Source: a virus (Duplodnaviria > Heunggongvirae > Uroviricota > Caudoviricetes). Taken from it: DNA of 6,439 nucleotides. This document shows positions 1 to 6,439 of the stretch, in pieces. The translations under genes and the position numbers were made by a program. The stretch lies in IMG/VR virus record IMGVR_UViG_2695420380_000009; one strand, written 5' to 3'. Under the pieces are notes generated by a model. The model was not told where the DNA came from, ran no database searches, and saw nothing but the letters and a program-made list of their open reading frames with translations. Numbering within the stretch: position 1 is the first letter of the stretch; each line of letters opens with the position of its first letter.

Positions 1-137
1 TAACAGGTGTCTGGAAATATAGGGGCAAATCCAGCGTTCATCAGCCCCCGCATTGCCGACAGGATCACAGACGGGGGGCGCAACTGGTTGTCGTTCAACT
101 GGCCCAGCTACCGTTCTTGTATCAGAGGTGTGGCTGC

Positions 138-1529
138 ATGACAACACCAGTCTGGCGTAATGATGACCTGGAAGGCGCTGTCATTGGCGCATTCTTTCTG
201 CGTGGGGCAGATCATGAAGTGATGGATATTCTGATCACACTACCGGCGGACATTTTTTCTGTACGAGCGTATCGGGATATCTACACAGGCATCTGCAGAC
301 AGGCCCGTGTTTCAGGAGTGATTGACCCCGTGCTGTTGTGTAATGAGATGCCGGAACTTGCCCCGGTGATTACTGATACCGGGCGTAAAACCTGGGTGAA
401 GTCTTCACTGGAGCACTATGTTGCAGCGTTGCGGCGCAATGCCGCACTGCGCGATGCAGAAAAAACACTGAATGAGGCGCTGCAGAAATTACGTGATGCG
501 CATACCTGTGAAGCAGCTGAAGATGCCCTGAAGGATGCGCAGAACATGATGGTCACACTGTCGACAGGAAAGGGCGTCATTCAGCCGGTACATATTGATG
601 ATGTGCTTCCGGAAGTGGTTGAGCGTGTTGAATGCCGGAATCAGGGGCTGGAGAAATCCAGGACGTTGATGACCGGTATTGATGAACTGGACGCAAAAAC
701 AGGCGGTATGGAGCCCGGAGACCTGGTATTCATTGCCGCCCGTCCTTCGATGGGGAAAACCGAACTTGCGCTGGACATCATCGACAAGGTGACTGAGCAG
801 GGGCATGGTGTGCTTCTGTTCACCATGGAGATGGCGAACATCCAGATTGGTGAACGTATGGTGTCTGCGGCTGGAGGGATGCCAGTATCACGCCTGAAAT
901 CTGTGGCTCACTTTGAAGATGAAGACTGGGCGCGTTTCTCACAAGGGGTGGGGCGGATGACCGGGCGCAATATCTGGATGGTGGACCAGGCGAACCTGAC
1001 CATTGATGAGATATGCGCAACAACGAAACACCATCTGATTAAACATCCGGAAACGGCGCTGGTGGTGGTTGATTATCTCGGGCTGATAAAAACCCGAACC
1101 ACGGGGCGTCATGACCTTGCCGTGGGTGAAATCTCAAAGGGGCTTAAAGGCCTGGCAAAATCCGGTGGTTTTCCGTTGATTGCGCTGAGCCAGCTCTCCC
1201 GCGGTGTGGAGTCCAGACCCAATAAACGTCCCATGAACTCAGACCTGAAAAATTCCGGAGAAATAGAGGCGGATGCAGACATCATTCTGATGCTTTACAG
1301 GGATGAAGTGTACAACCCGGATACACAGGCTACAGGCATAGCAGAAATTAATATCACGAAACAACGTAACGGTTCTCTGGGGACGATTTACCGGCGTTTT
1401 TATAACGGACATTTTCTGCCTGTGGACCAGGAAAGCGCACAGGTTCTTTCCACCCCAATGCGGCAGCCCCAGCCGCGCAGATACAGCAATACACGTACCG
1501 ACAGCAGTAAGATGGAGCGTTTCTTTTGA
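138..1529 (+). CDS. Replicative DNA helicase, DnaB family (phage P22 gp12-like). Start is ambiguous: ATG at 138 is preceded by AGAGG; the ORF track starts at an in-frame TTG at 117, and the frame stays open to the window edge.
   Basis: Long ORF of about 463-470 aa. Walker A-like motif ARPSMGKTE in a DnaB-like context (GIDELDAKTGGMEPGDLVFIAARPSMGKTELALDI), followed by LVVVDYLGLI and IALSQLSR motifs typical of the DnaB RecA-like C-terminal domain. Stop TGA at 1527-1529 overlaps the next ORF's start. Confidence 0.85.
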   Translation: MTTPVWRNDDLEGAVIGAFFLRGADHEVMDILITLPADIFSVRAYRDIYTGICRQARVSGVIDPVLLCNEMPELAPVITDTGRKTWVKSSLEHYVAALRRNAALRDAEKTLNEALQKLRDAHTCEAAEDALKDAQNMMVTLSTGKGVIQPVHIDDVLPEVVERVECRNQGLEKSRTLMTGIDELDAKTGGMEPGDLVFIAARPSMGKTELALDIIDKVTEQGHGVLLFTMEMANIQIGERMVSAAGGMPVSRLKSVAHFEDEDWARFSQGVGRMTGRNIWMVDQANLTIDEICATTKHHLIKHPETALVVVDYLGLIKTRTTGRHDLAVGEISKGLKGLAKSGGFPLIALSQLSRGVESRPNKRPMNSDLKNSGEIEADADIILMLYRDEVYNPDTQATGIAEINITKQRNGSLGTIYRRFYNGHFLPVDQESAQVLSTPMRQPQPRRYSNTRTDSSKMERFF

Positions 1530-1783
1530 ACAACCAGACAATGACTTTTACCCCTGAACAATTGCGTAAACACGCGCAGGAAATGCTGCGTCATGCTGAA
1601 CAACTCGAAAAAACGGGCATAACAAAAGACGCTATCCGTAAAGATATGGTACCCGCGCTTCGGGAACTGATGCAGGCGAAGCATCGCGCACAGAAAGCAG
1701 TAGATGAGCTGGTGGACTGTGTGGCAGAGCTGGAAACCAGAGTCGGAAAGTTTGAAAAACTGGTGCAGGAGGTGCTGCGCTGA
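1526..1783 (+). CDS. Small hypothetical protein (85 aa, predicted helical, charged), allele 1. Conserved position between the replication genes and rusA.
   Basis: ORF with a TTG start at 1526 preceded by GGAG at 1514-1517 (8-nt spacing); alternative ATG at 1541. The start overlaps the helicase stop and the stop overlaps the downstream ATG. Two further diverged copies in the window (2148-2405 and 2600-2759) differ mainly by transitions at synonymous sites, indicating a real coding sequence under purifying selection. Confidence 0.6.
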   Translation: MNNQTMTFTPEQLRKHAQEMLRHAEQLEKTGITKDAIRKDMVPALRELMQAKHRAQKAVDELVDCVAELETRVGKFEKLVQEVLR

Positions 1784-1904
1784 TGCGCCATGAGTTTATT
1801 TTACCTTATCCGCCGACGGTGAATACTTACTGGCGACGTCGTGACAACACATATTTTGTATCAAAAGCCGGTGAGCGTTATCGCCGGGATGTGGCGCTTA
1901 TTGT
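1783..1904 (+). pseudogene. rusA: Truncated rusA 5' fragment (first about 40 codons), ending at a single ambiguous base at 1905.
   Basis: Translation MRHEFILPYPPTVNTYWRRRDNTYFVSKAGERYRRDVALI matches the N-terminus of the full rusA at 2759-3133, then switches abruptly at 'n' 1905 into helicase 3' sequence. Confidence 0.6.
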
Positions 1905-1905
1905 N

Positions 1906-2151
1906 ATTCTGATGCTTTACAGGGATGAAGTGTACAACCCGGATACACAGGCTACAGGCATAGCAGAAATTAATATCACGAAACAACGTAACGGTTCTCT
2001 GGGGACGATTTACCGGCGTTTTTATAACGGACATTTTCTGCCTGTGGACCAGGAAAGCGCACAGGTTCTTTCCACCCCAATGCGGCAGCCCCAGCCGCGC
2101 AGATACAGCAATACACGTACCGACAGCAGTAAGATGGAGCGTTTCTTTTGA
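1906..2151 (+). pseudogene. Duplicate of the 3' end of the helicase gene (246 bp, apparently 100% identical to 1284-1529), fused in frame to the rusA fragment upstream.
   Basis: By-eye comparison shows 1906-2151 is identical to 1284-1529, including the stop. The ORF track gives a chimeric ORF 1783-2151 whose C-terminal 82 aa equal the helicase C-terminus. Confidence 0.6.
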
Positions 2152-2405
2152 ACAACCAGACAATGACTTTTACCTCTGAACAATTGCGTAAACACGCGCA
2201 GGAAATGTTGCGACAGGCGGAACAACTGGAAAAAACAGGTGTAACAAAAGATGCCATTCGTCGGGATATGGTGCCAGCGCTCAGGGAACTGATGCAGGCG
2301 AAACATCGCGCACAAAAAGCGGTGGATGAGCTCGTTGATTGTGTGGCAGAGCTGGAAACCAAAGTTGGAAAGTTTGAAAAAATGGTGCAGGAGGTGCTGC
2401 GCTGA
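2148..2405 (+). CDS. Small hypothetical protein (85 aa), allele 2, a diverged copy of 1526-1783.
   Basis: Same length and same overlapping stop/start architecture as allele 1. Six amino-acid differences (P10S, H23Q, I32V, K38R, R72K, L79M) plus multiple synonymous changes. Confidence 0.55.
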   Translation: MNNQTMTFTSEQLRKHAQEMLRQAEQLEKTGVTKDAIRRDMVPALRELMQAKHRAQKAVDELVDCVAELETKVGKFEKMVQEVLR

Positions 2406-2598
2406 TGCGCCATGAGTTTATTTTACCTTATCCGCCGACGGTGAATACTTACTGGCGACGTCGTGACAACACATATTTTGTATCAAAAGCCGGTGAGCGT
2501 TATCGCCGGGATGTGGCGCTTATTGTCCGTCAGCAGCGACTGAAATTAAGCCTGTCCGGAAGACTGGCGATAAAGATTATTGCAGAGCCACCGGATAA
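2405..2598 (+). pseudogene. rusA: Truncated rusA 5' fragment, copy 2 (about 64 codons), ending at a single ambiguous base at 2599.
   Basis: Translation MRHEFILPYPPTVNTYWRRRDNTYFVSKAGERYRRDVALIVRQQRLKLSLSGRLAIKIIAEPPD matches the rusA N-terminus, then the sequence jumps at 'n' 2599 into the middle of the small ORF, out of frame. Confidence 0.6.
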
Positions 2599-2599
2599 N

Positions 2600-2759
2600 A
2601 AAAGATGCCATTCGTCGGGATATGGTGCCAGCGCTCAGGGAACTGATGCAGGCGAAACATCGCGCACAAAAAGCGGTGGATGAGCTCGTTGATTGTGTGG
2701 CAGAGCTGGAAACCAAAGTTGGAAAGTTTGAAAAACTGGTGCAGGAGGTGCTGCGCTGA
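2600..2759 (+). pseudogene. 3' fragment of the small hypothetical ORF (copy 3, encoding the final 53 codons from KDAIRRDMVPALRELMQ to EVLR).
   Basis: Near-identical to the 3' part of allele 2 (one visible difference, aaaaactggtg versus aaaaaatggtg). It lacks a 5' end and start codon. Confidence 0.5.
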
Positions 2760-3133
2760 TGCGCCATGAGTTTATTTTACCTTATCCGCCGACGGTGAAT
2801 ACTTACTGGCGACGTCGTGGCAGCACATATTTTGTATCAAAAGTTGGTGAGCGTTATCGCCGTGATGTGACGCTAATTGTTCGCCAGCAGCGGCTGAAAT
2901 TAAACCTGTCCGGAAGGCTGGCGATAAAGATTATTGCAGAGCCACCGGATAAGCGCCGTCGTGACCTGGACAATATCCTGAAAGCACCACTGGATGCACT
3001 GACACATGCGGGAGTGTTAATGGACGATGAGCAGTTTGATGAAATCAATATCGTTCGTGGTCAGCCAGTATCTGGTGGACGTCTGGGGGTGAAGATTTAC
3101 CCCATAATGCATGAAGAGCAGGTCAAAAAATGA
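2759..3133 (+). CDS. rusA: Crossover junction endodeoxyribonuclease RusA (Holliday junction resolvase), the full-length copy of 124 aa.
   Basis: ATG at 2759 preceded by AGGAGG at 2743-2748. The protein shows family features as I recall them for E. coli RusA: N-terminal PYPPTVNTYW-type motif and the acidic catalytic region KRRRDLDNILKAPLDALTHAGVLMDDEQ. Start overlaps the upstream stop and the stop overlaps the Q start (ATGA). Confidence 0.85.
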   Translation: MRHEFILPYPPTVNTYWRRRGSTYFVSKVGERYRRDVTLIVRQQRLKLNLSGRLAIKIIAEPPDKRRRDLDNILKAPLDALTHAGVLMDDEQFDEINIVRGQPVSGGRLGVKIYPIMHEEQVKK

Positions 3134-4343
3134 AACTGGAAGATTTACCGAAATACTACTCCCCAAAATCCCCTTGCCTGACCGATGCATCGGNNNNNNN
3201 NNNNNNNNNNNNNNNNNNNNNNNNNNNNNNNNNNNNNNNNNNNNNNNNNNNNNNNNCCGATGCATCGGCCTCAACGTCAAAAGATGCGCTGAGTATCACT
3301 GATGTGATGGCCGCGCAGGGCATGACACAGAATCGGGCTGAGATGGGGTTTTCTGCGTTCCTGGGGAAAATGGGCATCAGTATGAATGACAGAGAGCGGG
3401 CAACAGAATTGCTGACAGAATATGCACTCAGTCNNNNNNNNNNNNNNNNNNNNNNNNNNNNNNNNNNNNNNNNNNNNNNNNNNNNNNNNNNNNNNNNNNN
3501 NNNNNNNNNNNNNNNNNNNNNNNNNNNNNNNNNNNNNNNNNNNNNNNNNNNNNNNNNNNNNNNNNNNNNNNNNNNNNNNNNNNNNNNNNNNNNNNNNNGT
3601 GTGATCGCGTGGCGGCGTTAAGAAAACTCCCGGCAGAAATAAAACCGGCAGTGATGCGTATTATGGCTTCGTATGCGTTTGAAGATTATGCCCGTAGCGC
3701 GGCGAGCAAAAAACAGTGCCCCTGCTGTCACGGAAAAAAATTTATTGAAAGCGAGGTTTTTACAAACAAGANNNNNNNNNNNCCGGCAGAAATAAAACCG
3801 GTAGTGATGCGCATTATGGCTTCGTACGCTTTTGAGGATTATGCCCGCAGCGCAGCGAGTAAAAAGCAGTGCCCTTGTTGCTATGGGGAAAAATTTATTG
3901 AAAGCGTAGTTTTTACAAACAAGGTCCAGTATCCGGATGGTAAGCCGCCGGTATGGGCAAAGTGTACGAAAGGTGTGTATCCGTCTTACTGGGAAGAATG
4001 GAAAAAAGTCAGGGAGGTGGTAAAAGTTGCCTGTCCGGAGTGTGGCGGAAAGGGTGAGGTTTCCACCGCCTGTAAGGATTGCCGTGGGCGTGGTGTCGCC
4101 ATTCATCGTGAAGAGTCGGTAAAACGTGGTATGCCTGTTATCAGAGACTGCCAGCGTTGTGGTGGTCGTGGCTATGAAAGACTACCATCAACGGAGGCAT
4201 TTAATGCTATATGCGAGGTGACAAACCAGATAACACGCGCGTCATGGGAAAAAACAGTTAAGAAATTTTATGATGCGCTGGTGACCCGGTTTGATATTGA
4301 AGAAGCATGGGCTGAGCGGCAGTTAAAAAAGGTAACTAGGTAA
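3130..4343 (+). CDS. Q: Late-gene antitermination protein Q, lambda Q family. As presented it is mosaic and not one intact ORF: the N-terminal part (3130-3433) and C-terminal part (3599-4343) are in different frames across a 165-N block.
   Basis: The N-terminal segment MKLEDLPKYYSPKSP...TDVMAAQGMTQNRAEMGFSAFLGK and the C-terminal tail ...WEKTVKKFYDALV...KKVTR resemble lambda Q as recalled from memory. Central CxxC zinc-binding motifs are present. The gene lies just upstream of a PR'-like promoter and terminator, the canonical Q position. Confidence 0.75.
3630..3923 (+). repeat. Diverged tandem duplication inside Q: two 141-bp copies (3630-3770 and 3783-3923) separated by 'a' plus 11 N, period 153 bp, in frame.
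   Basis: Direct alignment by eye shows about 16 mismatches in 141 bp, 14 of them transitions. Both copies encode PAEIKP[A/V]VMRIMASYAFEDYARSAASKKQCPCC[H/Y]G[K/E]KFIES[E/V]VFTNK. Confidence 0.7.
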
Positions 4344-4348
4344 CAAGG

Positions 4349-4395
4349 TTGATTTTTCCGGAATCTGTGGTAAATTCGTCATAACTATGGGCGTT
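4349..4395 (+). promoter_or_regulatory. PR'-like late promoter: -35 TTGATT (4349-4354), 16-bp spacer, extended -10 TGgTAAATT (4368-4376), followed by a candidate promoter-proximal pause/qut-like element (about 4377-4395).
   Basis: Sigma-70 consensus-like hexamers lie 5 nt after the Q stop. The architecture and downstream sequence cgtcataactatggg resemble lambda PR' (TTGACT-N17-TAAATT then tgactcaacgatggg) as recalled from memory. Confidence 0.6.
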
Positions 4396-4423
4396 TTATG
4401 CCTGACGTTAGAAGAGTTTCTAC

Positions 4424-4449
4424 AACCCGCCGCCGAGCGGGTTTTTTAT
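4424..4449 (+). terminator. Intrinsic terminator (tR'-like) about 40-65 nt downstream of the PR'-like start site.
   Basis: Stem aaCCCGC / GCGGGtt (5 G:C pairs plus 2 A:T pairs) with loop cgccga, followed by a T6 tract (4442-4447). Confidence 0.6.
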
Positions 4450-5043
4450 NNNNNNNNNNNNNNNNNNNNNNNNNNNNNNNNNNNNNNNNNNNNNNNNNNN
4501 NNNNNNNNNNNNNNNNNNNNNNNNNNNNNNNNNNNNNNNNNNNNNNNNNNNNNNNNNNNNNNNNNNNNNNNNNNNNNNNNNNNNNNNNNNNNNNNNNNNN
4601 NNNNNNNNNNNNNNNNNNNNNNNNNNNNNNNNNNNNNNNNNNNNNNNNNNNNNNNNNNNNNNNNNNNNNNNNNNNNNNNNNNNNNNNNNNNNNNNNNNNN
4701 NNNNNNNNNNNNNNNNNNNNNNNNNNNNNNNNNNNNNNNNNNNNNNNNNNNNNNNNNNNNNNNNNNNNNNNNNNNNNNNNNNNNNNNNNNNNNNNNNNNN
4801 NNNNNNNNNNNNNNNNNNNNNNNNNNNNNNNNNNNNNNNNNNNNNNNNNNNNNNNNNNNNNNNNNNNNNNNNNNNNNNNNNNNNNNNNNNNNNNNNNNNN
4901 NNNNNNNNNNNNNNNNNNNNNNNNNNNNNNNNNNNNNNNNNNNNNNNNNNNNNNNNNNNNNNNNNNNNNNNNNNNNNNNNNNNNNNNNNNNNNNNNNNNN
5001 NNNNNNNNNNATGCGTTGGGTTCACAAGCAAACCTCAGGCCCA

Positions 5044-5062
5044 CTGCTTTGCGCAAAAGCAG
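5044..5062 (+). promoter_or_regulatory. Perfect 7-bp inverted repeat, CTGCTTT-gcgca-AAAGCAG, 33 bp upstream of the methyltransferase start. Candidate operator or RNA hairpin; function unknown.
   Basis: Read directly from the sequence. There is no T-tract after it, so it is not a canonical intrinsic terminator. Confidence 0.3.
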
Positions 5063-5094
5063 AATGAGCCTATCAGAGACAGGCTTAATGATCC

Positions 5095-6288
5095 ATGCTT
5101 AATACTGTAAAAATATCCAGTTGTGAGTTAATCAACGCCGACTGCCTGGAATTTATCCGGTCGTTACCCGAAAATTCTGTTGACCTGATAGTCACGGACC
5201 CGCCGTACTTTAAAGTGAAGCCTGAGGGCTGGGATAACCAGTGGAAGGGCGACGATGATTACCTGAAGTGGCTGGACCAGTGTCTGGCGCAGTTCTGGCG
5301 GGTGCTGAAACCTGCCGGAAGTCTTTACCTGTTCTGTGGTCATCGCCTGGCATCTGATATCGAAATCATGATGCGTGAACGCTTCAGTGTGCTGAACCAT
5401 ATTATCTGGGCGAAGCCGTCCGGACGCTGGAACGGNNNNNNNNNNNNNNNNNNNNNNNNNNNNNNNNNNNNNNNNNNNNNNNNNNNNNNNNNNNNNNNNN
5501 NNNNNNNNNNNNNNNNNNNNCGGGCGTATTTCCCCGCCACAGAGCGCATTCTGTTCGCGGAACATTATCAGGGGCCGTATCGTCCGAAAGATGCCGGGTA
5601 TNNNNNNNNNNNNNNNNNNNNNNNNNNNNNNNNNNNNNNNNNNNNNNNNNNNNNNNNNNNNNNNNNNNNNNNNNNNNNNNNNNNNNNNNNNNNNNNNNNN
5701 NNNNNNNNNNNNNNNNNNNNNNNNNNNNNNNNNNNNNNNNNNNNNNNNNNNNNNNNNNNNNNNNNNNNNNNNNNNNNNNNNNNNNNNNNNNNNNNNNNNN
5801 NNNNNNNNNNNNNNNNNNNNNNNNNNNNNNNNNNNNNNNNNNNNNNNNNNNNNNNNNNNNNNNNNNNNNNNNNNNNNNNNNNNNNNNNNNNNNNNNNNNN
5901 NNNNNNNNNNNNNNNNNNNNNNNNNNNNNNNNNNNNNNNNNNNNNNNNNNNNNNNNNNNNNNNNNNNNNNNNNNNNNNNNNNNNNNNNNNNNNNNNNNNN
6001 NNNNNNNNNNNGACGGTGCAGGTGCCGTATACCGATGTGTGGACGCATAAACCGGTGCAGTTCTATCCCGGGAAACATCCGTGCGAAAAACCGGCAGAAA
6101 TGCTGCAGCAGATAATCAGCGCTAGCAGTCGTCCGGGTGACCTGATTGCAGATTTTTTCATGGGGTTGGGTTCGACAGTGAAAGCGGCACTGGCGCTCGG
6201 GCGTCGTGCAATTGGCGTTGAGCTGGAGACTGAACGTTTTGAGCAGACGGTTCGGGAAGTACAGGATTTAGTCAGCCAGAACGGATGA
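5095..6288 (+). CDS. DNA methyltransferase, beta-class amino-MTase (N6-adenine or N4-cytosine; PF01555-like). The central region is N-masked (5436-5520 and 5602-6011).
   Basis: N-terminal catalytic motif IV DLIVTDPPY (a DPPY tetrapeptide) and C-terminal AdoMet-binding motif I region HPCEKPAEMLQQIISASSRPGDLIADFFMGLGSTVKAALALGRRAIGVE. Motif IV preceding motif I is the beta-class order. The frame is preserved across both masked blocks (visible segments at 5095-5435, 5521-5601 and 6012-6288 share one frame). Confidence 0.8.
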   Translation: MLNTVKISSCELINADCLEFIRSLPENSVDLIVTDPPYFKVKPEGWDNQWKGDDDYLKWLDQCLAQFWRVLKPAGSLYLFCGHRLASDIEIMMRERFSVLNHIIWAKPSGRWNXXXXXXXXXXXXXXXXXXXXXXXXXXXXXRAYFPATERILFAEHYQGPYRPKDAGYXXXXXXXXXXXXXXXXXXXXXXXXXXXXXXXXXXXXXXXXXXXXXXXXXXXXXXXXXXXXXXXXXXXXXXXXXXXXXXXXXXXXXXXXXXXXXXXXXXXXXXXXXXXXXXXXXXXXXXXXXXXXXXXXXXXXXXXXXTVQVPYTDVWTHKPVQFYPGKHPCEKPAEMLQQIISASSRPGDLIADFFMGLGSTVKAALALGRRAIGVELETERFEQTVREVQDLVSQNG

Positions 6289-6290
6289 TA

Positions 6291-6319
6291 TTGAAGAATT
6301 AATTACGCGTCGTTATTAT
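6291..6319 (+). promoter_or_regulatory. Sigma-70 promoter for the tRNA: -35 TTGAAG (6291-6296), 17-bp spacer, -10 TATTAT (6314-6319), then a GC-rich discriminator gcggctccc before the tRNA 5' end.
   Basis: Near-consensus hexamers at optimal spacing, placed so transcription would start a few nt upstream of the tRNA at 6329. A GC-rich discriminator is typical of stable-RNA promoters. Confidence 0.5.
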
Positions 6320-6328
6320 GCGGCTCCC

Positions 6329-6401
6329 GGCCCTTTAGCTCAGTGGTGAGAGCGAGCGACTCATAATCGCCAGGTCGCTGGTTCAAGTCCAGCAAGGGTG
6401 A
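6329..6401 (+). tRNA. ileZ: tRNA with anticodon CAU, closely resembling E. coli tRNA-Ile2 (ileX/ileY type, the lysidine-modified AUA reader); ileZ-like phage-borne tRNA. No encoded CCA.
   Basis: Manual cloverleaf: acceptor GGCCCTT, D-arm GCTC-AGTGGTGA-GAGC, anticodon arm AGCGA-CTCATAA-TCGCC, variable loop AGGTC, T-arm GCTGG-TTCAAGT-CCAGC, 3' acceptor AAGGGTG, discriminator A. The T-arm is identical and the D-arm nearly identical to E. coli ileX as I recall it. Irregularities: G1-G72 mismatch, G2-U71 wobble, A27-C43 mismatch. Confidence 0.7.
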
Positions 6402-6439
6402 AGTAGTCAACAAAAACTGGCCACCGAGTTAGAGTTTTT

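Follow-up and report, generated by a model that had tools for sequence, protein, structure and literature searches.

Placement of 'duplicated overlapping contigs' at adjacent locations through mate-pair links is a known class of assembly error (Kelley & Salzberg 2010, PMC2864568). In this class, diverged versions of a sequence are assembled separately, linked by read pairs to one neighbourhood and set adjoining, which gives an illusory duplication with an overlap at the contig ends beside a gap. The staggered helicase-orf85-rusA duplications in the 6439-bp stretch of DNA analysed here (the window) resemble this class in both respects, and judging from the sequence they are almost certainly an assembly artefact, in which overlapping contig ends from two prophage remnants were set in series and left unmerged. 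Unlike the diploid haplotypes of the published work, the two versions here would come from prophage remnants that are separated by 1.6 Mb on the chromosome of a haploid bacterium, and the contigs themselves switch between the copies.

The genes involved are those of the lambdoid prophage replication / nin module, which includes a DnaB-like helicase, a small ORF, the RusA resolvase, the Q antiterminator, a DNA methylase and a tRNA. With the repeats collapsed, the region agrees in gene order and content with the nin module of closed E. coli and S. sonnei prophages, phiP27 or Stx-phage relatives.

Layout of the scaffold

The window corresponds base for base to the complete scaffold CXCT01000198.1 (GCA_001249045.1, a short-read draft of Shigella sonnei), whose deposited proteins carry that species name. 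Splitting at gap characters divides the scaffold at eight N runs into nine contigs. The Pfam matches are strong for the helicase (DnaB_C, E-value 7.8e-73), rusA (RusA, 7.4e-16) and Q (Antiterm, 1.1e-35), and no Pfam family scored above its cut-off for orf85. The features of the first three contigs are:

1–1904, plus strand: contig 1 (split at N run), ending inside rusA
1–33, plus strand: insertion-sequence end, in contig 1
138–1529, plus strand: ORF for the DnaB-like helicase (Pfam DnaB_C), with its stop at 1529
1526–1783, plus strand: ORF, orf85 copy 1 (allele 1)
1783–1904, plus strand: rusA 5' end, first 122 nt (40 codons), truncated by the end of contig 1
1905: single n between contigs 1 and 2, a minimal-length scaffold gap; 621-bp overlap on single-copy relatives
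1906–2598, plus strand: contig 2, 693 bp (split at N runs)
1906–2151, plus strand: helicase 3' copy, 246 bp, identical to 1284–1529
2148–2405, plus strand: ORF, orf85 copy 2 (allele 2)
2405–2598, plus strand: rusA 5' fragment, 194 nt (64 codons), truncated by the end of contig 2
2599: single n between contigs 2 and 3, a minimal-length scaffold gap; the true relation appears to be a 353-bp overlap
2600–3193, plus strand: contig 3, 594 bp (split at N runs)
2600–2759, plus strand: orf85 3' fragment, in contig 3
2759–3133, plus strand: complete rusA, 124 aa (Pfam RusA)
3130 onwards, plus strand: start of the Q antiterminator gene, in contig 3

An earlier note, made from the sequence alone, had described this succession of helicase 3', orf85 and rusA 5' copies, broken by an n at 1905 and at 2599 and closed by a full rusA, and every element lies where it had placed it. 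Its description of the two helicase 3' copies as identical also holds over all 246 bp. It had further described the orf85 and rusA copies as diverged alleles that differ mostly by transitions at synonymous positions; that the changes are mostly synonymous is true of orf85 and fails for rusA. The first two units differ at 29 positions, all of them in orf85 (19 transitions, 21 third-codon positions, 6 amino-acid changes), and the third orf85 fragment is a single base apart from copy 2 (2382/2736). Between the first and second rusA 5' copies there is no difference; only the third rusA differs, at 12 positions, of which 6 are non-synonymous and lead to 5 amino-acid changes.

Overlapping contig ends and single-copy relatives

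The suffix of contig 1 (1284–1904) recurs as the prefix of contig 2 over 621 bp with 95.3% identity (29 differences), and the suffix of contig 2 (2246–2598) recurs as the prefix of contig 3 (2600–2952) over 353 bp with 96.3% identity (13 differences). Both repeats are far above chance expectation, and both are strict suffix/prefix (dovetail) overlaps of adjacent contigs which stop exactly at the n. The lone N's of four related draft loci (L006, L013, L031 and L037) showed no dovetail overlap, so that a single N alone is not diagnostic. Contig 1 ends one base short of a variable site, at equivalent position 1905, in a stretch where such sites are dense (1887, 1894, 1899, 1905 and 1908), and the position of this end could easily be due to chance. 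We also considered whether the start of contig 2 (equivalent 1284) reflects the IS21 junction that truncates one of the two prophage copies, copy A, in closed S. sonnei genomes, and rejected this, as homology to that copy begins at 1405, 121 bp away.

Without the overlaps, positions 1–3193 amount to 2217 bp, the same as the corresponding span on a gap-free S. sonnei contig (L064) with one helicase-orf85-rusA unit, from which contig 3 differs by one mismatch in 594. Similarly, a query of positions 1100–3193 (2094 bp) matches a closed chromosome in three pieces that together cover 1118 bp there, which is exactly 2094 less 622 and 354. A single unit is present in all 72 related loci that we fetched (41 from the viral collection, 29 more from S. 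sonnei and relatives, on closed chromosomes or draft contigs, and 2 from closed E. coli genomes), and all the single-copy comparators are strains other than the source isolate. None of the 72 carries the junction at 1905 or at 2599. When junction-spanning queries were compared with 5426 closed E. coli genomes, neither junction was contiguous among the matches listed, which were all in two pieces, with the halves in permuted order and 621 and 357 bp apart. A 45-mer of allele 2 had no match in species-representative genome contigs, and neither did the junction pattern, in a scan that may not match N in the target. In the window itself neither junction is gap-free sequence, an n standing at each.

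The earlier note had confined the pattern to 1284–3133. It is present there and also continues downstream, at 3194–3256 and 3772–3782, where the scaffold runs through the Q gene:

3194–3256: 63-N gap, its edges formed by a common 12-bp palindrome, CCGATGCATCGG (3182–3193 and 3257–3268)
3434–3598: 165-N gap within the Q gene; flanking contigs 1 bp apart on relatives
3599–3924, plus strand: apparent third false duplication, in the Q gene; contig 5 ends in a stretch (3630–3771) that recurs at the head of contig 6 (3783–3924)

On relatives the contigs flanking the 63-N gap overlap by 12 bp (100%), and the gap is apparently spurious. The Q-gene repeat extends over 142 bp with 86.6% identity, across an 11-N gap (3772–3782), and contig 5 is only 87–88% identical to every Q allele fetched. 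In the scaffold the Q antiterminator gene is swollen from ~822 bp to 1214 bp. N-run length rises with the true gap size obtained from L064 (Spearman 0.97, p = 6.5e-5), with a floor at 1 for the two most negative true gaps; the runs are longer than the true gaps by 66–179 bp.

Two prophage remnants and possible routes to the junctions

S. sonnei has at least two related lambdoid prophage remnants with this module, copies A and B. In the closed S. sonnei chromosome CP104423.1, copy A is found near 0.92 Mb (region 916497–928754) and copy B near 2.53 Mb (region 2527238–2539495), with 1.6 Mb between them, and the closed genome CP045526.1 likewise has both. Copy A consists of IS21, a 125-bp helicase remnant, orf85 allele 1 and rusA; copy B of an insertion-sequence end, the full helicase, orf85 allele 2 and rusA. 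They are ~95% identical across ~600 bp and share exact common stretches of 53, 83 and 80 bp. Contigs 1–3 are near-exact mosaics of the two, with one mismatch overall. Contig 1 matches copy B (L053, S. sonnei Ss046) over 1–1552 and copy A (L054) over 1500–1904, and contig 2 matches copy B over 1906–2465 and copy A over 2383–2598, all with 0 mismatches; contig 3 matches copy B over 2600–2917 with 1 mismatch and copy A over 2918–3193 with 0. Thus each of the three contigs begins as B-type and switches to A-type, each within a different exact common stretch. Lambdoid prophages recombine naturally, and mosaic contigs are by themselves no proof of chimerism.

Taken together, the dovetails, the exact collapse onto single-copy relatives and the A/B mosaicism point to an assembly artefact. 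For the source isolate this verdict draws on the geometry of the junctions and on comparison with other strains. The earlier note had likewise favoured an assembler or scaffolder that joined pieces of two or three related lambdoid prophages, and these observations bear it out. Where it spoke of an assembler collapsing near-identical repeats, the artefact stands and the mechanism would be the opposite one, a false expansion of contig ends that differ by 4–5%. We suggest that the software left the contig ends unmerged because of the 29 and 13 mismatches in the overlaps, while read pairs would still have fixed the order of the contigs, which would then have been written in series with the smallest gap, a single n. 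Such serial placement would account for the two surplus partial copies of the stretch from the helicase end through orf85 into the start of rusA. The software step might be scaffolding with a gap size estimated as negative, or gap filling in which both edges were extended into a gap whose size had been set too high, until no N's were left. In SSPACE and GapFiller output, a single n would denote an exhausted or negative gap.

GapFiller grows both edges of a gap base by base, with a majority vote at allelic differences, and does not close the gap unless its size falls within 50 nt of the estimate (PMC3446322). The algorithms have been called greedy, and capable of false joins, by the authors themselves (PMC3446322, PMC5320598). 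Under such rules one would expect edges that overlap but stay unmerged, with a minimal gap left over. The Sanger prokaryote assembly pipeline runs Velvet, SSPACE scaffolding and then GapFiller, and has been used on 299 S. sonnei isolates, which gave about 405 contigs apiece (PMC5320598). This pipeline may have made the CXCT01 record; neither CXCT01 nor GCA_001249045 was found by full-text search or in the part searched of that paper's supplement.

The same arrangement could be an artefact reached by another route, in which contigs from different prophages were ordered on a reference genome and concatenated with N's. The contig order is indeed colinear with single-copy relatives and the N lengths do follow reference-derived gaps; however, gap sizes taken from a reference should fit closely, and those of the scaffold are too long by the margins given above. 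Furthermore, gaps of positive size stand between overlapping or abutting contigs (63 N for −12 bp, 165 N for +1 bp), which resembles noisy insert-size estimates, and the scaffold includes tiny contigs of 81–177 bp, which are typical of read-pair scaffolding. We therefore regard ordering on a reference as unlikely. Far less probable still is a genuine nested tandem partial triplication, with periods of 622 and 354 bp, formed by unequal recombination between co-resident remnants, the n's being ambiguous bases. Copies A and B do co-reside in S. sonnei with exact common stretches long enough for homologous recombination, and the lone N's without overlap in other draft loci indicate that a single N can be a mere ambiguous base. 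Against this, two random N's would fall on both junctions with a chance of ~6e-7, each duplication is strictly an overlap of contig ends, and the junctions are contiguous neither in any related locus nor among the matches listed from closed E. coli genomes. Three more gaps of the scaffold are contradicted by relatives, including the 63 N's at a real 12-bp overlap, and with a genuine triplication the isolate would carry two truncated copies of rusA, besides a RusA::DnaB fusion ORF that has no plausible function. The genuine recombination scar that the earlier note had kept as its alternative thus found no support in the related loci or closed genomes examined.

Consequences for annotation

As contig-end overlaps with only a single unit in relatives, the intermediate copies would not be genes, as the earlier note had also advised, and these copies and the three further junctions of the Q gene should not be annotated. 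Left in place, the probable artefact yields spurious or truncated gene calls, namely a RusA-DnaB fusion, a rusA fragment, a second orf85 and an orf85 fragment. Two of these span an n (identified from the ORF list and Pfam):

1783–2151, plus strand: apparently artefactual ORF that joins the RusA N-terminus to the C-terminal end of DnaB
2405–2683, plus strand: apparently artefactual rusA fragment, 92 aa

Neither had a protein of exact sequence in the collection searched. The 37-aa orf85 fragment, in contrast, is an exact match to a deposited protein, CSQ35689.1, 'putative bacteriophage protein [Shigella sonnei]'.

Such junctions in scaffolded short-read drafts of genomes in which prophages and insertion sequences abound will mislead scans for gene fusions, recombination scars or duplications. 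They can be filtered out cheaply by checking the sequence that precedes each N run for a suffix/prefix match with the sequence that follows. For data quality the consequences are concrete, if modest. The biological significance is close to nil: once the apparently false copies are taken out, no difference from the nin module is left, and what remains is ordinary biology.

Overlapping contig ends

The window is identical in sequence to the whole record CXCT01000198.1 (6439 bp, assembly GCA_001249045.1) so that it represents a single small scaffold from a fragmented draft genome; its complete RusA is CSQ35695.1, and the source databases name the organism Shigella sonnei. Eight N runs give nine called-base stretches, here contigs 1-9. 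The earlier note had described repeated copies of the helicase 3' end, orf85 and the rusA 5' end, and both the duplicated segments and their layout proved correct to the single base:

ending at 1529: helicase (Pfam DnaB_C)
1526-1783: orf85 copy 1
ending at 1904: rusA 5' fragment, 122 nt
1906-2151: copy of the helicase 3' end, 246 bp
2148-2405: orf85 copy 2
ending at 2598: rusA 5' fragment, 194 nt
2600-2759: orf85 3' fragment, the final 160 nt
2759-3133: complete rusA (Pfam RusA)

The tail of contig 1 (1284-1904) aligns without gaps to the head of contig 2 (1906-2526) over 621 bases with 29 differences, all confined to orf85, and the tail of contig 2 (2246-2598) matches the head of contig 3 (2600-2952) over 353 bases with 13 differences. 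A suffix/prefix match scan over every gap of the window recovers both overlaps, so each duplication is a dovetail between adjacent contigs and ends precisely at the gap character. Two further overlaps came from the same scan: a perfect one of 12 bp between the contigs flanking the 63-N gap, and one of 142 bp (86.6% identity) across the 11-N gap. Were the two single N's unrelated to the repeats, the chance of both landing on the junction positions would be ~6e-7. The orf85 copies differ by 19 transitions and 10 transversions, 21 of them at third codon positions, and 6 amino acids change. The rusA 5' fragments match each other exactly and differ from the complete rusA at 12 sites (6/12 non-synonymous, 5 amino-acid changes).

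A single module in relatives and a mosaic of two prophage copies

Used as a query, 1100-3193 (2094 bp) aligned in three pieces to just 1118 bp of the closed genome NZ_CP065613.1, which equals 2094-622-354, and the annotation there lists the helicase, a 258-bp ORF, a 375-bp rusA and an antiterminator gene once each. In a second closed genome the module genes are likewise single, with a DUF968 gene between orf85 and rusA. We compared 41 viral-collection loci sharing a 45-mer of orf85 allele 2 and 29 more from S. sonnei and its relatives, taken from closed chromosomes as well as draft contigs, and in every related locus fetched contigs 1-3 fall on overlapping coordinates of one unit. The closest match is a gap-free S. 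sonnei contig, L064 (GCA_039760955.1, 6542 bp), to which contigs 7 and 8 are identical and from which contig 3 differs at 1/594 bases; with the repeated overlaps removed, 1-3193 collapses to 2217 bp, exactly its span on L064. For each single-n junction, a 161-bp query with the junction at its centre was also searched against 5426 closed E. coli genomes. Among the matches listed none was contiguous; all were in two pieces, with the order of the halves permuted and spacings of 621 and 357 bp, the result that a single unit would give.

Two related lambdoid prophage remnants occur in closed S. sonnei chromosomes. Copy B (CP104423.1 at 0.92 Mb; Ss046, CP000038.1) has an IS end, a full helicase, orf85 allele 2, a 123-aa RusA and a 128-aa Q, and copy A (CP104423.1 at 2.53 Mb) has IS21, a 125-bp helicase remnant, orf85 allele 1, a 124-aa RusA and a 284-aa Q; CP045526.1 also carries both.

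Best match of window segments to copies A and B
1-1552: B, 0 mismatches
1500-1904: A, 0 mismatches
1906-2465: B, 0 mismatches
2383-2598: A, 0 mismatches
2600-2917: B, 1 mismatch
2918-3193: A, 0 mismatches

Base by base, the best matches alternate, and thus contigs 1-3 all begin on B and finish on A. The switches lie inside the three longest stretches identical between A and B (53, 83 and 80 bp), as is expected from k-mer-based assembly or greedy edge extension over a two-copy repeat of ~95% identity. Natural recombination is able to yield one B-to-A mosaic, but it would not account for three in series, each closing at a gap. A real triplication of the helicase 3' end, orf85 and the rusA 5' end in the isolate is, in our judgement, very improbable. 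The assembler or scaffolder artefact favoured by the earlier note is supported as regards stitching; what happened is not a collapse of repeats but a false expansion from unmerged overlaps.

The complete rusA is itself an exact mosaic, of copy-B type in its 5' part to 2917 and copy-A type in its 3' part. Its exact 124-aa product is found on 100 contigs, all ≤6.5 kb, and the names on record are S. sonnei throughout; each orf85 allele, unlike this mosaic RusA, occurs in ~100 collection blocks with a longest contig of more than 1 Mb. The mosaic gene belongs either to a recombinant prophage particular to one lineage, of which the gap-free contigs L064 and L066-L068 would be cases, or to a chimera that assembly has produced repeatedly.

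Gap lengths and a likely software route

All nine contigs were placed on L064, and the true gaps were compared with the scaffold N runs.

N runs of the window and true gaps on L064
Contigs 1 to 2: 1905, 1 N; -621 bp
Contigs 2 to 3: 2599, 1 N; -353 bp
Contigs 3 to 4: 3194-3256, 63 N; -12 bp
Contigs 4 to 5: 3434-3598, 165 N; +1 bp
Contigs 5 to 6: 3772-3782, 11 N; -142 bp
Contigs 6 to 7: 4450-5010, 561 N; +382 bp
Contigs 7 to 8: 5436-5520, 85 N; +19 bp
Contigs 8 to 9: 5602-6011, 410 N; +341 bp

N-run length follows the true gap (rank correlation 0.97, p = 6.5e-5), and the runs behave as noisy gap estimates biased upward by 66-179 bp, with a floor at 1. On this reading, the single n's at 1905 and 2599 are gap estimates at their floor, and the scaffolding software effectively had evidence that contigs 1 and 2, and 2 and 3, overlap. 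In SSPACE and GapFiller usage a lone n stands for a negative or exhausted gap.

The repeat geometry, relatives, mosaics and gap lengths are observed, and the software route behind them is inferred. The error itself is of a known class, in which diverged versions of a region are assembled apart, linked by mate pairs to one neighbourhood and put side by side, "duplicated overlapping contigs" being one of two signatures of such adjacent-placement errors (PMC2864568). GapFiller lengthens the two edges of a gap by single bases, settling allelic differences by majority vote, and closes the gap only when the extensions share an overlap of 10 nt or more and the inserted sequence deviates from the estimated size by no more than 50 nt (PMC3446322). 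Where a gap is over-estimated, the two edges could extend beyond each other and remain unmerged, and the size rule accords with the perfect 12-bp overlap left unclosed over 63 N's. For 299 S. sonnei isolates the Sanger pipeline ran Velvet, then SSPACE, then 120 GapFiller iterations, and its authors describe SSPACE and GapFiller as greedy and liable to join sequences falsely (PMC5320598); CXCT01000198.1 may be a product of this pipeline.

Gene calls and neighbouring elements

Further features of the window are:

3130-4343: Q antiterminator gene (Pfam Antiterm and a DnaJ-type zinc-finger region), with the same artefact at three junctions
5095-6288: N6/N4 DNA methyltransferase gene, interrupted by two N gaps, with Pfam matches at both ends
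6329-6401: tRNA with a CAT anticodon, called tRNA-Met by ARAGORN

L064 and its relatives have an intact methyltransferase gene (352 aa), which is missing from copy A in the fetched closed S. sonnei chromosomes. In closed genomes the homologous tRNA is annotated as tRNA-Ile and is followed by two tRNA-Arg genes, an arrangement typical of Stx-type lambdoid prophages; in the window its 3' acceptor end is supplanted by a terminal repeat that starts where homology to relatives ends, a few bases within the tRNA 3' end. Both scaffold ends (1-33 and 6399-6439) resemble ends of repeated mobile elements, presumably IS2-like and IS911-like: in related loci the initial 33-34 nt recur as an insertion-sequence end adjoining an rve transposase gene, and the final 41 nt correspond to a repeated sequence in three other loci. 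The helicase gene is a repeated insertion-sequence target in relatives, being split by IS600 in NZ_CP065613.1 (L001 3772-6430) and reduced by IS21 to its last 125 bp in closed S. sonnei copy A (L054 3697-5666). The 85-aa orf85 has a TTG start overlapping the helicase stop; it matched no Pfam family above cut-off, its sole match being a sub-threshold coiled-coil model, and it is very common between helicase and rusA genes, its two alleles occurring in 2758 and 3567 contig-collection blocks.

The Q gene measures 1214 bp, compared with ~822 bp in a closed relative, because of its three bad junctions. The contigs beside its 63-N gap truly overlap by the 12-bp palindrome CCGATGCATCGG, relatives have 1 bp in place of its 165 N's, and its 11-N gap conceals the 142-bp overlap. 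The 173-bp contig at 3599-3771 is just 87-88% identical to all Q alleles among the 72 loci fetched and is probably a piece of another prophage in this genome that scaffolding put into the wrong copy.

Spurious or truncated calls on the record include a second orf85, a 92-aa piece of rusA, a 122-aa fusion of the RusA N-terminus and the DnaB C-terminal end, and a 37-aa orf85 fragment that exactly matches the deposited protein CSQ35689.1. The staggered duplication is almost certainly no biological feature, and the prophage module beneath it is an ordinary one.

Follow-up and report, generated by a model that had tools for sequence, protein, structure and literature searches.

The 153-nt tandem duplication printed inside the antiterminator gene Q of the 6,439-nt viral record analysed here (the whole stretch is called the window below) is best explained as an artefact of scaffolding in the draft assembly of an E. 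coli genome with several related lambdoid prophages, an explanation to which we give a probability of about 0.96. The in-frame 51-codon repeat in Q is not a real feature. The evidence comprises a run of N at the junction between the copies, overlapping coordinates of the two flanks on reference genomes, the identity of each flank to a different Q allele, the recurrence of the same pattern at other gaps of the window, and the absence of the arrangement elsewhere.

A repeat search of the window returned a direct repeat at 3630-3770 and 3783-3923, whose copies start 153 nt apart and are 87% identical. The same 153-nt array is absent from the TRF output for the window. Counted base by base, the copies occupy 3630-3771 and 3783-3924 on the + strand, 142 nt each, the final base (A/G) aligning as well. 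They differ at 19 positions, which corresponds to an identity of 86.6% (87% over 141 nt); the initial annotation had described two 141-bp copies at about 89% identity, and both values are corrected here. Of the 19 differences, which it described as almost only transitions, 17 are transitions and 2 are transversions. At the codon level, 12 changes between the copies are synonymous and 4 are non-synonymous (A/V, H/Y, K/E, E/V). The similarity of the two copies is far beyond chance.

A tandem repeat of period 153 at 3630-3923 is thus present as a string of letters, but no sequenced DNA joins its two halves. The 12-nt separation previously reported is made of A3771, which belongs to copy 1, and of 11 N at 3772-3782, whose nature had gone unregistered. 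Because the spacer is N, nothing that was sequenced connects copy 1 to copy 2; continuous sequenced DNA running from one copy into the other was looked for at this junction and was not found, positions 3772-3782 being all N. The in-frame period is a matter of arithmetic (142 + 11 = 153) and depends on the number of N. The preservation of the reading frame, which had been called curious, therefore stands numerically but rests on an arbitrary N count, and is a 1-in-3 coincidence without biological meaning. Moreover, the parts of Q beginning at 3130 and at 3609 are in different frames on either side of the N run at 3434-3598, as are the corresponding ORFs 3130..3621 and 3609..4343. Even apart from the repeat, the Q scaffolded in the window is not intact.

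The labelling of this gene as Q is well founded. The ORF 3609-4343 matches the Pfam family PF03589 (Antitermination protein Q) with 133.8 bits, against a gathering cut-off of 26.7, and 3130-3433 matches the N-terminal part of the same family with 52 bits. The ORF also matches the DnaJ CxxCxGxG domain, slightly under the cut-off. The natural Q protein P0002 (273 aa) is homologous to the lambda Q structures 7ubm_Q (E = 2.1e-40) and 4mo1_A (E = 2.2e-27), and matches phrog_127, 'anti-termination protein Q-like' (E = 3.6e-111). The gene is thus a Q antiterminator of the PF03589 family and a homologue of lambda Q, with an antitermination activity that is predicted from its sequence. P0002 aligns with lambda Q (207 aa) at aa 1-113 and 183-273. 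The roughly 70 aa between the aligned parts are additional and contain CxxCxGxG motifs that recall the DnaJ zinc-finger domain (PF00684, 31.7 bits for a cut-off of 32.7; TIGR02349, region 138-197). The C-terminal part of the natural Q protein is encoded in the window at 3925-4343.

In annotated complete genomes, the natural Q gene is single-copy and measures 822 nt (273 aa). It follows rusA, closes the nin region and precedes the lysis genes. We used two reference loci, L001 from E. coli O157:H7 PV15-279 for allele A and L002 from FDAARGOS_944 for allele B. The gene order is RusA, Q, methyltransferase and tRNA in L001, and helicase, 85-aa ORF, RusA, Q, tRNA, holin and lysozyme in L002. At 6329-6401 the window has a tRNA-Met (CAT) gene, which closely follows the DNA methyltransferase; L001 also has a tRNA-Met behind its methyltransferase, and the annotation of L002 places a tRNA-Ile immediately behind Q. 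An IS600 insertion splits the replicative helicase gene of the L002 prophage (957-3615), whose two halves are annotated as pseudogenes.

The window was split at its N runs and the pieces were mapped to L001 and L002. The piece at 3599-3771, a contig of 173 nt on the + strand that carries gene nt 231-403 of allele A, matches L001 4501-4673 at 100% identity and L002 at 87%; it is found at 99% identity or more in 615 complete E. coli records. The piece at 3783-4449, a + strand contig of 667 nt that carries gene nt 262-822 of allele B (the stop ends at 4343) and 106 nt downstream, matches L002 4501-5167 at 99.85% identity and L001 at 85%. Whichever of the two references is used, the pieces share 142 nt of it (on L001, they map to 4501-4673 and 4532-5195). 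Copy 1 is found letter for letter in the L001 Q gene and copy 2 in the L002 Q gene, both at offset 261, so that the two cover the same gene positions (nt 262-403, aa 88-134); copy 1 carries CPCCHGKK and copy 2 CPCCYGEK at the first CxxC. The 11-N run between them is an unsequenced scaffold gap, and the true relation of its flanks is an overlap of 142 nt. In 60-nt blocks over nt 181-480, the identity between alleles A and B is 83-93%, which matches the 87% measured between the copies. The proposal that two Q alleles had been laid end to end, rather than one segment duplicated by slippage, is thereby supported. The term 'assembly collapse' that accompanied it does not apply, the arrangement being an unmerged overlap at a scaffold gap.

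The ends of the two contigs coincide with differences between the alleles. The allele B contig begins one base past a C/T difference at nt 261, and the allele A contig terminates on an A/G difference at nt 403. Breaks at such allele-discriminating sites would be expected from the branching of an assembly graph between near-identical paralogues.

Copy 1 with its flank was found in 1,121 of the 5,426 complete E. coli genomes and copy 2 with its flank in 2,496 of them, and the matches of both fall under an annotated antitermination gene in every E. coli record among the matches listed. A comparison of each copy with the Q alleles of other prophages in the same genome had been proposed in the initial annotation. 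Each copy matches a different natural allele, and there are other isolates in which these alleles lie on separate prophage contigs. In IMG genome 2681813146, allele B is on a 38-kb contig (L106, 100% identical to copy 2) and an A-type allele is on a separate 36-kb contig (L182, 98.6% identical to copy 1); two contigs of IMG genome 2698536392 (L078 and L166) stand in the same relation. Together with IMG genome 2690316276, these are isolates, other than the source of the window, that have both alleles. A 13,233-nt contig (IMGVR_UViG_2695420747_000007; loci L058 and L193) also holds both on the same strand (copy-2 type 100%, copy-1 type 98.6%). About 3.2 kb separate them, if L193 starts at about contig base 1764 as the lengths suggest, and the pieces analysed contain no N. 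Two Q genes of one genuine prophage region, or a further misjoin, would explain this arrangement.

Genomes of E. coli that contain multiple prophages, for example those of STEC O157:H7, are hard to assemble. The printed duplication could have arisen in the following way. The sequenced genome would contain several lambdoid prophages, two of which probably carry alleles A and B, and their nin-region genes would share long identical stretches broken by SNPs. A short-read assembly, which is the type that we presume, would split its contigs at branch points between the prophage copies, and the scaffolder would then chain contigs belonging to different copies. Contig A (3599-3771), which ends at gene nt 403, would have been ordered before contig B (3783-4449), which starts at gene nt 262. 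Their 142-nt overlap in Q being 13% diverged (overlaps in the window range from 10 to 13%), the contigs would have been left unmerged, and a nominal gap of 11 N inserted between them would have caused the overlap to be printed twice. The in-frame period would be a by-product of the N count. In the genome itself, allele A would run on into ...AAGATCCAGTATCC, and the copy in allele B would be preceded by ...GTTGAGAAAACTT.

The junction within the repeat is one of eight N runs in the window: 1905 (1 N), 2599 (1 N), 3194-3256 (63 N), 3434-3598 (165 N), 3772-3782 (11 N), 4450-5010 (561 N), 5436-5520 (85 N) and 5602-6011 (410 N). At every mappable run, the flanks overlap or nearly abut in reference coordinates. 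They overlap by 621 nt at 1905, by 353 nt at 2599 and by 12 nt at 3194-3256, where the window displays 1, 1 and 63 N respectively. The real gap is +1 nt for the 165 N, about +387 nt for the 561 N and +19 nt for the 85 N. As the N counts bear no relation to the real gaps, distances and reading frames across any gap of the window are unreliable. The 397-aa 'methyltransferase ORF' at 5095-6288 reads through N and is a composite too.

The two single-N joins show the same behaviour as the Q junction. The sequence that follows the N at 1905 returns to a point 621 nt earlier in the reference, and 1906-2205 repeats 1284-1583 with 100% identity; beyond the N at 2599, the reference coordinates step back by 353 nt. 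As a result, 1284-3193 (+ strand) holds three diverged copies, 90-100% identical, of one region formed by the dnaB 3' end, an ORF for an 85-aa coiled-coil-like protein and the rusA 5' region. TRF reports a period of 354 nt at 96% identity in this stretch, and the repeat search lists two families here (D1 and D2). This region occurs only once in natural loci, among them L131, L134 and L002. The triple copy is the same scaffold artefact as the Q repeat.

The 5' part of Q (gene nt 1-229; 3130-3433, + strand) is interrupted by the 63-N run at 3194-3256. A perfect 12-nt palindrome, CCGATGCATCGG, which encodes ..DAS.., is present on both sides of this run, at 3182-3193 and 3257-3268; the true relation of the flanks is thus a 12-nt overlap, and the two contigs break within or at the palindrome. 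The 165-N run at 3434-3598 stands for a single nucleotide of the reference, since 3257-3433 maps to L001 4323-4499 and 3599-3771 to L001 4501-4673, and it splits Q out of frame.

We searched for the arrangement outside the window. Among 241 related loci, 240 carry the segment once, and none of the 241 shows a 153-nt period. The exception, L093, has both alleles (each at 100%) at a spacing of 1219 nt, with a single-N join between them. The best Q alignment spans 813-823 nt in the 223 loci that contain the whole gene, and the 18 other loci are cut by a contig end. In one locus (L164, about 9030-9488), the alignment of allele A covers nt 1-459 only and ends inside the locus, which may indicate a truncated or interrupted Q. 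We also scanned for the junction itself with the pattern TTTTTACAAACAAG-N{0,30}-CCGGCAGAAATAAAACC, in which the segment end lies within 0-30 nt of the segment start. It gave no match in one-genome-per-species contigs, in IMG/VR viral contigs or in JGI metagenome contigs. The natural single-copy junctions of allele A and of allele B each gave at least 120 matches in the IMG/VR viral contigs.

At the protein level, a synthetic Q with the duplication was compared with 5.8 billion protein clusters, and no protein with this repeat appeared among the matches listed. Among the 120 matches listed, all were single-copy proteins of 277 aa or less except P0001 (337 aa). The latter comes from L255, a contig of 1814 nt in which two Q alleles are joined; it belongs to a metagenome assembly that is very fragmented, and is most likely chimeric too. 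Its join lies within 2 nt of the position homologous to the palindrome at the 63-N run, which may be a coincidence; the palindrome was considered as a cause of the L255 breakpoint and dropped, because L255 does not contain it. A megablast of the whole window against the 5,426 complete E. coli genomes gave no collinear match. The best match, with 77% coverage and 91.8% identity, spans 5.6 kb where the window measures 6.4 kb, which fits a composite window. The exact 97-nt string at 2331-2427 is absent from the one-genome-per-species contigs and present in 14 viral contigs; these contigs are only about 98% identical, and the N pattern of the window is absent from all of them.

These data bear on the possibility that the window displays a real hybrid Q with a 51-aa repeat, generated by unequal recombination between two prophage alleles, about 11 bases of the junction having failed to assemble. 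Such a protein would carry aa 88-134 twice, and with them the first CxxC of its zinc-binding region, a prospect as improbable as the recombination itself. The period is a multiple of three, the co-occurrence of both alleles in single isolates means that recombination substrates exist, and the public contig L255 does join two Q alleles without N. On the other hand, the junction of the window is unsequenced, and ...ACAAACAAGA shares no homology with CCGGCAGAAA that could drive an exchange. The reading frame is already broken at the 165-N run, and no case was found in the 241 loci, the three pattern scans or the protein database. The restart also recurs at the other mapped N runs of the 6.4-kb window, which a single event cannot explain. 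We therefore consider a recombinant Q very unlikely.

The N runs could instead be masks laid over real sequence after assembly, with some other true arrangement beneath. Several of them do exceed the true gap by far (165 N for 1 nt, 85 N for 19 nt). Yet two of the runs are one N long, and at five of them the sequence on one side duplicates that on the other, which fits scaffold joins and not masking; in public drafts of related isolates, such as L093, single-N joins are likewise followed by restarts. Masking would also leave the copies what they are, two different alleles, and we rate it a shade less probable than a recombinant gene.

A tandem duplication that arose long ago within the gene, and whose copies then diverged there through point mutations, with which the transition-biased and mostly synonymous changes would agree if the gene were under purifying selection, has next to no probability, since each copy is a different extant single-copy allele, continuous with the flank of that allele, since divergence in place would not recreate two existing alleles base for base, and since none of the relatives examined has the duplication. 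Slippage and divergence in place alike are refuted by the exact allele matches.

Unmerged contig overlap thus accounts for the repeat, and the value of this finding is limited to quality control. Short contigs from several prophage alleles, joined by N runs of arbitrary length, make up the window like a patchwork. Repeats, extended ORFs, reading frames and gene order taken from it should be disregarded unless they are confirmed on a closed genome; this holds for the triple 85-aa ORF/rusA region and for the Q of about 400 aa. No conclusion on the evolution of the Q protein or on the duplication of a zinc finger is to be drawn from it.

Finally, we compared the arrangement with its closest counterparts. 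Each half of the Q of the window matches a natural Q protein of 273 aa (WP_000762902.1, WP_000762866.1). The natural genes differ in containing the segment for aa 88-134 once and in measuring 822 nt, whereas the composite of the window measures about 1214 nt. The metagenome contig JARCCX010207601.1 (L255), which encodes P0001, shares with the window the head-to-tail join of diverged Q alleles and the over-long Q ORF. It differs in that the join has no N and a 4-nt overlap, and in that the duplicated part is 481 nt long (gene nt ~55-535) and has other boundaries; it is a single contig from a single sample. The E. coli draft scaffold L093 (IMGVR_UViG_2690316276_000009) resembles the window more closely. 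It too contains both Q alleles, and past its single N the sequence restarts about 1.2 kb back, in rusA; the restart being longer (1219 nt spacing), it reads as two Q genes and not as a repeat within one gene. This scaffold is an independent example of the same artefact. More generally, the repeat of the window shares all its traits with the unmerged-overlap scaffold gaps of short-read drafts of multi-prophage E. coli, namely N at the join, overlapping coordinates of the flanks, a different paralogous prophage allele in each flank and the recurrence of the pattern at several joins within a few kb. It does not differ from them in kind, and its one peculiarity is that the overlap and the N count add up to a multiple of 3.

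Follow-up and report, generated by a model that had tools for sequence, protein, structure and literature searches.

A block of 561 N follows directly on the late terminator in a 6,439-nt stretch of viral DNA (IMG/VR record IMGVR_UViG_2695420380_000009), referred to here as the window, and the locus raises the question of what this block stands for. The original prediction, made from the letters alone, regarded it as a masked stretch in a cargo position that could encode at most about 200 residues, to be searched for defence, toxin, or restriction content, and took 18 codons at its right edge for the tail of a possible plus strand ORF. What had been noticed turns out to be an artefact of the assembly that covers an ordinary gene, one that is already annotated. 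The explanation as a whole, which we hold with high confidence, is that the block is a scaffold gap, that it covers an interval of about 382 bp with the gene for a 65-residue protein (p65), that this interval is part of a mobile cassette that also includes the DNA methyltransferase gene on the right of the gap, and that the cassette is probably subject to a late-expression mechanism.

Layout and assembly quality of the window

The window represents the regulatory/late-gene junction of a lambdoid prophage (Table 1), and the flanks of the N block are 95-100% identical to Escherichia prophages and Stx-type phages. The block had been placed directly after the late terminator, and this is exactly what is found (4450-5010, with the terminator at 4424-4449); this intrinsic terminator, tR', starts about 80 nt past the stop of the Q ORF (4343) and forms the left edge of the gap. 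The 18 codons that end with TGA at 5065-5067 and a perfect 7-bp inverted repeat at 5044-5062 are likewise present where they had been reported, the methylase ATG being at 5095. The Q gene is split into two frames (ORFs at 3130-3621 and 3609-4343); the intact homologue in the prophage of Escherichia coli TOE17 (L002, 3740-4561) encodes 273 residues and matches Pfam PF03589 (Antiterm) with E = 5e-54, and window positions 3783-4449 are 99.1% identical to TOE17. On the right, the cassette ends just upstream of the tRNA gene at 6329-6401, where the relatives are annotated with tRNA-Ile, Arg, and Arg.

Each non-N segment of the window was aligned to complete relatives, namely TOE17 (L002), JE86-ST05 (L003), and Stx2_EH1910 (L001), and the length of each N run was compared with the homologous interval (Table 1). 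All six long N runs exceed that interval, by 66-179 nt. The 12-mer CCGATGCATCGG is duplicated, with one copy on each side of the 63-N run, as is typical where the ends of two contigs overlap and have been left unmerged; the 11-N run is spanned by an allelic overlap of about 140 nt, and the reading frame of Q is broken by the 165-N run. At 1905 and 2599, single n's connect overlapping versions, three in all and 96-98% identical, of the NinB-like/RusA region of about 2 kb, all of which align to one set of coordinates in intact phages; the middle of Q is present in two versions. The same chimeric style, with a single N and duplicated pieces, is seen in the IMG/VR contigs L045, L111, and L112. When the source contig was looked for by exact patterns, the tR' 27-mer had no match among genome contigs and a junction that includes a single n had none among viral contigs, whereas two window-specific patterns recovered related contigs, none of which has the N runs of the window. 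Judged from these alignments, the 561 N are a scaffolding gap of unreliable length in a fragmented and partly chimeric draft, as opposed to a length-true mask. The lengths of the N runs do not track real sequence, and therefore nothing can be learned from the values of "561 nt" and "up to 200 aa". The window as a whole has to be flagged as chimeric and gap-ridden, and neither its N-run lengths nor its ORF lengths are trustworthy.

Table 1. Features of the window, and lengths of the intervals that correspond to its N runs
Feature	Position	Strand	Remarks
DnaB-like helicase ORF	117-1529		
Repeated pieces of a small 85-aa ORF and RusA	between helicase ORF and Q		
Q antiterminator gene	3130-4343	+	disrupted by three N runs and by duplication of an allelic piece
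Late terminator tR', AACCCGCCGCCGAGCGGGTT plus T run	4424-4449	+	7-bp stem, 6-nt loop; terminator scan
561-N run	4450-5010	.	scaffold gap; homologous interval 382 nt in complete relatives
Readable 84 bases, 3' domain of structured spacer (H4-H6)	5011-5094	+	non-coding
Helix H4	5020-5028 paired with 5084-5093	+	alignment columns 85-93 with 153-162
Helix H6 (7-bp inverted repeat)	5044-5062	+	hairpin kept with other sequences in other genera
DNA methyltransferase ORF	5095-6288	+	interrupted by two N runs
First tRNA of late-region tRNA cluster, anticodon CAT	6329-6401	+	ARAGORN; Rfam tRNA 60 bits
63-N run			homologous interval -12 nt in complete relatives
165-N run			homologous interval 1 nt in complete relatives
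11-N run			homologous interval about -142 nt in complete relatives
85-N run			homologous interval 19 nt in complete relatives
410-N run			homologous interval 341 nt in complete relatives

Gene content of the interval and its neighbourhood

In TOE17, the left flank (99.1% identical to that of the window) and the right flank (100%) enclose 382 nt (L002 4668-5049), which consist, in this order, of a 118-nt leader, a 198-nt p65 gene with a Shine-Dalgarno sequence, a terminator-like hairpin, and helices H1-H3 of a folded spacer; in E. coli, the terminator-like hairpin overlaps the p65 stop codon and is followed by a hairpin with a 12-bp stem. The protein encoded there is WP_000917767.1. Intact sequences that contain both flanks always have 381-385 nt between them: the interval measures 381-384 nt in all 14 non-chimeric viral contigs, the best 40 matches of a longer query agree on its length, and the span is 722-725 nt in 22 of 22 two-piece matches from an evenly spread sample of complete E. 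coli genomes, as compared with 901 in the window. Of 5426 complete E. coli genomes, 1884 contain the p65 interval at ≥80% coverage and 1828 the right flank. In place of the coding capacity of about 200 residues that had been ascribed to a 561-nt mask, the gap is predicted from these relatives to contain about 382 nt, made up of the leader, the p65 gene, and the 5' half of the folded spacer.

The 179 nt by which the N run exceeds the usual interval would, if its length were accurate, fit a novel prophage variant with truly about 561 nt of other cargo, such as an extra moron, a toxin or defence gene, or an insertion, and the post-tR' site is indeed polymorphic (at least 120 contigs; PMC4104026). 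Since all N runs of the window are over-long by 66-179 nt, however, this excess is within error. No natural 561-nt variant was found among the 22 sampled complete E. coli genomes or the 14 IMG/VR viral contigs, and the 3' half of the spacer that is visible in the window needs a 5' half, which lies directly after p65 in 35 of 38 cases; a larger insert is therefore very improbable. Three apparent long variants (1405, 1852, and 1975 nt) were rejected, all three being single-N chimeric scaffolds.

It is also conceivable that the gap joins two prophages, the contig ending at 4449 and that starting at 5011 coming from different lambdoid prophages of the same genome; the right-hand contig would still have p65 upstream of it in its own prophage. 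TOE17 and other relatives carry this Q allele, tR', p65, and the 5' end of the methylase gene in one prophage with 99-100% identity, which makes the join as it stands biologically plausible, and an origin from two prophages is considered unlikely. It would nevertheless account for the redundant alleles that are strung together in the window (three for the NinB-like/RusA region and two for the middle of Q) and for the fact that identity to any single relative differs by segment (99.1, 100, and 90%). Also in its favour, the tR' 27-mer is a repeat common to several late architectures and the contig ends exactly at their point of divergence, and the best matches of the helicase-RusA part are phages with neither this Q nor this methylase.

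The gene assigned to the gap encodes a common conserved late-region protein of phrog_331, a family of unknown function; the TOE17 protein, whose counterpart is not visible in the window, matches phrog_331 over residues 1-64 with E = 1.4e-37. RefSeq labels its relatives "hypothetical" or "TrmB family transcriptional regulator", no NCBIfam model covers it, and its best Pfam match is TrmB at 18 bits versus a cut-off of 25.6, the other sub-threshold matches being weaker and all to winged-helix families. An AF2 model of p65 contains three helices at low confidence (pLDDT 62.8), and the top Foldseek matches of the model are all winged-helix domains, with non-significant E values of 0.2 or worse. On these low-confidence predictions, p65 may have a winged-helix-like fold. 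The recognition-helix motif RCQLILTQL is nearly invariant, although p65 homologues fall to 41% identity. When profiles were run on the intact homologue of the interval, no toxin, nuclease, restriction, or defence domain was detected (Pfam, PHROG, and PADLOC), and PADLOC gave no credible match for p65 (14 bits). The suspicion of such content is thus not upheld: what occupies the interval is a conserved late-region hypothetical protein without defence or restriction domains. This removes a false lead, as no hidden restriction, toxin, or defence gene is indicated beside the methylase.

The methylase ORF of the window matches PF01555 (E = 2e-44), and VTDPPY and FFMGLGS are readable in it; the N-terminal DPPY and C-terminal FxGxG motifs are those of a beta-class N6-adenine/N4-cytosine DNA methyltransferase. 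PADLOC returns MTase_II (E = 1e-166), and the relatives in the PDB are RsrI, CcrM, MboIIA, and DpnA. The apparent 397 codons are inflated by two N runs, the relatives having 349 residues. The best phage match is 1720a-02, to which the 5' end of the methylase gene is 97.9% identical, and this phage carries an MTase very similar to M.EcoGII (Murray et al. 2018; PMC5778455). M.EcoGII is a non-specific adenine methylase that is harmful when constitutively expressed, and both M.EcoGI and M.EcoGII are silent in lysogens (PMC5778455). Non-specific adenine methylation may be expected of the window's allele solely through its likeness to the 1720a-02 enzyme. A restriction-modification or defence reading of the methylase was rejected because PADLOC gives only MTase_II and the neighbourhood is without an endonuclease; in PADLOC and in the neighbourhood of the relatives, no endonuclease or other effector gene was found beside the methylase, its neighbours being p65 and the tRNAs.

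The structured spacer between p65 and the methylase

Positions 5011-5067 read MRWVHKQTSGPLLCAKAE (18 codons) followed by TGA at 5065-5067, and in E. coli an unannotated ORF of 33 codons ends with them. The corresponding frame is without an ORF of at least 6 codons in 13 of 29 species and is shifted between groups, and the spacer carries 1-nt indels in its loops; the stretch was therefore rejected as the coding tail of an ORF and is instead the 3' domain of a structured spacer. Positions 5011-5094 are 100% identical to TOE17 (L002) 5050-5133. The arms of the perfect 7-bp inverted repeat at 5044-5062, CTGCTTT and AAAGCAG, enclose gcgca; by a rough estimate, the chance of a 7-bp repeat in 84 nt is about 0.03, and the repeat is conserved across genera.

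The spacer, of roughly 135 nt, measures 134-153 nt in 28 of 29 species and, with a mean column identity of 77%, is more conserved than the p65 protein. The RNAalifold consensus consists of six helices with 33 pairs in two domains, of which H1-H3 fall inside the gap and H4-H6 in the visible positions 5011-5094. In this consensus, 96.8% of the cells are paired, as compared with 27-44% after the partners have been shifted by 1-3 columns; two-sided changes occur in 9 pairs and 35 cells, and none of 500 shuffles reaches the observed values. There are 92 G-U cells versus 14 A-C cells, which favours the plus strand, the sense of late transcription, as the folded one. The single E. coli sequence folds alike (z = -4.05). 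A compensatory change is seen in GGCTGGTGGGTG/CACCCACCAGCC of E. coli versus GACTGTAAAAGTG/CACCTTTACAGTC of Proteus, and another Proteus has GACAGTGAGGATG/CATCCCCGCTGTC. In H4, which closes the 3' domain and whose end adjoins the methylase ATG, AAG/CUU is changed to GGA/UCU in Proteus and Providencia; in the fold of the single E. coli sequence, 5017-5022 pair with 5090-5095. The H6 hairpin has the sequences GCTTTAGCGCTAAAGC and TGCTTATGTGCACAAAGCA in other genera. A covariance model built from the spacer alignment matches window positions 4990-5097, across the N's, with 58.7 bits.

It should be recognized that most of the covariation lies between the Proteus/Providencia/Plesiomonas clade and all other sequences, so that the independent covariation events are few. 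Variation in H1 consists of one-sided transitions only, and conservation of the terminator after p65 does not extend to Proteus or Providencia. A broader p65 profile run against viral contigs recovered only E. coli copies, with proteins 98-100% identical, and brought no gain for covariation. With Rfam 15, there was no plus strand match at E ≤ 1 for TOE17 (L002) 4984-5133 or for window positions 5011-5094, the sole match being to P26 on the minus strand at 24 bits versus a gathering score of 36. No description of the structured leader or of its linkage to p65 was found in Rfam or the searched literature; a Pas sRNA preprint, the AgvB/AsxR paper, and the StxS paper were considered and set aside, as they concern positions other than the spacer. 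The structured leader and its tight linkage to p65 are the only potentially new items at this locus.

In the fold, the last 10 nt before the methylase ATG, where no Shine-Dalgarno sequence is evident, would be paired to a segment that lies about 65 nt farther upstream. The folded spacer would thereby probably throttle or gate translation of a harmful methylase, and p65 may act on the spacer RNA or on its DNA palindrome. We tentatively suggest, as a possibility that falls somewhat short of an even chance, that the spacer is a previously undescribed cis-regulatory RNA that gates the toxic methylase through sequestration of its initiation region, with p65 as a possible trans-acting partner.

The same palindromes could act mainly as DNA, either as operators for a dimeric winged-helix protein or as part of an internal promoter. 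H6 is a near-perfect palindrome in each lineage (GCTTTAGCGCTAAAGC, a TGCGCA-centred form in E. coli, and a TGTGCACA-centred form in Proteus), the p65 motif RCQLILTQL is nearly invariant in parallel with the conserved spacer, and TGTG-n-AAAT at the 5' edge resembles an extended -10 element and repeats TGTGGTAAAT of the putative pR' -10. Sequence changes in H2/H3, a hairpin of 12 bp, and in the long-range helix H4, however, leave the pairing intact, with loops that vary, and the 92 G-U cells pair only on the plus strand, which is the signature of a single-stranded fold and not of a protein-bound duplex. A promoter scan was empty, and the silence of M.EcoGI and M.EcoGII in lysogens (PMC5778455) speaks against a constitutive internal promoter. 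A function mainly at the DNA level is thus judged improbable relative to one in the RNA.

Within the transcript, the spacer may alternatively serve as an intercistronic processing signal that is cut by RNase III or RNase E and stabilises the upstream message or activates the downstream one. Between the two cistrons of this transcript, it does form two hairpins that are long and irregular and whose internal loops are conserved, and H1, H2, and H3 stack to about 17 bp with a bulge; the hairpins resemble the RNase processing sites of phage T7 early mRNAs and of the lambda N leader. The stems are, however, shorter than the approximately two helical turns typical of RNase III substrates, and processing as the main function is regarded as quite unlikely; it is, moreover, compatible with translational gating and does not exclude it. 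Structured RNAs comparable to a folded spacer before the methylase cistron are known in phage transcripts, among them the lambda N leader, the T7 RNase III sites, and HK022 put. The spacer differs from these in having two domains with six helices, and no sequence or model similarity to them was found.

The cassette, its expression, and related systems

The operon linkage with the methyltransferase that had been raised for this block is borne out, as in 32 of 34 species-level loci a methylase follows the p65 homologue at a constant distance, even where identities have fallen to 41 and 59%; the two exceptions are a cut contig and a locus in which the methylase is replaced or deleted. The cassette occurs in Escherichia, Salmonella, Klebsiella, Kluyvera, Citrobacter, Enterobacter, and Buttiauxella, as well as in Proteus, Providencia, Mangrovibacter, Mixta, Scandinavium, and Plesiomonas. 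Among the matches to the spacer covariance model, 35 of 38 have p65 upstream and a methylase downstream, and a further 73 of 74 p65 loci (viral contigs, E. coli copies) are accompanied by the element and a methylase. The gene just upstream of the cassette belongs to any of three unrelated Q families (PF03589, PF06323, and PF06530). p65, the structured spacer, and the M.EcoGI/GII-type methylase are one mobile cassette that is conserved across Enterobacterales.

The identical tR' 27-mer was found in at least 120 viral contigs, and the architectures that follow it were counted among those 120. It is followed directly by the tRNA cluster, in a 933W-like arrangement, in about 95 contigs, by the p65-methylase cassette in 14, and by another gene in 6. 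A few bases past the methylase stop, the sequence is again homologous to the arrangement without the cassette, and this, together with the presence or absence of the cassette among the contigs with the tR' 27-mer, indicates that the cassette is a discrete module at the moron site. The same post-tR' site has been described as a moron insertion site by Tree et al. (PMC4104026), and the view that the block lies in a cargo position is correct in this respect. The GC content of the cassette (0.49-0.55) is like that of the flanking phage DNA, and a simple scan of TOE17 (L002) 4500-5200, which weak or atypical promoters would escape, gave no sigma-70-like promoter.

In lysogens, transcripts from pR' end at tR', and read-through follows the loading of Q (PMC7547250). 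The cassette would be silent in a lysogen because transcription from pR' stops at tR', and after induction the Q-modified polymerase would pass tR', so that the methylase would be made late and might protect progeny DNA from restriction. Enzymes of the M.EcoGII type are in wide use as tools and do harm when expressed, and no account was found in the searched literature of how phages keep them off until late lysis. A module of p65 and a structured leader in more than one-third of complete E. coli genomes would give a testable handle on the control of such methylases.

The late regions of Stx and other lambdoid phages (1720a-02, Stx2_EH1910, phiP27, and the TOE17 prophage) have the order Q, pR', tR', small gene, methylase, tRNAs, and, in some cases, stx. 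The window shares this gene order and near-identical sequence, and the gene for the 65-residue protein is annotated in those records; it is missing from the window because the window is a gapped, chimeric scaffold. The window differs from the Stx late regions in containing no stx and in ending at the first tRNA. The lambdoid morons (Juhala et al. 2000, as cited in PMC4104026) share with the cassette the character of presence/absence modules just downstream of pR'/tR'. The cassette is distinct from them in that no promoter of its own was detected and its GC content does not deviate, and its expression is expected to be late and Q-dependent as opposed to arising in the prophage state.

In the C-protein circuits of type II restriction-modification systems, a small protein, of helix-turn-helix type as p65 may also be, is likewise encoded just upstream of the modification gene, with a palindrome between the two genes. 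The cassette is, however, without a restriction endonuclease gene, p65 appears winged-helix-like whereas C proteins are of the Xre/HTH_3 type, and the spacer behaves as a folded RNA and not only as a DNA operator. M.EcoGI and M.EcoGII of E. coli O104:H4 (PMC5778455) are, like the methylase of the window, prophage-borne beta-class enzymes of 349 residues with DPPY and FxGxG motifs; an upstream small gene and a structured leader are not described in that paper. The likeness to M.EcoGII is drawn through the 1720a-02 enzyme and is not a direct sequence identity to M.EcoGII. The silence of M.EcoGII in lysogens and its toxicity on forced expression fit the position of the cassette behind tR'.

Structured spacer between p65 and the methylase

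The folded intergenic RNA that separates the gene for p65, a 65-residue winged helix-like protein, from the M.EcoGI/GII-type methylase gene is conserved with covariation across the Enterobacterales, and this p65-methylase spacer has no match in Rfam. Its closing helix ends beside the ATG of the methylase, and there is no evident Shine-Dalgarno sequence at that ATG. Coordinates in the window and in L002, the homologous prophage region of the complete Escherichia coli TOE17 genome, are collected in the table.

Two of the compared loci are natural deletion variants that lack the methylase. In L200 (1699-1771), p65 is retained, the spacer is cut short after its first 74 nt, and the methylase is absent; in L172 (4157-4302), p65 and the spacer are both retained, with small open reading frames in place of the methylase. 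These variants could reveal the action of the spacer alone.

TGTGGTAAAT, a 10-mer that belongs to the putative extended -10 element of the late promoter pR' (window 4366-4375), occurs again at the 5' edge of the spacer (L002 4997-5006). Its TGTG-n-AAAT core is nearly invariant between genera, and the repeat may serve as a -10-like promoter or act as a sigma-dependent pause element. In p65 itself, the motif R-C-Q-L-I-L-T-Q-L in the third helix hardly varies among homologues whose overall identity falls to 41% (alignment A3), just as the neighbouring noncoding spacer is strongly conserved.

The cassette of small gene, leader, and methylase was also found directly behind three unrelated families of the antiterminator Q, PF03589, PF06323, and PF06530 (species loci L158-L189, upstream of position 4001), and the presence of one cassette behind three such families implies modular exchange at the boundary formed by pR' and its terminator, tR'.

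Features of the window and of the homologous L002 region
Feature	Window	L002	Description
Structured spacer	5011-5094 plus gap	4984-5133	~135 nt, six helices, between small winged-helix gene and methylase
Methylase ORF	5095-6288		Apparent 397 codons; relatives 349 aa
tRNA, anticodon CAT	6329-6401		ARAGORN, tRNA-Met; RefSeq relatives, tRNA-Ile
Region of first N run breaking Q	3182-3268		Real bases replaced, -12
Second N run breaking Q	3434-3598		Real bases replaced, 1
Third N run breaking Q	3772-3782		Real bases replaced, about -142

Chimerism of the scaffold

It should be recognized that the window scaffold is a concatenation of alleles from several prophages. Between 1305 and 3193, a region comprising the 3' end of the helicase gene, an 85-residue ORF, and the 5' part of rusA is present three times in overlapping, head-to-tail versions that are 96-98% identical, and the single n at 1905 and that at 2599 mark the joins between them. 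Open reading frames that cross these joins (e.g. 1783-2151 and 2405-2683) are therefore chimeras. In the Q gene, the 12-mer CCGATGCATCGG is duplicated, with one copy on each side of the first N run, and the third N run is followed by ~140 nt from a second Q allele.

The methylase ORF appears overlong because its N runs of 85 and 410 stand for 19 and 341 real bases. Its 3' part (6012-6288) has only 90-93% identity to relatives that match its 5' part at 100%; the gene is therefore a mosaic, or its ends come from different prophage copies.

tRNA and downstream region

A lysidine-type, ileX-like tRNA would explain the discrepancy between the Met and Ile assignments of the CAT tRNA. The window copy has a G-T and a G-G pair at the end of its acceptor stem. 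Beyond the window, on the 3' side of the tRNA cluster, L002 6559-6600 matches the Rfam model of the small RNA STnc100 weakly and in truncated form (23.8 bits, E = 0.016); according to the Pas-sRNA preprint, STnc100 matches are common in such prophage regions.

Follow-up and report, generated by a model that had tools for sequence, protein, structure and literature searches.

A probable Shigella allele of the M.EcoGII family of adenine methyltransferases in the late region of a lambdoid prophage

INTRODUCTION

M.EcoGII (GenBank EGT69837.1) is a non-specific adenine methyltransferase encoded by a prophage of E. coli O104:H4 C227-11, and M.EcoGI is its paralogue. The characterisation of M.EcoGII, the prototype of its family, dates from 2017, and the enzyme is on sale as a reagent. 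It methylates adenine whatever its context, stays silent in the lysogen and, upon expression, slows growth, and M.EcoGI, which differs from it by 16 residues, was treated jointly with it as a promiscuous enzyme; in the same work Murray et al. gave Q-dependent expression and protection from restriction as likely, and named the enzyme of phage 1720a-02 ‘very similar’ to M.EcoGII (PMC5778455). The target-recognition domain has been delimited to residues 160–237 and described from an AlphaFold model as a helix-turn-helix within a four-helix bundle (PMC11551740). Reconstructed ancestors of the clade kept methyltransferase activity with no discernible motif, and the biochemical proof of non-specificity comes from M.EcoGII and these engineered ancestors only. 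In Stx2a prophages, methylases of 352 aa are encoded downstream of the antiterminator gene Q, and the prophage of strain 00-3076 also has a 273-aa Q protein (PMC10462455).

In this work, we have followed up an earlier note, which had described an apparently orphan DNA methyltransferase gene in a viral sequence of 6,439 nt (IMG/VR record IMGVR_UViG_2695420380_000009). This whole stretch, here called the window, is the entire NCBI draft contig CXCT01000198.1 (GCA_001249045.1), Ns included, which an exact match to its RusA protein identified.

RESULTS

The gene encodes a beta-class amino-methyltransferase

The open frame that had been read on the + strand from the ATG at 5095 to the stop at 6288 is borne out by our analysis, and so is the order of its motifs, with motif IV (DPPY, 5197–5208) preceding the AdoMet-binding motif I (FxGxG, here FMGLG, 6157–6171), each of them in this frame. 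Three pieces of the gene are visible on the + strand: residues 1–113 (5095–5435), which include motif IV; residues 121–147 (5521–5601, translation RAYFPATERILFAEHYQGPYRPKDAGY), which are 100% identical to those of the relatives; and residues 262–352 (6012–6288), which include motif I. In a Pfam profile search the N-terminal piece matched PF01555 (N6_N4_Mtase) with 60.6 bits (E 2.8e-16) and the C-terminal piece with 81.9 bits (E 8.3e-23), the gathering threshold of this profile being 26.7 bits, while a full-length relative protein scored 144.1 bits. Both the profile and the motif order place the product in the beta class of amino-methyltransferases (N6-adenine or N4-cytosine), and the gene is a real member of this class. 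A Dam-like, alpha-class (GATC) phage orphan was considered and ruled out, since the motif order is the reverse and PF01555 is the sole profile match.

Scaffold gaps account for the apparent length of the gene

Two runs of N interrupt the gene at 5436–5520 (85 N) and 5602–6011 (410 N), at the coordinates claimed previously. The earlier note took them for masking of the recognition region; the same Ns are present in CXCT01000198.1 as publicly deposited, and its recorded gene calls end at the N borders (5095–5435 and 6012–6288), so they are native assembly gaps and nothing has been hidden. To read across them we used a comparison set of 15 contigs free of Ns (L003–L012, L024 and L026–L029), all of which are 100% identical to the window at the DNA level at 5011–5435 and 5521–5601 and differ from it by 0 or 1 base over 6012–6398. 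In these relatives the first gap corresponds to 19 nt (residues 114–120, GCNKESL), so that the run of Ns is 66 nt too long, and the second, which separates the two motifs, to 341 nt (residues 148–261) that are present in 15/15 contigs, so that it is 69 nt too long. The previous length of 397 codons came from a frame that is unbroken solely through the two N runs, and relatives with identical DNA have 352 codons. Since the gaps amount to 19 and 341 nt in the relatives, the real gene length would almost certainly be 352 codons, and the 397 codons an artefact of mis-sized scaffold gaps.

One third of the gene (residues 114–120 and 148–261) is thus unsequenced in the window contig. Residues 148–261 comprise linkers and the entire helix-turn-helix target-recognition domain, and the claim that the specificity-determining centre falls in the gap therefore stands, as these residues span the published domain. 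More generally, draft scaffolds of prophage-rich genomes yield in-frame pseudo-extensions of the methyltransferase gene, such as the product of 397 aa in the window and chimeras of 386 and 402 aa in public protein sets, and these are best not taken for new domain architectures.

The product is closely related to M.EcoGII

The full-length 352-aa relative is identical to M.EcoGII at 324 of 349 positions (93%), where the M.EcoGII reference is the uncorrected machine-read text of Supplementary Table S1 of PMC11551740, a few positions of which are uncertain. A hand-corrected version of this sequence had no exact match in the protein collection. In the window itself, residues 1–113 and 121–147 equal those of M.EcoGII save for one position, which is probably a character-recognition error in the supplement text. 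The relatives' recognition-domain sequence aligns with that of M.EcoGII without gaps. The two proteins differ in length (352 aa in the Shigella allele and 349 in M.EcoGII) and in their C-terminal tails (…DLVSQNG and …DLIV, respectively), the Shigella allele has Leu313 in motif I where M.EcoGII has Ser, and some 20 further substitutions, known from the relatives, lie mostly in residues 148–261, which fall in the gap here. The relative P0121 is closer still to the enzyme of phage 1720a-02 (AGR48369.1), with 333/352 identical residues (95%) and equal length.

The locus lies between Q and the tRNA genes

The gene has a Q antiterminator gene (PF03589) upstream and a tRNA gene downstream, as had been proposed. 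The Q-type gene (3130–4343, + strand) encodes 273 aa in the N-free relatives, and a relative's protein matches the Antiterm profile PF03589 with an E-value of 1.6e-53. In the window, three N runs and scaffold pieces that overlap and are duplicated break up Q, and when this region was mapped onto contigs L002, L007 and L024 it showed back-jumps and a 141-nt overlap. The same helicase gene leads, in complete Shigella-type genomes, to a lambda-type Q without a methylase, an observation that had raised the suspicion of a chimera of two prophages. The chimera is now less likely, as the N-free sister contigs carry helicase, RusA, the 273-aa Q and the methylase contiguously; back-jumps in the scaffolding, which may have used a second prophage's alleles, would better account for the window's additional copies.

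A putative pR'-like late promoter (4349–4376, +) begins 6 nt past the Q stop codon and consists of TTGATT, a 16-nt spacer and TAAATT, with a TG one base 5' of the -10 hexamer; it matches 8/12 consensus positions, below the scanner minimum of 9, and was read directly from the sequence. It is followed by a -10-like element, AACTAT-GGG, at 4383–4391 (AACGAT-GGG in relative L007). The two together show an apparent resemblance to pR' of phage lambda and the sigma-dependent pause element that belongs to it. A tR'-like intrinsic terminator (4424–4449, +), formed by AACCCGCCGCCGAGCGGGTT followed by TTTTTAT, was found by a terminator scan in both the window and relative L007. Next comes a scaffold gap of 561 N (4450–5010), which corresponds to 382 nt in the N-free relatives; this interval holds a 65-aa ORF (phrog_331, no assigned function, with a weak wHTH-like match to TrmB) and then a second terminator-like hairpin.

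Downstream of the methyltransferase lies a tRNA gene with a CAT anticodon (6329–6401, +), called tRNA-Met by ARAGORN; RefSeq and phage records name its orthologue tRNA-Ile or ileZ. The junction with an insertion sequence takes the place of the final 3–4 nt in its 3' acceptor strand, the window departing from the relatives after 6398, and the last ~41 nt of the contig (6399–6439, +) are the end of an ISEc52-like element of the IS3 family. Contig L014 has the window's final 63 nt without a mismatch, but its upstream sequence differs. In exact searches, the tRNA/IS junction matched L014 alone among the viral contigs and, with tRNA context added, nothing among the metagenome contigs; a pattern across a single-N junction had no match in the viral contigs.

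The gene is an orphan with the layout of Stx2 phages

The orphan claim is sustained: in the N-free contigs and in annotated phages the phrog_331 ORF is the only one between Q and the methyltransferase, and tRNA genes follow. No nuclease gene was found beside the methyltransferase in the N-free sister contigs, annotated phages or E. coli loci, and since no relative has an adjacent endonuclease we consider the gene an orphan. The Stx-phage arrangement given in the earlier note is also found, with 291 matching phage records, mostly of Stx2-converting phages, that show Q, methylase, tRNAs and stx2. More broadly, Stx2 phages and E. coli prophages have in common the order Q, small ORF, methylase, tRNAs, and then stx2 or nanS-p, the tRNA series after the methylase being, in Stx2 phages and lambdoid prophages, tRNA-Ile(CAT), tRNA-Arg and tRNA-Arg. 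In contrast with the Stx phages, the N-free Shigella-type relatives have no stx after the methylase; their downstream regions carry either tRNAs, STnc100 copies and a SASA/NanS-p-type esterase, or DUF3927 and PmrD-like genes, while the window stops in the IS element.

Catalogued proteins, alleles and the change at residue 313

Both the gene and its family are already known, the exact protein being catalogued and the prototype characterised. By translation, ten IMG/VR N-free contigs encode one identical 352-aa protein, and five NCBI N-free contigs have a 352-aa gene call at the equivalent place. NCBI lists the identical protein on at least 997 contigs and names it ‘site-specific DNA-methyltransferase [Shigella sonnei] / MULTISPECIES [Shigella]’. 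In an NCBIfam search no model reached its cut-off for the methyltransferase. Of 5426 complete E. coli genomes, 1923 carry the N-terminal third of the gene, and the dN/dS values of 0.12–0.19 among alleles show that these are under purifying selection.

Motif I reads FMGLG in the window and FMGSG in other members of the family. Residue 313 is Ser in all 106 cluster representatives (74–98% identity) and Leu in the Shigella allele, and this Ser313Leu change is the allele's only peculiarity. An exact 61-mer search found the Leu313 variant in 0 of the 5426 complete E. coli genomes, and it is common in Shigella-named records. A 30-mer over the variant motif I matched ten sister contigs among the viral contigs and none of the genome contigs.

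DISCUSSION

Our results indicate, with good confidence, that the gene at 5095–6288 belongs to the M.EcoGII family as its Shigella allele, an orphan beta-class N6-adenine methyltransferase gene in the late operon of a lambdoid prophage. The high identity to M.EcoGII, the prophage location and the orphan state without an adjacent endonuclease all agree with this assignment. The label ‘site-specific DNA-methyltransferase’ is probably misleading for the M.EcoGII family.

With a pR'-like promoter and a terminator upstream of it, the gene would most likely be a Q-dependent late gene, silent in the lysogen, whose product methylates phage DNA after induction and so helps it to evade restriction. The proposed steps of regulation and function draw on the anatomy of the locus and on the published work on M.EcoGII. 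In the lysogen, transcripts from the pR'-like promoter would end at 4424–4449, after ~65 nt, unless RNA polymerase is modified by Q, and with a second terminator after the 65-aa ORF, as in the relatives, the enzyme would not be made. Upon induction, Q-modified RNA polymerase would pass the terminator and the enzyme would be produced with the other late genes. It may then act as a homodimer that methylates adenines of the phage DNA under replication, almost or wholly regardless of sequence. This could shield the packaged genomes, once they enter a new host, from the numerous restriction systems of Types I, II and III that m6A blocks. Our literature search found no direct evidence for induction-dependent expression of the family or for hypermethylation of phage DNA. 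Because M.EcoGII is non-specific and silent in the lysogen, a motif probably does not exist; one would not be expected in a lysogen's methylome, and its absence there would be uninformative on function.

Could the enzyme instead be a sequence-specific orphan, whose helix-turn-helix reads a defined motif, perhaps for the epigenetic control of phage or host genes? The RefSeq and NCBI product names point in this direction, but such a name is a generic family label, with no NCBIfam model at its cut-off behind it. M.PflMI, the nearest relative with confirmed site-specific activity, falls in the same sequence-similarity cluster, yet it is 27% identical to M.EcoGII, compared with 93% for the Shigella protein. 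The ~20 substitutions that separate the allele from M.EcoGII, concentrated in residues 148–261, might be thought to confer a new specificity; however, M.EcoGI and M.EcoGII are treated together as promiscuous despite their 16 differences, and ancestors far more divergent than the Shigella allele showed no discernible motif. We therefore consider a site-specific enzyme very unlikely. Even more improbable, to the point of being nearly negligible, is that the gene supplies the modification activity of a restriction-modification pair whose endonuclease was lost in the 561-N gap. The sole point in its favour is the position of that gap directly upstream, a block that according to the earlier note could hide a partner; the sister contigs with identical flanks have there the 382 nt with the phrog_331 ORF of 65 aa and its terminator, annotated phage and E. 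coli loci have no nuclease at this place, and downstream there are tRNAs.

A different question is whether the Shigella allele is still active. It may be inactive or weakened, or the gene may be disrupted in this isolate; it would then be the decaying remnant of a gene carried by a cryptic prophage, where the loss of a potentially toxic non-specific methyltransferase would be tolerated or even favoured. Several observations are in line with this possibility: Ser313Leu lies within motif I (DFFMG-S-GST), at a residue otherwise invariant among the representatives; the variant is missing, as an exact 61-mer, from complete E. coli genomes and frequent in Shigella-named records; expression of M.EcoGII damages growth (PMC5778455); in Shigella genomes, the prophage regions around the gene are full of IS elements; and a third of the gene is a gap in the window contig. 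Against it, the 352-codon frame is intact in 15/15 N-free sister contigs. Position 313 is, moreover, the second ‘x’ of FxGxG, and the solved structures of CcrM and 2zie have at the equivalent position Val and Thr, respectively, so a hydrophobic residue can fit, and the proposal that Ser313Leu is clearly inactivating was not upheld. Likewise, when compared with other alleles the Shigella allele gives a dN/dS of 0.16–0.19, which is not above the rest, a comparison of 11–20 non-synonymous differences with little power for the terminal branch. On balance we judge an inactive or decaying gene unlikely. It is similarly doubtful that Leu313, apparently standard in Shigella, marks a form of low or no activity that arose naturally and became fixed because leaky expression of a non-specific adenine methyltransferase does harm when it comes from a decaying prophage rich in IS elements. 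If this were true, it would be a natural case of selection detoxifying a promiscuous phage enzyme, and Leu313 would offer, ready-made, a low-activity version of a reagent in wide use for chromatin footprinting.

How does the Shigella allele of the M.EcoGII family, as we prefer to read the gene, compare with other known enzymes? With M.EcoGII it shares the order of DPPY and FxGxG, between which the relatives have the recognition domain, as well as being prophage-borne and orphan. Other 352-aa methylases are encoded by Stx2 phages and lambdoid prophages, namely that of the Stx2a phage Stx2_EH2201 (BCI49723.1) and those of strains 11128, RM13516, 155 and 00-3076 (PMC10462455). CcrM, M.RsrI, M.MboIIA, DpnA/M.HpyAVI and M.PvuII have the Rossmann core and the motifs in common with it (phmmer E-values of 1e-25 to 1e-7, in two core segments), whereas their central recognition domain has no detectable similarity; the beta-class enzymes of solved structure read defined sites, and most of them have a partner nuclease or a role in the cell cycle. 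A like logic is apparently found in the M.HaeV/Hia5-type enzymes and in Mom of phage Mu, which are prophage-borne, of low or no specificity, kept off in the lysogen and brought into use upon induction. The former, however, belong to the alpha class, with the reverse motif order, and Mom has a different chemistry, so that both are analogues of the M.EcoGII family and not homologues.

Results

The frame read from ATG to stop at 5095-6288 (plus strand) has real bases at 693 of its 1194 positions (5095-5435, 5521-5601 and 6012-6288), the remainder being two N runs of 85 and 410. Both large visible pieces match Pfam PF01555 (N6_N4_Mtase), scoring 60.6 and 81.9 bits where the cut-off is 26.7 bits, and DPPY (5197-5208) precedes the AdoMet motif FMGLG (6157-6171) in one shared frame, which bears out the beta-class motif order described in an earlier note on this DNA. 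The observation of a methyltransferase is real and far beyond chance. On every feature that sequence analysis can test, the gene falls within both PF01555 and the M.EcoGII family; it is neither part of a restriction-modification pair nor a Dam-like alpha-class enzyme. A comparison of four alleles gave dN/dS values of 0.12-0.19, that is, purifying selection.

An exact search with the window's RusA protein led to the public contig CXCT01000198.1 (6439 nt, draft assembly GCA_001249045.1), which is identical to the window, every N run included; thus, the N runs are native scaffold gaps and not a mask over known sequence. The recorded gene calls on that contig share the coordinates of the window and break off where the N runs begin or end (5095-5435 and 6012-6288). 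The recognition region is out of view, as the earlier note had said, since the gap at 5602-6011 covers methyltransferase residues 148-261, but its description as masked does not hold. Three gaps could be measured directly against sister contigs that are free of N and have identical flanking DNA, and all three are longer than the distance that they span: 561 N stand for 382 nt, 85 N for 19 nt and 410 N for 341 nt. The remaining three N runs stand at backward jumps or in place of a single base, and mapping against one N-free sister (L024) showed backward jumps of 621, 357 and 12 nt at N junctions. In repeated prophage regions, short-read scaffolders and gap-fillers tend to leave padded gaps and joins by a single N. 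The two gaps inside the gene are too long by 66 and 69 nt, and because both excesses are multiples of three the frame stays open, giving 397 codons; in all ten IMG/VR and all five NCBI contigs whose flanking DNA is identical, the gene has 352 codons. The 397-codon frame of the window is a scaffolding artefact, and this is the sole new point of our analysis. Two public predicted proteins of the family are assembly chimeras of the same kind: in P0001 (386 aa, Logan) two alleles are stitched together into an in-frame duplication of 34 residues, and in P0092 (402 aa, ENA) the methyltransferase is joined to a segment of a phage tail-assembly protein (PF02413). Unusual lengths among proteins of this family deserve distrust.

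Further upstream, the window holds near-duplicate tandem blocks that are 90-96% identical (1284-1904 and 1906-2526; 2242-2598 and 2596-2952; 1619-1904 and 2595-2880), with a single N at their junctions (1905, 2599). The blocks give rise to spurious fusion ORFs; one of these, 1783-2151, links the start of RusA to the C-terminus of DnaB. The N-free sister contigs have one copy of each block; the duplicates are due to backward jumps of the scaffold, in which alleles from two prophages may be mixed. The Q antiterminator gene (3130-4343, plus strand), of which an intact 273-aa relative matches PF03589 (1.6e-53), is broken by three N runs, and the run of 165 N at 3434-3598 corresponds to 1 nt in relatives. 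Its fragment 3599-3771 is a different allele that overlaps the next fragment by 141 nt, and is 100% identical to the related sequences L007 and L009 but only 89.5% to L002; two Q alleles are thus chained in the scaffold.

Between Q and the methyltransferase, the N-free relatives have a terminator, an ORF of 65 aa and another terminator-like hairpin; this ORF matches phrog_331, of unknown function, and has a sub-threshold match of the TrmB winged-helix type. No nuclease was found among the annotated or called neighbours of the methyltransferase in any relative examined. With the 65-aa ORF upstream and tRNAs downstream, the gene is an orphan, as had been proposed; the accompanying caution that the upstream N block could hide a partner is answered by the 382 nt that replace the 561 N in relatives, and a restriction partner hidden there is effectively excluded.

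Six bases past the Q stop codon the sequence reads as a pR'-like promoter, in which TTGATT and TAAATT stand 16 nt apart and a TG lies one base before the -10 hexamer. Six bases further on stands a -10-like element, AACTAT-GGG (AACGAT-GGG in L007), in an arrangement that would correspond to lambda pR' with its sigma-dependent pause element, the site of Q loading. A scan of the window placed a strong intrinsic terminator at 4424-4449 (plus strand). Promoter, pause-like element and terminator (4349-4449) would yield a short transcript of about 65 nt downstream of Q, the position at which lambdoid and Stx phages have short pR'-tR' RNAs; no Rfam match was obtained in this region at the gathering threshold.

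Downstream of the gene, a tRNA search found a tRNA with a CAT anticodon (6329-6401, plus strand), whose orthologue is annotated as tRNA-Ile or ileZ in RefSeq and phage records. Between the methyltransferase stop and this tRNA lies a promoter-like site (6291-6319; TTGAAG, 17 nt, TATTAT) with 9 of 12 consensus matches, also present in L007, from which the tRNAs could be expressed independently of Q. The window ends with about 41 nt of an IS3-family (ISEc52-like) terminus in place of the last acceptor-stem bases. Its last 63 nt (6377-6439) are identical to IMG/VR contig L014, which differs upstream, and contain, in the tRNA T-arm, the sole mismatch to the sister contigs; this contig end reflects either a genuine insertion of the IS into the 3' end of the tRNA or a switch of path during assembly. 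In the N-free L007, two STnc100 sRNA copies (6422-6631 and 6909-7098, minus strand) lie past three tRNAs, at the site where Stx phages carry stx, and the prophage has a sok antitoxin RNA (12331-12506) further upstream.

The gene is already known: it has been published and catalogued, as have its position and its family. The 352-aa protein of the ten IMG/VR sister contigs is listed at NCBI as 'site-specific DNA-methyltransferase [Shigella sonnei]' or 'MULTISPECIES [Shigella]', on at least 997 contigs. Close DNA relatives, at 95-98.5% identity, come from prophages of E. coli and from Stx2-converting phages, with the order Q, small ORF, DNA methylase, tRNA-Ile(CAT), tRNA-Arg, tRNA-Arg and stx2AB, in agreement with the position between Q and the tRNAs that the earlier note gives for a methylase of Stx-converting phages. 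In some Stx2a prophages 352-aa methylases have been described downstream of Q, with 50-aa remnants in the others; a Q of 273 aa is described as well (PMC10462455). Of 5426 complete E. coli genomes, 1923 contain the N-terminal third of the gene, some of them as many as six times, and homologues of 74-86% identity are present in Citrobacter, Salmonella, Klebsiella, Enterobacter, Cronobacter, Pantoea and others. A DnaB-like helicase exactly matching that of the window (463 aa) is present in complete Shigella-type genomes (L016-L023), including HE616528.1, presumably Shigella sonnei 53G. Together with the NCBI entries for the methyltransferase, this makes a Shigella draft genome the almost certain source of the window. 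In the complete genomes, around 10001-12393, the helicase is followed by an 85-aa ORF, a RusA of 123 aa and a lambda-type Q of 128 aa (PF06530); no methyltransferase follows, and many IS1, IS3 and IS4 copies flank the helicase. In short draft contigs it is joined instead to RusA-124, Q-273 and the methyltransferase; every record of the exact RusA-124 protein is on a contig below 10 kb.

Discussion

The 352-aa protein of the sister contigs, here the Shigella allele, differs from its family in motif I, which reads FMGLGS in the window and in all N-free sister contigs and FMGSGS in 106 of 106 cluster representatives (74-98% identity). The change, Ser313Leu, is a TCG to TTG substitution in codon 6166-6168; the Leu313 protein is abundant in Shigella-named records, and an exact 61-mer around the codon was found in none of the 5426 complete E. 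coli genomes. The substitution might weaken AdoMet binding. However, position 313 is an 'x' of FxGxG, where CcrM has Val and the Thermus enzyme 2zie has Thr, and the frame is unbroken in all N-free copies, so we regard inactivation as a minor rival and not as a finding.

The gene occupies a lambdoid late-gene position, downstream of tR', and its transcription would therefore be expected only with Q-modified RNA polymerase after induction. We infer for the Shigella allele Q-dependent expression, lack of specificity and an anti-restriction role: upon induction Q would modify RNA polymerase, the methyltransferase would be transcribed and would place blanket m6A on replicating phage DNA, and the marked progeny could thereby evade the wide range of restriction systems blocked by adenine methylation. 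This role of blanket m6A was proposed by Murray et al. (PMC5778455) and repeated in reviews. Q-dependent silence would fit the published silence of M.EcoGI and M.EcoGII in lysogens and the harm to the cell on expression.

M.EcoGII, which an E. coli O104:H4 prophage encodes, was characterised as a beta-class enzyme that modifies adenine whatever the surrounding sequence; the lysogen does not express it, and growth is slower when it is expressed. The same work assigns it to 'a very large family' in prophages of E. coli and names phage 1720a-02 as the carrier of 'a very similar MTase' (PMC5778455). A nucleotide search matched that phage at 95.4% identity, and its protein shares 333 of 352 residues with the Shigella allele. 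M.EcoGII itself (Supplementary Table S1, PMC11551740), read by machine from the supplement with a few obvious errors, shares 324 of 349, and window residues 1-113 and 121-147 equal M.EcoGII throughout, save one probable machine-reading error. The recognition domain is a four-helix bundle with a helix-turn-helix (residues 160-237), reconstructed ancestors of the clade are active without discernible motif, and M.PflMI, the nearest relative with confirmed site-specific activity, is only 27% identical (PMC11551740). The recognition region of this family probably holds no specificity to read. Mom of phage Mu and the alpha-class modifiers of the Hia5/M.HaeV type are other silent, promiscuous prophage modifiers, to which this methyltransferase is unrelated although it would work in a similar way.

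Follow-up and report, generated by a model that had tools for sequence, protein, structure and literature searches.

The window analyzed here, a 6,439-nt stretch of viral DNA that constitutes the entire contig CXCT01000198.1 (GCA_001249045.1), ends in an ileZ-type tRNA-Ile2 gene that has very probably been cut after position 70 by an ISEc52/IS911-like insertion sequence (IS) and is probably inactivated. Both the prophage tRNA gene and the IS that breaks it are of known types, and the arrangement, which lies where a draft contig stops, holds nothing new in kind. The acceptor-stem irregularities and the missing CCA that drew attention to the gene arise at the junction with the IS.

Results

A Prophage tRNA-Ile2 Gene of the ileZ Family

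ARAGORN calls a single tRNA, with anticodon CAT, on the + strand of the window at 6329-6401. The Rfam family RF00005 covers those 73 bases over their full length with a score of 60.1 bits (E = 1.7e-11), above its gathering threshold of 29 bits. The features on which the analysis turns are, in order along the window:

3609..4343, + strand: late antiterminator Q (PF03589)
5095..6288, + strand: DNA N6/N4 methyltransferase gene (Pfam PF01555, E = 1.4e-39), directly upstream of the promoter
6291..6319, + strand: putative sigma-70-type promoter, TTGAAG-17-TATTAT, from a consensus scan
6329..6398, + strand: positions 1-70 of the ileZ-type tRNA-Ile2, from ARAGORN, Rfam, and allele alignments
6362-6364, + strand: tRNA anticodon CAT; the gene keeps intact D, anticodon, and T arms as well as the acceptor pairs from 3-70 to 7-66
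6387, + strand: T-loop position 59, G for A, the only difference from the closest intact alleles
6399..6439, − strand: IS3-family element (ISEc52/IS911-like), the outermost 41 nt of its right inverted repeat (IRR), 40/41 identical to ISEc52 copies

The "Met" label given by ARAGORN reflects the anticodon alone. The gene has the ileX-type acceptor pairs C4-G69 and C5-G68, used here to tell tRNA-Ile2 (CAU) from elongator tRNA-Met, it is 63/70 identical to K-12 ileX, and its homologs are annotated as tRNA-Ile by PGAP and as ileZ in GenBank. Across positions 1-70 it is 69/70 identical both to the allele of FDAARGOS_1059 and to ileZ of Stx2a_1447, and window 6285-6398 matches the intact loci of FDAARGOS_1059 and PhiR49_2 at 113/114 bases, with 6387 (G/A) as the sole difference. 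This G59 variant also occurs in K-12 ileX, in the tRNA-Ile of a second prophage type (L007), and in a viral contig with the same IS junction (L006). Judged by sequence, the feature is a member of the ileZ-family tRNA-Ile2(CAU) genes carried by Escherichia/Shigella lambdoid prophages between Q (in the window, Q and a methyltransferase gene) and the lysis or toxin genes, which bears out the initial annotation of a phage-borne tRNA-Ile2(CAU)-like gene.

The closest known system is the ileZ-argN-argO cluster of Stx2a_1447 (AP012536), with which the window shares the A27.C43 mismatch, the promoter architecture, and the upstream methyltransferase and Q genes; it differs in carrying IS sequence in place of tRNA positions 71-76 and G for A at T-loop position 59. 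Phages phiP27 and 933W-type phages presumably carry ileZ-argN-argO as well. The near-identity to ileX in the D and T arms noted by the initial annotation also holds: the T arm is identical and the D arm is one loop base off. With K-12 ileX the window gene shares the CAU anticodon, the anticodon loop, and four pairs—C4-G69, C5-G68, U12-A23, and C29-G41—which we take to be TilS/IleRS identity elements; it differs at seven positions (6, 20, 26, 27, 43, 44, and 67) and in being prophage-borne, truncated, and preceded by another promoter. The chromosomal tRNA-Ile2 genes are ileX and ileY; TilS modifies C34 of their product to lysidine, which allows it to read AUA.

Within 5000-6439, TTGAAG-17-TATTAT is the sole sigma-70-like site, against an average of 0.5 in shuffled sequence. 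The TATTAT hexamer, the TTG of the −35 element, and the 9-nt distance to the tRNA are kept in six phage and prophage sequences (alignment A2), while spacer and flanks diverge. Because elements and spacing are conserved, the transcript is probably still made. Of the strong promoter originally proposed for the gene, a sigma-70-like site conserved across diverged homologs is present in the sequence, and its activity at 6291-6319 is predicted from that conservation. With 9 nt between the −10 hexamer and tRNA position 1, the predicted 5′ leader is ~2-3 nt. RNase P substrates with so short a leader are unusual, but every phage allele conserves it (window 6314-6329).

The tRNA Sequence Ends at Position 70, Where an IS Begins

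All megablast matches to the tRNA locus, among 291 phage records as well as complete E. coli genomes, end at window position 6398. Intact loci read CAGCAAGGG followed by CCACCA, and the window reads CAGCAAGGG followed by TGAAGTAGTCAAC (alignments A1, A2); in a longer view, TCCAGCAAGGG continues into CCACCA in the intact homologs and into TGAAGTAGTCAACAAAAACTGGCCACCGAGTTAGAGTTTTT in the window. The homologs compared were ileZ of Stx2a_1447, the tRNA of PhiR49_2, two prophages of FDAARGOS_944, and one of FDAARGOS_1059, and in every relative the acceptor stem is a perfect 7 bp and the CCA is encoded.

From 6399 onward the window reads TGAAGTAGTCAACAAAAACTGGCCACCGAG, which matches the right terminal inverted repeat of an IS at 40/41 bases. 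Positions 6399-6439 align from the first base of elements carrying the PGAP label "IS3-like element ISEc52 family transposase", the end begins with the 5′-TG of IS3-family terminal inverted repeats, and the 40/41 match holds against the ISEc52 IRR in three reference copies (L003-L005). Searches with the IS end returned thousands of ISEc52-annotated copies; a 55-nt query consisting mostly of IS end had 9,783 matching places. A full copy of the element (L003) measures 1,250 bp, has 27-nt imperfect inverted repeats starting with TGAAGT, and is flanked by a 3-bp target duplication. Reference copies encode an orfA/orfB (DDE) transposase, and in L003 its coding sequence ends beside the terminus that matches the window, so the window holds the right inverted repeat, with the transposase genes predicted on the − strand past the contig end. 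Only the tip of this element of the IS3 family, IS3 group, lies in the window; at IS position 7 it has A in place of G, its one substitution, which is found in L006 too.

Read literally as a 73-nt tRNA, the window has every irregularity listed by the initial annotation: a G1.G72 mismatch, a G2.U71 wobble, an A27.C43 mismatch, and no CCA. The apparent U71, G72, and A73 are IS bases, so the tRNA gene is truncated after position 70 and lacks the seven-pair acceptor stem, native discriminator, and encoded CCA of an intact gene. The two acceptor mismatches and the missing CCA are therefore an artifact of the junction, since everything from 6399 is IS terminal inverted repeat. A27.C43 is of another kind: all the intact phage alleles that were examined have it, ileZ of the Stx2a phage among them, and it is thus a family trait and not decay of the window copy. 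The annotated choice between a functional and a decaying irregular stem accordingly assumed the wrong mechanism. The junction lies between 6398 and 6399, its flank is IS sequence, and all the relatives are intact at this point.

The exact tRNA-IS junction is absent from the genome contig and metagenome contig collections, and one viral contig, L006, contains it. The reciprocal junction (CCACTTCA-GGG-CCACCA), comprising the expected GGG duplication and the displaced CCACCA, was not found in scans of viral and genome contigs. The pattern used, CCACTTCAN{0,1}GGGCCACCA, specifies 17 bases, which is too short for collections of that size; all 137 of its 137 matches were chance occurrences in unrelated taxa, none with an IS end upstream. 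Neither the other IS end nor the GGG duplication nor the displaced CCACCA turned up, so the junction may also stem from a rearrangement or deletion bounded by the IS instead of an insertion.

The tRNA Module Is Common and Adjoins stx2A in a Minority of Genomes

The order Q, methyltransferase, tRNA-Ile does match the layout of Stx phages, as the initial annotation had observed: in Stx2 phages such as Stx2a_1447 the same genes are followed by argN, argO, and stx2AB. Two tRNA-Arg genes and one CAU tRNA have been described beside stx2a (PMC7946995), and three tRNAs in Stx2 phages (PMC4631060, PMC7946995). The window holds the near-identical ileZ with its own promoter downstream of Q, in the order Q, methyltransferase, promoter, tRNA; no argN or argO follows within ~10 nt, since the tRNA gives way to the IS at 6399 and the contig ends at 6439.

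As a signpost for a toxin locus, the module performs poorly. The promoter-plus-tRNA segment has 7,519 matching places, spread over 3,055 of the 5,426 complete E. coli genomes (56%), and it is contiguous with stx2A in only 589 of these genomes; a module this widespread is a poor marker for Shiga toxin genes. In FDAARGOS_1059 the order is Ile-Arg-Arg, then an STnc100-type sRNA, an esterase, and a holin, and in PhiR49_2 the tRNAs lead directly into lysis genes, with no stx at either locus. Nine sibling contigs of the prophage seen in the window, drafts that encode an identical RusA (exact-protein look-up), all carry an intact tRNA followed by Arg(tcg) and Arg(tct) or by Arg(tct) alone; those that reach far enough continue with DUF3927, an IraM/PmrD-like gene, and DUF1737, and neither stx nor an IS was found at the tRNA locus in any of the nine. 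Since the module is generic and both the siblings and the closest complete relatives are free of stx, the prior for stx past the IS in the window strain is low.

Two further features of these regions were observed. The argN gene (anticodon TCG) is degraded in several relatives (L148 4782-4881, L154, L156, L157, and L008 10429-10480), where its first ~25 nt remain and ARAGORN reports Ile and Arg(tct) only; the array is thus eroding in this lineage independently of the IS. An STnc100 sRNA (Rfam, 132-154 bits) lies downstream of the tRNA cluster or of stx in L001 (6842-7057), L002 (4644-4843), and L008 (10589-10778), and in the window strain it would be expected past the IS.

The Contig Is a Gapped Scaffold of Overlapping Pieces

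The window is a scaffold with 1,297 Ns in eight runs, located as follows:

N runs: 1905, 2599, 3194-3256, 3434-3598, 3772-3782, 4450-5010, 5436-5520, 5602-6011

Pieces 1-1904, 1906-2598, and 2596-3193 are joined by single Ns and map to overlapping parts of one reference; single-N joins of overlapping pieces are typical of ABySS-style scaffolders. The first two pieces are 98.1-98.3% identical to that reference, and most later pieces 99.7-100%. Because the pieces overlap and differ in identity to the same reference, their sequences indicate that the contig mixes reads of paralogous prophages. Gap lengths disagree with true distances (e.g., 382 bp are represented by 561 N). The methyltransferase gene, which encodes 352 aa in gap-free siblings, is broken by the N runs at 5436-5520 and 5602-6011, and the N-terminal part of Q is duplicated across an 11-N gap, the sibling Q measuring 273-284 aa. 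The Q gene (3609-4343) also matches a DnaJ-type CXXCXGXG zinc finger (PF00684), slightly below the Pfam cutoff.

The segments 1783-2758 and 3609-3930 seem to hold duplications: a further C-terminal fragment of DnaB, a second ORF of 85 aa, part of RusA, and the repeated Q N terminus. We rejected the duplicated DnaB-C, RusA, and Q fragments as biology: they are single-copy in gap-free siblings, and the overlap of scaffold pieces accounts for them as scaffolding artifacts. Four overlapping ORFs (203-234 aa) on both strands of 4385-5102 are likewise not genes; they stem from the 561-N run, in which no codon can read as a stop.

Since the IS is repeated in many copies, a short-read assembly would be expected to break in it, in keeping with a contig that stops 41 nt inside. 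Each of the 100 database blocks containing the prophage RusA has it on contigs of <10 kb only. The last piece, 6012-6439, is unbroken and contains the methyltransferase 3′ end, promoter, tRNA, and IS in one stretch.

The Same Junction Occurs in a Second Prophage Backbone

L006, a 7,936-bp contig from the viral collection with no Ns, carries 63 nt identical to window 6377-6439: 22 nt of tRNA T arm and acceptor with G59, followed by the IS end with its A variant. It extends 25 nt deeper into the IS and is organized as follows:

L006 1-66: IS end
L006 67-88: tRNA fragment
For comparison: L007 6413-6587

Since an independent, gap-free contig has the same junction, it is not a one-off read error. 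Its upstream region belongs to a different prophage (DUF1367-DUF1364-DUF1133), 99.7% identical to one in FDAARGOS_944, and on this ground L006 was rejected as the source of the window. The intact arrangement in FDAARGOS_944 runs DUF1133, terminator, promoter, tRNA-Ile(G59)-Arg-Thr-Gly, holin; relative to it, L006 is missing 175 bp, including the terminator, the promoter, and tRNA positions 1-48. This deletion ends 22 nt away from the IS and is thus not of the simple IS-adjacent kind. In L007 (6539-6849), the second prophage type, a DUF1133 Q-like gene is followed by an array of four tRNAs (Ile-CAU, Arg, Thr, Gly) whose promoter has the TATTAT geometry of the window, which shows that the tRNA module is modular among lambdoid prophages.

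Recurrence of the junction in two backbones could possibly reflect one insertion spread by recombination, an assembler join, or targeted insertion. That an IS911-like element inserts site-directedly into ileZ-type tRNA genes, with prophage tRNA genes as a preferred landing site, is an idea to which we give little credence. The tRNA 3′ end, GGGCCACCA, does resemble a block, TGGCCACC, within both IS inverted repeats, and a passage of PMC3299598 cites IS911 as favoring targets with IS911 end sequences unless OrfA redirects it. The junction is absent from complete E. coli genomes despite 7,519 tRNA-module places and 9,783 IS-end places, which argues against strong targeting, and one insertion spread by recombination between paralogous prophage tRNA genes is the more parsimonious account. 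A flank, CAGCARGG, shared by three other IS copies was considered as a sign of target specificity and rejected as a selection effect, because the three copies topped a similarity ranking whose query itself included that flank.

Alternative Readings of the Junction

The composite nature of the scaffold raises the question of an assembly chimera, in which the methyltransferase-linked ileZ would really be intact (reading AAGGGCCACCA-argN, with no IS) and the junction would come from a paralogous locus of the L006/L007 type with G59. The fusion would have been made by the assembler or scaffolder through a stretch of ~38 nt common to both tRNA types, and the real 3′ end would then read AAATCCAGCAAGGGCCACCA. 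Several observations are in keeping with this: the scaffold is built of overlapping, paralogous pieces with many gaps, L006 has the same junction in another prophage backbone, and the G at 6387 is the variant of the paralog and of L006, so the last ~50-90 nt could have come from a paralogous locus by recombination or by the assembler. The window also shares exactly its last 63 nt with L006, as expected of a de Bruijn branch point; window 6377-6439 would fit one with k−1 = 63, and in that case both junction contexts would exist in the window's genome, a coexistence that the exact length of the shared stretch suggests. Against a chimera, the unbroken piece 6012-6439 places the window-type D loop (GTGGTGAG), which differs in the paralog, 50 nt from the junction, and with a k-mer of ~55 or more real reads must span both. 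Since L006 lacks tRNA positions 1-48, the tRNA sequence common to it and the window is limited to 22 nt, which is not enough for a graph join. We therefore consider a chimera unlikely, and chimera or not, an ileZ-type tRNA gene cut at position 70 by an ISEc52/IS911-like IS exists.

Two other readings take the 3′ end of the tRNA at face value or assign the break to another kind of element. An intrinsically irregular, CCA-less, possibly functional tRNA-Ile2 marking an stx operon just downstream, as first proposed, would be compatible with a cloverleaf that still scores 60.1 bits, with an intact promoter, and with the Q-methylase-ileZ-argN-argO-stx2 order of Stx2 phages; it is very improbable given that positions 71-73 and beyond are IS sequence, that all relatives have the perfect acceptor stem and encoded CCA, and that 589 genomes with the module joined to stx2A stand against 7,519 module places, with no stx in nine siblings and the two closest complete relatives. 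The break could also mark where an integrase-type element (a phage, an island, or an ICE) attached, tRNA 3′ ends being classical integration sites, and the 3′-terminal 22 nt of tRNA that L006 keeps beside the same flank superficially resemble an att remnant. Such integration restores a complete tRNA 3′ end, but the window lacks positions 71-76, and the flank matches at 40/41 the terminal repeat of an IS (1,250 bp) that has a DDE transposase and makes 3-bp duplications; an integrase site is hardly credible. Interruption by the ISEc52/IS911-like IS remains the reading that we develop below.

Predicted Consequences for the RNA

In the proposed arrangement, a 1.25-kb IS3-family IS (ISEc52/IS911-like) would sit directly after tRNA position 70, its right inverted repeat abutting the tRNA and its transposase genes pointing toward it. 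The IS would have taken C71, C72, A73, and the encoded CCA out of the transcription unit, and its own first bases, T, G, and A, would be what the tRNA finder reads as positions 71-73, producing the G2.U71 wobble, the G1.G72 mismatch, a fortuitous A73, and the apparent lack of CCA. The promoter should still be able to fire, with a transcript that would run antisense into the IS. Its acceptor stem would consist of five Watson-Crick pairs and one G.U, and it would have neither CCA nor the native 3′ trailer. An RNA with these defects is most likely not matured, charged, or used, and the window tRNA is most likely a pseudogene created by IS insertion. If argN and argO persist past the IS, they would sit 1.25 kb from the tRNA promoter.

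Model scores are consistent with this expectation. Intact alleles score 70.5-72.5 bits with the Rfam tRNA model and the window copy 60.1, a loss of ~12 bits relative to 72.5. The minimum-free-energy fold of the isolated 73-mer is non-cloverleaf for the window and the intact allele alike and its shape is thus uninformative, so we compared energies of the imposed cloverleaf: −29.0 kcal/mol for the intact allele and −23.4 kcal/mol for the window (5.6 less stable), with acceptor duplexes at −11.7 and −7.8 kcal/mol, respectively. To our knowledge, CCA is encoded in all E. coli tRNA genes. Some CCA-less phage tRNA precursors are, however, matured in E. coli by RNase BN and the CCA-adding enzyme, a route by which the window transcript might keep some residual function.

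Discussion

The window resembles other IS-rich Escherichia/Shigella drafts whose contigs break at IS copies, ending as they do some tens of bases into a multicopy IS; what distinguishes it from the usual IS-interrupted gene of such drafts is only the presence of the same junction in a second prophage backbone. It also carries a caution for annotation, because a tRNA finder reports a good-scoring tRNA even when an inserted element supplies the last bases; when a contig ends in a tRNA with an "unusual acceptor stem, no CCA", a junction should therefore be looked for.

For the biology of these prophages, the ileZ tRNA module emerges as a generic feature of lambdoid prophage late regions. In the window strain, tRNA-Arg genes that may persist past the IS would be cut off from the promoter of the window tRNA. 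The IS probably removes a rare-codon (AUA) tRNA supplement, adding one more IS-interrupted prophage gene to an IS-rich Escherichia/Shigella genome.
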